A stretch of 58,887 bases of DNA, the filler included. It is 4 parts of 4 records of this genome, joined end to end, with 100 filler letters (N's around TTAATTAATTAA, not from the genome) between each part and the next. Parts side by side here need not be neighbours in the genome. Positions count along the whole stretch, not along the records: positions 21,610 to 28,310 come from SRR22947725_142; 3 more parts are not named here. The stretch is one strand, 5' to 3'. Numbering within the stretch: the stretch's first letter is position 1; every line of letters starts with the position of its first letter. The position numbers were made by a program, and so were the translations under genes. Positions 1 to 58,887 of the stretch are shown here, piece after piece. The notes below the pieces were generated by a model. It had not been told where the DNA came from. It saw only the letters and a program-made list of their open reading frames with translations, and ran no database searches.

Positions 1-69
1 CCATCAATGAATATTTTAATAAATGTTATGGCTATTGTCAGCTTGGTTATAGCACCTCTTTTGGTTTGA
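1..69 (+). CDS. C-terminal end of a membrane-integral (Na+/H+-translocating) pyrophosphatase, truncated by the window start
   Basis: Frame 1 reads PSMNILINVMAIVSLVIAPLLV*, matching the GPSxNILIKxMxIVSLV last-helix signature of HppA-family proteins. Not in the ORF track. Confidence 0.75.
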   Translation, partial: PSMNILINVMAIVSLVIAPLLV

Positions 70-77
70 TTTATAAA

Positions 78-107
78 AATGAATAAAGCTATATAGCTTT
101 ATTCATT
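78..107. terminator. Perfect 30-bp palindrome, probable bidirectional terminator
   Basis: AATGAATAAAGCTATATAGCTTTATTCATT is its own reverse complement. It lies at the convergent 3' ends of the PPase fragment (stop 69) and mmsB (stop 99-101, which it overlaps). Confidence 0.6.
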
Positions 108-971
108 AAATTTTGTTATGGCAGAAAAATCTAAGTCACCTTTTTTTTGGTTTACCATATTCCCAAAGCTTTCTTGAGCTTTCGTTCCAAAAGGTGCAGA
201 TGTGTTTGTGCTTTGTATAGCTTTAAGAGCTATACTTAAATCTTTAAACATTAAGCTTGCTGAAAAACCTGGTTCAAAGTTATTGTCTGCAGGACTTTGA
301 GGTCCTACCCCCTTAATAGGACAATAATTATTTATAGCCCAACAAGAGCTAGTGGAAGTTGATAATATTTCAAATAGTTTTTGAGGATCCAACCCTAAAT
401 TTTTACCTAAGTTGAAAGCTTCTCCTACACCAATCATAGTCGTTGCTAACAGCATATTATTACATGCTTTTGTGGCTTGTCCTGTTCCATAAGACCCACA
501 CAGAAGTGATTTTTTTCCCATTACTTCAAATAATGGTAACATTATTTTATAGGCGTTTTCTGTGCCACCTACCATAAAAGTTAGAGTGCCATTTTCAGCA
601 CCACCAACACCACCTGAAACTGGAGCATCAAGAGACAAAAGTTTTCTATCTTCACATTTTTTGTGTAAAATTTTTGCTTGATCAACATCAATAGTGGAGC
701 AGTCTGTTATCAATGTACCCGGCCTTAAGCTATCTATAATGCTGTCTAAGACTTGCTTTACAACGTCTCCATTAGGTAACATTGTGATTATTATATCTAT
801 ATCTTTTGGTATATCATTTAAATCAGAAGCTTTTTTAAGTCCTTTTGGTAAAAGTTGTTTTACAAATTCTTCATTAATATCATAGCCAATAACTTCGTAA
901 TTAGCATTCAAAAGGTTTGTTACCATTCGAGCACCCATGTTGCCTAAGCCAACAAAACCGACTTTTTTCAT
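99..971 (-). CDS. mmsB: 3-hydroxyisobutyrate dehydrogenase
   Basis: GFVGLGNMG Rossmann motif, LDAPVSGG, GTLTFMVGG, KACNN, and the YCPxxGVGPxSPADxxFEPGF tail typical of HIBADH. Confidence 0.9.
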   Translation of the reverse strand: MKKVGFVGLGNMGARMVTNLLNANYEVIGYDINEEFVKQLLPKGLKKASDLNDIPKDIDIIITMLPNGDVVKQVLDSIIDSLRPGTLITDCSTIDVDQAKILHKKCEDRKLLSLDAPVSGGVGGAENGTLTFMVGGTENAYKIMLPLFEVMGKKSLLCGSYGTGQATKACNNMLLATTMIGVGEAFNLGKNLGLDPQKLFEILSTSTSSCWAINNYCPIKGVGPQSPADNNFEPGFSASLMFKDLSIALKAIQSTNTSAPFGTKAQESFGNMVNQKKGDLDFSAITKFNE

Positions 972-2122
972 TTTAATTCTCCTTTATTAAGACATTCAGA
1001 TAGAGGGATGGTTTGACTTTTAATTATACGCTCTGAGGTTAGAATTTTTTGGTTGATTTGTAAATCTTGCTTTAAGCCAAACAAATAAGGATACCATTCT
1101 CTCGATAATTTACTATTCCATTTCCACAAAAGAAAATCTAATTTTTCAATATCTTCCATCTTAATTTTAAGAGATTGAGTGGATGGATTTAAACCGAAAT
1201 CTGGCTTTAGAAAATATTTTTTAATATTGAGAAAAGCATTTGGAACATTATGAATGTTTAAAATATTTTCCCATTCTATTTTTGAAAGTTTCCCAATTAT
1301 ACTTTTCCCAAATATATCTAAAACCAAAAGATCTGTTTTTATTAAACCTGTAGGATTAACCATTATATTCTTAACGTTTTCTCTTCCTAAAGTTGGTCCT
1401 ATAAAAAAGCGTCGTGGACAATAATCATTGGCATAAAAGTTATCCCAAATAATGATCTGATTGGATAATATTTTTTTAACTTTTTGATAATTTTTATAAG
1501 TTTTAGCAACTACATTTTTACCACAATAAAATACTTTTATATTAGGGTTCAATGTTTTGCTTAAATCTTGCAGGTAAGTGGGATCATTACGTATTAATTC
1601 ATCAGCATAAACTCTTGGTACAAAAAATATATTTTGCCCTAATTTATCGGATAGTTTATTTGCTAAAATAGCATGATACGTGCCTTCAGATATATCAATG
1701 CCAAATTTTTTTTTAAAATCGTTGGGAATATCGTCTAACATTAAAGCGATAGAATTAGCTCCATCCTCAAGTAATTGTTTTGCTTTTTTAAATAGTAATT
1801 CGAAATCTGAGTTTTCATTATTTATAGAAACATTGTGTAATTCTTTAAAATTAAAATCTAGTCCAGGAGCAACTCCAGCTATAACATTTATGTTATTTTT
1901 TTTACTTAATTGAGTGAACTTCTGAAAACTAAGACGCCAATTTTTACTATATTTTTTCCTCCAACATAATCTATGACAAACATCCTCTTTGGGAGCATAG
2001 AAATAAGTGTTCATCTTGTTTTTATGAAGTGATTTGATTATAAGTTCTCTGTTTTCCCAGGATAATAATCTTCCATAGTATCCTTCTATATACCCGATGA
2101 TGTTATTTCCATTGTTTTTCAT
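968..2122 (-). CDS. GH84 beta-N-acetylglucosaminidase (O-GlcNAcase/NAGidase family), no signal peptide
   Basis: GYIEGYYG, YAPKED..HR..WR, catalytic LDD, WDNFYANDY and MVNP motifs. Start placed at ATG 2122 to avoid overlap with the divergent gene. Stop overlaps the mmsB ATG (ATGA). Confidence 0.85.
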   Translation of the reverse strand: MKNNGNNIIGYIEGYYGRLLSWENRELIIKSLHKNKMNTYFYAPKEDVCHRLCWRKKYSKNWRLSFQKFTQLSKKNNINVIAGVAPGLDFNFKELHNVSINNENSDFELLFKKAKQLLEDGANSIALMLDDIPNDFKKKFGIDISEGTYHAILANKLSDKLGQNIFFVPRVYADELIRNDPTYLQDLSKTLNPNIKVFYCGKNVVAKTYKNYQKVKKILSNQIIIWDNFYANDYCPRRFFIGPTLGRENVKNIMVNPTGLIKTDLLVLDIFGKSIIGKLSKIEWENILNIHNVPNAFLNIKKYFLKPDFGLNPSTQSLKIKMEDIEKLDFLLWKWNSKLSREWYPYLFGLKQDLQINQKILTSERIIKSQTIPLSECLNKGELK

Positions 2123-2178
2123 TTGATATCTTTTTGAATATTGCAATACTATATTATCTTAATTGGGAGAAAAATATA

Positions 2179-2868
2179 ATGAAAGTTTTAGGGATTGGCG
2201 CTCACCCTGATGATATTGAAATTTTTATGTATGGTTTGCTTTCTATTTATAAAAAAGAAGGTCATCAAGTTTATACAATGATTGCTACTGATGGTGCAAA
2301 AGGAGGTGCATATACAGGTAATAAATTGGCCAAGGAAAGAGCTAATGAAGCTATTAGTGGCTTAGAAAAATTATCTTCACCAATTTTCTTAAACTTACCA
2401 GATGGCGAATTAGGTGGAGAATTAGAACATAGAAAAATTATAAAAGAGAATATTTTAAAAATCATGCCTGATTTAATTATTACACACTCTGAAGATGATT
2501 ATCACGCAGATCACAAGTCATTATCTTTAATAACTAAAGGAGCAGTAAGTCATTATATTCCAATTTTATATTGTGATACTTTAATGGGCATTAATTTTCA
2601 TCCTAATTATTATGTTGATATAACTAATTATCAAGAGTCAAAAAAAGAGGCTGTTCTTAAACATAAAACACAAAAACCTGATAGATTTGTGGATTTGTTT
2701 GAGTTAATGAACTCTTATAGGGCTGCTCAATGTAACGCTCCAAAAGGGAACTATGCTGAGGCATATAGTTTTGTACCTTCATTTCCTTTTTCAGACATAA
2801 GAGAAATTTTGCCATCTCCTCTTAAATTAAGACCATTTCACATAGAAAACCAGCATGGTTTTTTATAG
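2179..2868 (+). CDS. PIG-L/LmbE family N-acetylglucosaminyl deacetylase
   Basis: GAHPDDIE and DYHADH zinc motifs; ATG 2179 preceded by GGAGA. Confidence 0.85.
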   Translation: MKVLGIGAHPDDIEIFMYGLLSIYKKEGHQVYTMIATDGAKGGAYTGNKLAKERANEAISGLEKLSSPIFLNLPDGELGGELEHRKIIKENILKIMPDLIITHSEDDYHADHKSLSLITKGAVSHYIPILYCDTLMGINFHPNYYVDITNYQESKKEAVLKHKTQKPDRFVDLFELMNSYRAAQCNAPKGNYAEAYSFVPSFPFSDIREILPSPLKLRPFHIENQHGFL

Positions 2869-3960
2869 TTATAGATATTTATATAACTTTCCACCTGAAG
2901 ATGGTTTTGACACTCCGGTTGTCGAAGGAAATGTGAATGGAAGTTTATATATTGATCTGGCTGATAAATAAGCTATTAACTCTGCCTCAATATAATCAAA
3001 GTTAATCCCAATTTTTTTTTCACTAAAAACCTTTATTTTTAATTTATCTTTAAGACGGTCTATTAAATAAATATTTCTATAACCTCCTCCTGTTATTATA
3101 ATATTTTCAACTTTTTTAGGTAAAAATTCTAAACTAGTAATAATAGTTTCAACGGTTAATTCAGCTAATGTTGCCATTATGTCGTGAACAGAGTAATTTT
3201 TTTTTATAAGTTCATTATAAAAATATAAAAAAGTCTGTCTATCGAGAGATTTTGGAGGTGGTTTTTTAAAAAAATCAAATTTTAAAAAATTTATAATTTC
3301 TTCTTTAATAGGAGTCCCTTTGGAAGCAAGAATTCCGTCTTTATCATAACTTTCATTTAATGCGCTAGTCATAAAATCATCCATTAATGCATTCCCAGGC
3401 CCGGTATCAAAACCAATTAATGTTTCTCCGTCCCAGTATGTTAAATTAGAAATACCACCTATATTTAAAAAACAGCATGGTAGTTTTATATCTAATGTTT
3501 CCAAGATAAATTTATGGTATATAGGTGCTATTGGTGCTCCCTGTCCTCCTAAAGAGAGATCCTTTGACCTAAAGTCAAAAATAACGTTTTTATTTAACAT
3601 TTGTGCTAGTTTTTTAGGGTTGCCTAATTGAACAGAAATCTTATTATCCGGGTCATGATAAAGTGTTTGGCCATGGAAACCTATTAATTCACAAGAGCTT
3701 AGAATATCTAAATTTTTTAAAGCTAAATAATGTTCATTAGTGATAAAATCATCTAAATAATCTTTTCTTTTTAAATTAAAATTCAGATCTTCTTTTACAA
3801 TACTCGTTAATGTTTTCTTAGTTTTAGTATTGTATTCATAGAAATAATTCCGATTCAATCTCTTTAAATGCAAGCCATTTGTTTGTACTAAACTAATATC
3901 TATACCATCCATACTAGTACCAGTCATCAAACCAACGATATTTAAAAAATTATATTTCAA
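2869..3960 (-). CDS. anmK: Anhydro-N-acetylmuramic acid kinase
   Basis: GLMTGTSMDGID, GFHGQT, DFRxxDxxxGGQGAP, NIGGISN, FDTGPGN and PPKSLDR motifs; TTG start. Confidence 0.95.
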   Translation of the reverse strand: MKYNFLNIVGLMTGTSMDGIDISLVQTNGLHLKRLNRNYFYEYNTKTKKTLTSIVKEDLNFNLKRKDYLDDFITNEHYLALKNLDILSSCELIGFHGQTLYHDPDNKISVQLGNPKKLAQMLNKNVIFDFRSKDLSLGGQGAPIAPIYHKFILETLDIKLPCCFLNIGGISNLTYWDGETLIGFDTGPGNALMDDFMTSALNESYDKDGILASKGTPIKEEIINFLKFDFFKKPPPKSLDRQTFLYFYNELIKKNYSVHDIMATLAELTVETIITSLEFLPKKVENIIITGGGYRNIYLIDRLKDKLKIKVFSEKKIGINFDYIEAELIAYLSARSIYKLPFTFPSTTGVSKPSSGGKLYKYL

Positions 3961-4011
3961 AATAGATACCTAATTAATATCTTTTTTTTATTCTAACTAT
4001 ATTATAATAAT

Positions 4012-4761
4012 ATGGATAATAATATATCAAAAACTGAACTTTTATATACTAAGAGCAAACCGCTTGACCATTTAACTATATTTGATGGCATTATGCTAAT
4101 GATCGAACAGCAAGCTCAGGCTGTTACAGATGTAAAAAAAGCTCATAAACAAATTGAAAATGCAATAAATAAAATAGTTAAGCAATTAACAGTAAATCAA
4201 AATAGTAGGTTAATTTATGTTGGAGCAGGCACTTCTGGTAGAATAGGTGTGCAAGATGGTGTTGAGCTCTTTCCAACTTTCAATTGGCCAGAAGAGCGAT
4301 TAGACTTTATAATAGCTGGAGGGAAAAAAGCCTTATTAAACGCAGTTGAAAATGCTGAGGATAATATTTACAATGCAAAAAAAATTGTAAACGATAAAAC
4401 TATAAACTCAAAAGATATAATTATTGGTTTAGCAGCAAGTGGAAACACACCATTCACTTGCAAGGTTTTGGAAGAATGCTTTAACAGAGGTGCTTTGACA
4501 ATTGCAATAAGTAATAATCCTAAAGGCAAACTTTTAAATTATGGCAAAATAAAAATTACCTTGGATACAAAAGAAGAAATTATAGCAGGGTCAACCAGAC
4601 TAAAAGCAGGTACTGCGCAAAAAATATGTTTAAACATAATTTCATCAATGGTTATGACCAAGCTTGGAAGAGTAAGAAATGGATATATGAATGCAATGGT
4701 TCCAACCAACCGTAAATTAAGAAAAAGACAAGAGTTTATACAAAATAAACTTTTAAAATAG
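4012..4761 (+). CDS. murQ: N-acetylmuramic acid 6-phosphate etherase (short form)
   Basis: YVGAGTSGRIG, DGVELFPTF, AVENAED, AASGNTPF and GSTRLKAGTAQK motifs. Confidence 0.92.
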   Translation: MDNNISKTELLYTKSKPLDHLTIFDGIMLMIEQQAQAVTDVKKAHKQIENAINKIVKQLTVNQNSRLIYVGAGTSGRIGVQDGVELFPTFNWPEERLDFIIAGGKKALLNAVENAEDNIYNAKKIVNDKTINSKDIIIGLAASGNTPFTCKVLEECFNRGALTIAISNNPKGKLLNYGKIKITLDTKEEIIAGSTRLKAGTAQKICLNIISSMVMTKLGRVRNGYMNAMVPTNRKLRKRQEFIQNKLLK

Positions 4762-4809
4762 TGTAAAGCTATTTAAAGTAAAAAAATAAATATACTGAGA
4801 TTTTTTATT

Positions 4810-5874
4810 ATGATTAATAACATTATAATTCAGGAATATTATAATTTTTTTATTTTATTTTTTTCATCAGCCTCTTTTTCTTTTTTCTTTATAAAATTCT
4901 TTCCTATTATTAAGAATCATATATATCATTCAAATGGACCACAAAAAATACATACAGGGGATGTATCAAGATTAGGTGGTCTATCTATTTTTTTATCATT
5001 TTGCGTAATGTTATTTTATCAAGAAACTTTTCAAATTAAAATAACCGAGTATTTAATTTGTTTTTTGCCAGTATTTCTCATAGGTTTAGTAGAAGACATA
5101 ACTCAACGAGTAAAACCAACTATAAGATTAATGTCTGCTTTTATAAGTTCCGTGATATTTATCTATATTACTGATATCACAATCAATAGATTAGGGTTTT
5201 ATATTGGTGATTTATTCTTAAACTATAAACCATTATCAATGGTATTTACTATTTTATGTATTGCTTATTTAACACAGGCGTTTAACATTATTGATGGTTT
5301 GAATGGGTTAAGTTTGTGCACAAGCATAATTTGCCTCTTATCATTGGCAATCATTTCTGAAAATAATTTCAATTACTTAATTTTTCAGCAATCTTTGAAT
5401 TTAATATTCATTTTGTTGGGTGTATTATTATTTAACTTTTTTGGAAAAATATTTATAGGAGATTCTGGCGCTTATTTAATAGGATTCATCATTGCAACAA
5501 TAGCTATAAATTTAAGTGTAAATAATCACTACTTATCACCGTTTGTAATAGTATTGATTTTATTCTATCCTTCTTGGGAATTATTAAGAACCATATTGAG
5601 AAGGTTTTTAAATAAAAAAAATATTTTTAGTCCAGATGCTAAGCATTTACATAGTTTGTTATATTCAAATAATTTAAAGAGGTTTAAATTTAGTAATTTC
5701 AAAACTAATCTTTTTACTTCTCTTCAAATTATTTTTTTTCAATTAGTAATTTTTATATATGTAATAAGTTTTTATAGAAATGAAAATCTATTGATTTTAG
5801 GGATAGCAATATCTATATCATTTTATGAGCTTATCTATAAAATTGAAAAAAATTATTTAAATAAACAAGCTTAA
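4810..5874 (+). CDS. MraY/WecA-family polyprenyl-phosphate N-acetylhexosamine-1-phosphate transferase
   Basis: Multi-TM protein with PQKIH..RLGG, NIIDGLNGL, IFIGDSGAY and PDxxHLHS motifs. Confidence 0.85.
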   Translation: MINNIIIQEYYNFFILFFSSASFSFFFIKFFPIIKNHIYHSNGPQKIHTGDVSRLGGLSIFLSFCVMLFYQETFQIKITEYLICFLPVFLIGLVEDITQRVKPTIRLMSAFISSVIFIYITDITINRLGFYIGDLFLNYKPLSMVFTILCIAYLTQAFNIIDGLNGLSLCTSIICLLSLAIISENNFNYLIFQQSLNLIFILLGVLLFNFFGKIFIGDSGAYLIGFIIATIAINLSVNNHYLSPFVIVLILFYPSWELLRTILRRFLNKKNIFSPDAKHLHSLLYSNNLKRFKFSNFKTNLFTSLQIIFFQLVIFIYVISFYRNENLLILGIAISISFYELIYKIEKNYLNKQA

Positions 5875-5879
5875 ATAGT

Positions 5880-6644
5880 CTAGTTAATTTCATTAAAATC
5901 AAGTATTTTAATTAATTTGTTATCTTTCTCTATTCTACATCTAATATTTTGTAGTGGTTCAATAACTGTTTTCATATGAAAAGCATTAGCATGGATACAA
6001 TTTAAATGATCTATCATTATACCAACATGCCCTTCCCAAAAAATAACTGCGCCACGAGAAAGATTTTTTGTTGATGTTATAAGTTTTTTTGGTAGTTTGA
6101 TCTGGTCAGATGTGTTTCTGGGTATCATTTCTCCATAAGTTGCGTAGGAAAGTTGAAGCAAGGCAGAGCAATCGATTCCTATTGTATCTCGTCCCCCCCA
6201 TTTATAAGGTGTATTAATTAATTGTTCAGCTTTGCTAACCCAATCTTTAATTTTTTTATCAATTTGGATAATATGTTTACTAGGTACATAACCTTGTAGA
6301 CAAATGTGTTTTCTCGACAAGAGAACTTTTGACCAATTATCATCAATTTCTACTACGCAAATTTGAGAACCCATTGGGAGATAATGGATTATACTTGCTT
6401 TTATATCTTTTTTTTCAAAAATAAATGTTCTTTTGTTTAGCACTCTATGAGTTGCTTTTCCTAAATATTCAACTCCTTCTTTTTTTATCCATCCATAATA
6501 ATTGTCTGTTTTTAGGATACAAAATAACCAATCTGAATGTGTATCTAAAATTTCTATAGATTCACCAAACAAGCATTCAGTCTCAAGATTTAAACTGTCA
6601 TCAGGCTTTTTTCTCATTACAATTGAAGGTTTAACTATATTCAT
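5880..6644 (-). CDS. NlpC/P60 (C40) peptidase with N-terminal SH3b-like domains
   Basis: PYKWGG..GIDCS, GHVG and IHAN catalytic motifs; YYGWI and GYVP SH3b-like segments. ATG 6644 overlaps the amidase stop (ATGA). Confidence 0.88.
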   Translation of the reverse strand: MNIVKPSIVMRKKPDDSLNLETECLFGESIEILDTHSDWLFCILKTDNYYGWIKKEGVEYLGKATHRVLNKRTFIFEKKDIKASIIHYLPMGSQICVVEIDDNWSKVLLSRKHICLQGYVPSKHIIQIDKKIKDWVSKAEQLINTPYKWGGRDTIGIDCSALLQLSYATYGEMIPRNTSDQIKLPKKLITSTKNLSRGAVIFWEGHVGIMIDHLNCIHANAFHMKTVIEPLQNIRCRIEKDNKLIKILDFNEIN

Positions 6645-7045
6645 ATATTCTTTATTTTTAACCATTCACCAACATTAAAGTTAGGACATGTTTTTAAAGT
6701 TTGACCGGTATCGCAATGACCTAGTATGTCTGCATTAGGATATTTATTTCTCCATTCTCTTAAAACCTTTTCTAAAGAAATATACTGTTTTTCTGTAAAA
6801 TGATTTCTTCCAATAAGACATACTCCTAGACTTACATCATTTTTACCCTTGACATGGGCTCCAACCCAGTATTCTGGTCTACCGTTTTGAATTTCACCAG
6901 ATCTAAGAATTACTTTATGATACCCAATACCATCCCAACTAAACCCTAAATGCATTTTATGAATGTCAGATGCTTCTAGTTCTTTTTCATTTTCAGTGTC
7001 TGAACAATGAATAACCAATAATTTAATATTTTGAGAATGGAGCAT
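6641..7045 (-). CDS. N-acetylmuramoyl-L-alanine amidase (Amidase_2, T7-lysozyme-like)
   Basis: VIHCS, IGYH, GR..GAH, GHxD and KTCP zinc-amidase motifs; 134 aa, no signal peptide. Confidence 0.88.
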   Translation of the reverse strand: MLHSQNIKLLVIHCSDTENEKELEASDIHKMHLGFSWDGIGYHKVILRSGEIQNGRPEYWVGAHVKGKNDVSLGVCLIGRNHFTEKQYISLEKVLREWRNKYPNADILGHCDTGQTLKTCPNFNVGEWLKIKNI

Positions 7046-7183
7046 TTTAATATTTCTATCGATTAAAAAATAAAGTTATTGTTTTTATAATATCTTGTAA
7101 AGTTTAATAAAATAATTGTAATTTTCTTATTAGTAAAAACAAAACTTGATATTAGAATTATCAATAGCTTAATACGTCAATGT

Positions 7184-8848
7184 TTATAAATTTAAATTAC
7201 GGTCACAGTATGGTATGAGTTCTTTTTTATGTGTTATAAAAATTACTGTTATAAGATTTTCCTTACAAAACTTAAAAAGGTTTTTTAATATTTTGTGTTC
7301 GGTTTTTGAATCTAGTGCATTAGTAGCTTCGTCTAATATTAAGATTCTTGGTCTTTGATATAAAGCACGAGCTATTCCAAGTCTTTGTCTTTGTCCTCCA
7401 GACATAGCAGAACCACCTTGTGTGATTATTTCGTGAAAACCATTTTTAAGAGTTTTAAACCAACTTTCTAAATCAACTAATTTTAAAACATCATTGACAT
7501 TTTTGATATTGCTATTTTCAGCTGTATCTAAAATGATATTTTCAAGTACTGTGCCATGAAAAATAAAAATTTCTTGAGGAACATAACTGGCTCCCTTTTT
7601 TTTGTAACAATCTTTACCAGGTACAACGGATCCTTTTGCTGGGTCTAAAAACCCTAAAATTAAATTAACTAAAGTTGATTTCCCAGTTCCAGATTTACCA
7701 GTAACAGCTACAAATTCACCTTCTTTAATTTCCATATTAAACTTGTGGAAAATATTAATTTTAGGGTTGTAGTTAAAACTAACGTTAGAAAACTTAATAT
7801 TTCCAGAAATATATTCTTTTTTGAATTTTTGGTCATTTTTGACATTTAAACTTTTATGAAACTTCATTTGATATAAAAAATCTGAAACAGAATCCTCATT
7901 AGACTTTATATACGTCCATCCAGAAAATGCAGCCTGAAAATACGGCATAAAACGCTGAAGTGCAAAAACTATGGCGGCAACAAAGGGAAAGTAATCAGAA
8001 AAATTTTGGTAACCGTCTACCATAAATATAAATATAAAAATTAATGTAATTAAAGCTGGCTCTATAATTAACCTAGGAGTAGCAGAAATTATACGTGAGA
8101 ATGCACTTGAAAATAATGTATTTTTTGCAAAATTTGAAAATTGATTATTTAAAAATGGTTCAGCTTTGTAAAGTTTCAACTCTCGATAACCTGCTTTTTT
8201 TATTAGTGCTAGTCGAGACATATTTTCATATCCCTGGTTAATTAAAGTACTGCAATTTTTTAAAATTTGTCTTAATTTATACATTATTAAAAAATACAAA
8301 ATTGCTATTAATGTTATAGCTAAAAGAACTAAAGGCCCCACAAACGTAATAAGAAAAATTAATAATAAGATTAAAAGGATAAACGAAGATACTATACTTA
8401 ATAATGGAATTATTAGCCCTTCAATCACTGCGGTTAATTTAACAGTAACAGTTGTAACAAAGTAATCTGTTGGTTTGTTATTAACACTTAAAAATTCTCT
8501 ATTACTTATTCCCTTGAAGATCTTAACACAAAGCTCGTATCCTATAATGAATGCAATTTTGTTTTGTAGCCAAAGGTAAAAAAATCTTAAGCTATATGAA
8601 ACGAATAAAATCGCTAAAAATATTATAGCTAATTCAATGAATGTTTTTTTCTGATCTAATTCTAGCCAAGGTAGAATATTAATAAAGCTGTTTGAACTTT
8701 TACCTAGAACAACATTAATTAGAGGAATGACCGCCCCTATACTTACTAATTCGGCAATAGACGCTAGCAGAGAAATAAAAAGAACCAAAATCATTAAGTA
8801 AGTTTGTTTTTTGCTTAAATATGCATATAATTTAAAAATATTATTCAG
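7184..8848 (-). CDS. ABC exporter (fused TMD-NBD), glycan/lipid-linked oligosaccharide flippase type
   Basis: Hydrophobic N-terminal half, GKSGTGKST, SGGQRQR and LDEATNALD. The frame is open upstream of ATG 8794 to a CTG at 8848. Confidence 0.85.
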   Translation of the reverse strand: MNNIFKLYAYLSKKQTYLMILVLFISLLASIAELVSIGAVIPLINVVLGKSSNSFINILPWLELDQKKTFIELAIIFLAILFVSYSLRFFYLWLQNKIAFIIGYELCVKIFKGISNREFLSVNNKPTDYFVTTVTVKLTAVIEGLIIPLLSIVSSFILLILLLIFLITFVGPLVLLAITLIAILYFLIMYKLRQILKNCSTLINQGYENMSRLALIKKAGYRELKLYKAEPFLNNQFSNFAKNTLFSSAFSRIISATPRLIIEPALITLIFIFIFMVDGYQNFSDYFPFVAAIVFALQRFMPYFQAAFSGWTYIKSNEDSVSDFLYQMKFHKSLNVKNDQKFKKEYISGNIKFSNVSFNYNPKINIFHKFNMEIKEGEFVAVTGKSGTGKSTLVNLILGFLDPAKGSVVPGKDCYKKKGASYVPQEIFIFHGTVLENIILDTAENSNIKNVNDVLKLVDLESWFKTLKNGFHEIITQGGSAMSGGQRQRLGIARALYQRPRILILDEATNALDSKTEHKILKNLFKFCKENLITVIFITHKKELIPYCDRNLNL

Positions 8849-8863
8849 ATTATGACCCTTTGG

Positions 8864-9907
8864 CTAAGTTCTTAGGTGATTTTTTAAATAATTTGCTATC
8901 TTTTCACTAGCATTACCATCACCAAAAGGATTTTCCTCTTGGGATTTAATCTTTTCACTAATTGAATTCCAAAGTTTATTTTTCCCATCCCCTAAAGTTT
9001 CAGGCCACTCTGTAGTATCACGCATAGTTGTAGTAGGGATTTTAAAGAAAAATGCTTCTTTTTGCATGCCCCCTGAGTCAGTAAAAAAATGGGTGCAATT
9101 TTGAAGAAGCCATTGAGTTTCTAAATAACCTTGGGGTGGCAGAGATATAAATTTTGAAGTATCAATATCATATTCTTTTACTTTTTTAGCTGTATGTGGG
9201 TGAATGAGAAGGAGCTTAAAAAAACTATTAGATAAATCTAAAACATACTCTATTCTTTTTAATAAATTTTTTTTTGAAATTAAGGCATCAGCTCTATGTA
9301 TTGTAATTAAGTCATAATTTCCTCTTACAACTTCTGGAGGCAATTGCTTTGGTCGTACAAAATATTTTTTAAATCTTTTAGATGCGTCAAGCATAACGTC
9401 CCCTGAAAAATAGACATTTTTCGATATACCCTCATCAGTTAGGTTTTTTACAGCTGTGTTTGTAGGACAAAAAAGTATATCACTTAAATGATCTGAAATA
9501 ATACGATTTTGTTCTTCTGGCATTGTTTTGTCAAATGATCTTAGCCCTGCTTCGACGTGAACAAGCTTGATTGATAATTGTTTGGCAACCAGTGATCCTG
9601 CTAAAGTACTTACAGTATCACCTAGAACAACAATACATTTAGGTTTAATTTTAGCAACTAGAATCTCCAAATCTTTAATCATTGAAGAAAGCATTTTCAA
9701 CTTTGACAACCCACCATTACTCAAAGTGTAGTCTGGGGGAGGTTGATCTAATTGATCAAAAAAAACTTTTGACATATTGTGTTCATAATGTTGGCCTGTA
9801 TCAATTAAAATCTCATTAATACCAGCGTTAACGTACTCTTTCCTTAAAGTAAGGCATTTAATGAATTGAGGACGAGTTCCCATAATTGTAAGTACATCCG
9901 TATCCAT
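8864..9907 (-). CDS. wecB: Non-hydrolysing UDP-GlcNAc(-derivative) 2-epimerase, WecB/WbpI-like
   Basis: GTRPQFIK, TGQHY, GDT, HVEAGLRS, MPEE and TDSGGMQKEA motifs. Confidence 0.85.
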   Translation of the reverse strand: MDTDVLTIMGTRPQFIKCLTLRKEYVNAGINEILIDTGQHYEHNMSKVFFDQLDQPPPDYTLSNGGLSKLKMLSSMIKDLEILVAKIKPKCIVVLGDTVSTLAGSLVAKQLSIKLVHVEAGLRSFDKTMPEEQNRIISDHLSDILFCPTNTAVKNLTDEGISKNVYFSGDVMLDASKRFKKYFVRPKQLPPEVVRGNYDLITIHRADALISKKNLLKRIEYVLDLSNSFFKLLLIHPHTAKKVKEYDIDTSKFISLPPQGYLETQWLLQNCTHFFTDSGGMQKEAFFFKIPTTTMRDTTEWPETLGDGKNKLWNSISEKIKSQEENPFGDGNASEKIANYLKNHLRT

Positions 9908-9910
9908 TTT

Positions 9911-10951
9911 TTAAATTTTAAATCTTTTTAGTGGTTTTGTAGAAAAATTACATATAATTAAATCTAAAATGCTTCCTTTATTTATAATAGTGTTCTTAGA
10001 ATGTTTAGGAAAAGGATTCTCGTAATCAAATCCCCATTTTTTGTACCATTTTTTTAAATGATCTCCATATTTTTCCATACGAAAGCTTTTTTTTATTCCT
10101 TCTTCTACAGAACCTTCTATTCCATACTTTTTTTTAATTATCAAATTATTAATGATAATGTGACTAGTATCTAAGCATACATACCAGTTTTTATTCATGA
10201 ATTGCATTGCTATGTCTGGAAACCATAGATGGAAAACAAAATCAGGGTCTGGTTTAATTACTTTTCTCCATGCATTAGCAGAAATAAGAATAGCAGTCCA
10301 AACTGGTAAATCTATAGAAACTAGACCTTTATAGCTTTTTATCATTTCATGAAATTTAGGATGCGTAAGTGGAGCAAAATTTCTATGAAAGATTACTTTT
10401 TGCCAGAAACGGCGTTCAATAAATTGTATAAAAGGAACACGAGAAATAACTCTATAAATTGAATTAATGAGCGTTCCTGTTTTATAGGTGGAAGAACGTG
10501 ATAGGCTCATTACACCCAACCAACATTGTTTCCAAGTCAATTTTTTAATGTCATTTATATCACAATTATAATGAGACTTTGGAACATAATTAGGAAAACC
10601 CAAAGATCCAATTTTATAATTTTTATCATGAACTTTAGATATTGTTTTTTCTAGCTTTGTTATTATGTCTTGATCTCTAAAATAAACGTCTTGTTGCAAA
10701 CAGAGTACCCAGTCGTTTTCATCACATATTTTATTTATTACATAGTCTAATCCAGCCTGAAGGCCTTTTTTGGGGTTTATTTCAAACCTTAGCCCAAGTT
10801 TCTTTGCTATCTTTCTTCCTTTGAGTTGCTCTTCTTTTGTAGAATGATCATCCAATAAGATAATTCTTTTATTATACTTTTTTAAAAAAAATTCGTTTTC
10901 GCCTATTAAAAGATCATAATTATTAAAACAGGCATAGAATATGTAAATCAT
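9911..10951 (-). CDS. Putative GT2-like glycosyltransferase
   Basis: LLDDHST and LQQD GT-A-like segments; polysaccharide cluster context. Confidence 0.55.
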   Translation of the reverse strand: MIYIFYACFNNYDLLIGENEFFLKKYNKRIILLDDHSTKEEQLKGRKIAKKLGLRFEINPKKGLQAGLDYVINKICDENDWVLCLQQDVYFRDQDIITKLEKTISKVHDKNYKIGSLGFPNYVPKSHYNCDINDIKKLTWKQCWLGVMSLSRSSTYKTGTLINSIYRVISRVPFIQFIERRFWQKVIFHRNFAPLTHPKFHEMIKSYKGLVSIDLPVWTAILISANAWRKVIKPDPDFVFHLWFPDIAMQFMNKNWYVCLDTSHIIINNLIIKKKYGIEGSVEEGIKKSFRMEKYGDHLKKWYKKWGFDYENPFPKHSKNTIINKGSILDLIICNFSTKPLKRFKI

Positions 10952-11011
10952 ATTAATATTTTAAATTTAAATTAATCTCATCATATAAATTGAATATATA
11001 ATTTAATTACT

Positions 11012-11968
11012 CTATATCAGTTTTCTATGACTTTCTATCATCTTTTTTATACCTTTGTCGAAGTTCCATTGAGGCTCATATCCCAGTAATTTTTTTGATT
11101 TTTTCAGACATGGAAGTCTTCGACTTATTTCATTGTAGTTTCCAAAGATTTTATCAGGATTGATATGATTTAATATTGGTTTTTTGAAACCCGCAAGCTC
11201 AGCAATCCTAAAAGCTGTATCATTCACACTTATTTCCTCATTTCCACCAATATTGAAAAGTTCACCAGAAATACCATCTTTAATCATCGCTAAATAAGTT
11301 CCGTAAGCTAAATCTTCTCCATAAGTAACACATCTTGTTTGCTTACCATCTCCATGAATGTCAATTGGCTCTTTTTTTAAAATTTTATTTAAAAAAATAG
11401 GGACATGTCCACCTTGCCAACCTAAACATGATCGTTCGCTAAATCCTCCAAAATAACGAATAATTCTAACATCAAGTCCATCTTTAGCATAATCAAAGGC
11501 TAATTGTTCAGAGTACAACTTTGCAGAGGCATAAGCCCAACGTCTAGTATTAAATGGGCCTAAAGATACTGGATCAGTCTCAACAAATGGAAATGATGTT
11601 CCATATCCATACACATCTGAAGTTGAGGCTAAAACAAACCTCTTTTTTAAATTAAATGCTTCATTCATTAGAATGTCAGCGCTTTGACTTATCATTCTAA
11701 GGGTAGTCCTTGATTCCAATAAATTACTACCTTTTTTTAAGGTTGCTAAATGTACTATTATGTCAACCTGTTTAATTAAATTCTGGACAAGAACATGATC
11801 AAGAACAGATCCATTTATGAATTTAAAATTTTTGTGAGAGGGTAAATTTTTACTTTGCCCTACCAGAAGGTTGTCTAGTCCTAAAACTTTATAATCTCTA
11901 TTGAGTAGAATTTCCGTTAGATGTGAACCAATCATTCCGGCGGCACCAGTAACAAGAATTTTAGTCAT
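11012..11968 (-). CDS. NAD-dependent sugar epimerase/dehydratase
   Basis: LVTGAAGMIG, ASTSDVYG, RWAYASAK (YxxxK) and GDGKQTR motifs. Confidence 0.88.
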   Translation of the reverse strand: MTKILVTGAAGMIGSHLTEILLNRDYKVLGLDNLLVGQSKNLPSHKNFKFINGSVLDHVLVQNLIKQVDIIVHLATLKKGSNLLESRTTLRMISQSADILMNEAFNLKKRFVLASTSDVYGYGTSFPFVETDPVSLGPFNTRRWAYASAKLYSEQLAFDYAKDGLDVRIIRYFGGFSERSCLGWQGGHVPIFLNKILKKEPIDIHGDGKQTRCVTYGEDLAYGTYLAMIKDGISGELFNIGGNEEISVNDTAFRIAELAGFKKPILNHINPDKIFGNYNEISRRLPCLKKSKKLLGYEPQWNFDKGIKKMIESHRKLI

Positions 11969-12932
11969 TGAAAATACCGTAATGTTCTAAAAGTAAATTG
12001 GAAGCTAATCCAAAAGCAGTTTTTCGAGCACCTAATGACATACCTCCTATATGCTGTGTTACTAAAATATTAGGATATTTAGAAAATTTTTTAAGCATTT
12101 CTTTTCTTTTAAAATTGTTGCTTTCTTCAGGTAGTACATCTGTACAATATTGTGCTTTTGGATTTTTTTGTAAAAAATTGAATAGATCATTATGATTAAT
12201 TACTTCACCACGGGAGGTATTAACAATGATAATATCATCAGGAATTACTTCAAAGAATTTTTTATCAACGAAGTTAATGTTTTTTTCTGCATGTATATGA
12301 ATAGACAAGACGTCAAATGTTGAAGCCTCTTTAAGAAAGTTTTGAATTTCTTTTTCAAAATCAAGAGCGAATAGTGGATCTAGAATAGATATTTTTGCAC
12401 CTGAATCATTCATCATCTTTGAATATATTGAACCTAATCTTCCGTAACCAATAACACCAATTTTTAAATCTTTTATTTGCTTGCCAATATACTTTTCAAA
12501 ATCCCATGATTTATGTTGTAAAGCATCATTGTGCGATTGTATTATTTTTCGTAGACCATTCAAAGTAAGGGCAAAAGCTAGTTCAGCAGTTGAAGGAACT
12601 GTTTTTAATATTTCTGTATAATTTTTTATATTAATAACGGTAATACCAAGATAATTTGCTGCTTTGAGGTCGATATGCACTGTTCCAGTCGAAGCTGTAC
12701 ATAAGACATCAAGTTTTTTGAATTTCTCAAGAACATTCTTGTTAAAATATACATGAGATTTATTTGGATTCATAAAAATAACTTTCGTGTCGTTCGAGTA
12801 TAAAAGTAACTCCTTTTCTATTGGTGCATTCACAAACTTGAACTCCCAATTCATTTTCATTGCTAAATTTTTAAGGTTAGCTTCAACTTCGGGGATGTCA
12901 TCAATTTTGGTAAGGCATAATAACAAGATCAC
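11961..12932 (-). CDS. D-isomer-specific 2-hydroxyacid dehydrogenase family protein
   Basis: STGTVHID, TAELA, IGYGRLG, VNTSRGEV, DVLPEE and HIGG motifs. Confidence 0.85.
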   Translation of the reverse strand: MILLLCLTKIDDIPEVEANLKNLAMKMNWEFKFVNAPIEKELLLYSNDTKVIFMNPNKSHVYFNKNVLEKFKKLDVLCTASTGTVHIDLKAANYLGITVINIKNYTEILKTVPSTAELAFALTLNGLRKIIQSHNDALQHKSWDFEKYIGKQIKDLKIGVIGYGRLGSIYSKMMNDSGAKISILDPLFALDFEKEIQNFLKEASTFDVLSIHIHAEKNINFVDKKFFEVIPDDIIIVNTSRGEVINHNDLFNFLQKNPKAQYCTDVLPEESNNFKRKEMLKKFSKYPNILVTQHIGGMSLGARKTAFGLASNLLLEHYGIFND

Positions 12933-13624
12933 TTTCCTCTTAGCATTAGTTTTGCTATCTGCAAATCACGCATTTGGTCAATATTTATAAACCTTTCATC
13001 AGGCAGTATATACCCTAAAGATTTCTTGCTTCCATATCTAAGGCCAGATGAAATTTGTTTTCTACTCATAACATAAATAGAACCTGCTCTAATAAATGCT
13101 TTTGGTGTAAGATCTTGTCTTCGGCTTTCTGGAACTTCAGGATAAAAATCACAAATTTGTCCATCATCGTTTAAATATTTTATTCTAGACGGGTGATGGT
13201 CATATAATCGGCCCATTGCTATAGCTGAGTCTGCTTTGTTTTTTAATAAAAGATTAATACATTTATCAATATCAAAGGAATTTTTTAAAGGGTTAGTTGC
13301 CATTAATTCGCAAACAACTGTAACATTTATTTTTGTCTCTGCCTCAAAACGTTCAACAACATATTTGAGTGTATGGCCACTTTGTGCCTTGTCGGATGAT
13401 AATTCTTTTGGTCTGCCAAATTGCACTTTAGCGCCATATTCTTCAGCTACATTTGAGATTTTTTTAGAATCAGTATTAACTATATATGCATTTATCATTT
13501 TGCTTTTTTGAGCTTCTTTAATGGTGTAAGAAAGTAAAGGCAATTTATTTATAAGGGCGATATTTTTATTTTTTATAGATTTAGAGCCACCTCTTGCCAA
13601 CGTCACTCCTAAAATAAAAGTCAC
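12929..13624 (-). CDS. Acylneuraminate cytidylyltransferase (NeuA-like)
   Basis: LARGGSKSIKNKN, NTDS, RPxELxSD, TNPL and INID motifs. GTG 13624, just after the NeuB stop, is the likely start. Confidence 0.88.
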   Translation of the reverse strand: MTFILGVTLARGGSKSIKNKNIALINKLPLLSYTIKEAQKSKMINAYIVNTDSKKISNVAEEYGAKVQFGRPKELSSDKAQSGHTLKYVVERFEAETKINVTVVCELMATNPLKNSFDIDKCINLLLKNKADSAIAMGRLYDHHPSRIKYLNDDGQICDFYPEVPESRRQDLTPKAFIRAGSIYVMSRKQISSGLRYGSKKSLGYILPDERFINIDQMRDLQIAKLMLRGK

Positions 13625-13625
13625 T

Positions 13626-14438
13626 TTAACCCCATCGACCGCGATAGGTTTTAATCGTATCCATTTCAATATCTTGAGCATCAATACCGTGGTCAATTAT
13701 AGACCTTTCTGCTTCATTACAGTTGAATACTAATTTTTTAAAATCTTCAGGTAAAACTGCAAATTTATTATCACGTCCAGGAAGGTTGTTATCTATGGTA
13801 AAATGCTTTTCAATCACTTTAGCACCCTTAACAATTGCAAATGCAGGTATTAAAATAGAGGTGCTATGGTCTGAAAGGCCTAAGGTGTTATCTATTTTTG
13901 ATAACAAAACATCTAATCTGTTTAAATTCATTCTATCGATTTCGCAAGGGTATGAGGAGACACAATGCATAGCAGTTATATTTTTATCACTTTTTCTTTT
14001 TAAATTAATTAGTTCTGTAACTTCATTTAATTCTTTTGATGAACAAGCTCCCAAACTAATATATACTTTCTTAAAATTATCTAACGCATAGTTAATTAAG
14101 TTTATATTATGGACTTCATGCGAAGGTATTTTTATCGATTCTTTAGATATTTTAGAAACAAATTTAGCATCCTCTACGTTAAATACTGACACCATAAATT
14201 TAACCTTGTTTTCTTTACAAATATTATAAAGTTGAAATATTTTATCTTCGTTTAATTTAGCTTTTTCATAAATTTGTCTTCTTCCATCTTTGTCCCATTC
14301 ACCACTTTTAAGTTTTTCTGGATTCCAATATTGAAATTTAGTAGTAGTTGCTCCTGATTTAGCAGCAGCAGAAATCATTTTTTCAGCTAAGCCCATTTCA
14401 CCCATAAAGTTCCAACCAATCTCAGCTATATATTCCAT
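13626..14438 (-). CDS. N-acetylneuraminate synthase (NeuB) family protein lacking the C-terminal SAF domain
   Basis: IAEIGWN, KFQ, KIPS, HCVSSYP, GLSDHS and IEKHFT..PGRD motifs; only 270 aa. Confidence 0.88.
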   Translation of the reverse strand: MEYIAEIGWNFMGEMGLAEKMISAAAKSGATTTKFQYWNPEKLKSGEWDKDGRRQIYEKAKLNEDKIFQLYNICKENKVKFMVSVFNVEDAKFVSKISKESIKIPSHEVHNINLINYALDNFKKVYISLGACSSKELNEVTELINLKRKSDKNITAMHCVSSYPCEIDRMNLNRLDVLLSKIDNTLGLSDHSTSILIPAFAIVKGAKVIEKHFTIDNNLPGRDNKFAVLPEDFKKLVFNCNEAERSIIDHGIDAQDIEMDTIKTYRGRWG

Positions 14439-14449
14439 AATTAATTTCC

Positions 14450-15403
14450 TTAAATATTTCTAATTTCAAATTTAATTTTAGTTCGCCATTTAACTAATTT
14501 TTTGTGTTCACGTTCCCAATTAATTTTTTGTTTTAATTTTTTTTTGTTTCCACAAAAATTTGACATAGTTGAACAAAGTTCTTCAGCAGATGAAACGCAG
14601 AAAATATAATTGTTAGTGTGATTTAATTCAATACTTTTATTTTGAATTGCTATTACATCACACCCAACAAGTAAAGCCTCAAAAATTGGCATGGCAAAAC
14701 TATCAAATTCTGATGTATAAACTAAAGCAGAATAATTTCTAATTATATTCAAAATGTCCATTCTTTTTAAGTTAGAGTCTACATAAATATTTTTTTTATT
14801 TATGGCCCATTTGGGTACTTCTCCATTAAAAATCATATGTCCAATAGATTCTGTTTTATTGATTGCTTTAATAAAAGTTTTGCCTCCTTTAAAAGTGTGT
14901 TTAGAGCCAATCCAGATGAAATTATTTTTATTTTTGACGTTATATATATTAACTAAATTTGTTGGGAATAATGCTTTGATTCCTAATATTGGAACTATAT
15001 AACTTTTATGAATATCAAGTTTGAAATGTTTAGAAAAACATTCTTGAGAGTAATTAGAGTTAAAAATACGATACCATTTTTTATTACACATCATGATTTT
15101 ATAGAAATTTTTATAGATTATGTTAAATAAAAACCCATACCTCTTGAATAAATTGATATCATCACTTTGTACAAAATGAATTACTTTTGATCGAAATGAT
15201 AAAAATAAAAGAAATGAACAAAATGGATCAGAAACTAATATTGGAGTATTTCTATTCTTAAAGAAAATTGTAATTAAACTTTGCAGAGGGTTGTTAGTCA
15301 AATAGATAAAACTTTTCTTTTCTATATCATTAATTTCATTATAGACAGCAGTTAAAACTTGATTGCCACCATTTAATTTTTTCGAATATTGTAAGCATAG
15401 CAT
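14450..15403 (-). CDS. Putative GT4 (GT-B) glycosyltransferase
   Basis: FVQSDD, KG and SEFDSFAMPIFEALLVG (ExF/E7 motif variant). Confidence 0.65.
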   Translation of the reverse strand: MLCLQYSKKLNGGNQVLTAVYNEINDIEKKSFIYLTNNPLQSLITIFFKNRNTPILVSDPFCSFLLFLSFRSKVIHFVQSDDINLFKRYGFLFNIIYKNFYKIMMCNKKWYRIFNSNYSQECFSKHFKLDIHKSYIVPILGIKALFPTNLVNIYNVKNKNNFIWIGSKHTFKGGKTFIKAINKTESIGHMIFNGEVPKWAINKKNIYVDSNLKRMDILNIIRNYSALVYTSEFDSFAMPIFEALLVGCDVIAIQNKSIELNHTNNYIFCVSSAEELCSTMSNFCGNKKKLKQKINWEREHKKLVKWRTKIKFEIRNI

Positions 15404-15412
15404 AGATCATAC

Positions 15413-16630
15413 CTACTTAATTAATGTTCTATAACGTGCATCTAGAACAAATTCTGCGCAAATCTTGTTTTTGTTTACAAATTGTTTTCCAATCTCATTA
15501 ATTATAACAACAACTCCTCTAAAATTTTTAAAATCGGTATCACTCAAAGTCACATATTTTTGTCCATCTACATGGAATTCTTTAACTTCACTATCCCAGA
15601 AGCTAATATTACATTTATGTTTAAGTAATTTAAATAAACTAATAGCAGGACTAGATCTCATATCTGATACCCCTTCCTTATAAGCAACGCCAGTTAACAA
15701 TAAATTTTTGCCTAAAATATTATTTTTGACTAACCAATGATATGTTTTTTTAGGGCCCATTTCTATCTCTTTCATGGCTAGTCTAATGATTGAAATTTCT
15801 GAATTTAAATCATCAGCACCATTTAATAAAAAATAAGGATCAACAGGAATACAATGGCCACCAACCCCAACTCCTGGGTAAAAGTCCATAAAACCAAAAG
15901 GTTTTGATTTAGCTAATAAAATCACTTCGTTAAAATTTATATCTAGATTTGAACAGTAATCTCTCATTTGATTGACATATGATATGTTAACTGCTCTAAA
16001 TGTGTTTTCATGAAGTTTACACAGCTCTGCTACTTCCATTGATGATGCTTTAATCACGTGATTAAAAACAGTCATATACAACTCAAAACCTTTTAAAAGA
16101 CAATTTTTAGTTAAACCTGACAATATTTTAGGTATCTCAACATTAGAAAAATTTTCATTACCTGGATCTTCACGTTCAGGAGAAAAACAAAAATGAACTT
16201 CACCTCCAAAGCTGCTTAAGTTTTCTTTAAAATATTTGTTTGCGACTTTACGACTGTAACCTGGTGATACAGTGCTCTCTAAAATTATTAAACTTGGTTT
16301 GTTTTTTAATTCACTTAAGGATTTAACAGCATGGTCCACACAAGAATGGTCTGCTTTACCTTCTTTGTTTAAAGGAGTTGGAACACAAATTATAGCAGTG
16401 TCAATTTTCTTAATTTCATTTAATTCTGATATAAAATAAGCATTTTTTTCTGAAACTAATTCTTTTTTGAAACGGTTTTCCCAAGTTTTAATATGACATT
16501 TTCCTTTGTTTAAATCATTTATAAGATCTTTATTAATGTCATAGCCAAAAACTTTACATTTTGTTTTAGCTAAAGCAAGCATTAGAGGTAAACCTACATA
16601 ACCTATTCCGATAACAACTATATTTTTCAA
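15413..16630 (-). CDS. UDP-N-acetylhexosamine 6-dehydrogenase (WbpA/WecC family)
   Basis: GIGYVGLP, CVPTP, ESTVSPG, SPEREDPGN, ENTFRAVNI and GVGGHCIPVDP motifs. Confidence 0.9.
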   Translation of the reverse strand: MKNIVVIGIGYVGLPLMLALAKTKCKVFGYDINKDLINDLNKGKCHIKTWENRFKKELVSEKNAYFISELNEIKKIDTAIICVPTPLNKEGKADHSCVDHAVKSLSELKNKPSLIILESTVSPGYSRKVANKYFKENLSSFGGEVHFCFSPEREDPGNENFSNVEIPKILSGLTKNCLLKGFELYMTVFNHVIKASSMEVAELCKLHENTFRAVNISYVNQMRDYCSNLDINFNEVILLAKSKPFGFMDFYPGVGVGGHCIPVDPYFLLNGADDLNSEISIIRLAMKEIEMGPKKTYHWLVKNNILGKNLLLTGVAYKEGVSDMRSSPAISLFKLLKHKCNISFWDSEVKEFHVDGQKYVTLSDTDFKNFRGVVVIINEIGKQFVNKNKICAEFVLDARYRTLIK

Positions 16631-17616
16631 AGTGTATGACTCCTAAATTTTAATAAAGGTAAAATTTTTTTAAAAAGAGAAATTCTTTTATGAATATTAG
16701 GCCCATTATCATTATATAAAATTAATTTTTTTAATATGTTCTCATTGCAAGCACTAAGAGCAGTTGAGTTATATGGAGAAATTAGTTCAATGTTAAACTT
16801 ACCGTTAAAAATTGAATCTTCTACTGCTTTGTTAGGGTATAATACTTTTGTAATTTTAAAGTACTTTTTAATAATTTTTAATTTTTGATCAATAAAATTT
16901 TCATTATGATGAAAAGAAACAATTATATTTTTAGAAGAAACACATTCTAAAAGTGTTTTAATAGTTTTTTCATATTCTTCAAATGTTTGAAATCCATACT
17001 CAACTGATGCAGAGCTTAAAAAAACCATTTTCTTTCTTTTAATTACATTTAATGTGTTTTGATTAATATTTTGTGTTCCAATATCTATGATTTTTTTTTG
17101 ATTATTTAAATGATTGAGATACATTTTTTTCTCAGTAAAAATAGTTTCATAGAAATTTAAATCTACAGAAAAAAATTTTTTTTTAGCCAATAAAATTTTT
17201 TTCATAAAGAATGTAAAAAATAGTAATTTTTTAAGAAAGTAATATTTAACGTCTAAGTCAAGGTAACTTGAAATTCCATCTTCAAATAAAAACCCTTTTT
17301 TAATTTTGATCTTGTTAATAAGTAAATCATGGAGAGGTCCAAAGGGAATTGAAGTACAAAGGTTAATTTCATTATAAGATTTCACCTCTTCTGATATTGC
17401 TTTGACTATTTTCCACAATTTAAAAATTGATAAATATGATGTTGGATTGGTATGGTAAAGTAAAGTATGATAATTTAAGCCTTCCAATGGAAGTTTTTGG
17501 GGTGCTACTACAAGAAAATCAAAATCATTTAGTATTTCTGTTTTAAATAATATTTTTTCAAACTCTCTTACATGGAACGGTGTCCTAAGATCAATAATTA
17601 GGATTTTATTCGTCAA
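16627..17616 (-). CDS. Putative bacterial sialyl/nonulosonyl-transferase-like protein
   Basis: FEDG, FHH (HP-like) and NSTA motifs resembling GT38/GT52/GT80-type transferases; near NeuB/NeuA. Confidence 0.45.
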   Translation of the reverse strand: MTNKILIIDLRTPFHVREFEKILFKTEILNDFDFLVVAPQKLPLEGLNYHTLLYHTNPTSYLSIFKLWKIVKAISEEVKSYNEINLCTSIPFGPLHDLLINKIKIKKGFLFEDGISSYLDLDVKYYFLKKLLFFTFFMKKILLAKKKFFSVDLNFYETIFTEKKMYLNHLNNQKKIIDIGTQNINQNTLNVIKRKKMVFLSSASVEYGFQTFEEYEKTIKTLLECVSSKNIIVSFHHNENFIDQKLKIIKKYFKITKVLYPNKAVEDSIFNGKFNIELISPYNSTALSACNENILKKLILYNDNGPNIHKRISLFKKILPLLKFRSHTL

Positions 17617-18859
17617 AAAAAACTACCTTAGGCATTTTTGATTGTAAAATATCATCACATCTTAATAATACCCCTTGTCCATACAAAGCTTTTTTAAAAT
17701 GTGGTTTATTTTCATATGTGTCCATAAGAGAATTACTTAGAGGCTTCCAATTAACTTCGTGAGGTTCAAGCATAAAAAAATCTTCCTTGTAGCTTTTTAT
17801 TTTCACGCACATATCGGCTCCAGAAACATAGCTTTGCAATATATAATTTCCAGGTCCTTCGGTGTTTTTACTGATTTTATCTCCATCTAAAAAATAAACA
17901 TAGTCATAAAATTGATTTTTTGATAATTTATAGATTAGAACTTGTTTGATTAACTCATAAAGAGATATATCTGCCCAGAATTGATCCCTCTTCATAAGAA
18001 ATTCATTATATTTTTTTATTTTCGAATTTTTTTTAGGTAATACTAAAACTGTAAATTTTTCATTATTTTCTTTTAATTTTATAAGGTCACTTTTTTTAGG
18101 CATTTTTGCTGCAATAACGATTATTAAAACATCAGTTTCTTTTAGAGCAAAATCAATCCAATTTGAATTTAAGTTTGTATCTAGAAGTAAAGAAGCAACT
18201 CCCTCACCTCGAAAAGATTTATAATCTAATGAATGTTGATTTAATCCATGTTCGTGGACAACGGAACATTCAGCATTATAAAAAATTTGATAACCTTTTT
18301 CTAATATCATTTTAGCCCAATAGCGATCTTCAATATGCTTTAGACTTTCGTCAAATTGAAATTTTTCCCATATACTGAACTTAATAATTGAAGCTGCATT
18401 GTGGAAAAAAGAATCTTTTGTTTGCGTTCTGCTTTCAATTGAGAAAGTATTTAGTAAATCTCTTCTGTTTTCAGGAGAAGTAGCGGGAGTAGGTATTTGA
18501 CAACAATAAGATGCAGCAATTTTTTTGTTTTGTTCAAAAGGTATAATCAATTTTGATAACCAGTCTTTCCCAAGCGGAACGCAGTGAGCAGATAAAATTA
18601 CTAAATAGTTAACATCTTTTAACTCTCTGGCGCCCAAATTAATAGCTTTACCAGGAAAATACTCTCCTGTGTAGGTAATTACCTTTAATTTGTTGTTTAC
18701 TGATTTGACCTTTTGAACAGTATAGTCAGTTGATTCGCAATCGACTATAATAATAGATAATTCATCAATATTTTTTTGTTGATATAAACTCCTTAAACAA
18801 AAACGAATCCATTTCGCCTCATTTTTAGTCCTTATAATAACTCCAACTTTTCTTTTCAT
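17606..18859 (-). CDS. GT2 glycosyltransferase with extra C-terminal domain
   Basis: IIRTKNE, VDCESTD, AINLG, LSAH, FDE...IED.W and HEHG motifs. Confidence 0.82.
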   Translation of the reverse strand: MKRKVGVIIRTKNEAKWIRFCLRSLYQQKNIDELSIIIVDCESTDYTVQKVKSVNNKLKVITYTGEYFPGKAINLGARELKDVNYLVILSAHCVPLGKDWLSKLIIPFEQNKKIAASYCCQIPTPATSPENRRDLLNTFSIESRTQTKDSFFHNAASIIKFSIWEKFQFDESLKHIEDRYWAKMILEKGYQIFYNAECSVVHEHGLNQHSLDYKSFRGEGVASLLLDTNLNSNWIDFALKETDVLIIVIAAKMPKKSDLIKLKENNEKFTVLVLPKKNSKIKKYNEFLMKRDQFWADISLYELIKQVLIYKLSKNQFYDYVYFLDGDKISKNTEGPGNYILQSYVSGADMCVKIKSYKEDFFMLEPHEVNWKPLSNSLMDTYENKPHFKKALYGQGVLLRCDDILQSKMPKVVFFDE

Positions 18860-18861
18860 TT

Positions 18862-19812
18862 TTAAGTTCTTTTTAATTTTTTCAAATAAGGATGAAATTT
18901 TTTTGGTTGTTCTGTTAATGATGAGTTTCTTATTCCAAATGTAGTTTCAATTGCTTCTCTAGAATTTTCTATCCCGTACCCTTTACCATTTAATATTTTT
19001 TCATAACTTAGTGTATGAAGTTTTTCAAAACCTTCAGAAAAATCAATTTCTTGATCTTCAATCTTAATGCTTCGAAAAATTGAAGATTTATTTTTATTTT
19101 TTTGAGATTTAATAAAGGAAGAATTAATGGAAAGAAACCAACTGACATTTGCTTTCTCGTATTCTAAAAACCCACATGCTGTTGACTGATCACGGTAATG
19201 AACTTCATTTTTTAAAACGTTTCCAAAAATATAATTTAGCATATCATAAAAGTGAACTCCAATATTAGTAGCAAGACCACCAGACTTTATATCTGATCCC
19301 TTCCAGGATTTTGCATACCATTTCCCTCTAGAAGTTATATAGGTGAGTTTAACATTATATTTTGTATTAATCGTATTTTCTTTGACCTTATTGTGTAAAG
19401 CTAAAATTTGTGGATGTAATCTTAATTGCAAGATTGAGAAAACCTTTGCACAAAATTTCTTTTCTAATTTTTTTAGTATGTCTAACTGGTTAGGGACAAG
19501 AACAAGTGGTTTCTCGCAAATCACATCGATAGAGTTTTGTAATCCAAATTTAATTTGTGAGAAGTGTAGATAATTAGGTGAACATATGACTAAATAGTCT
19601 ATTTTTTTTCCTATTTCATTATAGTGCTTTATGAAATTTGAGAACTCTTTAAAGTTGGTAAAAAATTCTGTTTCTGGAAAAAACTGATCTATCATACCAA
19701 CTGAGTCTGTTATGTCCATTGCCACAACTAGCTCATGATTTAAGTCTTTTATTGCTTTCAAATGACGTGAGGCTATATAACCACCTATCCCAATGATCGC
19801 AAACTTTTTCAA
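18862..19812 (-). CDS. wbpB: UDP-GlcNAcA 3-dehydrogenase (Gfo/Idh/MocA family)
   Basis: GYIASRH, DSVG.ID, CSPNYLH, ICEKPLV, LQLRLHP, SRGKWY..SWKG and TNIGVHFYD motifs. Confidence 0.88.
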   Translation of the reverse strand: MKKFAIIGIGGYIASRHLKAIKDLNHELVVAMDITDSVGMIDQFFPETEFFTNFKEFSNFIKHYNEIGKKIDYLVICSPNYLHFSQIKFGLQNSIDVICEKPLVLVPNQLDILKKLEKKFCAKVFSILQLRLHPQILALHNKVKENTINTKYNVKLTYITSRGKWYAKSWKGSDIKSGGLATNIGVHFYDMLNYIFGNVLKNEVHYRDQSTACGFLEYEKANVSWFLSINSSFIKSQKNKNKSSIFRSIKIEDQEIDFSEGFEKLHTLSYEKILNGKGYGIENSREAIETTFGIRNSSLTEQPKKFHPYLKKLKRT

Positions 19813-19833
19813 TTTATTAATCCTTTTTCAAAA

Positions 19834-20862
19834 TTAAATTTGGTAGTATTGTTTAAACCATTTTACAAACTCTTTAACACCCTCATTTACATTTGTTTTT
19901 GGTTTAAACCCAGTAAGTTCTGTAAGCAATTTAGAACAAGCCCAAGTGGAATAAACGTCTCCAATTTGCATTGGTAACATATTTTTTTTTGCTTTTAATT
20001 GAATATTATTTTCTATTGCTTTAATAAAATCTAACAATTTAACAGGTTTAGAATTTCCAATATTAACTATTCTAAAAGGGGCAACATGGGAAAGAGAATC
20101 ATACTTGAATTTTATATCATTGTTCATGTCAGGTATGACATTTATTAACAAGTAAATAGCCTTGGAAAGATCATCAATATAGGTAAAATCTCTTTCCATG
20201 ATTCCCTCGTTATAAACATCGATTTCTAAACCTTTAAAAATTTTATCTGTGAATTTAAAATATGCCATGTCAGGGCGCCCCCAAGGGCCATAGACTGTAA
20301 AAAAACGAAACATGGTAATTGGCAATTTAAACACGTGTGAGTAACTGTGCGCTAAATTTTCAGTTGTTTTTTTGGTGGCGGCATAAAAAGACACTTGATG
20401 ATCCGCTTTGTCTGTTTCTCTAAAGGGCATTTTTTTATTCACACCATATACTGATGATGTGGAAGCAAGTAACATGTGTTTAGGCGGATAGGATTTGGAA
20501 GCTTCTAATAATTCAAATGTAGAAAGTATATTGCTTTCAAAATAAGCCCTAGGGTTTTTAAGAGAATACCTCACTCCAGCTTGTGCTCCTAAATGAATAA
20601 CTACATCTGGACTTTCTTCTTTAAAGATTGATAATAGAAGTTTGGGTTTTTCAATGTTTTTATTTATAGAACGATAATTTTTATTCTTTTTTAAAATTTT
20701 CTCTCTATTTTTCTTCAAAGAAACATCATAATAGCTGTTTAGATTATCTATACCAATTACTCGCCATCCTTTTTTCAATAAATATTTACAAATATGAAAC
20801 CCAATAAAACCAGCAGCTCCTGTAACAACAGCAACTTTGTTAATTTGAATTTTAACTGTCAT
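19834..20862 (-). CDS. UDP-glucuronate 4-epimerase-like NAD-dependent epimerase
   Basis: TGAAGFIG, AQAGVRYS, YAATKK and FFTVYGPWGRPDMA motifs. Confidence 0.9.
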   Translation of the reverse strand: MTVKIQINKVAVVTGAAGFIGFHICKYLLKKGWRVIGIDNLNSYYDVSLKKNREKILKKNKNYRSINKNIEKPKLLLSIFKEESPDVVIHLGAQAGVRYSLKNPRAYFESNILSTFELLEASKSYPPKHMLLASTSSVYGVNKKMPFRETDKADHQVSFYAATKKTTENLAHSYSHVFKLPITMFRFFTVYGPWGRPDMAYFKFTDKIFKGLEIDVYNEGIMERDFTYIDDLSKAIYLLINVIPDMNNDIKFKYDSLSHVAPFRIVNIGNSKPVKLLDFIKAIENNIQLKAKKNMLPMQIGDVYSTWACSKLLTELTGFKPKTNVNEGVKEFVKWFKQYYQI

Positions 20863-20914
20863 TTTAAACTCTTAAAATATGATCTAAATTTATAGCCTGA
20901 AACAAAAAATTTAT

Positions 20915-21509
20915 CTACTGCAATCCCTTCATATTTTCTGAGGTAGAATTATTGCTATGAAAATCAATAGGAGCGTTTTGAAAATAAATTTTTAAATTTT
21001 TTAAATCATCATTGTCGCAAAGCTTCTTAAGTTTCTTTAAAAAAATGTATAATTCTTTTTCAGTAATCTTCTTTTCTCTAGCCTTGAATATTCTTTCATG
21101 ATTAGTAGGAAGGCTACTGTCATTTAACAAAAGTTCCTCGTAAATTTTCTCCCCCGGTCTTAGCCCTGTTACTTTTATTTTTATAATATTTGGGTCCTCA
21201 TCCGAAAGATTGTTTTTATTTTCGATTACAGGTTTTTTCCCATATAATCTAATTATCTTCTGTGCTAAAGTCATAATATTTTTTGGTTTACCCATATCTA
21301 ACACAAACAAATCACCTTTTTTAGCCATAGCTCCAGCCTGTATTATTAATCCAACAGCTTCTCTAATAGACATAAAATACCTAGTTACATCTTTATGAGT
21401 TAGCGTGACAGGTCCACCTTTTTCAATTTGTTTGGCGAAGAGTGGTATAACTGAACCAGAGGAGCCTATTACATTTCCAAAGCGGACAATTGAAAAGATA
21501 GTATCACTT
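20915..21509 (-). CDS. C-terminal part of CapD/WbpM/PglF-type UDP-GlcNAc 4,6-dehydratase, truncated at the contig end
   Basis: The frame extends upstream of ATG 21373 through VRFGNVIGSSGSVIPLF..QI..GGPVTLTH...TRYFM; GLRPGEK motif. Confidence 0.9.
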
Positions 21510-21609
21510 NNNNNNNNNNNNNNNNNNNNNNNNNNNNNNNNNNNNNNNNNNNNTTAATTAATTAANNNNNNNNNNNNNNNNNNNNNNNNNNNNNNNNNNN
21601 NNNNNNNNN
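21510..21609. other. Artificial contig linker
   Basis: N44-TTAATTAATTAA-N44, with stops in all six frames. Confidence 0.98.
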
Positions 21610-21642
21610 ATTGAACTTATGACCTCTACGATGTCAACGAAG
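21610..21642 (-). repeat. Partial tRNA-Val(GAC) copy (anticodon arm to T loop), att-like direct repeat
   Basis: Minus strand reads CTTCG-TTGACAT-CGTAG-AGGTC-ATAAG-TTCAAT. No D arm or acceptor 5' strand upstream. 21610-21631 is identical to 28289-28310. Confidence 0.85.
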
Positions 21643-21735
21643 TTGTCGAAGAAAGACTTATATGATGATAACACTAGTAATTTTACTATCTCAAATACAA
21701 ACAGTAAATTCTAAAAAAAGTTTATTCAAATATTT

Positions 21736-22194
21736 TTAAATTTTCCATTTATACGGAAATTTTGGGTCATCAAATGGCACTCTTATAATTTCTTCCTTAT
21801 CATGAGGAATATCAGAACAATTAGCTAAAATTCCAGAGTTATTATCATTTGAGCAAAATCCATTCCATATTTTAGGCGGAATAGAAATTAAGCAGTGATT
21901 GTCTTCGGAAATTATTATTTCTTGGATAGCGCCTTTAGTTTTGCTTAAAGATCTATCATCATATAGCACAATCTTAATAGAGCCTTTAACAGCTACATAA
22001 TTCAGCGTCATTAATTTATGATAATGCCATGCTTTAATTTTTTTAGGATTAACAAAAGAAAAATACACTTCTCCAAATTTTGTAAAGCTACTATCATCAC
22101 ACCTTAACATATGTAAAATTTTTCCTCTATCATCAATAATTTGCTTCTTTTTAATTATTTGAACTCCTTGTATTTGACTTGTAATTTCTTCCAT
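21736..22194 (-). CDS. NDP-4-keto-6-deoxyhexose 3,5-epimerase (RmlC-like cupin)
   Basis: DDRG, FGEVYFS, KAWHYH, VLYDDR and IPPKIWNGF motifs. Confidence 0.85.
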   Translation of the reverse strand: MEEITSQIQGVQIIKKKQIIDDRGKILHMLRCDDSSFTKFGEVYFSFVNPKKIKAWHYHKLMTLNYVAVKGSIKIVLYDDRSLSKTKGAIQEIIISEDNHCLISIPPKIWNGFCSNDNNSGILANCSDIPHDKEEIIRVPFDDPKFPYKWKI

Positions 22195-22196
22195 AT

Positions 22197-23288
22197 TTAA
22201 ATTTTGGTTTTTTTCATGTAGTCGATTATTTGTTTTCTAGTAATAAATAATAAATCTTTTTTCTTTTTGAAATTAATGTACCAGTCAACAGTAAGTTCTA
22301 CTGATTCTTTTATACTTAAATTTGGCTTCCATTTAAGATATTTTTTTACTTTTTTACTATTAATATTCAAGAATTTTGACTCAAAAATTTTTTCTTTCTT
22401 AAATTTGTAGAAATTTTTTTTTATCTTAATTTTTGACTTAGATTTCATAGTTGTTTTTATCAAATTTGCAAATTTATAAACTTGCATATTTTGCTTTGAA
22501 CTTGGTCCAAAATTCCAAGGTCCTTGAAATTTTTTTCCATTTGTAGAATATAATTTCTGTATTAAAATAAGATAACCAAATAAAGGCTCAATGACATGTT
22601 GCCATGGTCTATTTGCTGTAGGACTTCTAAGAATTAAAGTTTTATTTGCATAAAAGTTTTCTAAAGCGTCTTTTGTAATTCTATCCTCCGTCCAGTCTCC
22701 TCCACCAAAACAATTTCCTGCTCTTACAGTTGCAATACTACAATTTGAATTTTGAAAGAAAGATTTATTAAAACTATTTATCAATATTTCGCAACATGCT
22801 TTGCTACCGCTATACATGTCATCACCTCCTAATTTAGAGTTTTCATCGAAATATTTAGATTTTTCATAATTTTGATAAACTTTATCAGTTGTAATTATTA
22901 ATAAACTTTTTACGCTTTTCTGATTTTTTACCGACTCTAACAGATTGTAAGTTCCAATTACATTTGTTGACACAGTATTTCTAGGATCTTTGAAACTCTC
23001 AATGACACTTGATTGAGCAGCTAAATGAATAATAATTTCTGGTTTGAACTCTCTAATTTTTTTTTTCAAATGATTGTAATCACGGATGTCATGTTTAATA
23101 TCTTTGTTAAAAATTTTTTTAATTTTAGTTTCCTTATAAAAACTATTTTTCCCTTTAGGACTCAAAGCATAGCCATAAATTTTACTTCCCAATAAGTCTA
23201 AAATAACTGTTAACCACCCGCCTTTAAATCCAGTATGGCCAGTAACCATAACCCTTTTATTTTTCCAAAATTTTCTATCTATCCTCAT
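22197..23288 (-). CDS. rfbG: CDP-glucose 4,6-dehydratase
   Basis: FWKNKRVMVTGHTGFKG, ITTDKVY, YSGSK, RAGNxxGGGDW and RPWQHVxEPL motifs. Confidence 0.93.
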   Translation of the reverse strand: MRIDRKFWKNKRVMVTGHTGFKGGWLTVILDLLGSKIYGYALSPKGKNSFYKETKIKKIFNKDIKHDIRDYNHLKKKIREFKPEIIIHLAAQSSVIESFKDPRNTVSTNVIGTYNLLESVKNQKSVKSLLIITTDKVYQNYEKSKYFDENSKLGGDDMYSGSKACCEILINSFNKSFFQNSNCSIATVRAGNCFGGGDWTEDRITKDALENFYANKTLILRSPTANRPWQHVIEPLFGYLILIQKLYSTNGKKFQGPWNFGPSSKQNMQVYKFANLIKTTMKSKSKIKIKKNFYKFKKEKIFESKFLNINSKKVKKYLKWKPNLSIKESVELTVDWYINFKKKKDLLFITRKQIIDYMKKTKI

Positions 23289-23327
23289 AAATTTAACATA
23301 TTGGCAATGCGCGCTTATAGATAATCT

Positions 23328-24299
23328 TTACTTATTTTTTTGAAGAACGCCTCTAATATAGCAGTTATCTCCTGTGTTATTTACAAACCACATCAATTTT
23401 TCTTCACTTCGAACTTTTTTAATTTGAAGAATATCTTGCCTTAAGCTTATTAGTTTATTAGGTATAAATTTTTTTATCAATTTTTTTAACTTTTGAAATG
23501 AAAAAAAAGAATTAAAGCCTCTTTCGTATAAAGATTGAGACTCTCTTTGATTTTGAAGGTCTCTCGAAAAAGAATATGCAGAAAAAGAAAAATTTATAAA
23601 TTTAAATCCATGAATTTCAGCAAGTTTTTCAATGCTTTTTTTGGTATAAAATAAAAGGTGCGGACCATCGTATGGCCTTCCATCCCAGTACTCTTTTGGA
23701 CAGTTAGGAACCTCAAAAAAAATATATCCGTTGGGGTTTAAAAAATCTTTAAATTTCTTAAAAATATTATTTATGTTTGATATGTGTTCTAATGAGTGTG
23801 TAGTAGTTATTAGATCAAATTTCTGGTTAATTTCATCTAAATTTTTAAAATTTTTATAGCCCCTGTCTGTTAAAATTTTTTCGCAATATGAATCCCCCTC
23901 CGTACAATAAAGATTAAGCTGAGGAAATTTTTTTTTTAAAGCAAAGCCTAGATCTCCGTCGCCACAACCAAAATCATATAAATTTTTAACTTTAGTAACA
24001 TCAACTAATGATGTGAGGTAGAGTAAATAGCTTAAATTTTTTTCTTCTAAATAGTGTTTTTTTTGATCTTCGTAATTTTCACTTACTAGATATGGAGGTC
24101 TTCCATCAGATCTATAGATATTTTCATAAAAATAATTTAAGTCTTTTTCATTTGGCATAGGATGAACAAAACCAAAATCACAATCATCACATCGATAAAT
24201 TTTTACATTTTTAAAATAATTTTTATCTTCTTTTATCTCAAATTTGTAATTATCAAGAAATTTTACACTCTCTTTTTTTTCACAGATTAAACAATGCAT
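23328..24299 (-). CDS. Class I SAM-dependent methyltransferase with N-terminal CxxC..CxxC
   Basis: CLIC/CDDC, YDFGCGDG, HSLEH and FFEVPN motifs. Confidence 0.85.
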   Translation of the reverse strand: MHCLICEKKESVKFLDNYKFEIKEDKNYFKNVKIYRCDDCDFGFVHPMPNEKDLNYFYENIYRSDGRPPYLVSENYEDQKKHYLEEKNLSYLLYLTSLVDVTKVKNLYDFGCGDGDLGFALKKKFPQLNLYCTEGDSYCEKILTDRGYKNFKNLDEINQKFDLITTTHSLEHISNINNIFKKFKDFLNPNGYIFFEVPNCPKEYWDGRPYDGPHLLFYTKKSIEKLAEIHGFKFINFSFSAYSFSRDLQNQRESQSLYERGFNSFFSFQKLKKLIKKFIPNKLISLRQDILQIKKVRSEEKLMWFVNNTGDNCYIRGVLQKNK

Positions 24300-24323
24300 A
24301 CACTTATCTTATTTATAATAATC

Positions 24324-25106
24324 TTAATTTTTTAAAAGATATTTTTTTAAATTTTTTGTTTTTAAATACTTTTGATTAGTTTTAGACTGTTTGTCAACCA
24401 TTTCAAGATCTTTAATATTGTCTACAGAATGCCAAAAACCATTAATTTTAATTAATTTGCAATTTTTTCTTTTGATCAATCTAGGAAAAAAAGTTTGTTC
24501 AAAGTTTTCAGAATTTATGAAAATTTTTTTTAATTTTTTAATCATTTTACTTTTTATAATAGACATCCCAGTATAATTATATGCTACATAGTTTTTTTGA
24601 GGCCTTATAGATAAAGCGTCATATATTAAATTTCTTCTAAAATCTTTTACTTGCCCTTTGATTACTCCAATCGTGCCATATGGATAAATTATTTCTCCTG
24701 ATAAAAAACTGATTGTCTTTTTTTTATCAATATGCTTTTTAAGAATTTTATTAATGTTGATTTTAAATATAGCATCACCATTTAAAAGTAGAAAATCTTC
24801 TGATCTTATTTTGTTCGAAATTTTTGCTATCCTATAGCCTATATTCGAATTAACTCCTGTAGAGACACAGTCAATCTTAATGTTAAAGTTTTTATTTTTT
24901 TTCAAAAACTTCCTTATCAATTTTTCTTTATATCCTAATGGCAAGATTATGTGATTAAAATTATTTCGCTTAAGTATTTTTAAAATATACCATAGTATTT
25001 CTTTACCTTGAATTTTAACCAAAGTTTTAGGTAATTTTTTTCCAATATTACCTAATCTTGTTCCCTTGCCTCCACATAAAACTACTGCTGTTTGTAATTT
25101 TTTCAT
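24324..25106 (-). CDS. Sugar-1-phosphate nucleotidyltransferase, glucose-1-phosphate cytidylyltransferase (RfbF)-like
   Basis: LCGGKGTRL, PK.LV.I.GK.ILW and GFWHSVDN motifs; in the same cassette as rfbG. Confidence 0.8.
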   Translation of the reverse strand: MKKLQTAVVLCGGKGTRLGNIGKKLPKTLVKIQGKEILWYILKILKRNNFNHIILPLGYKEKLIRKFLKKNKNFNIKIDCVSTGVNSNIGYRIAKISNKIRSEDFLLLNGDAIFKININKILKKHIDKKKTISFLSGEIIYPYGTIGVIKGQVKDFRRNLIYDALSIRPQKNYVAYNYTGMSIIKSKMIKKLKKIFINSENFEQTFFPRLIKRKNCKLIKINGFWHSVDNIKDLEMVDKQSKTNQKYLKTKNLKKYLLKN

Positions 25107-25124
25107 TTTAAAATATTGTATTAG

Positions 25125-25949
25125 TTACTTCCATAGAGAGTTGCTGGTTGTTATGTGATTAAATTTAATTTTTGATCTTTTATTAAATATTAATTTACCT
25201 TTTGCTTTATGTATTTTCCAATATTTTTCTACAAAATTTTTTATAAACTGGGGTTTATTTTCTGCTACGTGCCAAATTTGAAAAGTTTTAAACTTTTTTT
25301 TGTTGAAATTCATTGCATCATATATAGCTTGGCTTACAAAATTAATATTTGTAAAATCTCTTTTCTCTAGCGGATTTTTAACGAAAAAATTTTTTCCTCT
25401 TGTCGCAGTTTTAATCAAAGATGGATAAAGTCTTTTTTTGTTTTCTCCTTTTCCGTAAACAGGAAAAATCCTCAAAACTCTTACTTTGCAACCAAATTTT
25501 TTAGCTAATTTAATACATTGATCAGAAAACATAGCCTTGCTCATACCATAATCATCTGATGGAATTCTATTAGAATGTTTTGAAAATTTAACGTTTTTAT
25601 CATTTAATCTAATTCCGTATTCAGATGAAGTGCTAATGATTAACCAGTTTTTACATTTAAATCTAATGCAGTTTTTTATTAGCTCAAGAGACTTAAAAAC
25701 ATTTGTATTGTATTTATCTTCATTATATTCTTTATTAATTCCAGTAGAAGCCATATGTACTAAAATATCTGAGTCAGATAACTCCTTTTTCCAATTAAAA
25801 TTAATATTGCCCTTTAGCCACTTCATATTTTTAATTCTATTTTTTCTCTTTTTTCGGGATGTAGCATAAATAAAGTGACCTTTTTTTAATGCCAGTTTAT
25901 AGAAATTTTTCCCTATAAACCCAGAACCGCCTGTTAAGAAAATTTTCAT
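25125..25949 (-). CDS. NAD(P)-dependent epimerase/reductase (probable NDP-4-ketosugar reductase)
   Basis: LTGGSGFIG, SSEYG, YGMSK and RDF motifs. Confidence 0.8.
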   Translation of the reverse strand: MKIFLTGGSGFIGKNFYKLALKKGHFIYATSRKKRKNRIKNMKWLKGNINFNWKKELSDSDILVHMASTGINKEYNEDKYNTNVFKSLELIKNCIRFKCKNWLIISTSSEYGIRLNDKNVKFSKHSNRIPSDDYGMSKAMFSDQCIKLAKKFGCKVRVLRIFPVYGKGENKKRLYPSLIKTATRGKNFFVKNPLEKRDFTNINFVSQAIYDAMNFNKKKFKTFQIWHVAENKPQFIKNFVEKYWKIHKAKGKLIFNKRSKIKFNHITTSNSLWK

Positions 25950-26965
25950 AATTTTTTAGTTTGTAATAATCGTAAAATTTTTCTAAAAATAAAGTAAATT
26001 AGAGACAAATAAACATTGGGATAAAGTAAATTTTTAAAAATGTGTTTTGTAAAATTTAAATAGCTTCTACCCATCTTTTCTCCTCCAATTAGAATTTTAA
26101 AGATGTAATTGCTAAAGTTTCTTAGTGCAAAATTTTTACAGTATATATATTTTGTAAAATTTAAACCTTGAGATCTATAATAATCTAAAAGCTCTGGAAT
26201 GCGAACTATCTCAACAAACTCATACATTGATTTCCATTCTCGTTCTCCAATTAAATTTACACTTAATGGCTCTGCACAAATATATATTTTTGATTTTTTA
26301 AATGCATTTGAAATTATTATTGGATGTAAGCAAGTATTATCAAAATTTGACCAAACCTTTGTGTCTCTAATGTTTTCTTGATTGATAACATCTAAAGATT
26401 TTAACCATTTTTTAGTGTTAAATATATTGAGATAAATGCCTATCAAAAAATCCCATGAAACTTTAGGATCTATAACATCCCAAAAATTACCTGCTCTATC
26501 TTTATTAAGTTTTGAAATTGTCTTCATATTTTTTATATTTAAATTTTTTGTATCAAAAGGCGAACTAAATTTTTCTAAATAAACTGATTGCAAGTGATAT
26601 GAATTTATAAAAAAATAATCTTTATCTAAATTGTTTGATAAAATTCTTTTTACCTTCAATAATGTTTCTGGCAAAATTAAATCATCATCGCCTATCATCC
26701 AGGAATATTTTCCTTTTGCCATTGAAACAGCCTTAATTCCATTAATAGCAAAACCATAATTTTCTTTATTTTTATGAAATTTAATATTTAGGTCTTGACT
26801 ATATTTTCTGATGATTTTTTCAGTATCTTGACCTGAGTTGTTATCTGAAACACATATCTCAAAATGAAAATTATCAACATGATTTTTAGAAATCAAAATT
26901 GAGTTTAAACAGTTATCTAACGACTTAACTCTATTAAATGTTGGTATGCATATGGATAATATCAT
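25946..26965 (-). CDS. GT2 glycosyltransferase
   Basis: LSICIPTFNR, VSDNNS and IGDDD motifs; ATG 26965 is the likely start. Confidence 0.88.
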   Translation of the reverse strand: MILSICIPTFNRVKSLDNCLNSILISKNHVDNFHFEICVSDNNSGQDTEKIIRKYSQDLNIKFHKNKENYGFAINGIKAVSMAKGKYSWMIGDDDLILPETLLKVKRILSNNLDKDYFFINSYHLQSVYLEKFSSPFDTKNLNIKNMKTISKLNKDRAGNFWDVIDPKVSWDFLIGIYLNIFNTKKWLKSLDVINQENIRDTKVWSNFDNTCLHPIIISNAFKKSKIYICAEPLSVNLIGEREWKSMYEFVEIVRIPELLDYYRSQGLNFTKYIYCKNFALRNFSNYIFKILIGGEKMGRSYLNFTKHIFKNLLYPNVYLSLIYFIFRKILRLLQTKKL

Positions 26966-26984
26966 TAATAAAAAAAATTTAATC

Positions 26985-28247
26985 TTAATAATCGTGTGAT
27001 AAATTTCCAAAGTCTTTCTTTAAATATAAATGAAAATTGTCAATACTCACGATGTGAAATCTTGGTAAATGAAAAACTAACTTACCGCCTTTTTTTAAAA
27101 ATTTTAGTTCCTGCTTAATTACTTCTTTTCTAAAAGACCATATAAGTACTAGTAAGTAGTCTGGATTTTTTTTTCTCATTTTTTGTTTAGATATAATTCT
27201 TATATTTGATCCAGGTGTATACCTTGAGTATTTTTTTTTACTACCATCGCAAATTTCTTTTATTTCAGTGTTTTTAATTTCACAATGATTCAAAATTATA
27301 TTGCCTTTAGTGGAAGCTCCATAGCCTATTATTCTTTTATTTGAATTTAATTCTATAAACATTCTAATTAAGTTCTTTATTTTGTTTATTCTGCTATTAA
27401 AGTTTTTGTATGATCTTTCTGTTATTTTCTTTTCATCGTTCAAATATCGATTAATCATTTTTTTATTTACCTTAAATTTACTTTGTTTTTTGCTACAAAT
27501 TATTTCAATACTCCCCCCATTAATTTCATTTAATGAAACATCGACTATTTTAAGATTATTTTTTTCTATTATATTTTTAAATACCGTGAGAGTGTAATAT
27601 GTAACATGTTCATGACAAACTTGATCATAAGTTAAATTTTTAAGCATTAAAGGAAAATAAGAAAGTTCTAAAATCCAAACTCCATCTTTTTTTAGTAATT
27701 TATAAATATCTTTGCAAAATGAATTGGGATCATCTACATCATAAAACATTGCAAAAGAAGAAATCAAGTCAAATTGCGTTTCTTCTTTTGTGAAGTAAAG
27801 TATATTTTTTCTAGAAAAAAAATTATCAATGACTTTAATTTTTTTATTATATAATTTTTTGAATTTTTTTGCTGATGGGTCTACTCCAAATAATTCATGC
27901 GATTTATCAAAGTTATTTAAAAAAGTACCATCATTACTCCCTATATCCAAAATACAAGAATTTTTTTTTAAATAATTCTTTTTTTTTAAATATTTTATTT
28001 TTTTCTTGATATGATTTACCATTAAATTACTTAAAGAAGTGCGATATTCATAAGTATCCCCAAACATTTTTTTTGATTCTGGAGTTTTAGAAAGTTGAAC
28101 TAATTTGCAAATTTGGCATTGATAAAGATCAAGAGAATATTTTTTTAGGTTATACCTTTTGCTTTGATAAAAAACACCACTTAAAGGTTGTGATCCTATT
28201 TTTACTATTTTTTTTAATTTTTTTTTTTTACAATTTCTACACTTCAT
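26985..28247 (-). CDS. NDP-hexose C-methyltransferase (TylC3/NovU/TcaB9-like)
   Basis: N-terminal Zn site (CRNC, CQICKLVQL), LDIGSNDG, YDxVCHEH..YY, NGGS and GYGASTKGN motifs. Confidence 0.88.
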   Translation of the reverse strand: MKCRNCKKKKLKKIVKIGSQPLSGVFYQSKRYNLKKYSLDLYQCQICKLVQLSKTPESKKMFGDTYEYRTSLSNLMVNHIKKKIKYLKKKNYLKKNSCILDIGSNDGTFLNNFDKSHELFGVDPSAKKFKKLYNKKIKVIDNFFSRKNILYFTKEETQFDLISSFAMFYDVDDPNSFCKDIYKLLKKDGVWILELSYFPLMLKNLTYDQVCHEHVTYYTLTVFKNIIEKNNLKIVDVSLNEINGGSIEIICSKKQSKFKVNKKMINRYLNDEKKITERSYKNFNSRINKIKNLIRMFIELNSNKRIIGYGASTKGNIILNHCEIKNTEIKEICDGSKKKYSRYTPGSNIRIISKQKMRKKNPDYLLVLIWSFRKEVIKQELKFLKKGGKLVFHLPRFHIVSIDNFHLYLKKDFGNLSHDY

Positions 28248-28271
28248 ATTTAAATCAATTTTTATAAGACA

Positions 28272-28310
28272 TGGTGGGCGTGATAAGAATTGAACTTATG
28301 ACCTCTACGA
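28272..28310 (-). tRNA. 3' part of tRNA-Val(GAC) (gene or repeat copy), cut by the contig end
   Basis: Minus strand TCGTAG-AGGTC-ATAAG-TTCAATT-CTTAT-CACGCCC-A-CCA gives a perfect T stem, TTCRA loop, discriminator A and encoded CCA. The GAC anticodon is inferred from the overlapping copy at 21633-21635. Confidence 0.8.
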
Positions 28311-28410
28311 NNNNNNNNNNNNNNNNNNNNNNNNNNNNNNNNNNNNNNNNNNNNTTAATTAATTAANNNNNNNNNNNNNNNNNNNNNNNNNNNNNNNNNN
28401 NNNNNNNNNN
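28311..28410. other. Artificial contig linker
   Basis: N44-TTAATTAATTAA-N44. Confidence 0.98.
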
Positions 28411-28502
28411 GCTTGATTTATGCACTGAAAAAAATTTTTATAAAAATATATATATTACGAAAGTACATTTCTGAAAGTATAATTTAGAACCAATATAGTT
28501 TT

Positions 28503-29501
28503 ATGATAACTTTATATGCTCACATAGGTTTTCCACGTGCAGCTACTAAAACACTTCAGCTAAAATTATTTAAGAAACATAAGGATTTAAATTATTTAGG
28601 CAGATATCCTGATAGAGATCCCTCTCATAACGAGATTATATCTAAGATTTTGGAATACGAAGAAGATGAATTTGAAAAGAATTTTGATAGCTTATCGAGG
28701 GAATTCAAAAGTTTACCTTTTAGTTTAAATAAAACAAACTTAATCTCCGATGAATTTTTTTTATTAAGAGATTTATTGCATCAAAAAATTTCCATTAAAG
28801 ATTCAATACAGAGGTTAAATAGACTTTGCAAAGTCAACAATATAAACTTAAAGATTATTTATTTAGTTAGAAATCAAACAGATATTATTAGATCGTTATT
28901 TTCTGTAACGTTCTTAAGTTCATTAAAAACTGATGCTGAAAAAATTATCTCAGCACTAAATGGATTAAAAACTGATACCTATACACTTAATTTTTTAAGA
29001 GCATTTGATTATAGTCAATTGCATTATACCCTATCAGAAATTGTAGGGAGCAATAATTTGAGTGTTATTTTTTTTGAAAAATTATTAATTACCAAAGATC
29101 AATTTTATAAAAAAATATCAGATTTATTGAGTTTATCAAATTCAGAAATATTTAAATTATTAGATGGTCAAAAAAAGCATGATATTTATGATCAGTTTGG
29201 AAATGATAAAACATTATCTACAAGATCACAACTAATATTTCATCAAATTAAAAACATAAATAATAACGAGATTTTAAATAGAAATTTTATACCAAGATTA
29301 ATTACTTTCTTTAAAAAAAATATTTTTCCAAATGTGAAAATAGATAAAAAAAAAGTCATAGAAAATAGGTCAATATATAATAACGCTTTGATAAAGTTTG
29401 AAAGAAATGACAATATTATTAAAAACTATTTTTTAGAATCAAATAAAAAATTTTTTGAATTAAATAAAACAAATGAAAACATAAAAAAATTTTATTTATG
29501 A
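28503..29501 (+). CDS. Sulfotransferase-like P-loop protein
   Basis: HIGFPRAATKTLQ (5'-PSB-like), ISDE, VRNQ...S (3'-PB-like) and FFE motifs. Confidence 0.7.
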   Translation: MITLYAHIGFPRAATKTLQLKLFKKHKDLNYLGRYPDRDPSHNEIISKILEYEEDEFEKNFDSLSREFKSLPFSLNKTNLISDEFFLLRDLLHQKISIKDSIQRLNRLCKVNNINLKIIYLVRNQTDIIRSLFSVTFLSSLKTDAEKIISALNGLKTDTYTLNFLRAFDYSQLHYTLSEIVGSNNLSVIFFEKLLITKDQFYKKISDLLSLSNSEIFKLLDGQKKHDIYDQFGNDKTLSTRSQLIFHQIKNINNNEILNRNFIPRLITFFKKNIFPNVKIDKKKVIENRSIYNNALIKFERNDNIIKNYFLESNKKFFELNKTNENIKKFYL

Positions 29502-29740
29502 GATTAATTTGAACTGTGTTTTGTGAATAAAAAAATAATTAGATGATACTAAAAATTTTCTTGTTGCAAATTTTACGAAAAAGGTAACCATTCGTCTTAT
29601 AAACGACCAAATATTGAAATTATCATTAATGGTAAAAACTACTTAAAAACAAACTGGTAATGAGAATTTCAAAGTTATAATTAATATTATCATAGACTGC
29701 TCTTCAAATTGGTGGAATGATTACGTATAGAAAGCGATCT

Positions 29741-29770
29741 TTATTTGGCTGACATTAGTCAGTTAAATAA
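29741..29770 (+). terminator. 13-bp stem-loop between convergent genes
   Basis: TTATTTGGCTGAC-ATTA-GTCAGTTAAATAA, with two G:U pairs on the + strand. Confidence 0.35.
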
Positions 29771-29827
29771 TGTTATGAAGTAAATAAAGAGCTATAAAAA
29801 CACACTGCACTAGCTCAAAAATTAAAT

Positions 29828-31549
29828 TCATTTTAGCTCATTTAGATTGGAGGTATGTCTCTCATCATTTTCTAATTGATGAAAAATCATTTTTTTATAA
29901 TAGTCATCAATATAGTTATATTGTTTGATTGTTTTATAAGCATCATCCCAAAATTTATCCACATCAATAAATAGATTGGGTTCAAAATTATCTGGGTAAA
30001 ATGGGTTAGAAACCAGATTTAGTTTCCATTGGATATAGTTATATATTTTTGATTTATCAATTTGCTCTTGGCTAACTTCGGTAATTTTGTCTATATCATT
30101 CAATTTAGAAAAATACTCTTCCTCATTTTTTGGTATTTCTTTATTAAAAATGATATCAGAAAAATCACTTCTCCCAGCCATTAAACTTTTTTTACCAATG
30201 CTAGCACACTCAAGAGCTGCTGAGCCATTACAAGTGACAACAAGATCTAAATTTTTAAACAAGGAGTTAAGTGATATATCTTTTGGAACAAGTTTTATAT
30301 TATCAACATTTCCAATAATTGAATTAAATTCTTTAATAGTGTCTGTCTTTGATTTTGCATATTCAACTTCCATAGGATGAGGTTTTACCAACCAATTATA
30401 ATTATCAATTTTTTTAATATGATTTAAGGTCTTTCTTAACCAAGTCAGATTATCTCTGAAAATTCTCCAACCCGATAAAAAGTTACCATCAATTAGACAA
30501 TGACCAAAAATACAAATAATTTTTTTCTTTTCGTCCCAATTAAAAAAACTGCATAATTCGCGTTTAGAAAAATTCTTTTTATTCTTATGTCCAATACCAA
30601 CACTTCCAGAGTCATCATTACCTGTTTTTCCTGAAAATCTTTCAGTAAAATGCCGTTCTCCTTTTTGAATAGCTATCTCTTTATAGTTTTTATAAATATG
30701 ATCAAAAGTTTTTTTTGAGACTTCCGATCTAATAGTATTTGCTTCATTTTCTGATTTAAAAATTCTAATAGAGTTTTTTTTACCAGCCCCATGTCTTGCA
30801 TAAACTTTTATTTTGTTAGTTAAAAAGAATTGATAAATAATAGCTTGAGGTATAAATTGCGTTTCCGATTGAACAACACCAGTAATTTCGTATTTTTTGA
30901 TAATTTTCTCACAGGTCTTATGTACATGAAATGCGTTTGCTAAGAAATAACAAAATTTAAAGTTTAATTTTTCAAAAGTTCCTTCCCCAGTATATCTCAC
31001 AAAAGTTTCGTAAACTGCCTTTCCAAATTCAATGTTGCTAAGATTATATTTTAAAAATTCATCAATGGTACTAAATTTTGATATAACTTCATAAGCTTTT
31101 AAGAATAATTTTATTCTTGAAACAAAACCTCCTTTGTCTAAGTATATAAATTCTTTTATACCAAAACTTCTTAATGTTACCTCACTAGGCAAGTCTCCTT
31201 TGATTATAAATCCAATTAACTCCTCTTTGTAAAATTCAGATAAATATTTTCCAGTAATTGCTTCACCAAAATAATATGCGGGATGAGAATGAATTAGACT
31301 TGTAACTAGTATTTTTCTATTGGTTTGTTTGATTTCAAAATTTTTGTTTTTCCAAAAATCAGAGTTAGTTTTAATAAATTTTTGGTAAAATTTTTCTTTA
31401 AAAGGGTTAAAATTCCTATTGGTGATAAATAAGAAATAATTTATTATTTTAAATTTATAAAAATAACCAATTATATCTTTTAGAGTTTTTAAATTTTCTT
31501 TAAAGTAATACGCAAAAAATAAAATTAAATAACTTAATTTTTTTATCAT
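29828..31549 (-). CDS. Capsule-synthesis (KpsS/GT-B-like) polysaccharide biosynthesis protein
   Basis: C-terminal LVKPHP, VVTCNGSAALE and GK motifs resembling CMP-ulosonate-using transferases. Confidence 0.55.
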   Translation of the reverse strand: MIKKLSYLILFFAYYFKENLKTLKDIIGYFYKFKIINYFLFITNRNFNPFKEKFYQKFIKTNSDFWKNKNFEIKQTNRKILVTSLIHSHPAYYFGEAITGKYLSEFYKEELIGFIIKGDLPSEVTLRSFGIKEFIYLDKGGFVSRIKLFLKAYEVISKFSTIDEFLKYNLSNIEFGKAVYETFVRYTGEGTFEKLNFKFCYFLANAFHVHKTCEKIIKKYEITGVVQSETQFIPQAIIYQFFLTNKIKVYARHGAGKKNSIRIFKSENEANTIRSEVSKKTFDHIYKNYKEIAIQKGERHFTERFSGKTGNDDSGSVGIGHKNKKNFSKRELCSFFNWDEKKKIICIFGHCLIDGNFLSGWRIFRDNLTWLRKTLNHIKKIDNYNWLVKPHPMEVEYAKSKTDTIKEFNSIIGNVDNIKLVPKDISLNSLFKNLDLVVTCNGSAALECASIGKKSLMAGRSDFSDIIFNKEIPKNEEEYFSKLNDIDKITEVSQEQIDKSKIYNYIQWKLNLVSNPFYPDNFEPNLFIDVDKFWDDAYKTIKQYNYIDDYYKKMIFHQLENDERHTSNLNELK

Positions 31550-31696
31550 TAAAAATGTAAAAACTTATTTTTGAAGGTTAAATTCTAATTGTCACATTTA
31601 TCTTTACATTTATTCTATAAGCATCATATTAGCAAGATTAATTTAGATTACTAAGCCAAATTTCAAAATGAAAATTAAATTATTATTCATAAGATT

Positions 31697-32701
31697 GTGT
31701 TAAAAAAAATAAAATTCGAAATTTGTAAAAAAAAAGAAATCAAGAAGCTTAAAAAATTTATTCACCACGAATGGAAAAAAGATCATATATTATCAAAAAA
31801 TAACAATGTAATTGAGTGGTTTTATGGAAACAAAAAACTAATAAATTTTGTATTAGCAAAATATCAAAAAAAAATTATTGGTATTTTAGGATTTATTCCT
31901 AATTTTCAATTTGACTATAAACTTAAGAAAAATCCGATTATTTGGCTTGCTTTATGGAAAGTTAAAAAAGACACTAGTTATAATGGAGTTGGCCTAGGTC
32001 TTCTAAACTTTTTGCAAAAAAAATTTAAAGGTTATGCTATTGCATGTAATGGTATTAATAATGAGGTTGAAAAAATTTATAAACTTTTAAATTATAAATC
32101 ATTTTATTTAAATCATTATTATTTAATAAACCCATCTTTAGCTCAGAAAATTATCAAAAAAAAAATTAAGATCAAAAAGTATAATGAGATAAAAAGTACT
32201 TATAAGTTAGAAAATCTAAAAAAAAGAGAAATAGAAAAATTTAAATATTCAATTAAACACCAAAATAAAAAATCATCAAAATATTTCATTAATCGTTATT
32301 TAAAATGTCCATTTTTTAAATATTTTATTTTTGGAATATTCAAAAAAAATAAATTAAAGGGAATTTTTTCCACAAAAATTCAAAATTATAAATCATCTAA
32401 AATATTAAGAATTATTGATTATTACGGAGATACAAATTGTTTGAGACATTTAAAAGTTCCAATTCAAAAAAAAATGATTGAACTTGATATTGAGTATACT
32501 GATTTTTATAATTTTGGAATAAATGAAATTTTAATAAAAAAGAGTGGCTTTATAAGAAATAACTTTAATAAAAAAATAGTAATTCCAAATTATTTCTACC
32601 CGTTTAAAAATAAGAATATTAAAATAAGGTCAGTTTATAAGAATACAAGTCAAAGATTATTTTTTTATAAAGGTGATGGTGATCAAGATATGCCTCATTA
32701 A
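31697..32701 (+). CDS. Hypothetical protein, possibly tandem-GNAT-fold
   Basis: IIGILG, WLALWKV..GVGLGL (acetyl-CoA-binding-like loop) and C-terminal KGDGDQD; GTG start. Confidence 0.45.
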   Translation: MLKKIKFEICKKKEIKKLKKFIHHEWKKDHILSKNNNVIEWFYGNKKLINFVLAKYQKKIIGILGFIPNFQFDYKLKKNPIIWLALWKVKKDTSYNGVGLGLLNFLQKKFKGYAIACNGINNEVEKIYKLLNYKSFYLNHYYLINPSLAQKIIKKKIKIKKYNEIKSTYKLENLKKREIEKFKYSIKHQNKKSSKYFINRYLKCPFFKYFIFGIFKKNKLKGIFSTKIQNYKSSKILRIIDYYGDTNCLRHLKVPIQKKMIELDIEYTDFYNFGINEILIKKSGFIRNNFNKKIVIPNYFYPFKNKNIKIRSVYKNTSQRLFFYKGDGDQDMPH

Positions 32702-32713
32702 ATTTTCAATAAA

Positions 32714-33484
32714 TTAATTATAAAAATTATTATGTAAGTTTAAAATTACTGAAGAATTTTCTTTTAACAAATTTTTAATTGAGTGATTATTAGCAATTGA
32801 TAAATCTTTATTTTTTCTCGTATAATCTTTTGTTCTGATTTTATTAAATATTTCGAATAAATTTTTTGGTAATTTTAATTTTTTAGAGAGTTCATTTAGT
32901 TCTTCTTTAAAATTTTCAAAAACTATGCATTTATTAACTATTATCTCATTTTCAAAAGTATAAATATCTTTTTGTTTTGAAAAAAATTCTTCAGAATATT
33001 CTTTTACGAAAACTTCGAATGAGTTTTTTGATCTTTCGGCCTCACTTTTATTGCACCAATAATAATAACTTATTATTTGGTCTACAGGATTTCGTATTAC
33101 AGTAAACTTATAATAACTGTCCCATATATTCTTGCTAATCAATTTTCTAACATTTTTAGCAGGAATATGGCTATAAAATTTTTCTTTGTTTAAAAAATTT
33201 ATAAATTTTACTTTATGATTAAACTTTATTCCAAATTTAATTAATATTAGTTTTATTGATTGAAAAATATTATGCTTTAAATTTCTATATGAAACTCTTG
33301 GTATTTTATATAAATTATTTTGACCACCTCTAGATAATTTTTTTTTTAGATTTTCTTCCACATCTTCATCTGTGGATATTATATCGTTTTCATCACAAAA
33401 ACTTGCTAATGCTATTTCTAATGATGTACCAGCAGTTTTCATCGATTTTATATAAATAAATTTATACTTGTGACAAATAATCAT
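32714..33484 (-). CDS. Sulfotransferase family 2 protein
   Basis: KFIYIKSMKTAGTS, H, YYKFTVIRNPVDQIISYY and FEN motifs. Confidence 0.85.
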   Translation of the reverse strand: MIICHKYKFIYIKSMKTAGTSLEIALASFCDENDIISTDEDVEENLKKKLSRGGQNNLYKIPRVSYRNLKHNIFQSIKLILIKFGIKFNHKVKFINFLNKEKFYSHIPAKNVRKLISKNIWDSYYKFTVIRNPVDQIISYYYWCNKSEAERSKNSFEVFVKEYSEEFFSKQKDIYTFENEIIVNKCIVFENFKEELNELSKKLKLPKNLFEIFNKIRTKDYTRKNKDLSIANNHSIKNLLKENSSVILNLHNNFYN

Positions 33485-33489
33485 TATTT

Positions 33490-35160
33490 TTAATTTATTT
33501 TGATAAATTTTGTTGGTGGTTTGATATCTAAGTTTTTTAAGAAGAAATTATTTTTTGTTTCTTCAACCATGATAGAATTTTTAAATACGTCAATCGTAGG
33601 TCTATTTCTCTTGGTTGGTTTTAAAACAGCTTTCATCGCATCCAATTTTAAAGATTTAAATTTTTTTGCAGCTAAAAAAATAAGCGTATCCTCTACTTTT
33701 CTGCCCATTATTCTACAACTCATTACGTAGTCCGTGATTATTCCAATTTTACCAGATATTGATAAACCTAATACTCCAATAATTCCCATTTCACCAAAAG
33801 AATCTGATGCTTCAATTGTCATAATAAAATTATTCTTTTGTTCTAACCACTTCTTTATCTCAACAGCTGTAAATCTTCTTGTGGTTAAATTCAGCTGATT
33901 TGTTTTATTCATTAATTGTAAAGTTCTACTAAAATTTGTTTCATTTAAGTTTTTACATTTAATTTTAGTATTAATTCTCTTCAACCAGTCGTTTTCATTA
34001 TTAATGACTTTTTTAATATTTCTTCTAACTCTTTCATCAATATACATTTTTTTTCTTTTTCTATCTTCATTGCTAATTGATGCAAAATTAAAACAATTGA
34101 GGTTATTTAAAAAATTTTTATATAAACAAGGATCTTTTGGTAACTCAGGTACAAATATTTCTTTATGAGCAATTTTAATAGCCTCTCGTTCTGCAGGATT
34201 ATCATCTATAAATACCGCAGAAGATTTACCAAGATTTAATTCATTTAACAATTCCTCTATATTTTGAGATTTATCTTTCCAATTAATTCGCCAGCCCGCA
34301 ATATCATTCATACTTAAAATCATTTCAGGATGTTTTTTAAATACTTCTAGTGCAACCTTTTCATCATTTTTACTTACTATTCCAATTTGAATTCCTATAT
34401 TGGTTAATGATTTGAGTTTCTTTTGAAAATCTACAAATGCCTCTCCAATATGATCATGGCCACCTAATTTAATACCTTTCCATCCAGTCTCACCTACAAC
34501 TCCACCCCATATAGTGTTATCTAAATCTAAAATGATTATTTTTTTATTTTTTCCCCTAACTGATAAAATAGCATTTTCTACTTCATCAATAACCTTTCTG
34601 AAATATTCGTCTTTATATGGTACTTTCGTGGCGTACCATAGTTTAGGAAAGCTTACTTCATTAAAATAAGATTTTAATTTTTCAAAATCTATTACGTAAA
34701 TATTGTTTATTTTTTTTAAGTTGTCACATAATCTAATATTCATCTTAGCTAATAAATTTCTAATACCTAAATTGGACTTCCAATCATTGATACCGTACCC
34801 TTTTTCATTCTTATCAAGACCCCATAAAGAAACAAAGACTATTTTATTTTTTGAAAAATTAATTACCTCGTTACTAAATTGGTCTACTTCATCTAAACAA
34901 AATTGTTCATTTATTTCTTTAAGATTAATTGCTTTTGAAAAATTGATATTAATACGTTCAGGATGAGTCCAAATAATACCATAAGAATAATTTAGATCAT
35001 TTTTATATTTCTTTAAATTTGGATAAACCTGATTAAAAGATGCATTTTTTATTTTTAATCCATGTTGATGCATCTTTTCACTAAGCATCTCTACAAATGA
35101 TTGAGAATTAAAATCTGAAATAAGAATTAATTTATTTTTGTTTTTCATTAATTTTTTCAT
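33490..35160 (-). CDS. FkbH-like HAD-IIIC glyceryl transferase/phosphatase
   Basis: LDLDNTIWGGVVGE, SKND, INWKDK, FIDDNPAER, KTNQLNLT and MSCRIMGR motifs. Confidence 0.92.
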   Translation of the reverse strand: MKKLMKNKNKLILISDFNSQSFVEMLSEKMHQHGLKIKNASFNQVYPNLKKYKNDLNYSYGIIWTHPERININFSKAINLKEINEQFCLDEVDQFSNEVINFSKNKIVFVSLWGLDKNEKGYGINDWKSNLGIRNLLAKMNIRLCDNLKKINNIYVIDFEKLKSYFNEVSFPKLWYATKVPYKDEYFRKVIDEVENAILSVRGKNKKIIILDLDNTIWGGVVGETGWKGIKLGGHDHIGEAFVDFQKKLKSLTNIGIQIGIVSKNDEKVALEVFKKHPEMILSMNDIAGWRINWKDKSQNIEELLNELNLGKSSAVFIDDNPAEREAIKIAHKEIFVPELPKDPCLYKNFLNNLNCFNFASISNEDRKRKKMYIDERVRRNIKKVINNENDWLKRINTKIKCKNLNETNFSRTLQLMNKTNQLNLTTRRFTAVEIKKWLEQKNNFIMTIEASDSFGEMGIIGVLGLSISGKIGIITDYVMSCRIMGRKVEDTLIFLAAKKFKSLKLDAMKAVLKPTKRNRPTIDVFKNSIMVEETKNNFFLKNLDIKPPTKFIKIN

Positions 35161-35422
35161 TTAAAAAAAATTTCAGATCATTTATTTTATTTATCTTATC
35201 ATTATTGATAAATTCATCTAACAAATCTAAATTTTTTTTATATTTTTCGTTAAATTTTTCTTCAATATTGATAATCAATGTGGTTAACGCTAAAGAGTCG
35301 AATTTACTTGATTTGCCCTTTAGGCTTAAATTTCTCTTAATTGCTTCTTTCTTTAATTCTTTATTATTGAGTTTTTTAATACATGTATCAAATATTTGAT
35401 CAATTATTTTTGTTTTTTGCAT
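35132..35422 (-). CDS. Acyl carrier protein-like
   Basis: FDSL phosphopantetheine site followed by IEEKF; directly upstream of FkbH. Confidence 0.75.
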   Translation of the reverse strand: MQKTKIIDQIFDTCIKKLNNKELKKEAIKRNLSLKGKSSKFDSLALTTLIINIEEKFNEKYKKNLDLLDEFINNDKINKINDLKFFLNEKINEKQK

Positions 35423-35439
35423 ATATTTTCAAAAAAATC

Positions 35440-35482
35440 TTGACTGTTTAATAGTTGAACGTTAAGTGTTCAACGATTGAAC
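35440..35482 (+). promoter_or_regulatory. Putative sigma70 promoter overlapped by a palindromic operator
   Basis: TTGACT at 35440-35445; GTTGAAC-N7-GTTCAAC at 35454-35474; overlapping GTTCAA-N3-TTGAAC at 35468-35482, immediately before the MarR ATG (35486). Confidence 0.65.
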
Positions 35483-35485
35483 AAT

Positions 35486-35833
35486 ATGAAAAAAAACCCA
35501 ATAAGTCCAGACAAAAATACTGATGAGTTTAATTTATTAAGGGAATTAAAAAAGAGTCCAAATGCTTCTCAAAGATTACTAGCAAATGAACTGGGTATTA
35601 GTGTTGGTAAAATAAATTATTGTTTAAGAGCACTTCAAAAAAAAGGTTTTATTAAGATAAATAATTTTAAAAAAAGCAATAACAAGCTTAAATATTTATA
35701 TTATCTTACTCCCTATGGAATTAGTTTTAAATCAAAATTAACATATAATTTTATGAAAAAAAAATTAAAAGAATATGATGAACTTAAATCAGAATATGAA
35801 GAACTTAAGAAAGAAATAAAAAAAATTGATTAA
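35486..35833 (+). CDS. EPS-associated MarR-family transcriptional regulator
   Basis: SQRLLANELGISVGKINYCL..L..KG.IK..NF and YLYYLTPYGI..K motifs. Confidence 0.9.
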   Translation: MKKNPISPDKNTDEFNLLRELKKSPNASQRLLANELGISVGKINYCLRALQKKGFIKINNFKKSNNKLKYLYYLTPYGISFKSKLTYNFMKKKLKEYDELKSEYEELKKEIKKID

Positions 35834-35836
35834 AAA

Positions 35837-36838
35837 ATGAAAAAAAAAATTTTAGTTACTGGTGGAGCTGGTTTTATTGGATCTCATCTTGTAGAAAAAT
35901 TAGTTCTGCAGGGCTATTCAGTAAAAACAATTGTGCCATACAATATAAATAATTCTTGGGGATGGATTGATAGCTTTTCATCAGAAATTAAAAAGAATGT
36001 AGAGGTTGTTTCTGGAGATATATGTGATCAAAATTTTATCTTAGATGAGACTAAAAAAATTGATATTATATTTCATTTAGCAGCTTTAATTTCTATACCT
36101 TATTCTTATAAATCACCTCAAAGTTACGTCTCCACTAATGTTTCAGGAACTTTAAATATGCTTGAGGCAGCTCGAGAAAATAATGTTGAACTATTTGTTC
36201 AAACTTCAACAAGTGAAGTTTATGGTAGCTCGCAGTTTATTCCAATAACCGAGAAGCATCCTTTGGTTGCACAATCGCCATATGCTGCTACAAAAATTGC
36301 TTCAGACCAATTAGCATTATCCTATTATAACAGTTTTGAATTGCCTGTTTTAATTTTAAGACCATTCAATACTTTTGGACCTAGACAATCATTGAGAGCT
36401 GCGATACCTACAATTATAACTCAACTTGTATCAAATAAAAATAAAATTAAATTAGGATCTCTTACACCAAGAAGAGACTTCACATATGTTTCAGACACTG
36501 TCGATGGATTTATTTCTGCGATAGGTAATAAAAAATGTTTAGGAGAAACAATTAACCTAGGCACTGGTAAAGATTTTAGCATAGGAGAAACAGTTAAAAA
36601 TATTGAAAATATTTTAAGAACAAAAGCCGAGATCGTCACGGATAACAAACGTATTAGACCCAAAAAAAGTGAGGTTAATAGACTAATTTCCTCAAATTTG
36701 AAAGCGAAAAAATTGTTAAATTGGAGTCCAAAGTTAAAAGGTTCCAAAGGATTTAAAGAAGGTCTAAAAAAAACTATAGAATGGTTTAACAAAGAAGAAA
36801 ATTTAAAATTATACAAAGCTAATCTTTACAATTATTAA
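35837..36838 (+). CDS. legB: NDP-GlcNAc 4,6-dehydratase (LegB-like)
   Basis: TGGAGFIGSHL, NSWGWID, LAALISIPYSY, QSPYAATK and RPFNTFGPRQSxRA motifs. Confidence 0.85.
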   Translation: MKKKILVTGGAGFIGSHLVEKLVLQGYSVKTIVPYNINNSWGWIDSFSSEIKKNVEVVSGDICDQNFILDETKKIDIIFHLAALISIPYSYKSPQSYVSTNVSGTLNMLEAARENNVELFVQTSTSEVYGSSQFIPITEKHPLVAQSPYAATKIASDQLALSYYNSFELPVLILRPFNTFGPRQSLRAAIPTIITQLVSNKNKIKLGSLTPRRDFTYVSDTVDGFISAIGNKKCLGETINLGTGKDFSIGETVKNIENILRTKAEIVTDNKRIRPKKSEVNRLISSNLKAKKLLNWSPKLKGSKGFKEGLKKTIEWFNKEENLKLYKANLYNY

Positions 36839-37992
36839 TGAAAAAAAAAATTCTTGTTTTCACTGGAAGTAGAGCTGATTTTGGTATTTTAAAACCATTG
36901 ATATTAAGAATTAAAAGAGAAAAATTATTGAAACTATTTTTATTTGCAGGGCCGCATCATTTTCAAAAAAAGTCAGGCTTTACAGCTAAAGAAATCAAAA
37001 AAAATAAACTTAAAGTAGACTATTCTCAAAAATATTTATTCAAAAATTTGAATGAAAAAGAAATTTTAAAATATTGTGGTGTTTCATTAATTGCTTTTAG
37101 CAAGATTTTTAACAAAAACAAACCAGACCTTATAATTTTATTAGGTGATAGATATGAGGTATTTATTTTTTGTATTGTAGCATTTTTTTTTAATATTCCA
37201 GTGGCTCATATTCATGGGGGTGAAGTTACATCCGGTGCGATGGATGATGCCTTGAGACATTCAATAACTAAAATGTCAAATATTCATTTTGTTTGTCACA
37301 AAGATTATAAAAAAAGAGTAATTCAGTTGGGAGAACATCCAAAAACTGTCTTCAATTTTGGTTCTTTGGCTCTAGAAACACTCAAAAGTAAAAAGATGTT
37401 AGAAAAAAAAGTTTTATTTAAAAAGTATAAAATTCCAACTGATAAAAAGACAATCTTAGTTACGTTTCATCCAGAGACAAAGAGTAAAATTTTTATAAAA
37501 AAACAAATTAAGATCTTACTTAGTTCCATTAAAAGAATTAATGAGAGTTTTATAATTTTTACAAATAATAATTTTGATACTTTTGGAAATTATTTCATCC
37601 AAGAGATATCAAATTTTTGTAAAAAAAATGTCAATTCAAAAATAATTAAATCTCTAGGTATTGATGAGTATCATAATTTTGTTTTTAATGTGGATTTAGT
37701 ATTAGGTAATTCGTCTAGTGGAGTTATTGAAGTTCCAATGTTGAAAACTCCAACTTTAAATATTGGAGAAAGACAAAAGGGAAGAGTTTTTTCAAAAAGT
37801 GTTTACCAAGTTGACTTAAACTCAAGAATGATTATTAAAAAAATTAACTTTATTTTTAGCAAAAAAGAAAAAAATACTTTTGAAAATAAGTTTTATAAAA
37901 AAGACACTTCATTAAACATGATTAGAGAAATCAAGAAATTTATTTTTAAAAAAAAAAAAAATACAAAAATATTTTATGACCTTAAAAGATAA
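36838..37992 (+). CDS. neuC: Hydrolysing NDP-bacillosamine/GlcNAc 2-epimerase (NeuC/LegG)
   Basis: TGSRADFG, LGDRYE, HIHGGEVTSGAMD, TFHPET, GNSSSG and GERQKGR motifs. Confidence 0.9.
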   Translation: MKKKILVFTGSRADFGILKPLILRIKREKLLKLFLFAGPHHFQKKSGFTAKEIKKNKLKVDYSQKYLFKNLNEKEILKYCGVSLIAFSKIFNKNKPDLIILLGDRYEVFIFCIVAFFFNIPVAHIHGGEVTSGAMDDALRHSITKMSNIHFVCHKDYKKRVIQLGEHPKTVFNFGSLALETLKSKKMLEKKVLFKKYKIPTDKKTILVTFHPETKSKIFIKKQIKILLSSIKRINESFIIFTNNNFDTFGNYFIQEISNFCKKNVNSKIIKSLGIDEYHNFVFNVDLVLGNSSSGVIEVPMLKTPTLNIGERQKGRVFSKSVYQVDLNSRMIIKKINFIFSKKEKNTFENKFYKKDTSLNMIREIKKFIFKKKKNTKIFYDLKR

Positions 37993-39049
37993 AATTTATG
38001 TAATTGCAGAAATAGGAGTAAATCATAACGGTAATTTGAAACTAGCAAAGAAGTTAATAATTGCTGCGAAAAATACTGGAGCTGATGCAGTAAAGTTTCA
38101 AAATTTTTCTGCAAATAATTTAGCTACCAAAAAATCACAAAAAGCTGATTATCAAAAAAAAAATACTAAAAATAATGAAACACAATATGAAATGTTAAAA
38201 AAATTAGAATTAAAAAAAGATAATTATTTTGAACTAAAAAAATTCTGTAAAAAAATAAAGATTGAATTTATTTCATCTGTTTTTGATGAAGAAAGTATTG
38301 ATTTTCTTTCTAAGAAGCTGAAAACAAAGTACATCAAAGTACCTTCTGGAGAATTGACTAATTATCCATTGTTAAAAAACTTACAAAGAATTAAAGACAA
38401 GATTATTTTATCAACTGGAATGTCTAATTTAAAAGAAATAGTTAATAGTTTAAATATAATTGCAAACAAAAAAATCTTTAAATTTGTTAATAAGGAAAAA
38501 GTTATAATTCACAATAAAAAGTTACATAAAAAATTTAAGAAAAGAATTATAGTATTACATTGTGTAACTGATTATCCTGTAGAAAATAAGTACGCAAATT
38601 TATCAGCTATTGAAAATTTAAAATTAAATTTAAAATTAGATGTTGGATATTCAGACCATACTTTGGGTATATTAGCACCATTAATAGCGGTCTCAAAAGG
38701 TGCAAAAATTATTGAAAAACATTTTACATTGAACAATAATATGTCTGGACCTGATCACAAAGCTTCATTAGAACCTAATGAATTTAAAAAAATGGTGGAA
38801 TATCTAAGAATTTTTGAAGCAATGAATGGAGATGGAAAAAAAAATTTACAAAAATGTGAATTAAAAAACATTCACATTGCAAGAAAAAGTATAGTAGCAA
38901 AGAAGTTTATTAAAAAGAATAATGTGTTTTCATATATGAATTTAACAACAAAAAGACCTGGAAATGGAATAAGTCCTATGAAAATAGTTAACTTAATAAA
39001 TAAAAAAGCAAAAAAAAACTTTCAACCTGACGAACTGATAAAAATATAA
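37976..39049 (+). CDS. neuB: Nonulosonic acid synthase (NeuB/LegI) with SAF domain
   Basis: IAEIGVNHNG, KVPSGE, LHCVTDYP, GYSDHT, GPDHKASLEP, ARKS and KRPGNGISP motifs. Confidence 0.92.
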   Translation: MTLKDKIYVIAEIGVNHNGNLKLAKKLIIAAKNTGADAVKFQNFSANNLATKKSQKADYQKKNTKNNETQYEMLKKLELKKDNYFELKKFCKKIKIEFISSVFDEESIDFLSKKLKTKYIKVPSGELTNYPLLKNLQRIKDKIILSTGMSNLKEIVNSLNIIANKKIFKFVNKEKVIIHNKKLHKKFKKRIIVLHCVTDYPVENKYANLSAIENLKLNLKLDVGYSDHTLGILAPLIAVSKGAKIIEKHFTLNNNMSGPDHKASLEPNEFKKMVEYLRIFEAMNGDGKKNLQKCELKNIHIARKSIVAKKFIKKNNVFSYMNLTTKRPGNGISPMKIVNLINKKAKKNFQPDELIKI

Positions 39050-40749
39050 TGAAAATTTTATCACTTTATCCTTGGACACACATATCTTCATCTGCATTGA
39101 TGATAAATGGAAAAATTGTAAGTGCTGCACCAGAGGAAAGATTTACAAGAAAAAAATGGACAACAGACTTTCCAATAAATTCTGCTAATTGGTGTTTAGA
39201 AAATTCTAAACTTTCATGGAATGATCTAGATTTAATTGTGATTCCATGGAATCCAGGTTTAAATATAAGCTCCGCATCATCGAGATGGGATAGTAATATC
39301 AGTTGGAGGGGGGAAATGCTAAGTAAAATTCCTTCAAATATTTTGAAAGCAACAAAAAACTATAATCCAGGTGTAATGAGTTTATCTTTTGATAAGACAA
39401 AAATAGTTTACTTAAATCATCATGACTGTCATGCGGCTTCAGCAGTTTTTGTTTCACCCTTTAATAAATGTGATTATCTGACAATAGATGGTCATGGTGA
39501 GGTAGAAACTTGTTTAATGGGTAATTTTGACGGAAAAAAACTTAATAATTTTCACTCAATAGCTTATCCCCATTCTGTCGGGTTACTCTATGGAGCTTTT
39601 ACAGATTTTTTAGGGTTTAAGCCAGATAATGATGAATGGAAAACAATGGCTCTTGCCTCGTTTTCTAAAAAAGAAAACCCATATGATAAAAAATTTTTAG
39701 AAGTTTACAAGCTCAAGCAAAACGGTTTTGAATTAAACCTGTCTTACTTTGATTTTTACATATTTGATAGAAAACCAAATTTTTATAATAAAAAGTTAAA
39801 AGAGTTATTTGGAAAACCAAGAAATAAAAATGAAAAAATAACAAAAAGACACCATGAAATTGCTGGAGCTCTTCAGAGAACATTTGAAAAAATTGTCTTT
39901 CATTTATTAAGAATTACAAAAAAATTAGGAGGTAAATCAAATAACATTGTATTAGCTGGTGGTGCTGCAATGAATTGTGTTTTCAATGGTAGAATTGAAA
40001 AAGGCAATATCTATAAAAATGATTTTGTTCCTCCATGGCCAGATGATTTAGGTGTTTCAATTGGTGCAACACTTTTAGCAAATAAAAACATAAAAAAAAT
40101 AAAGAAAAATTTTTTATTTAACAAATCTGTTTATTTAGGTCCAAAATATTCAGATAGAGAAATTGAAATTTTACTGAAAAAGTATGGTTTGAAATTTAAA
40201 AAAATGAACAAATTATACTCTTATATTGCTGATAAAATTTCAAAAGGTTACTTAATTGGATGGTTTCAAGATAGGATGGAGTTTACTCACAGAGCTCTTG
40301 GGAATAGATCCATACTTGCTGACCCAAGAAATAAAAATATTCAAAATATCATTAACAAAGCAGTAAAATACAGAGAGGGCTTCAGACCATTCGCCCCCGC
40401 AGTATTAGGAGAAAAGGCACACGAGATTTTTGACATAAAAAAAGGTAAAAAAATTGAATTTATGGAAAAAGCTGTATTGGTTAAAAATAATTGGAAAAAA
40501 AAAATACCAGCAGTAACTCATATTGATGGTACTGCAAGAGTTCAAACCGTTTATAAAAATTATAACTCTAAATTTTATAATCTGATTAAAGAATTTTATA
40601 AGCTAACTAATGTTCCAGTATTAGTTAATACATCTTTTAATTTAAATGGAGAGCCTATAGTTGAAAGCCCATCAGATGCAATACGTACTTTTCACACCTG
40701 TGGTCTAGATATTTTAGTTTTAGGAAACTATATAATAGAAAAGAAATGA
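39049..40749 (+). CDS. Carbamoyltransferase (NodU/CmcH family)
   Basis: EERFTRKK, HHDCHAAS, IDGHGE, AGGAAMNC, RALGNRSILADP, RPFAP and NTSFN motifs. Confidence 0.92.
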   Translation: MKILSLYPWTHISSSALMINGKIVSAAPEERFTRKKWTTDFPINSANWCLENSKLSWNDLDLIVIPWNPGLNISSASSRWDSNISWRGEMLSKIPSNILKATKNYNPGVMSLSFDKTKIVYLNHHDCHAASAVFVSPFNKCDYLTIDGHGEVETCLMGNFDGKKLNNFHSIAYPHSVGLLYGAFTDFLGFKPDNDEWKTMALASFSKKENPYDKKFLEVYKLKQNGFELNLSYFDFYIFDRKPNFYNKKLKELFGKPRNKNEKITKRHHEIAGALQRTFEKIVFHLLRITKKLGGKSNNIVLAGGAAMNCVFNGRIEKGNIYKNDFVPPWPDDLGVSIGATLLANKNIKKIKKNFLFNKSVYLGPKYSDREIEILLKKYGLKFKKMNKLYSYIADKISKGYLIGWFQDRMEFTHRALGNRSILADPRNKNIQNIINKAVKYREGFRPFAPAVLGEKAHEIFDIKKGKKIEFMEKAVLVKNNWKKKIPAVTHIDGTARVQTVYKNYNSKFYNLIKEFYKLTNVPVLVNTSFNLNGEPIVESPSDAIRTFHTCGLDILVLGNYIIEKK

Positions 40750-40753
40750 AAAT

Positions 40754-42061
40754 ATGAATAAAGGACAAAAGCTTTTAGATGAAGCAAAAAAAATTATTCC
40801 AGGGGGGAATCAATTATTATCCAAGAGAAGTGAATTATTTCTACCTGGCCACTGGCCTACATATTATAAAAAAGCTAAAGGCTGTAAAGTTTGGGACTTG
40901 AATAATAAAGTTTATTATGATTTTGCTGGGATGGGTGTAACATCTTGTGTATTGGGATACTCAAATAATGATGTTAATAAAGCTTTAATCCATGGTCTAA
41001 AATCAGGCTCCATGTGTACATTGAATGCGACAGAGGAAGTAGATTTAGCAAAAGAATTACTGAGCATTCATAAATGGTCAGGTATGGCAAAATTTTGTAA
41101 ATCTGGAGGTGAAGCATGCATGGTTGCAATAAGAATTGCCAGAGCTTTTACAAATAAAAACAATATTGCTTTTTGTGGTTATCATGGGTGGCATGACTGG
41201 TATCTTGCTACAAATATGTCAAATTCTAAAAATTTGGACAAACAATTACTTCCTGGCCTTAAAACAAGAGGGGTTTCTAATTCATTCAAAAACTCCATTA
41301 AACCTTTTTTTTATAATGATATCAGTTCATTAAAAAAAATTTTTAAAAAAAGAAATAATAATATTGGTATAATAATCATGGAACCAATGAGAGCTGTAAA
41401 GCCCTCTAGTAATTTTTTAAAACAAGTAAAATCTATTGCTAAAAAAAATAACGCATTACTTATTTTTGATGAGATAACATCTGGATTTAAAGACAATTAT
41501 GGTGGGTTACACTTAAAATTAAAGGTAAATCCTGATCTAGCAATTTTTGGAAAGTCTATTGGAAATGGATATCCGATTTCAGCAATAATAGGTAGAAAAA
41601 AAATTATGCAAGTAGCTCAAGAAACATTCATTAGCTCAACTATGTGGACCGATAGATTGGGTTTTATTGCAGCAAAAACAACTTTAAAAAAATTGAAGCA
41701 ATTAAAAATAAATAAAAAAATATCAAATTATGGAAAAATTATTAAGAAAGGTTGGATAGAAATTGCAAAAAAAAATAATATTAAAATAGGCATAAGTGGT
41801 CAGGACAGTATCCCATATTTAAGATTTGACTATCCTAATAGTCTAGAAATAATGACTTATTTTACACAAGAAATGTTAAAGAAAGGATTTCTTGCAGGTG
41901 GTCAAGTAGCCACGAGCTACGCTTATAATCAAAAAATAATTAATAAGTATTTGAAATCTGTTGATATTGTTTTTAGCAACATCCGCAGATGTTTAGAAGC
42001 AGGTAAGTTTCCTTTAAAAGGTGAAATTAAACATTCTACATTTAAGAGACTAACAGGTTAA
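40754..42061 (+). CDS. Class III PLP aminotransferase (GSA-aminomutase-like, polysaccharide-cluster type)
   Basis: IPGG..LLSKR, GYHGWHDW, IFDEITSGF and FGKSIGNG motifs. Confidence 0.88.
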   Translation: MNKGQKLLDEAKKIIPGGNQLLSKRSELFLPGHWPTYYKKAKGCKVWDLNNKVYYDFAGMGVTSCVLGYSNNDVNKALIHGLKSGSMCTLNATEEVDLAKELLSIHKWSGMAKFCKSGGEACMVAIRIARAFTNKNNIAFCGYHGWHDWYLATNMSNSKNLDKQLLPGLKTRGVSNSFKNSIKPFFYNDISSLKKIFKKRNNNIGIIIMEPMRAVKPSSNFLKQVKSIAKKNNALLIFDEITSGFKDNYGGLHLKLKVNPDLAIFGKSIGNGYPISAIIGRKKIMQVAQETFISSTMWTDRLGFIAAKTTLKKLKQLKINKKISNYGKIIKKGWIEIAKKNNIKIGISGQDSIPYLRFDYPNSLEIMTYFTQEMLKKGFLAGGQVATSYAYNQKIINKYLKSVDIVFSNIRRCLEAGKFPLKGEIKHSTFKRLTG

Positions 42062-42088
42062 TAGATATATATATTTAAAAAAAAATTA

Positions 42089-43279
42089 ATGTTTAATTTG
42101 ATGGAAAAAGAATTATTAAATAATGTTATAAAATCGATAGGTAAATTTAATTCACATAAAAAAAGTGTGGTTTATTTACATGAACCAAATATTGATAAAA
42201 ATGACTGGATTAACGTTAAAGAATGTCTGGAAAGAAATTTTGTATCCACTGTAGGAAACTATGTAAACGAATTCGAAGATGAATTAAAAAAATTTACTAA
42301 ATCAAAATATGTTGTTGCAATAGTAAATGGCACTTCAGCGTTACACGTTTCGTTAAAAGTTCTTGGGGTTGAATATAATGATGAGGTTCTTATGCCTTCT
42401 CTCAACTTTATTGCTTCATCAAATGCAGCAAGTTATTGTGGAGCAATTCCACATTTTGTAGAGGTTGATAAAGATACTATGGGTGTAGATCCAAAAAAAC
42501 TCAAAGATTATTTACAAAAATTAGTTTTTTTAAAAAAAGGTAAAGCTTATAACAAAAAAACTAAACGAAGAATCTCATGTTTTATTTTACTTCATTTATT
42601 TGGTCATCCTTCAAAAGTGGATGTTGTTAAAAAAATATTATCTAAATTTAAAATTCCGATGATAGAAGATACCGCCGAAGGTTTGGGTAGTTTTTACAAA
42701 AAAAAACATTTAGGAACTTTTGGTAATATTGGTGTTTTAAGTTTTAATGGAAATAAAATTATCACCACAGGAAGTGGTGGAGCAATATTAACCAATAATA
42801 AAAGTATCGCAAAAAAATTAAAGTTTTTAACAACTACCGCAAAAATTCCTCACAAATGGAAATATGAATATTCTGATGTTGGGTTTAATTATAGATTGGC
42901 TGGCATAAATGCAGCTCTAGGATGTAGTCAATTAAAAAAATTAAAAAATTATATACGATTAAAAAGAAAGTTATTTTTAATTTATCTAAAAAATTTTTCT
43001 GGGAGTAAAAATTTTGAAATATTTAAAGAGCCAAAATTCTCAAAAAGTAATTACTGGCTTCAAACTTTGTTATTAAAAAAAAGTTCTTTAAGAAAAAGAG
43101 ATAATCTAATTAAGATGATGAATGACGAAGGTTTTTCAGCTAGACCAGTATGGAAACCGTTACATAAATTAAAACATCTTAAGACTTGTCCAAAAATGAA
43201 TTTAACTGTTACAGAAGATTTAGAGGCAAGAATAATTAATTTGCCAAGCAGCGCTTATTTAGCTAACTATAAATTTTAA
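42089..43279 (+). CDS. legC: DegT-family sugar aminotransferase (LegC-like)
   Basis: LHEP, VSTVG, NGTSALH, EDTAEGLGS, SFNGNKIITTG and GFNYR motifs. Confidence 0.9.
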   Translation: MFNLMEKELLNNVIKSIGKFNSHKKSVVYLHEPNIDKNDWINVKECLERNFVSTVGNYVNEFEDELKKFTKSKYVVAIVNGTSALHVSLKVLGVEYNDEVLMPSLNFIASSNAASYCGAIPHFVEVDKDTMGVDPKKLKDYLQKLVFLKKGKAYNKKTKRRISCFILLHLFGHPSKVDVVKKILSKFKIPMIEDTAEGLGSFYKKKHLGTFGNIGVLSFNGNKIITTGSGGAILTNNKSIAKKLKFLTTTAKIPHKWKYEYSDVGFNYRLAGINAALGCSQLKKLKNYIRLKRKLFLIYLKNFSGSKNFEIFKEPKFSKSNYWLQTLLLKKSSLRKRDNLIKMMNDEGFSARPVWKPLHKLKHLKTCPKMNLTVTEDLEARIINLPSSAYLANYKF

Positions 43280-43280
43280 A

Positions 43281-44468
43281 ATGACTGAAATAAAACAAAA
43301 ATTAAAAAAATGTACTAAATGTCAATTACCTGAGACCTATGAGACTATTGAATTTGATAAAGATGGTTCGTGTAATATATGCGAAGGTGTTAAACATAAA
43401 ACAGATAAGATCGATTGGAATGAGAGAAAATTACTCCTTGATAAGATTATAGAACAACATAGAGGAAAGTGCGCTTACGATTGCATAATTCCCTTTTCTG
43501 GAGGAAAAGATAGCGTATTTCAATTGTACTATCTAATCAAAGAATACAAAATCAAACCTCTACTTGTAAGATTCAATCATGGTTTCATAAGAAAAACAAC
43601 CCAAGATAATGTCAACATGATTTTAAAAAAACTGGGAGTAGATTTTATAGATTTTACACCGAATTGGAAAATAGTTAAAAAAGTAATGCTCGAAGCATTT
43701 AAAAGAAAAACAGATTTTTGCTGGCATTGTCACACAGGAATATATTCTTATCCAATTAGAGTTGCCTTAATGCACAAAGTGCCATTAATTTTTTATGGAG
43801 AACCTCAAGCAGAATTTAATACATATTATGATTATACTGTAGATGGCTTAGATTATGAAAATGAAGATCGATTTAATATGTTAAGAACTTTGGGTATCAC
43901 CGCAGAGGATATGCATGGCATGATTGACACTCCTGAAGATCCTGTAGATAAAAGAGATTTAATTCCTTATACATTCCCGGACTCAAAAGAATTAGAAAAA
44001 TTAAACTATCAACCTGTTTCTTTGGGAAGCTTTATTCCTTGGGATCATCACAAGAATACAGAATTAATAAAAAAAGAATTAGGATGGAAAGTCGATGAAC
44101 TAGAAGGTGTTCCATCAGAAATAAATAAACACGGAGAAAAAATTGAGTGTTTTATGCAGGGAACAAGAGATTATATTAAATTTTTAAAAAGAGGTTATAG
44201 CAGAGTATCTCAAATAAATGCTTCAAATGTAAGACATAAAAGAATGACACCTGTAGAGGCAAAAGAAATTAATGAAAAATTTGATGGAAGAAAACCTCCC
44301 TCTTTAGATATTTTCTTAGAATATGTTGGTCTAACTGAAAATGAATTCAACGAAATTGTTGATAGAACTACGATTCCTCCACACAAACCAAATTATAACA
44401 CCAATGAAATAGCTTCAAAAACTTGGGATTTTGATCAATGGTATAGAGAAAATAATAAAAAAAAATGA
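43281..44468 (+). CDS. N-acetyl sugar amidotransferase (WbuX/PseA/PtmG family)
   Basis: CxxC..CxxC, YDCIIPFSGGKDS PP-loop and YGE motifs; followed by HisH/HisF paralogues. Confidence 0.88.
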   Translation: MTEIKQKLKKCTKCQLPETYETIEFDKDGSCNICEGVKHKTDKIDWNERKLLLDKIIEQHRGKCAYDCIIPFSGGKDSVFQLYYLIKEYKIKPLLVRFNHGFIRKTTQDNVNMILKKLGVDFIDFTPNWKIVKKVMLEAFKRKTDFCWHCHTGIYSYPIRVALMHKVPLIFYGEPQAEFNTYYDYTVDGLDYENEDRFNMLRTLGITAEDMHGMIDTPEDPVDKRDLIPYTFPDSKELEKLNYQPVSLGSFIPWDHHKNTELIKKELGWKVDELEGVPSEINKHGEKIECFMQGTRDYIKFLKRGYSRVSQINASNVRHKRMTPVEAKEINEKFDGRKPPSLDIFLEYVGLTENEFNEIVDRTTIPPHKPNYNTNEIASKTWDFDQWYRENNKKK

Positions 44469-45085
44469 TAGGAATAGTTGACTATGGTTTGGGCAATTTA
44501 TCTTCTGTTTATAATGCTTTTAAGAAAGAAACAGAGAATGTAGAGGTTTTTAACAATCCAGATTTAACTAAATCTTACTCAAAAATAGTTTTGCCAGGTG
44601 TAGGATCATTTAATATTGGGATGGATTTTCTACACAAAAAAGGTTGGGAAAAAGAAATTAAAAATCATGTAGCATCTGGAAAGTATATATTAGGAATATG
44701 TCTAGGCATGCAGCTGTTATTCAATGAAGGTGAAGAAGATGGAGTAACGGATGGTTTGAAAATAATTGATGGAACTGTAAAAAAAATGAAAATAAGTAAT
44801 AGATTAAAGTTACCACATGTAGGATGGAATAATTTATTATTTAAAAAAAAACATCAAATATTTGATGGGTTAAAATCAAAAGTAGATTTTTATTTCGTGC
44901 ATTCGTACGCATGCTTTGTTTCTGATAAAGATAATATTTTAGCTGAATTTAATTATGGTGATAAAAATTTTACCGCATGTGTTGTTAAAGATAATGTGAT
45001 TGGAACACAATTTCATCCAGAAAAAAGTTTACCCTCAGGTCTTAAATTGATCAAAAATTTTGCAACATTGAAGGATTATGCTTAA
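44465..45085 (+). CDS. hisH: HisH-like glutamine amidotransferase (LPS-cluster paralogue)
   Basis: DYGLGN, LPGVGSF, GICLGMQ, FYFVHSY and QFHPEKS motifs. Confidence 0.88.
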   Translation: MIGIVDYGLGNLSSVYNAFKKETENVEVFNNPDLTKSYSKIVLPGVGSFNIGMDFLHKKGWEKEIKNHVASGKYILGICLGMQLLFNEGEEDGVTDGLKIIDGTVKKMKISNRLKLPHVGWNNLLFKKKHQIFDGLKSKVDFYFVHSYACFVSDKDNILAEFNYGDKNFTACVVKDNVIGTQFHPEKSLPSGLKLIKNFATLKDYA

Positions 45086-45842
45086 AAAAAGAGTAATACC
45101 TGTATTATTATTAAACAACGGACGTATGGTCAAGGGAAAGCAATTTCAAAATTTTATTGATACTGGTAATCCCTCCACTGCTGTTAAAATCTACACTTCT
45201 CAATATGCAGATGAGCTAATGTTTATAGATATAAAGGCTAGTTTAGAGTCAAGAAAAGCTTTAATTGATATAATTTCAAATGCTGCAAGAGATGCGTTAA
45301 TGCCATTAACTGTTGGAGGTGGAATTAAAACAATTGAACAAATTAGAGAAATCTTAGCAATTGGTGCGGATAAAGTTCTCATTACAACTTCAGCTTATGA
45401 AAATAGTAATTTTATTTTGGAGGCAGTTAAATATTTTGGATCTCAAGCCATTATTGGTGGAATAGATTATAAATTAGATGAAGATGAAAGAAATTATGTT
45501 TGGACACATTGTGGTACAAAAAAGACCAAAATATCTCCTTTAGAATTTTCTCAAAAGCTTCAAGACCTTGGTGTTGGTGAAATAATGCTAAATTCTATTG
45601 ACAGAGATGGAATGATGAAAGGATACGATTTAGATCTATTGGATCTTATTTCAAAAAAAATGGACATACCAATTATTGCGTGTGGTGGAGCAGGAAATTT
45701 TAGTCATTTAGTAGATTTGTATAAAGATACAGATGTAGCTGCAGCAGCTTGTTCCAGCATCTTTCATTTCGGTGATAATTGCCCAATGCAAGCTAGAACT
45801 TATATGAGAAACCATGGAATTGAAATGAGAAATATTAAGTGA
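45078..45842 (+). CDS. hisF: HisF-like cyclase subunit (LPS-cluster paralogue, WbuZ/AglZ-like)
   Basis: RVIPVLL, ADEL, PLTVGGGI, GADKV, SIDRDG..GYD and CGGAG motifs. Confidence 0.85.
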   Translation: MLKKRVIPVLLLNNGRMVKGKQFQNFIDTGNPSTAVKIYTSQYADELMFIDIKASLESRKALIDIISNAARDALMPLTVGGGIKTIEQIREILAIGADKVLITTSAYENSNFILEAVKYFGSQAIIGGIDYKLDEDERNYVWTHCGTKKTKISPLEFSQKLQDLGVGEIMLNSIDRDGMMKGYDLDLLDLISKKMDIPIIACGGAGNFSHLVDLYKDTDVAAAACSSIFHFGDNCPMQARTYMRNHGIEMRNIK

Positions 45843-46816
45843 AAAGCATTAGTTATAAAAAAATTTCTGACTTCCTCATTTTTGGAGGAGGCGAAATAAT
45901 AACTGATATTTGTCTTTTTCTAAAAAAAAGAAGAAAAAAAATTATAGTTATTGCTAGTAAGCAACAAGCAAATGATTTTATCCAATCTAAAAAAATGAAA
46001 CTTAAAAATTTTTTAAATAAAAATAAAATTAAATTAATCATAATTAATAAAAATGATAATAAATGGATTAACTTAGTTAAAAAACATACATTTGGTATTT
46101 CTCATTCTCATCGATGGATATTTGAAAAGGATCAAATTAAAAAATTTGACAATAAATTAATAAATTTTCATTATTCAAATCTTCCAGCTTTTAGAGGAGC
46201 TGGGGGCTTAACATGGAATATATTAACTAAAAGATATATCTCGGGTTCAACCATTCATCTTGTTAATAAAAAAATAGACATGGGATTTTCATTGATGACA
46301 AGATCATTTTCATTTCCAAAAAAAATAAGGAGCTCTTTATCAGAAATGCAAAATTATTCTTTACTTATACAAAAGAAGTTTATAATTAAATTTTTAACTA
46401 GATTACTAAAAGGCTCATCATTTCAGTTAAAAGCTATTTCAAATGATAAAGACTCGTTTTACTGGCCAAGATTAAATACTAAAAAAAATGCATGGATCAA
46501 TTGGAACTGGCATGCTCGAGATATTGTAGATTTTATAAATGCTTTTTCAAAGCCATATGAGGGAGCCGCAACTCAAATAGAAAAAAATGTAGTTAGATTT
46601 ACTGAGGCTAACTTTTTAAATACAAAAATTAAATTTCATCCTTTTCAGTATGGGTTAATTTTTAGAAAAACTGCAAAAAAAATATATGTGGCAGCTAACC
46701 AAGGTATTGTTGTGATAAATATAATGAATAATGATTATAAAGGAAAATATTTAGGTAAAAGATTATTTTCAAGTTTAAAAAATTTAGAACAATCATTCAA
46801 ATTGGTAAGAATTTAA
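45839..46816 (+). CDS. Formyltransferase-family protein
   Basis: INFHYSNLPAFRG, TIH...IDMG and a C-terminal INW..AFSKPYEGA Fmt-like domain. Confidence 0.75.
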   Translation: MKSISYKKISDFLIFGGGEIITDICLFLKKRRKKIIVIASKQQANDFIQSKKMKLKNFLNKNKIKLIIINKNDNKWINLVKKHTFGISHSHRWIFEKDQIKKFDNKLINFHYSNLPAFRGAGGLTWNILTKRYISGSTIHLVNKKIDMGFSLMTRSFSFPKKIRSSLSEMQNYSLLIQKKFIIKFLTRLLKGSSFQLKAISNDKDSFYWPRLNTKKNAWINWNWHARDIVDFINAFSKPYEGAATQIEKNVVRFTEANFLNTKIKFHPFQYGLIFRKTAKKIYVAANQGIVVINIMNNDYKGKYLGKRLFSSLKNLEQSFKLVRI

Positions 46817-46839
46817 AAAATGGAAATTAAATTAAAGAT

Positions 46840-47538
46840 ATGAAAAAGATACTAGGAATAATTCTAGCAAGAGGTGGATCAAAAGGTATTAAAGATAAAA
46901 ATATAGTCAAATTTGGTAATAAACCACTAATAAAATGGACATTTGATACAGCGAAAAAATCAAAAAAAATAAGTAGATTAATTTTGAGTACAGACTCTAA
47001 AAAAATTGCTTCTATAGCAAAAAAAAATAAGATTGAGGTTCCGTTTTTAAGACCTAAAAAATTTGCAGGTGATAACTCAAAATCTATTGATGCAATTGAA
47101 CATGCAATTAATTTTTTCAAAAAACAAAAAGTTTATTTTGATTATATTGTTTTGTTAGAGCCAACATCTCCTTTAAGAACAACAATAGATATAAATAAAT
47201 CAATTGATCTGATAATTAGAAATAAAGCAGATTCTTTGGTAAGCATTTGTAAAGTTGACGAAATAAATCCGTCTTTTTTATTTAAAAAAAAGAATAAGAA
47301 GTTACAGCCATTAGAAAAAAAAATTTCAAATCATCTTAGAAGACAGGATGTTGAACCAATTTATTTCCTAGAGGGTACAATCTATATTTCAAAAACAGAT
47401 GTTTTATTTAAAAAAAGATCCTTTTGTAATTCTAATACCATTGGTTTTGAAGTTCCAAAATGGAAATCTTTAGAAATTGATGATAAATATGATCTTGAGA
47501 TAGGCAATTCAATTCTCAAACAAAGAAAAATTAAATGA
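46840..47538 (+). CDS. Acylneuraminate cytidylyltransferase (NeuA/LegF)
   Basis: LARGGSKGIKDKN, STDS, VPFLRP, LEPTSPLR and SLEIDD motifs. Confidence 0.9.
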   Translation: MKKILGIILARGGSKGIKDKNIVKFGNKPLIKWTFDTAKKSKKISRLILSTDSKKIASIAKKNKIEVPFLRPKKFAGDNSKSIDAIEHAINFFKKQKVYFDYIVLLEPTSPLRTTIDINKSIDLIIRNKADSLVSICKVDEINPSFLFKKKNKKLQPLEKKISNHLRRQDVEPIYFLEGTIYISKTDVLFKKRSFCNSNTIGFEVPKWKSLEIDDKYDLEIGNSILKQRKIK

Positions 47539-48602
47539 ATAAAAATTTTTTAATTACAAAAAACAAAACTTTAAAAGAAGCTATGAAGTTGATTAGTATT
47601 AATATGCACAAATGCTTAGTAGTTGTTGATAAAAAAAATCAATTACTTGGCACTCTAAGTGATGGAGACATAAGGTCAGCACTTCTTAAAAATTTTAATC
47701 TAGATGACAAGATCAAATTATTTTTCAACTCTAATGCAAAGTTTATTTTGGAAAAAAACCTTTCAACAATTAAATTGAAAGAACTCTTTTTGAATAGAAA
47801 TTTAGATATTATTCCAATAATAAATGACAAAAAAAAAGTTGTAGATGTAACTTATTGGAGCAAAGTTTTTGGTAAAAATAATGAAATTAAAATTAAGTAT
47901 GATAATAATTTAGATATCAGTGCTGTAATAATGGCAGGAGGCGAAGGCACAAGAATGCTACCTTTCACAAAAATTTTGCCGAAGCCCCTCATTCCTGTAA
48001 ATAATAAACCAGTTTTAGAACACATTATGGATAATTTCTCTGAACAAGGTATTAAAAATTTCTTTATCACGATAAATCATAAAGCAGAAATTATAAAAGC
48101 ATATTTTAAAGAACTTAATTCAAAAAGAAAAATTTTTTTTATTAAAGAAAAAACCCCACTAGGGACAGCTGGATCATTAAAATTTTTACAAAATAAAATT
48201 AAGAAAAGTTTTTTTGTAGCTAATTGCGATACAATTATAAATATTGATTTTAAAGATTTATATAATTTTCATGAACAAAAAAAAAATATGATAACAATAG
48301 TAGCTTCTGCAAAAGAAAAAGTTATACCTTATGGTGTCTGTAATTTAAGCCCAGATGGAAGATTAAAAAATATAAAAGAGAAGCCAAAATCTAGCTTTTT
48401 GGCAGTTTCTGGTATTTATTGTGTTAATCCTAAAATTTTAAAATTTGTTCCAAAAAATAAAAAATTTGATTTTCCAGATCTGATATCAATTGTCCTTAAC
48501 AAAAAGTTAAAGGTTGGAGTTTTTCCAATTGACGATAACTCATGGTTAGACACAGGCCAATGGAGTGAATACAAAAAAACTTTAGAATTTTTAGAAAATT
48601 AA
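47535..48602 (+). CDS. CBS-domain nucleotidyltransferase (PtmE/LegX-like)
   Basis: N-terminal CBS pair (LSDGDIR), MAGGEGTR..PKPL, PLGTAGSL and WLDTG motifs. Confidence 0.88.
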   Translation: MNKNFLITKNKTLKEAMKLISINMHKCLVVVDKKNQLLGTLSDGDIRSALLKNFNLDDKIKLFFNSNAKFILEKNLSTIKLKELFLNRNLDIIPIINDKKKVVDVTYWSKVFGKNNEIKIKYDNNLDISAVIMAGGEGTRMLPFTKILPKPLIPVNNKPVLEHIMDNFSEQGIKNFFITINHKAEIIKAYFKELNSKRKIFFIKEKTPLGTAGSLKFLQNKIKKSFFVANCDTIINIDFKDLYNFHEQKKNMITIVASAKEKVIPYGVCNLSPDGRLKNIKEKPKSSFLAVSGIYCVNPKILKFVPKNKKFDFPDLISIVLNKKLKVGVFPIDDNSWLDTGQWSEYKKTLEFLEN

Positions 48603-48605
48603 TTT

Positions 48606-49388
48606 ATGAATAATTATAAAAATTTATTCAATAACAAAAAAAAAATGGCTTTTGTTATTGGTGGCAATGGATTAATAGGTAAGGAAATTTGTAATGCTCT
48701 TCAATATTCAGGGTGTAAGGTAATTTCACTTGATCATAAACACAAATTAAGAAAAAAAAATAAAATCAATTTGTTAACAAAAAAATATTTTAATTGCTCT
48801 GATTATGAAAATTTAAAGTCAAATTTTGATGAAATTGTGAATGAGTTTGGCACACCTGATATTTTTATAAATGCAAGTTATCCAAGATCAGAAGATTGGG
48901 CTAATAATTCATTTGATGGAATAACCAAGAAAAGTTTTAAAAAAAATATTGAACTCCATCTATATTCTTATGTTTGGCTAGCAAAACATGCGGCCGACCA
49001 AATGAAATCCAAAAAAGTGAAAGGATCAATTATTCAATTAAGTTCCATATATGGGGTGAATGCTCAAGATATGAGTATTTATGAAAATACAAAAATGAAA
49101 GAAAGCATGACCTATTCAATTATTAAAGGAGGGATTAACCAACTTACAAAACAGATGGCTTCATATTATGGTAAATATCGAATCCGAATAAATGCTATTT
49201 GCCCGGGAGGAATTAGAGAAAAAAAACATAATAAAATTTTTATAAAAAACTATTTGAAAAAAGTTCCTTTAAAAAGATTTTGCAGACCACAAGACGTTGC
49301 TGCCTCAGCTCTTTTTTTATCATCTGATGCATCATCATATATCACAGGCACAATATTCATGGTTGATGGAGGGTGGACCTCAGTTTAA
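48606..49388 (+). CDS. SDR oxidoreductase (PtmA-like)
   Basis: GGNGLIG, SYPR, SSIYG, YSIIK, CPGGI and YITG..MVDGG motifs. Confidence 0.85.
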   Translation: MNNYKNLFNNKKKMAFVIGGNGLIGKEICNALQYSGCKVISLDHKHKLRKKNKINLLTKKYFNCSDYENLKSNFDEIVNEFGTPDIFINASYPRSEDWANNSFDGITKKSFKKNIELHLYSYVWLAKHAADQMKSKKVKGSIIQLSSIYGVNAQDMSIYENTKMKESMTYSIIKGGINQLTKQMASYYGKYRIRINAICPGGIREKKHNKIFIKNYLKKVPLKRFCRPQDVAASALFLSSDASSYITGTIFMVDGGWTSV

Positions 49389-49399
49389 TTTTTTATATA

Positions 49400-50614
49400 A
49401 TGAAACAAAAAATATTTGGTCTAATAATCAACTTTAACAGTTTAAGACATTATACTCATGCTAATTCTTTACTTTTAGAAAGAATATCAAAAAGATTTGA
49501 TGAGTTTTATTTGATTGACACCAGACAACTAGAATTGAATTTATTCAACTCAAGAAACAAAATTTTAAGGTGGGATTTAGATTCTTTTGTTGAAAAGAAT
49601 GAAGATGAGTTAGTTCAGGGACTTCCAAAAAATTTTAAAATAATAAAACCTCTAAATGGAGCACATTTCAAAAGATTATTTGACGATAAAATTTTATTAT
49701 TAATAAATAGTATAGGAAAAACTTTTTCAGAATTATATTTGCATTATTTATTAAGTTCCAAAAATATTAATCAAGTAATAATTTCAAATATTTCAAATAA
49801 TGAAACAACCATACAAACAAATAATTTAAAATCTAAAATAATTTTTTACTTAGGAAAAATTCTACCATCAAAAATTATTTCATTCTTAAGAATGATCAAT
49901 GTTTATTCCAAAATTTATATTAGATTTGAATGTAATAAAAAATTATTAGAACATTTTAAAAGATCCAAAATAAAAATCTCTTATCAAAAAATTATTGGAG
50001 TCAATAATAGATCTTATGATGAGTTAAAATTTTCAAAATTAAAAATATCAAATGATTATATTGTTTTACTGGATGCAAATTTAAATCATAAAGAAGATGT
50101 TATATTTAGAGGAAAAGTTGATTTAGATGATGAAATTCAACATTATGAAAATTTAAATAAGTTATTAGAAAAATTGCAAAATTTATATGATAAGGAAGTT
50201 ATTATATGTATACATCCTCAATATGATTTAGAGAAAACAAAAAAAAATTTTCCTAAATATGAAGTTTTCAAATTTAGAACTAGAGAAATGATTTATAAAG
50301 CACATTTGGTTTTATTTTTTGACACAACAGCAATTATGGATGCTTATTTTTTAAATAAAAAAATAATATCTTTGAAAACAAACATTCAATTTACTACTGA
50401 TGTTACAAGATATAATAAAGAATTTGGGACACCAATTATCGATATCAACAAAGAATTTGATTTTACTAAAAAAAATCTAGATGAGGATTTAATCAAAGCG
50501 AGCTCAAGTCAAAAAGATTTTATAAAAACTTATATCCAAGCCGATGGAGAAAATATTGGAATTGATAAAATTTTAAACGAATGTCAAAATTTATTGGAAA
50601 AAACTAAAATATGA
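49400..50614 (+). CDS. Hypothetical polysaccharide biosynthesis protein, possible nonulosonate transferase
   Basis: Long ORF in the operon; ICIHP and TTAI..A motifs in a GT-B-like C-terminal half. Confidence 0.45.
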   Translation: MKQKIFGLIINFNSLRHYTHANSLLLERISKRFDEFYLIDTRQLELNLFNSRNKILRWDLDSFVEKNEDELVQGLPKNFKIIKPLNGAHFKRLFDDKILLLINSIGKTFSELYLHYLLSSKNINQVIISNISNNETTIQTNNLKSKIIFYLGKILPSKIISFLRMINVYSKIYIRFECNKKLLEHFKRSKIKISYQKIIGVNNRSYDELKFSKLKISNDYIVLLDANLNHKEDVIFRGKVDLDDEIQHYENLNKLLEKLQNLYDKEVIICIHPQYDLEKTKKNFPKYEVFKFRTREMIYKAHLVLFFDTTAIMDAYFLNKKIISLKTNIQFTTDVTRYNKEFGTPIIDINKEFDFTKKNLDEDLIKASSSQKDFIKTYIQADGENIGIDKILNECQNLLEKTKI

Positions 50615-51559
50615 ATCTTATTAAATTTTTTAATAATATCGATTTCCTTTTAGAAAAGAGAGATAAAATAAAATTATATTTAATTTTCTTGGGTATGATT
50701 TTTGCATCTATTTTAGAATTAATAGGAATTGGCTCAATACCAGTTTTTTCAATGGTTATTTTAGATGTTCAAATTTTAGTAAAAAACTCTCATGGTTTTA
50801 TCACAAATGATTTTATAGACAACATTGGAAAAAAAAATTTCATTTTGATTTCCTCAATTTTCATAATTTTAGTTTTTTTAATTAAAAATATTTTTCTTGC
50901 TCTTCTTCATTATTCAAAATCTAAATTTATTCTTTCATTAAAGATAAAACTTACCTCTAGACTATTTGATGGTTATCTTTATGCTCCATATCTTTTTCAT
51001 GTAAATAGAAATTCTTCAGTTTTAATTAGAAACCTAAATGATGTTATTTTTAATTCACTAAGAAGCATAGAGAGTTTTTTAAATTTACTACTTGAATTGC
51101 TTGTTTTTATAGTTTTAATTTTTTTTTTACTAAAAGTTGACTTTAACACCTCAATTTCGATATTTATAAGTCTTGGAACTTTTTCTATATTATTTTACTT
51201 AAGTGTTAAAAAAAAGTTAAAAAAATGGGGTACAGAAATTCAGACGCTACACGCTAAAGAACTGCAAACATTAAATCAAAATCTAGGTTCAATTAAAGAA
51301 ATAAAAATCCTTAGAAGAGAAAATTATCAGTCATCTAATTTCAAAAAGATAGTGTCCAAAATTGGATCTATGAGTTTTTATCATGGAATAATGCAATCTA
51401 TTCCAAGATTAGCATTAGAAATTATTGCAATAATTTTTATTGTTAGCATTTGTTTTTTTTATTTACAAAAAGGAATGATTTTTGAAGAAATTATTCCTCT
51501 TATATCATTGTTTGGTGTTGCTGCAATAAGGATGATTCCGTCATTAAATGTGATTAATT
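50611..51559 (+). CDS. ABC exporter transmembrane domain, broken at an inversion junction
   Basis: Six TM helices ending AAIRMIPSLNVIN; no NBD follows on this strand. Confidence 0.8.
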
Positions 51560-52188
51560 TCACCAAGGCCTCCACCATATACAATTGGAAAATCATATTC
51601 ATGCTTTGATATTTCTGAGATTAATTCTTTATCAAAGCCTGAGCATGAACCATCTAAATCAATAGATGTAATAATTACTTCTCCAATTTTATAATTGTCT
51701 AAAACCTTAAGCCAATCATTTAATTGATAATTTGAATTATCTCTTCCATGATTTGACATACAGTAAAACAAACCATTTATATTTCGTACTTCAACTGATA
51801 CTGTCAAAAATTGATTTCCATAAATTTCATTTATTTCTTTAATAAAATTTGGGTCAGCTAAAGCTTTAGTGTTAATTGAAATTCTATCTGCACCACAATT
51901 TAATAAATTTTTGATATCATTTAGATCTTTGATTCCTCCACCGACTGTAATAGGAATAAAAATATTTTCAGATATTTCTTTAACAACATTAAATAAATTG
52001 TCTCTACTATATAAAGAGGCAACTATATCTTGAATGAAAATCTGATCTGCACCTTCAAGATAATATTTTTTTGCAAAGTCAATTGGATTACCTATTTTGG
52101 CTAAACCTTCAAATTGTTGACCTTTAATTAAAAATTCATTTTTAATTTCTAGCTTTGGAATAATTCTAATTTTTTCAATTTGACTCAT
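51544..52188 (-). CDS. Second HisF-like protein, C-terminally truncated at the inversion junction
   Basis: RIIPKL, GADQI, VASLYSR, PITVGGGI and TSIDLDG..GFD motifs; ends abruptly after YGGGLGEINHI. Confidence 0.82.
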   Translation of the reverse strand: MSQIEKIRIIPKLEIKNEFLIKGQQFEGLAKIGNPIDFAKKYYLEGADQIFIQDIVASLYSRDNLFNVVKEISENIFIPITVGGGIKDLNDIKNLLNCGADRISINTKALADPNFIKEINEIYGNQFLTVSVEVRNINGLFYCMSNHGRDNSNYQLNDWLKVLDNYKIGEVIITSIDLDGSCSGFDKELISEISKHEYDFPIVYGGGLGEINHI

Positions 52189-52191
52189 TAT

Positions 52192-52972
52192 TTAATTATC
52201 TTTAGAAAAAAAATCTTCATAAATATTTTTAATTTTATCGAAACTACCCAATTCTTTAATTTTACCTTCTTTCATTAAAAATATATTATCGCAATTCTTA
52301 ACTGTATTTTTTCTATGAGAAATAATTATAACGGTCATACTTTTTTTATTATTACTAATCTCTTCTATAATTTTATTTTCATTTTCTATATCTAGGTTGC
52401 TAGTTGCTTCATCCAAAACTAATACATTTGGATCATTGTACAAAGCTCTAGCAATACCGATTCTTTGTTTTTGTCCACCTGAAATTCTCACCCCTCTATC
52501 TCCAACAAATGTCTCTATCTTCTTGGGTAATGATTCAATAAATTCTTTATTTTGAGAAAAATTAATTGCTTTTTCTAATTTTTTTTCACAAACTTCATTA
52601 TCATCGACACCAAAAGCAATATTATTTTTTATCGAAGCATCTAATAAATAAGTGTCTTGAGGAACATATCCTATTGTTTGTCTCCATTCGTCTAAATGAT
52701 TATTTAAATTTAACCCATCTATTTTTATATTTCCTTTTTTTGGTTCAATTAAACCAAGTATTATATTTAATAAAGTTGTTTTTCCAGAACCTGATGGTCC
52801 TATTATTCCAATAGTTTGACCAAAATTGATTTGCATTGAAATATTGTTCAAAATTTTTTTTGAATCATATGAAAAATTAATATCTTTTAAAAACAATGAC
52901 TTTTTATTTAATAAATATTTTTCTTTAATATTTTCAGAGTTTTTCTGAATTTTATTTTTAATGAAACTATCT
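52192..52972 (-). CDS. ABC exporter nucleotide-binding domain, open to the contig end
   Basis: GPSGSGKTT, GYVPQD, SGGQKQR and LDEATSNLD motifs; the frame stays open from 52896 to 52972. Confidence 0.88.
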
Positions 52973-53072
52973 NNNNNNNNNNNNNNNNNNNNNNNNNNNN
53001 NNNNNNNNNNNNNNNNTTAATTAATTAANNNNNNNNNNNNNNNNNNNNNNNNNNNNNNNNNNNNNNNNNNNN
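52973..53072. other. Artificial contig linker
   Basis: N44-TTAATTAATTAA-N44. Confidence 0.98.
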
Positions 53073-53339
53073 ATCTTTCATTTTTTTATTAATTGATTGA
53101 TCACCATAACCAATTTCCCTGATGCTTAATTCAACTTGTCTGAAGGTAAAATCATAAATCTCTTGTAGTATTTTTTTATCATTATTTTCCTTATAAACTT
53201 TCAAAAAGAAAGCAAAATGAAGTAAAAAGAATATCAATCTATCAGAAAAAGTGTCTTGGTTTTTAAAATCTTTATACAAATCTTTATTTCTAGTTAATTG
53301 AACTAAATTGTTGTAAATATTTATATAGTTTTTATCCAT
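53073..53339 (-). CDS. Ubiquinol-cytochrome c chaperone (Cbp3-like), N-terminal part
   Basis: DTFSDR..LH and IREIGYGDQSINKKMK motifs; divergent from bamE, as is usual in Alphaproteobacteria. Confidence 0.8.
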
Positions 53340-53802
53340 GAGAAAATTATTTGTATTTATTATAATATCATTATTTATTTCAGCTTGTACTTTAAAAAAA
53401 GTTGAAAAACACCACGGTGTTCATTTTTTAAATAAAAAACAAGAAAAACTTACTGTTAATCAGTCAAATAAAAACGATATTTTAAAATTATTAGGTTCAC
53501 CATCAACTAAAAGTACTTTTGACAATGATTTATGGATTTATATTGAAAGAAAAACAGATAATTCATCTCTTACAAAATTTGGCAGTGAAAGAATTATTGT
53601 AAACAATGTTCTATTATTAGAAATCAACAGTATGGGTCTTCTAGAAACTAAAGAGTTTCTAGATCTCACTAATATGCAAGAATTGAAATTTGCAGAACAA
53701 ACCACTGAAAATCAATACAAGAAAAACACATTTGTATACGACTTTCTATCCAGTATGAGACAGAAAATTAACGACCCCTTAGGTAAAAGAAAAAGAAATT
53801 AA
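53338..53802 (+). CDS. bamE: Outer membrane protein assembly lipoprotein BamE (SmpA/OmlA)
   Basis: Lipobox ISAC, HG, and K.DI..LLGSPS..STFD..WIYI motifs. Confidence 0.85.
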   Translation: MRKLFVFIIISLFISACTLKKVEKHHGVHFLNKKQEKLTVNQSNKNDILKLLGSPSTKSTFDNDLWIYIERKTDNSSLTKFGSERIIVNNVLLLEINSMGLLETKEFLDLTNMQELKFAEQTTENQYKKNTFVYDFLSSMRQKINDPLGKRKRN

Positions 53803-53809
53803 TCTTTTC

Positions 53810-55915
53810 TTAGCCAGCAATTACAGCTAACAATAATAAAGCTACAATATTAGTAATCTTAATCATTGGGTTTACAGCAGGACCAGCAGTATCTTTGTAC
53901 GGGTCTCCAACAGTGTCACCAGTTACAGCAGCTTTGTGTGCTTCAGAACCTTTTCCACCGTGATTTCCGTCTTCAATATACTTTTTTGCATTATCCCAAG
54001 CACCACCACCTGCAGTCATTGAAACAGCTACAAATAAACCTGTAATAATTACACCTAACAACATTGCACCTACTGCAGCTAAAGCAGCAACTTGACCGCC
54101 TATAGCTAGTATTACAAAGTATAAAACAATAGGAGAAAGAACTGGCAATAATGAAGGTATAATCATTTCTCTAATTGCAGCTAAAGTTAATAAATCTACT
54201 AATTTAGCGTAATCAGGTTTTTGTTTACCCTTCATGATACCTGGATATTTCTTAAATTGTCTTCTTACTTCGACAACCACTGCACCACCTGCTCTACCAA
54301 CGGCTTGCATACCCATTGATCCAAATAAATATGGAAGCATTCCACCAATTAATAACCCAACTACAACGTAAGGATTCGATAAATCAAAAGTTACAACAAT
54401 TCCTTCAAGCTTTGAACCTGCTACACCTGAAAAGTGTTTGATATCCTCAACATAAGCTGCAAATAATACTAGAGCACCTAAACCTGCTGAACCTATAGCA
54501 TAACCTTTAGTAACAGCTTTAGTCGTATTACCTACTGCATCCAATGCATCAGTAGTTTTTCTAACACTATTTGGTAATTTAGCCATTTCAGCAATACCGC
54601 CAGCATTATCTGTTACAGGACCATAAGCATCAAGAGCAACAACCATACCTGCTAATGCAAGCATTGTAGTTACTGAAATAGCGATACCATAAAGACCAGC
54701 GATTGAATTTGTTGCTAATATACCGGCAACAATAATTAAAGCTGGTACAGCAGTGGCTTCCATAGAAACAGCTAAGCCTTGGATAACGTTTGTTCCATGA
54801 CCAGTTGTAGAAGATTTAGCAATACTTCTTACTGGTCTGTATTCAGTACCAGTGTAGTATTCAGTAATCCAAATTAGTAGTCCAGTAATAACTAAACCAA
54901 TTATTCCACAGTAATATAAACTCATACCAGTAAAACTTTTACCATTAACAGTATATTCGCTTGCAAATCCGATTACATAATCAGTAACAGGGTATAAAAT
55001 TATTAATGAAGAAACAGCAGAAACTACAAACCCTTTATATAAAGCGTTCATAACATTTTTACTTTTTCCAAGTTTAACAAAGAAAGTTCCTAAGATTGAT
55101 GTTAAAATACAAGCCCCACCAATAGTTAGAGGATAGATCATCATATTTATATCACCATAGAAAAATATCGAAGAAAGAACCATTGTTGCAACAATTGTTA
55201 CAGCGTAAGTTTCAAATAAGTCTGCTGCCATACCAGCACAATCACCAACGTTATCTCCAACATTGTCAGCAATTACAGCTGGGTTTCTAGGATCATCTTC
55301 TGGAATACCTGCTTCAACTTTACCAACTAAGTCAGCACCAACATCAGCACCTTTTGTAAAAATTCCACCACCTAATCTTGCAAAAATTGATATTAAAGAA
55401 GCACCAAAGCCTAAAGCAACTAATGCATTAATAACTTCTCTGTCATCAATGCCTGCTTTTAATAAAAAATAGTAATAAACTGCGATTGCAAGTAAAGCTA
55501 ATCCAGCAACTAACATTCCAGTTACAGCACCTGATTTAAATGCAACTGCAAGACCACTTGCTAAACCTTTTCTTGATGCTTCAGCAGTTCTAACGTTAGC
55601 TTGAACAGAAACTAACATTCCAACATAACCGGCTATACCTGATAATGTAGCACCAATAAAATAACCTAAACCAACTAATGGACTGAACACAAAGAAAATA
55701 ATGACTAAAACAACAACTCCAACCACGGCAATTGTTTTATATTGTCTTGCTAAATAAGCCTTAGCACCAATTTGAATTGCTGATGCTATTTCTTGCATCT
55801 TGGCATTTCCTGCACTTGAGTTAAGGATATTCATTCCTGTAAAAAAACCATAAACGATTGAAAGAGATCCAGCTGCTATGGTAAATAATAATATTGTTTC
55901 TATTAGTGAGTTCAT
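53810..55915 (-). CDS. hppA: Membrane pyrophosphatase, K+-independent H+-pumping type
   Basis: [28 protein letters not shown] and [10 protein letters not shown] motifs; GNTTKA carries the Lys diagnostic of K+ independence. Confidence 0.95.
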
Positions 55916-56001
55916 TTTGCCTTTGGTTGTTTGGTTGTTAAATTTTATTCTTTAAAGTCCGGACAATACAAAAAAAGCAATAAAAGGCAATATTTAACTT
56001 T

Positions 56002-56961
56002 TTAAAACTTATGAAAATAACCTTTATTTTTAAGGGTAATTTGCCGATTTTCATCATCTACAATGGATGATTTTTTAACATGGCTTTGAATTGTGCCAAT
56101 TTTAGTTAGCTTAACTCTACAATTAGTAGCTATTTTTCTTATGATTCTCATCTTATTTTTAGAAGCTGTAAATAAGACCTGATAATCATCACCATTAGAA
56201 ATGTAATTAATCTTAGATAGTTTTTTAAGAGCAAGTATCTTCTTTAGGTTACTTGAAATTGGAATATCTTTTAAAAAAATTTTATAAGATAATTTCTGAT
56301 TATTTATCATTTTATCAAGGTCCGCTATAAGTCCATCAGATATATCAATTGAGGTATTGGCAAACTTTTTAATTTGATCAATTAATCTTAATTGAATATT
56401 TGGCATAAAATATTGATAAGTAAAATATTTTTTTAATCTTGAATTAAGCTTAATTTTATTTTTTAAAACTAATAGCCCTAAATAGCTGTCTCCTATATTT
56501 CCAGTGACATATACATCATCATAAAGTTTAGCTTTGTTTCTATAGATAATATTATCGGCAAAACCTATTGAAGTAATTGTAAAACTTAACTTGTTAGAAA
56601 AAACTGTATCTCCACCACTTAAAAATATTTTATATTTATTTTGTTCTTGATTAAGTGATTTGCTGATTTTTGATAAATTTAATTTAGAAAAACTTTTTTT
56701 ATTACCGGAACCAGAAATAAAATAATATTTTGGTTTAATACCTTTGCATATTAAATCTGAAATTGATGATCTAATTATTTTTTTAATGACAAGATCAGGT
56801 CTTTTAAAGTCTATGAAATGATTGCCTTCTGTATATGTATCAACAGATACTGCTAATTTATTTTTTTTATCAAAAAAAACATCATCATTCAAATTTAAGG
56901 CACTTGGTGATTTTTTAGAAAGTTTTTGAAAATAATTTTTTATTAATTCAAATTCATGCAT
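56002..56961 (-). CDS. thiL: Thiamine-monophosphate kinase
   Basis: EFELI, DD, EGNHF, SDL, GGDT, VTGNIGDS, DISDGL and GDDY motifs. Confidence 0.92.
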   Translation of the reverse strand: MHEFELIKNYFQKLSKKSPSALNLNDDVFFDKKNKLAVSVDTYTEGNHFIDFKRPDLVIKKIIRSSISDLICKGIKPKYYFISGSGNKKSFSKLNLSKISKSLNQEQNKYKIFLSGGDTVFSNKLSFTITSIGFADNIIYRNKAKLYDDVYVTGNIGDSYLGLLVLKNKIKLNSRLKKYFTYQYFMPNIQLRLIDQIKKFANTSIDISDGLIADLDKMINNQKLSYKIFLKDIPISSNLKKILALKKLSKINYISNGDDYQVLFTASKNKMRIIRKIATNCRVKLTKIGTIQSHVKKSSIVDDENRQITLKNKGYFHKF

Positions 56962-57358
56962 TAGTGGTTCTTATTTTTTTAGCTATTTTGTCTAATATTG
57001 CATTTAAATATTTAGTTTGACCATCTTCTAAAAAAAAGTTTGATGCATCAAGATATTCTTTAATAATTATTTTAGAAGAAACTTTAGGTTTGTATAAAAA
57101 CTCAAATATAGCAGATTTTACTATCACTTGAAAAACCTGGTCTAAATTAGTTAACTCTAAGTCCTCACTTAGATATTTTTTAACCTCTTCTTTAATAACT
57201 TCATCTCTTTCGATGGTACCTAAAACAACATCCTTAATGAATTTTTTAAATCTATGTTTGGGAAAAGTTAAGTCTGTGTCATCATTAAAAAAATTTCCAT
57301 ATAATTTTTGGATAATAATTACCCTCGGACTTTGATTGGGATTATATGGAGTTCTCAT
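56954..57358 (-). CDS. nusB: Transcription antitermination factor NusB
   Basis: IIIKEY...YLNAILD motif; lies between ribH and thiL. Confidence 0.88.
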   Translation of the reverse strand: MRTPYNPNQSPRVIIIQKLYGNFFNDDTDLTFPKHRFKKFIKDVVLGTIERDEVIKEEVKKYLSEDLELTNLDQVFQVIVKSAIFEFLYKPKVSSKIIIKEYLDASNFFLEDGQTKYLNAILDKIAKKIRTTNA

Positions 57359-57360
57359 TG

Positions 57361-57747
57361 TTATTGAGAAAGAACAGATATTACAGCTTGAGCTGCTTCT
57401 CTACCCTTTTTCTTCCTAGCTATAGCTTGACGCATATTAAGACAGGTAATAATTCCATTACCAATGGGTTTTTTGCTATCTACAGAAAGTTTCATTATTG
57501 CATCAGTTGAAGAATGAGAAATAAAATCAAAATGAGGTGTTTGGCCTTTAATAACACAACCAAGAGCTAAAAAAGCATCATATTTCTTAATATTCTTTGA
57601 AATCGTAACTGGTATTTCAAAAACACCAGGAACATTAATAATTTTTATTAAACTAGATTTAGGTAATATGCTCTTTGCACTACTTAGTAAACCCTTTGAT
57701 ATATCTTTATAATAATCAGCAATAACTATTAGATATTTTCTTTTCAT
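57361..57747 (-). CDS. ribH: 6,7-dimethyl-8-ribityllumazine synthase
   Basis: VPGVFEIP, ALGCVIKGQTPHFD and KGREAA motifs. Confidence 0.92.
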   Translation of the reverse strand: MKRKYLIVIADYYKDISKGLLSSAKSILPKSSLIKIINVPGVFEIPVTISKNIKKYDAFLALGCVIKGQTPHFDFISHSSTDAIMKLSVDSKKPIGNGIITCLNMRQAIARKKKGREAAQAVISVLSQ

Positions 57748-58847
57748 TAAATAATTTCCTGTTTAGTAATCTTTATATCATAACCTTCCAAACCAATAAC
57801 TTTTTTAAGAGACTTAGTAATTAATATCATATTTTTAATCTTTAAATCTTTAATTATTTGAGCACCAATACCATAATTTCTTATAAGCTTATCATTTCCT
57901 TTTTTATAGAAATTTTTGTTTTTATAATCCTTAAGTGTTTGTGTAACAGATTTTAAATTTGTATCTTTTATAAAAACTAAAACACAGTTATTAAATTTCT
58001 TAAAATAATTTAAAGTTTTATCAAATGAATTTGGTAATTGTTGATTGATTAAATAATTTTGAACTACGTTAGAAGAAATTACTCTAACTCTTGGTATTAT
58101 CCCTTTTTTAATATTTCCTTTAATCAAAGCAAAATGCTCAGATCCATCTAAAAGGTTTTCATAAATTCGAATTTTATATTTTTGATTTTTTACTTTAATA
58201 TCTGATTGTTTTTTAAGTTTAATTAGTTTTTCTTTTTTTAAACGATAAGCAATAAGGTCTTCGATTTTACCTATCTTTAAATTATGTTTGTTTGCAAAAT
58301 CAAATAAATCTTGGCCTTTGGCCATTGTTCCATCTTCATTCATTATTTCACAAATAACTGCAGAGTTATTTTTTTTAGCAAGTTTTGAAATATCAACAGA
58401 GGCTTCTGTGTGACCAGCTCTTACTAAAACACCGCCGTCTTTCGCAATAATTGGAAAAACATGTCCAGGTGAAACTATGTCTTTCTTATTTGCATTTTTT
58501 TTTGAAGCAATTTTAATTGTCTTTGCTCTATCTTTTGCTGAGATACCTGTTGTTATTCCTTTTTTTGCTTCAATAGAAATTGTAAATGCAGTTTTATTCC
58601 TTGATTGATTTATTGGTGACATCAAAGATAAATTTAATCGCCTTGCTTGTACACTATCTAGCGCCAGACAAATTAATCCACGACCATATTTTGCCATAAA
58701 ATTTATATTTTTAGCACTTGAGTCAGTGGTTGATATTATTAAGTCTCCTTCGTTTTCTCTTTTCTCATCATCAACTAAGATGAACATACCACCTTTCTTT
58801 GCGATATTTATTATACTTTCAATGGATGCATAATTATTTTTTTTCAT
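57747..58847 (-). CDS. ribB: 3,4-dihydroxy-2-butanone-4-phosphate synthase with a degenerate GTP cyclohydrolase II domain
   Basis: VDDEKRENEGD, GRGLICL, TTGISA, PGHVFP and RAGHTEA motifs; the C-terminal domain has RNYGIGAQI but lacks RVHSEC. Confidence 0.92.
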   Translation of the reverse strand: MKKNNYASIESIINIAKKGGMFILVDDEKRENEGDLIISTTDSSAKNINFMAKYGRGLICLALDSVQARRLNLSLMSPINQSRNKTAFTISIEAKKGITTGISAKDRAKTIKIASKKNANKKDIVSPGHVFPIIAKDGGVLVRAGHTEASVDISKLAKKNNSAVICEIMNEDGTMAKGQDLFDFANKHNLKIGKIEDLIAYRLKKEKLIKLKKQSDIKVKNQKYKIRIYENLLDGSEHFALIKGNIKKGIIPRVRVISSNVVQNYLINQQLPNSFDKTLNYFKKFNNCVLVFIKDTNLKSVTQTLKDYKNKNFYKKGNDKLIRNYGIGAQIIKDLKIKNMILITKSLKKVIGLEGYDIKITKQEII

Positions 58848-58887
58848 TAAAATAATTTCTAACGTATTTAGATAAGATATCTATCTC
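58834..58887 (-). CDS. ribE: C-terminal end of riboflavin synthase
   Basis: Minus strand reads EIDILSKYVRNYFNEKK*, matching the ExDxxxKYV terminus; overlaps the ribB start. Confidence 0.75.
   Translation of the reverse strand, partial: EIDILSKYVRNYFNEKK

Follow-up and report, generated by a model that had tools for sequence, protein, structure and literature searches.

Genes for a GH84 glycoside hydrolase and a PIG-L-type deacetylase lie beside anmK and murQ in the stretch of DNA analyzed here (58,887 nucleotides, four joined parts with filler between them; hereafter the window), which raises the question of what an O-GlcNAcase-like enzyme and a PIG-L enzyme do in this company. The DNA resembles that of low-GC SAR116 (Puniceispirillales), marine, streamlined alphaproteobacteria. 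Our preferred reading, to which we give a probability of about 60%, is that the locus would be the sugar-and-peptide core of cytoplasmic muropeptide recycling or salvage, with GH84 performing the NagZ step and the PIG-L enzyme the NagA step. The features of the cluster are as follows:

968 to 2122, minus strand, GH84 hydrolase (open reading frame 968 to 2146; real ATG at 2122)
2123 to 2178, 56-nt intergenic region between the divergent GH84 and PIG-L genes, read from the sequence
2179 to 2868, plus strand, PIG-L/LmbE (CE14) deacetylase (open reading frame 2134 to 2868; real ATG at 2179, behind a GGGAGA motif)
2869 to 3960, minus strand, AnmK (NF007141, PF03702)
4012 to 4761, plus strand, MurQ, short form (NF003915)
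4810 to 5874, plus strand, GT4 protein, WecA/MraY-like (PF00953)
5880 to 6665, minus strand, SH3b plus NlpC/P60 peptidase (SH3_16, NLPC_P60)
6641 to 7045, minus strand, Amidase_2 protein of 134 amino acids (PF01510)

With the corrected starts, GH84, PIG-L, anmK, and murQ are still contiguous, with the gaps of 56, 0, and 51 nt given in the first-pass annotation. The strands from GH84 to Amidase_2 run - + - + + - -, and because they alternate, the cluster is not one operon; the 56 nt between GH84 and PIG-L are presumed to be a shared promoter region. At its stop, GH84 shares 4 nt with a HIBADH gene. Dozens of loci repeat the gene order, with GH84 identity as low as 38%, which is far beyond chance. 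Inspection of the N termini of GH84, PIG-L, NlpC/P60, and Amidase_2 revealed no signal peptide, as had been claimed, and AnmK and MurQ match their domains from residues 6 to 8 onward, which bears on the same point. Short contigs from four RNA libraries of three studies cover GH84, PIG-L, and AnmK at 90 to 100% likeness, a weak hint of expression that DNA carry-over could also produce.

The product of 2869 to 3960 (363 amino acids) is the anhydro-N-acetylmuramic acid kinase AnmK, with 362.4 bits to NF007141 (cut-off, 352) and a PF03702 match at 2.8e-73. That of 4012 to 4761 (249 amino acids; 272.8 bits to NF003915 against a cut-off of 168) is a short form of the MurNAc-6-phosphate etherase MurQ. 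It aligns with residues 20 to 244 of 303 in 4lzj and stops ~55 residues short of the C terminus of solved MurQs, a shortness common to relatives (254 amino acids in locus L014 and 261 in L083).

The GH84 protein (384 amino acids; PF07555, NAGidase, 1.3e-47) has as its top solved match the catalytic domain of human OGA (6e-32), and it matches OgOGA at 3e-24. When aligned, it and human OGA agree at the catalytic DD of "MLDDI" and at "WDNFYANDY" (motif WDNxxANDY). Human OGA, OgOGA (2xsa), and TtOGA (5diy) have in common with it the GH84 TIM barrel, the Asp-Asp pair, and the sugar-binding motif, as well as the lack of a signal peptide. These matches, and the cleavage of O-GlcNAc proteins in vitro by bacterial OGAs described in the available excerpts of PMC2973230 and PMC4683255, would suit a true O-GlcNAcase acting on proteins, the activity suggested for other cytosolic GH84s of bacteria; its neighbors here would then be coincidental. 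We consider this very improbable. Unlike those OGAs, GH84 of the window type is embedded in a muropeptide cluster that is conserved in two classes, and it occurs together with AnmK in 100 of the 107 genomes that have either. GT41 (OGT-like) proteins are equally frequent with and without GH84 (23 of 103 versus 11 of 48 genomes), so GH84 is unlinked to an O-GlcNAc transferase, and G001 and G012, two PIG-L-type genomes, gave no GT41 match. The same excerpts on OgOGA and TtOGA draw no link to peptidoglycan recycling.

Evidence for the NagZ step comes from the window's relatives, mostly MAGs and SAGs, from which genome-wide presences and absences were taken; the survey sample was 151 genomes of the order Puniceispirillales. 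GH3, the family of the E. coli NagZ, was found in none of the 151, nor was GH20 (controls for the glycosidase-family searches were positive in 10/14 and 3/14 reference genomes), whereas GH84 is present in 103 and AnmK in 104. Both occur in 100 genomes, GH84 only in 3, AnmK only in 4, and neither in 44, and across related loci GH84 adjoins AnmK or PIG-L. The neighborhood survey with anmK/murQ also revealed GH84 grouped with AmpG, the amidase, the YkfC-like peptidase, AnmK, and MurQ in SAR116 and also in the Granulosicoccaceae, a gammaproteobacterial family, where the module reads NlpC-M19-Amidase_2-AmpG-GH84-AnmK-MurQ. Four Granulosicoccaceae genomes have a NagZ-sized GH3 alongside GH84, which counts against this reading. 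The proposed replacement of NagZ by GH84 is strongly supported by comparative genomics; we propose that GH84 is a cytoplasmic GlcNAc-anhMurNAc hydrolase, a NagZ analogue. The wider suggestion, a physiological role for bacterial O-GlcNAcase-like proteins generally, is not supported, as the peptidoglycan link holds for one GH84 clade: the neighbors of five other alphaproteobacterial GH84 genes are unrelated, as are those in SAR86, and the other alphaproteobacterial proteins are 22 to 25% identical to that of the window.

The PIG-L protein (229 amino acids; PF02585, 2.1e-22) carries the zinc/catalytic motifs AHPDD and HxDH, invariant in 9/9 cluster-type sequences. In 67 of 84 PIG-L loci its gene is flanked by GH84 and AnmK, at identities as low as 44%. 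Among GH84-containing genomes, PIG-L lies no more than 2.5 kb from GH84 in 79 of the 87 without NagA, in contrast to 0 of the 16 with NagA, and in 8 of these 16 NagA lies in the cluster itself, within 10 kb of GH84. This complementarity has a Fisher p of 3e-13, a value that ignores phylogeny; on the GH84 tree PIG-L adjacency changes about 3 times, giving 3 independent pairs, too few for significance. NagA was found in none of five window relatives, one being a complete chromosome. In PIG-L-type genomes, where NagA was not found, a CE14 enzyme sits in the cluster. In Granulosicoccaceae, NagA is present in 10 of 11 genomes and PIG-L in none of 11 GH84 loci; PIG-L genes elsewhere in four tested genomes of that family are unlike that of the window. 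Also in favor of the NagA step, the available excerpt of PMC13198582 counts a nagB-PIGL fusion among amino-sugar genes. The claim that PIG-L replaces NagA is supported, but not securely, given the few changes on the tree, genomes with neither enzyme, homologues that coexist with NagA, and solved relatives that act on unphosphorylated sugars.

These last points bear on the substrate. The best solved match is an archaeal diacetylchitobiose deacetylase (8bgn, 1.8e-11; PH0499, 1e-8), and the substrates of the closest solved relatives are unphosphorylated GlcNAc or chitobiose. The archaeal Dac enzymes of Thermococcus and Pyrococcus, also CE14/PIG-L, have the AHPDD and HxDH metal motifs in common with the window protein, and both would serve amino-sugar salvage by stripping the N-acetyl from a GlcNAc unit. 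With Dac, chitobiose and GlcNAc are deacetylated before a GlcN-specific glycosidase takes over. In SAR116, by contrast, the setting would be bacterial, cytoplasmic peptidoglycan recycling, where GH84 must act first, because its catalysis is substrate assisted and therefore requires the N-acetyl group, and GlcNAc-6P would be the product to deacetylate.

The PIG-L enzyme could instead work as Dac does, on the free GlcNAc released by GH84, with a single Glk-family kinase phosphorylating the glucosamine; the pathway and the role of GH84 would be unchanged, and GlcNAc-6P from MurQ would fall to another enzyme or to a PIG-L side activity. This is a less likely alternative that nevertheless deserves weight. 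ROK/BadF-type GlcNAc kinases were not found in either PIG-L-type genome tested, G001 and G012, which have one Glk-family kinase each (present in 5/5 genomes tested), whereas the NagA-type genome G040 has four ROK matches, one BadF match, and a NagB-like gene. The nearest PIG-L homologues outside SAR116 (Mesorhizobium, Rhizobiaceae; 43 to 46% identity, unrelated neighbors) stand alongside NagA in 4 of 5 genomes. The available excerpt of PMC12017989 gives oligosaccharides and unphosphorylated GlcNAc moieties as the targets of CE14, and assigns GlcNAc-6P to CE9 alone. Against this, GlcNAc-6P from MurQ would have no outlet, PIG-L is complementary, sometimes within the same cluster, to NagA, a GlcNAc-6P enzyme, and the kinase evidence spans five genomes only. 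We propose that PIG-L is a NagA analogue that deacetylates GlcNAc-6P and/or GlcNAc; GlcNAc-6P is the most likely substrate, and free GlcNAc, or both, is possible.

Six genomes (G002, a complete chromosome, and G006, G022, G030, G043, and G067) have neither NagA nor PIG-L yet keep GH84-AnmK-MurQ, so the cluster either can do without a deacetylase or has a third solution. In SAR86-like genomes, GH84 is present and AnmK mostly so, with NagA in 0/25 and PIG-L in 3/25 (22/25 with neither). GlcNAc-6P might then pass straight toward UDP-GlcNAc, with PIG-L doing another job, for instance on a thiol, lipid, or glycan precursor that bears GlcNAc, and owing its position to a historical accident of one SAR116 lineage. 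A beta-phosphoglucomutase-family HAD hydrolase adjoining the amidase in 5/5 loci with neither enzyme and 30/55 PIG-L loci judged would suit this, as would the top NCBIfam matches of PIG-L, BshB models that score under their cut-off. The position of PIG-L between GH84 and AnmK and its absence beside GH84 in NagA-containing genomes speak against such an accident, which we regard as unlikely.

The GT4 protein (354 amino acids, polytopic; PF00953, 7.4e-27) introduces a further consideration. The SH3b-NlpC/P60 and Amidase_2 genes do lie beyond murQ, as first described, but not directly, since GT4 intervenes. It adjoins a surface-glycan island, with a PglK-like ABC exporter and WecB directly after the cluster. 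PIG-L proper deacetylates lipid-linked GlcNAc, and GH84 and PIG-L might accordingly belong to this glycan locus, trimming or deacetylating lipid-linked GlcNAc intermediates. That is highly doubtful: the GT4 query had no match between MurQ and NlpC/P60 in 80 related loci, these two genes abut in four relatives of the closest group (L002 and L006 to L008; L003 and L004 have an unannotated gap of ~1.1 kb), and the GH84-PIG-L-AnmK-MurQ order is kept in loci with different flanks and no glycan genes. GT4 is a lineage-specific insertion that probably falls outside the pathway.

The peptide-side genes fit muropeptide recycling. For the NlpC/P60 peptidase (SH3_16, 7.6e-13; NLPC_P60, 5.8e-15; Cys in "GIDCS"), the best full-length solved matches, which span both domains, are 3h41 (of the NlpC/P60 family and taken here to be YkfC) and 3pvq (DPP VI). 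It has the SH3b-NlpC/P60 two-domain build of YkfC of B. subtilis and B. cereus and Bacteroides DPP VI, which are cytoplasmic and act on free stem peptides, as predicted here; we propose that it cuts L-Ala-gamma-D-Glu from the diamino acid of such peptides. Unlike YkfC systems, it is without YkfA or YkfB and is paired in relatives with an M19 dipeptidase. The Amidase_2 protein (2.5e-14 to PF01510; T7 lysozyme, 3.2e-17; 51 to 73% identity across SAR116 and Granulosicoccaceae) aligns with T7 lysozyme at "HCS", the "aH"/"gH" His, and "CP.F", presumably the zinc ligands, and scores 31 bits on the AmpD equivalog (cut-off, 143). It is proposed to be a T7-lysozyme-like N-acetylmuramoyl-L-alanine amidase, an AmpD analogue. 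Clusters of relatives also contain a cytoplasmic YkuD-fold protein adjoining an AmpG-family transporter (TIGR00901, 483 and 373 bits; cut-off, 350). In loci L002 to L009 the AmpG gene lies ~3 kb past HIBADH, a place that falls off the left edge of the window.

By sequence, the cluster thus appears to be a variant of known peptidoglycan recycling with swapped enzymes. Logic and intermediates are common to it and the E. coli type (AmpG, NagZ, AmpD, LdcA, AnmK, MurQ, NagK, NagA); the permease, AnmK, and MurQ are orthologous, and an Amidase_2-fold amidase takes the place of AmpD. In contrast to E. coli, LdcA was not found in any of five genomes tested, the YkuD-fold protein standing beside AmpG, and the SAR116 stem peptide appears to be degraded, by the YkfC-like peptidase and M19. 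The absence of LdcA from these five, and of a ROK/BadF NagK from two PIG-L-type genomes, makes the earlier claim of a full cytoplasmic route an overstatement. The Pseudomonas-type MurNAc bypass (AnmK, MupP, AmgK, MurU) has AnmK in common with the cluster, and many SAR116 loci have the HAD-family hydrolase; however, MurQ is present, and the HAD protein scores only 27 to 37 bits on the MupP model (cut-off, 359).

In the proposed pathway, the AmpG-family permease would import GlcNAc-anhMurNAc-peptides, the amidase would take off the stem peptide, and the YkfC-like peptidase would cleave it. GH84 would then separate GlcNAc from anhMurNAc, AnmK and MurQ would turn the latter into GlcNAc-6P and D-lactate, and the PIG-L zinc deacetylase would give glucosamine(-6P) for GlmM/GlmU. 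If this is true, enzymes of the O-GlcNAcase and PIG-L types would gain a new everyday role, the recycling of cell-wall fragments.

The region has a G+C content of about 28%, and its genes were called from an open reading frame listing together with Pfam and NCBIfam scans.

Genes of the cluster and its flanks (positions in the window, strand, assignment)
99-971, minus strand, HIBADH (3-hydroxyisobutyrate dehydrogenase; TIGR01692 equivalog, 333 bits, cut-off 291.6)
968-2122, minus strand, GH84 (Pfam PF07555)
2179-2868, plus strand, PIG-L (Pfam PF02585)
2869-3960, minus strand, AnmK (NF007141)
4012-4761, plus strand, MurQ (NF003915)
4810-5874, plus strand, GT4/WecA-like membrane transferase (reading frame and Pfam/NCBIfam scan)
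5880-6665, minus strand, SH3b-NlpC/P60 peptidase (reading frame and Pfam/NCBIfam scan)
6641-7045, minus strand, Amidase_2 (reading frame and Pfam/NCBIfam scan)
7184-8794, minus strand, PglK-like ABC exporter (reading frame and Pfam/NCBIfam scan)
8864-9907, minus strand, WecB (reading frame and Pfam/NCBIfam scan)

The listed TTG starts of GH84 and PIG-L are too long; with the ATG starts adopted here, the gaps of 56, 0, and 51 nt that the first-pass annotation reported from GH84 to MurQ are exact. The genes it had noticed are present, and no signal peptide was found in the cluster proteins, as it had stated, the domain matches of AnmK and MurQ starting at residues 6 to 8. It did not mention that the strands alternate, with GH84/PIG-L and AnmK/MurQ as divergent pairs and PIG-L/AnmK as a convergent one, and it left out the GT4 gene within the cluster. 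The position of this gene is particular to the window; MurQ and NlpC/P60 abut in four close relatives. A long gene run on the minus strand (7184-28247), in which the first two genes were annotated (the PglK-like exporter and WecB), looks like a surface-polysaccharide locus abutting the recycling cluster, and the GT4 gene (4810-5874) may be part of it. On the other side, HIBADH overlaps the GH84 stop by 4 nt and keeps this position in the low-GC SAR116 subclade; it has no evident pathway link.

The GH84 protein belongs to its family (PF07555, 163 bits against a cut-off of 25), and its closest solved match is the catalytic domain of human OGA (6e-32), with OgOGA also matched (3e-24). Its MLDDI and WDNFYANDY segments align with LFDDI and WDNIHANDY of human OGA, which keeps the Asp-Asp pair and the WDN..ANDY motif that we take to be catalytic and sugar binding, respectively. 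The NagZ (GH3) fold model, PF00933, matches no gene of the cluster, and GH84 would be at most a functional analogue of NagZ. PIG-L likewise belongs to its family (PIG-L/LmbE, CE14; PF02585, 80.5 bits against 28.2), and the residues of its metal-binding and catalytic motifs, AHPDD and HxDH (H9, D11, D12, H109, and H112), are invariant in all nine cluster-type sequences. R54, K155, and R181 are invariant too and would be candidates for holding a phosphate group. Among solved structures the protein comes closest to archaeal diacetylchitobiose deacetylases (1.8e-11). It falls below the equivalog model for the bacillithiol deacetylase BshB (TIGR04001, 69 bits against 182.5), and it is no member of the NagA (CE9) family, as the PIG-L fold is unrelated to the amidohydrolase fold.

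Among the remaining proteins, AnmK passes its equivalog model (NF007141, 362.4 bits against 352), whereas MurQ passes a subfamily model (NF003915, 272.8 against 168) and falls below the equivalog (TIGR00274, 197.5 against 302). MurQ is without the C-terminal ~55 amino acids of solved MurQs, and its relatives are similarly short. The Amidase_2 protein passes the Amidase_2 model (54 bits against 26) and not the AmpD equivalog (31 against 143); it is nearest to T7 lysozyme (3e-17), with the presumed zinc ligands aligned. The SH3b-NlpC/P60 peptidase matches 3h41 and 3pvq (DPP VI) across both of its domains.

In a GH84 scan of species-representative genomes, from which 80 of 103 relatives were kept, the closest relatives (82 to 89% identity) were SAR116/Puniceispirillales single-cell genomes and metagenome-assembled genomes (MAGs). 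The SAR116 order Amidase_2-NlpC-(gap)-MurQ-AnmK-PIG-L-GH84 holds down to 38% GH84 identity (tblastn, 80 loci), and the gammaproteobacterial Granulosicoccaceae carry NlpC, Amidase_2, and GH84-AnmK-MurQ without PIG-L. When the relatives' loci were scanned with Pfam and NCBIfam, an AmpG-family permease (TIGR00901 over its cut-off in L043 and L002, loci of two SAR116 relatives), an M19 dipeptidase, and a YkuD-fold protein emerged as further neighbours. The window thus carries part of a genuine, conserved module for the recycling or salvage of muropeptides. YkuD and AmpG are found about 3 kb past HIBADH in the closest relatives, a position outside the left edge of the window; AmpG is not in the window, and in the window's lineage the pair would sit just past that edge.

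Many clusters of SAR116 and Granulosicoccaceae have the M19 dipeptidase as the immediate neighbour of GH84 (for example, L043:11119-12150, L081:6853-8046, and L020:6754-7809); it may split the L-Ala-D-Glu that the YkfC-like SH3b-NlpC/P60 enzyme leaves behind. The window has HIBADH at this position and no M19 gene. The YkuD-fold protein (182 to 199 amino acids, GCIAL motif, no signal peptide) is paired with AmpG (L002:14139-16145, with equivalents in L003 to L009, and L081:9097-11176), and it matched no solved structure at E <= 0.01. LdcA (S66) was found in none of five relatives' genomes, and the cytoplasmic YkuD-fold protein is a candidate for an L,D-carboxypeptidase replacing it. RNA signal for GH84 and PIG-L/AnmK, in short contigs from four libraries of three studies (90 to 100% likeness, parts of the genes covered), is a weak hint of transcription of GH84, PIG-L, and AnmK in relatives, DNA carry-over being possible; murQ, NlpC/P60, and most of GT4 have little or no such cover, which is evidence neither way. 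Two genomes have several in-frame stops in GH84 (G093:C25:3332-5896, with AnmK also affected, and G075:C5:601189-601973) beside an intact PIG-L, which may reflect cluster decay or sequencing error.

Across 151 genomes of the order that contains the relative G001, GH84 is present in 103 and AnmK in 104. The two occur together in 100 genomes, GH84 alone in 3, AnmK alone in 4, and neither in 44. GH3 and GH20 were each found in 0 of the 151, with searches that detected GH3 in 10 and GH20 in 3 of 14 reference genomes used as positive controls. Of the recognised beta-N-acetylglucosaminidase families, these genomes therefore yielded GH84 alone, which goes together with the anhMurNAc kinase and shares a cluster with the muropeptide permease. 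The proposal of the first-pass annotation that GH84 stands in for NagZ is thus likely for the SAR116 cluster, with a probability of roughly 0.75, on the absence of GH3 and GH20, the co-occurrence with AnmK, and the clustering. The alternative that GH84 is a true O-GlcNAcase fares badly, as GT41 homologues occur in 23 of 103 genomes with GH84 but equally in 11 of 48 without it.

The likely role of GH84 as a NagZ analogue is confined to one GH84 clade. Among 44 GH84 genomes of other lineages, the GH3 proteins of SAR86-like genomes are only of the ~800-amino-acid BglX type, and NagZ-sized GH3s accompany GH84 in four Granulosicoccaceae and two Myxococcota. The SAR86 GH84 genes lie among housekeeping genes with unrelated neighbours. 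In Alphaproteobacteria GH84 is present in only 8 of 401 genomes, and the five proteins outside SAR116 represent a different subfamily (22 to 25% identity), also with unrelated neighbours and with mixed gene content (GH3 in three genomes, NagZ-sized in two; AnmK in two). A general link between GH84 and recycling was rejected because of these differences in context and in NagZ and AnmK content, and the wider suggestion of a physiological role for bacterial OGA-like proteins at large found no support beyond this clade.

For the deacetylase step, counting NagA at E <= 1e-20 and PIG-L as adjacent when within 2.5 kb of GH84, NagA is found in 25 and PIG-L (at any position) in 101 of the 151 genomes.

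Deacetylase content of the 103 GH84 genomes of the order
PIG-L within 2.5 kb of GH84 and no NagA, 79 genomes
NagA and no adjacent PIG-L, 16 genomes
Neither, 8 genomes

Eight of the 16 NagA genomes have this gene no more than 10 kb from GH84, and the regions retrieved show three cluster types, with PIG-L between GH84 and AnmK, NagA next to AnmK, or GH84 abutting AnmK without a deacetylase. One SAR116 group has a true NagA in the cluster (TIGR00221, 267.7 bits against 225.65), and NagA was found in none of five relatives' genomes. A PIG-L-centred scan, sharing some contigs with the GH84 scan, placed PIG-L between GH84 and AnmK in 67 of 84 loci. Granulosicoccaceae have NagA in 10 of 11 genomes; their PIG-L proteins were rejected as orthologues, being unlike that of the window, whose use as a query did not recover them in four of four genomes.

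The GH84 tree (88 rows) unites SAR116 with Granulosicoccaceae in a single clade (SH-aLRT 99); PIG-L loci are paraphyletic, NagA genomes form one clade, and genomes with neither form two. PIG-L adjacency changes only 3 times, and there are 3 independent pairs, too few for a sign test; a Fisher p of 3e-13 thus overstates the complementarity. Against the PIG-L reading, the nearest homologues beyond SAR116 (43 to 46% identity), from Mesorhizobium, Rhizobiaceae, and a gammaproteobacterial MAG, sit among unrelated genes, and NagA is also encoded in 4 of 5 of the genomes; of 25 SAR86-like genomes, none has NagA and 3 have PIG-L. PMC12017989, too, describes CE14 as active on GlcNAc moieties of oligosaccharides and assigns GlcNAc-6P to CE9 alone. 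In its favour, PMC13198582 has a nagB-PIGL fusion among its amino-sugar genes. No NagB fusion of the window's PIG-L subfamily appeared among its longer homologues, whose three matches were two TPR fusions and one MurE/PIG-L C-terminal chimera; the chimera, on a single 1.9-kb contig and without the AHPDD motif, was dismissed as an assembly artefact. The first-pass proposal that PIG-L replaces NagA thus gains from the split of 79 against 16 genomes and loses from the few changes on the tree and from the outside homologues that coexist with NagA. A PIG-L acting on GlcNAc-6P as a NagA analogue is plausible, with the balance slightly in its favour, and a deacetylase of either GlcNAc-6P or GlcNAc is the likelier assignment.

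Several further features of these loci were observed. A separate PIG-L-domain protein of ~810 to 880 amino acids, not of the cluster type, occurs in some SAR116 genomes, chiefly ones with NagA or without GH84 (G007, G011, G015, G019, G023, G027, G040, G098, G110, G111, G123, G133, and G145). In a Rhizobiaceae MAG (L183:5984-7033), a PIG-L homologue with 46% identity lies one gene from a GH25 muramidase; beyond SAR116, nothing else hinted at a cell-wall context. In most loci with NagA in the cluster (L081, L082, L088, L092, L093, and L096), no MurQ was detected between NagA and AnmK, L089 and L094 being exceptions; the gene after NagA in L081 encodes a dehydrogenase of the Ldh_2 (malate/lactate-type) family.

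The eight genomes with neither deacetylase comprise two contig-end cases (G052 and G086) and six real ones (G002, a complete chromosome, G006, G022, G030, G043, and G067). The six (loci L043, L083, L098 to L100, and L102) keep AmpG-amidase-peptidase-MurQ-AnmK-GH84-M19. A NagA-independent mycobacterial route, described in PMC13691567, is a precedent for them. Next to the amidase, and divergent to it in L043:4559-5242, L083:15529-16248, and L014:2842-3702, is a HAD hydrolase of the beta-phosphoglucomutase family. It was considered as a third alternative exclusive to these genomes, which was rejected because 30 of the 55 PIG-L loci judged also have it at the amidase; it is there in 5 of 5 loci with neither deacetylase and in 0 of 8 with NagA in the cluster. 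It falls below all equivalog cut-offs, with 27 to 37 bits for the MupP model, scores too low for MupP, and might act in the pathway as a phosphatase or mutase of sugar phosphates.

As to the substrate of PIG-L, two PIG-L-type genomes (G001 and G012) have neither ROK nor BadF kinases, no NagB, and one Glk-family kinase each, whereas the NagA-type G040 has four ROK matches, one BadF, and a NagB-like gene. GlcNAc freed by GH84 would thus be without an obvious kinase, so that PIG-L might deacetylate free GlcNAc and Glk phosphorylate the resulting glucosamine. Because the MurQ product GlcNAc-6P needs an outlet, it ranks first as substrate, possibly together with GlcNAc. Deacetylation of the disaccharide before cleavage is ruled out, since GH84 chemistry needs the acetamido group.

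The comprehensive reading, with three canonical enzymes exchanged for proteins of unrelated fold, combines GH84 as a physiological GlcNAc-anhMurNAc hydrolase, PIG-L as the first non-CE9 deacetylase of GlcNAc-6P or of both GlcNAc and GlcNAc-6P, the YkuD-fold protein as a replacement of LdcA, and a sister lineage that has neither NagA nor PIG-L and would use a deacetylase-free or other route. Judged from sequence comparison, it is tentative and, with all its parts taken together, rather unlikely. A literature search (GH84, LmbE, SAR116, and anhMurNAc recycling, supplements being outside it) returned no study of this pathway, and the preprint 10.1101/2022.08.12.503524 briefly places GH84 of a SAR86 MAG under "peptidoglycan recycling". 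On gene content, the system would be a new variant of a known pathway.

To our knowledge, nearly all that has been learned about peptidoglycan recycling comes from a handful of Gammaproteobacteria, and work on cytosolic bacterial GH84s has so far treated them only as proxies for human OGA. In the surface ocean, SAR116 and SAR86 rank among the most abundant bacteria, and cell-wall amino sugars are a sizeable pool of marine organic nitrogen. If the assignments are true, one clade of cytosolic bacterial GH84 would gain a physiological substrate, and GlcNAc(-6P) deacetylase activity would be added to CE14, whereas PMC12017989 credits CE9 alone. The genomes with neither deacetylase would point to yet another route, and annotation pipelines based on NagZ and NagA would misjudge these organisms as incapable of recycling or salvaging the amino sugars of the cell wall.

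Follow-up and report, generated by a model that had tools for sequence, protein, structure and literature searches.

How does a module of seven sugar-biosynthesis genes, with no recombinase of its own, come to lie between two copies of the 3′ part of a tRNA gene? The question is raised by one of the four contigs that, joined by N spacers, make up the 58,887-nt stretch of DNA analyzed here (hereafter, the window). The entire second contig (positions 21610-28310; 6701 nt, GC content 25.2%) constitutes the element, and it carries an identical 22-mer exactly at both termini on the + strand, with no further copy in the window. A sequence-only reading of this DNA had proposed an integrase-free glycan module enclosed by direct repeats derived from tRNA-Val(GAC). 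This description was borne out, and the terminal identity was upheld by the window search and by a shuffle test, in which two matches to the 22-mer were obtained in 0 of 100 shuffles. The extent of the repeat required correction: the true repeat is longer than the 22-mer, reaching 38 nt if exact or 47 nt with one mismatch. No terminal repeats common to the other contig ends were seen in the window, and no tRNA was called in it by ARAGORN or Rfam. The last 39 nt of the contig are identical to the 3′ end of tRNA-Val(GAC) in 37 of 37 Pelagibacteraceae loci, whereas the left end matches the real tRNA for 30 nt only and then diverges, and is therefore a fragment.

The contig is filled by seven minus-strand genes, all encoding sugar enzymes (Table 1). 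Their common orientation and the lack of an integrase, both noted from the sequence alone, were confirmed: profile searches revealed no recombinase or replication gene among the seven, and tblastn with two integrase queries found no integrase anywhere in the window. The module of ~6.7 kb is predicted to encode a pathway for a CDP-activated, methyl-branched 6-deoxy-sugar together with one glycosyltransferase. The sugar-1-phosphate nucleotidyltransferase is similar to glucose-1-phosphate cytidylyltransferases, scoring under the model cut-off (TIGR02623, 89.5 bits vs 300). The C-methyltransferase gene starts 24 nt past the 3′ end of the tRNA, and the closest relatives of its product in genomes are just 56-65% identical. 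Six of the genes form a core whose synteny is conserved at no fewer than 8 other loci (53-80% amino acid identity), which usually have it 5′ of tRNA-Val; the SAM-dependent methyltransferase gene is missing from one related locus, L131.

Table 1. Features of the second contig, in window coordinates.
Feature	Coordinates	Strand	Evidence or remark
tRNA-Val(GAC) fragment, tRNA positions 29-58	21610..21639	-	contig stops inside repeat
typA/bipA remnant, ~7 codons	21640..21659	+	47 codons remain in L078
O-antigen-ligase-like (Wzy_C) C-terminus remnant, second allele, ~27 codons + stop	21656..21739	+	translation
RmlC/FdtA-like cupin, sugar epimerase or isomerase, 152 aa	21736..22194	-	PF00908 48 bits, PF05523 33.7 bits
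CDP-glucose 4,6-dehydratase, 363 aa	22197..23288	-	TIGR02622 398 bits vs cut-off 278
SAM-dependent methyltransferase, 323 aa	23328..24299	-	PF13489 61 bits
Sugar-1-phosphate nucleotidyltransferase, 260 aa	24324..25106	-	PF00483 64 bits
NAD-dependent epimerase/reductase (SDR), 274 aa	25125..25949	-	PF01370 90.8 bits
Family 2 glycosyltransferase (GT2), 354 aa	25946..27010	-	PF00535 70 bits
Sugar C-methyltransferase, 420 aa	26985..28247	-	PF08484 135 bits, PF08421 48 bits
Intact tRNA-Val(GAC), last 39 nt, positions 37-75 with CCA	28272..28310	-	5′ part off contig

Two readings of the identical ends were first advanced: an excised circle of ~6.68 kb carrying one attP, or a single unit of a tandem array in which tRNA halves stand between the glycan cassettes. 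In the Logan k=31 contigs of X19, the likely source run, which hold a 6701-nt contig equal to that of the window, the module does cycle through a 38-nt node; moreover, its depth (389) exceeds that of an 807-nt flank containing the tRNA 5′ part (149), the depth of the node itself being 1000. However, any pair of direct repeats gives such a cycle at k=31. The node is a separate 38-nt contig, positions 9-38 of which correspond to window positions 21610-21639; the 807-nt contig exits the same 30-mer in another direction, and both ends of the module contig overlap this common node by 30 nt (30 + 30 - 38 = 22). Position 21610 is located exactly 30 nt ahead of the first base departing from the real tRNA, and position 28310 exactly 30 nt beyond the base that differs between the two repeat copies in L078, a metagenome contig that contains both. 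The identity of the 22-nt ends is thus a product of the assembly, the de Bruijn graph at k=31 having been cut at the two repeat copies. As a practical warning, matching contig termini at k=31 may indicate nothing more than two short direct repeats. Since the copies differ at one base, the 38-nt node has two entries, whereas a circle alone should show a single entry, with no node of its own for the repeat. The 38-nt repeat is not resolvable by k=31 contigs, and accordingly the metagenome Logan contigs of X1 and X2 extend no further than the repeat, some stopping short of it. At position 21639, the X20 raw reads represent only generic SAR11 tRNA-Val (16 and 9 running into the real 5′ half), with a module depth near nil. 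In X19, the depths are out of balance with a simple single-copy arrangement, which counts against the explanation that we favor below; a circular by-product may be present in the source sample.

The chromosomal arrangement is provided by metagenome contigs from other samples. L078, which is 99.5% identical to the contig (6656 aligned positions, 35 mismatches, 1 gap) and bridges both of its ends, has the following order: a glycan gene, an intact tRNA-Val(GAC), the seven genes, a scar, the 47-nt tRNA copy, and a convergent O-antigen-ligase-like (Wzy_C) gene. The tRNA is whole (L078 439-513; called by ARAGORN and Rfam) and is joined directly to the module, and in L131 (88-90% nucleotide identity) an intact tRNA likewise stands directly before the module. 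In full, the repeat comprises tRNA positions 29-75 (47 nt, 46/47 identical; L078 7335-7381, L077 2137-2183). A second contig, L077, shows the distal junction again and continues into 5S rRNA. The locus therefore has an intact tRNA at one end and a direct repeat of its 3′ part at the other, as a tRNA island does, and it lacks the internal integrase gene of such islands, the scar ORFs of L078 and L077 being core-gene debris. No empty-site contig was found among the loci compared. Both contigs are linear with a different flank on each side, and the ends of the window contig are explained by the graph, so the excised circle was not sustained. A misassembly or chimera at the left end had been named in advance as an outcome that would overturn the original interpretation. 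Such an artifact, whether a misassembly or an amplification chimera, would leave no second tRNA copy and would suit a fragmented assembly with uneven depths, but it is contradicted by two metagenome contigs from other samples that contain the left junction at 100% identity over 52 nt, and we regard it as extremely unlikely.

The contig is a single-copy piece of the chromosome of SAR11 (Pelagibacteraceae), located where the surface-glycan hypervariable region HVR2 ends toward 5S rRNA. The usual order at this locus is HVR2 genes, tRNA-Val(GAC), and 5S rRNA: the 5S rRNA gene follows tRNA-Val after 51-93 nt in 27 of the 37 species representatives carrying the identical tRNA, and 16S rRNA is located 27-60 kb upstream of tRNA-Val in all five relatives (5/5). 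The position of 5S rRNA beyond the distal flank in L077 and the gene families present both place the module in the HVR2/O-chain cluster. A single copy of the tRNA motif was found in 116 of the 117 family genomes that have it, and the 71 exact-match loci across the whole collection have one copy apiece (71/71). These counts in relatives speak against the tandem, integron-like array, although a decayed full-length tRNA-Val-like gene within a glycan cluster of another lineage (L106 and L107) would be in its favor; taken together, circle and array make a highly improbable account of the contig. The second hit in the one remaining genome, the 22-mer-like match in G232, was rejected as a mere 21-nt similarity with no tRNA there. 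In 19 other enlarged tRNA-Val-to-5S spacers of relatives, no decayed tRNA fragment was detected above shuffled controls, so most inserts at this site have no att scar.

The sequence beside the repeat bears on where the insert came from. Over 39 aa, the typA fragment of L078 shares 90% identity with the typA products of five relatives, and it matches positions 257-299 of TIGR01394 (E 2e-7); the window is short of a further 188 nt in comparison with L078, between 6-nt repeats. For the 55-aa ligase-like remnant in L078, identity is 87.8% with the C-terminus of the full L079 gene and 60% with the resident L077 gene. The scar thus consists of debris of another ligase-like allele and of typA, which points to an insert from the same locus of another SAR11 chromosome. 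What directly abuts the tRNA fragment is typA sequence and not the arm of an element; this counts against a role for an integrase, and an illegitimate joint would produce the same contact. Inspection of typA at the joint by eye gave no convincing pseudo-att similarity.

Tyrosine recombinases linked to tRNA-Val were sought, as had been suggested. Two contigs of binned Pelagibacter MAGs, G163:C61 and G402:C24, each encode a P4-type tyrosine integrase (PF00589 scores of 39 and 36 bits), the two proteins sharing 53% identity. In each contig, the integrase gene stands ~220 nt away from a fragment of tRNA-Val that begins at position 30/31, with glycan-type genes on the CCA side of the fragment. In all three fragments, including that of the window, the tRNA identity begins at the first anticodon-loop base, ± 2 nt. 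Relatives of the two integrases adjoin intact genes for tRNA-Lys, tRNA-Thr (three times), and tRNA-Arg. Neither contig has a terminal overlap, hence neither is shown to be circular, and a comparison of their fragment arms with all loci, seeking an attL after an intact tRNA, gave no match. Viral contigs searched with the 22-mer, a 39-mer, and the G163 integrase yielded 0 hits each, and the phages carrying the att sequence that had been envisaged were thus not found among them. As a separate observation, L190 carries, 5′ of tRNA-Val, a 66% relative of the G163 carbamoyltransferase.

We take the contig to record an old chromosomal insertion scar at the edge of a cell-surface variable region, and not a free circle. 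In our view, it is moderately probable that the scar is the fossil of a site-specific insertion, with an integrase supplied from elsewhere. A tyrosine recombinase not encoded on the insert would have recombined the anticodon-loop region of tRNA-Val with a circularized piece of SAR11 chromosome, which would have come from the same locus of another chromosome and originally spanned the region from the tRNA to the inside of typA. Such an event would regenerate the tRNA on one side, with its former 3′ part displaced to the opposite side. Most of the duplicated core genes would have been lost to deletions at a later stage, leaving the ligase-like and typA debris, and the window copy would subsequently have lost the further 188 nt. 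The linear layout, the repeat, the debris, and the integrase-linked fragments of other contigs are demonstrated, and we infer that an integrase made this particular joint; no integrase was found in or adjoining the module in the window, L077, or L078, which counts against it.

The same layout could also arise with no integrase, if two SAR11 chromosomes with different alleles of the locus recombined and the typA/anticodon-stem joint was formed by illegitimate or homology-facilitated recombination, or by unequal crossover, with deletions afterwards. The debris in the scar is arranged and oriented as the genes normally are at this locus (ligase-like gene, then typA), deletions at 6-nt repeats occur at the locus, and both the absence of an integrase from the window and the 19 spacer inserts with no tRNA fragment would be natural outcomes of this route. 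Homologous replacement is also favored, and SAR11 integrases are rare, according to the accessible text of Wilhelm 2007 (PMC2217521) and of the preprint 10.64898/2026.10.07.757358. However, the tRNA break is at most 2 nt from the boundary in the two integrase-linked fragments, a coincidence expected for a random break in a 75-nt gene in about 1 case in 15 (a rough estimate), and no convincing microhomology is seen at the joint with the available typA sequences. We therefore rate formation of the joint in this way as possible, if somewhat unlikely. Returning to the site-specific insertion, an extension of it would be that SAR11 has a dedicated system at the 5S end of HVR2, in which integrases beside an attP equivalent to tRNA-Val(GAC) positions 31-75 insert glycan blocks at tRNA-Val, either as cargo or mobilized in trans; G163:C61 and G402:C24 would then be such elements and the window module a fossil of one. 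This extension we consider unlikely.

SAR11 is the most abundant marine bacterium, and HVR2, its main surface-glycan locus, probably sets which phage receptors a cell displays. The mode of entry of modules into HVR2 is disputed: one 2026 preprint proposes phage insertion at tRNA anchors, arguing from indirect evidence; the accessible text of 10.64898/2026.10.07.757358 reports almost no integrases and no tRNA association and favors homologous replacement; and older work (Wilhelm 2007, PMC2217521), in its accessible part, invokes recombination at the rRNA flanks. Two concrete items of evidence are added here: an att-like scar at tRNA-Val beside 5S rRNA, with debris indicating an origin from the same locus of another strain, and two integrases adjoining the same tRNA-Val fragment near glycan-type genes. 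In combination, the scar and the integrases make a site-specific route into HVR2 directly testable. If such a system is real, phage-receptor modules would pass between cells as complete units, chromosome pieces of other cells among them, in a lineage otherwise thought to be without mobile elements.

An integrase class that crosses over at the anticodon loop was reportedly described by Williams in 2002. P4-type tRNA islands resemble the SAR11 locus in having an intact tRNA on one side, a direct repeat from the anticodon loop to CCA on the other side, and cargo between them, and related integrases adjoin tRNAs in this family; unlike them, the SAR11 island has no integrase, excisionase, or other element genes, and its repeat adjoins core-gene debris. 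The tycheposons of Prochlorococcus and their degenerate remnants in tRNA-adjacent islands, as presented in the accessible text of Hackl et al. (10.1101/2020.12.28.424599), offer a parallel in another streamlined marine bacterium, with tRNA-adjacent islands, partial tRNAs flanking cargo, and integrase-free remnants. The host differs, SAR11 being absent from that text, and the SAR11 cargo is a surface-glycan module between tRNA and 5S rRNA; a partial tRNA is present here, whereas recombinase and replication genes are absent from the module, and no tycheposon hallmark gene was seen. Integron arrays are similar in concept, in that cargo units lacking promoters are inserted at a single site by a tyrosine recombinase whose gene lies elsewhere, but the SAR11 locus is a single unit with no intI and no apparent attC-type site; likewise, attC is reported as absent from SAR11 HVRs in the accessible text of Wilhelm 2007 (PMC2217521). 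SAR11 phages integrate into tRNA genes by means of tyrosine integrases, the core sequences being 11-46 bp long (Zhao et al., 10.1101/410191), and a prophage was described in tRNA-Val of SAG-MED28 (Lopez-Perez 2020, PMC7542561), where an integrase, of the published prophage or another, adjoins tRNA-Val(TAC), not GAC; the module differs in having no phage genes and an att sequence that is absent from the viral contigs. A further comparison is with HVR2 itself, described as an O-chain biosynthetic cluster between 23S and 5S rRNA, whose exchange is ascribed to homologous recombination in the flanking regions (Wilhelm 2007, PMC2217521; Grote 2012, PMC3448164; 10.1101/2024.03.20.585866, each in its accessible text). 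A tRNA-derived repeat is not described in the accessible text of these three sources, whose supplements may hold boundary maps. The locus and the gene types are the same in both cases; unlike the HVR2 described there, the locus reported here has its module 3′ of tRNA-Val, with a direct repeat derived from the tRNA as a boundary.

The window consists of four contigs separated by N spacers. Its second contig (21610-28310; 6701 nt, GC content 25.2%), the subject of this finding in full, is filled by seven minus-strand genes, which are listed in the table. The sequence-only reading of seven co-oriented glycan genes was borne out, and no integrase was found in the window; neither ARAGORN nor Rfam called any RNA gene in it. 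From the known roles of the families, the module should make and transfer a CDP-activated, C- and O/N-methylated 6-deoxyhexose, which may resemble the vinelose type. The six-gene core is syntenic in at least eight other loci at 53-80% amino acid identity, mostly on the 5' side of tRNA-Val, and the position on the 3' side is an unusual feature of the window module. The related module copy in locus L131 lacks exactly the 323-aa methyltransferase gene (L131 4517-4526 versus window 23304-24300), a gene-sized indel within the module.

Features of the window contig, the bridging metagenome contig L078 and the integrase-linked tRNA-Val fragments
Feature	Location	Strand	Evidence or remark
Sugar C-methyltransferase	Contig 21610-28310	-	PF08484, 135 bits
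GT2 glycosyltransferase	Contig 21610-28310	-	
SDR epimerase/reductase	Contig 21610-28310	-	
Sugar-1-phosphate nucleotidyltransferase	Contig 21610-28310	-	
SAM methyltransferase, 323 aa	Contig 21610-28310	-	
CDP-glucose 4,6-dehydratase	Contig 21610-28310	-	TIGR02622, 398 bits (cut-off 278)
RmlC/FdtA-like cupin	Contig 21610-28310	-	
C-terminal part of an ORF	L078, first in order		No Pfam or NCBIfam match; glycosyltransferase-like by eye only
Intact tRNA-Val(GAC)	L078, second (439-513)		
Seven module genes	L078, third		
Scar (between cupin gene and tRNA fragment)	L078, fourth		
47-nt copy of tRNA positions 29-75	L078, fifth		46/47; one C-to-T in the acceptor strand
445-aa Wzy_C/O-antigen-ligase-like gene	L078, sixth		Convergent
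Carbamoyltransferase, SxtJ-like protein	G163, CCA side of fragment		
Epimerase-like protein, two radical SAM proteins, DUF6044, GT2, YdjC	G402, CCA side of fragment		

An identical 22-mer stands exactly at both contig termini, as had been claimed; it is absent elsewhere in the window, and none of 100 shuffles contained two matches. The assignment of both ends to the 3' half of tRNA-Val(GAC) needs refinement on one side. In the genome collection, exact matches to the contig's final 39 nt occur at 37 loci, all from Pelagibacteraceae (SAR11) and all with a 75-nt tRNA-Val(GAC) of identical sequence, so the right end is the true 3' end of this gene. The left end agrees with it over 30 nt only (21610-21639) before diverging, and is therefore a fragment.

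The shared termini are a by-product of the assembly graph. In X19, the public run that is the probable source of the window, Logan contigs built at k=31 include one of exactly 6701 nt that matches the window contig, at depth 389. Another, separate contig of 38 nt (depth 1000) carries 21610-21639 as its positions 9-38, and an 807-nt contig (depth 149) exits the same 30-mer in another direction. Each end of the 6701-nt contig thus overlaps a common 38-nt node by k-1 = 30 nt, and 30+30-38 = 22. Both termini are predicted to the base by L078: the first base unlike the real tRNA comes 30 nt after position 21610, and position 28310 lies 30 nt after the single base that distinguishes the two repeat copies. 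The three X19 depths are out of balance around 21610-21643. This imbalance, which does not fit a simple single-copy layout, speaks for a free circle or a tandem array in the source sample, a reading that we hold to be very improbable in view of the linear layout and the copy counts below. A 45.7-kb X19 contig (depth 396) stops 8 nt past a 34-nt match with three mismatches; this may be the other tRNA-Val gene.

L078 (8555 nt) aligns along the full contig, differing by 35 mismatches and one gap over 6656 positions, and spans both ends. The same distal junction occurs in L077, from a different sample, and runs on there into 5S rRNA; in L131 (88-90% nucleotide identity), the intact tRNA stands directly ahead of the module. 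The module forms one linear insertion in the chromosome, with the tRNA on one side and a 47-nt repeat of the tRNA 3' part on the other, and the earlier proposal of an excised circle of about 6.68 kb with one attP finds no support, since L078 runs linearly through both ends. Copies of the 22-mer were counted in 401 family genomes with up to two mismatches; it occurs in 117 of them, as a single copy in 116. The second match in the remaining genome, G232, was rejected as a repeat copy, being merely a 21-nt similarity. Exact matches in the whole genome collection number 71 loci with one copy each (68 full-length tRNAs, one cut by the locus edge and two fragments). These single copies speak against the suggested tandem, integron-like array. 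A search of the 19 other enlarged tRNA-to-5S spacers for a tRNA fragment gave nothing above shuffled controls. In another lineage, a second tRNA-Val relic lies within a glycan cluster: a decayed full-length tRNA-Val-like gene about 70 nt past the cupin gene (L106 2272-2344, L107 3893-3965), which has several acceptor-stem transitions and reaches 45.5 bits with the Rfam tRNA model versus 75 for the real gene. The gene beyond it, judged by eye on its translation, is a HisF-like glycan gene.

In five of five relatives, tRNA-Val is followed by 5S rRNA in the same orientation, with 16S rRNA 27-60 kb upstream. Among the 37 representatives, 5S rRNA lies 51-93 nt past the tRNA in 27 and 473-2386 nt past it in seven; it was not found within the available 2.1-5.1 kb in three. 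The SAR11 hypervariable region HVR2 is placed between 23S and 5S rRNA in the available parts of two reports (PMC2217521, PMC3448164), and therefore tRNA-Val(GAC) followed by 5S rRNA forms its distal boundary. Beyond this boundary, HIMB058 carries pntA, pntB and transaldolase, then convergent typA (TIGR01394, 818 bits) and tRNA-Met. In L176, L182, L184, L185 and L090-L092, tRNA-Val lies on the strand opposite 5S rRNA or the cupin module, about 1.5-1.7 kb off, which suggests local inversions at the boundary in several lineages. One of the 71 exact loci, labelled 'Candidatus Marisalimonas marina' instead of Pelagibacteraceae, likewise has tRNA-Val followed by 5S rRNA. Contigs 1-21509 and 28411-52972 also carry glycan-type genes, and many of their ORFs match HVR2 genes of relatives (39049-40749, for example, shares 36% identity with the G163 carbamoyltransferase), so that most of the window is HVR2.

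The scar, as read in L078, contains two pieces of debris. The first comprises the final 49 codons from a second allele of the ligase-like gene, with 87.8% identity to the full gene in locus L079 but only 60% to the resident gene; in L079, the full gene directly follows the cupin gene and precedes 5S rRNA. The second, an internal typA piece of 47 codons, shares 90% identity with typA of five relatives over 39 aa and itself carries an internal deletion. Both are ordered and oriented as in the normal locus; the insert therefore came from this same locus on the chromosome of another SAR11 strain and extended from the tRNA into typA. Deletions trimmed it later. From the window copy, 188 nt of scar are gone between two 6-nt direct repeats (21655-21665 versus L078 7125-7318), a stretch that two metagenome contigs retain; thus the pseudogene debris is still undergoing deletion.

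The two fragments among the 71 loci lie on contigs of binned Pelagibacter genomes (G163:C61 and G402:C24), each with a P4-type tyrosine integrase at a distance of about 220 nt from the fragment's 5' edge. The integrases (464 and 466 aa; PF00589, 39 and 36 bits; 53% identical to each other) carry arm-binding and SAM-like domains and adjoin small ORFs (146 aa and 121 aa). Both fragments start at position 30/31, have the same G-to-A change in their acceptor strand and face low-GC, glycan-type genes on the CCA side. In all three fragments, tRNA identity begins with the first anticodon-loop base, within 2 nt. Because the boundary of the window joint coincides with that of these two integrase-linked fragments, a tyrosine recombinase specific for tRNA-Val probably produced the joint, acting in trans. 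More distant relatives of the integrases occur in five further genomes (7 of 401 in total), adjoining intact tRNA-Lys, tRNA-Thr (three times) or tRNA-Arg genes. The proposed search for a recombinase thus succeeded beside tRNA-Val fragments and failed in phages, as no viral contig searched matched the att sequence or the integrase. An integrase in SAG-MED28 adjoins tRNA-Val(TAC), a gene other than tRNA-Val(GAC), and may belong to the prophage that the available text of PMC7542561 places in a tRNA-Val of SAG-MED28. The main rival, an illegitimate or homology-facilitated joint made with no integrase, accounts equally well for the typA debris and agrees with rare integrases in SAR11, as stated in the accessible part of a report (10.64898/2026.10.07.757358); given the shared boundary, we regard it as rather unlikely.

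The 6.7 kb are present in 19 public runs. X19 has all sampled words, and the other 18, marine metagenomes from 11 studies dated 2014-2025, have 68-87% of the sampled 31-mers; for part of a hypervariable region, near-unchanged occurrence across these 18 marks notable conservation. When the cupin protein was used to search metagenome contigs, 80 loci were recovered.

No description of a direct repeat derived from tRNA-Val where HVR2 meets 5S rRNA was found in the portions of the literature searched, supplements aside. The available text of 'Pelagibacter, resolved' (10.64898/2026.04.03.716430) suggests that phages insert at tRNA anchors (Phe/His and Arg) and leaves tRNA-Val unmentioned, and that of an O-chain cluster preprint (10.1101/2024.03.20.585866) places tRNA-Val at an island boundary in one subgroup. 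Remnants of the same kind as the window island appear in the accessible part of the Prochlorococcus tycheposon preprint (10.1101/2020.12.28.424599).
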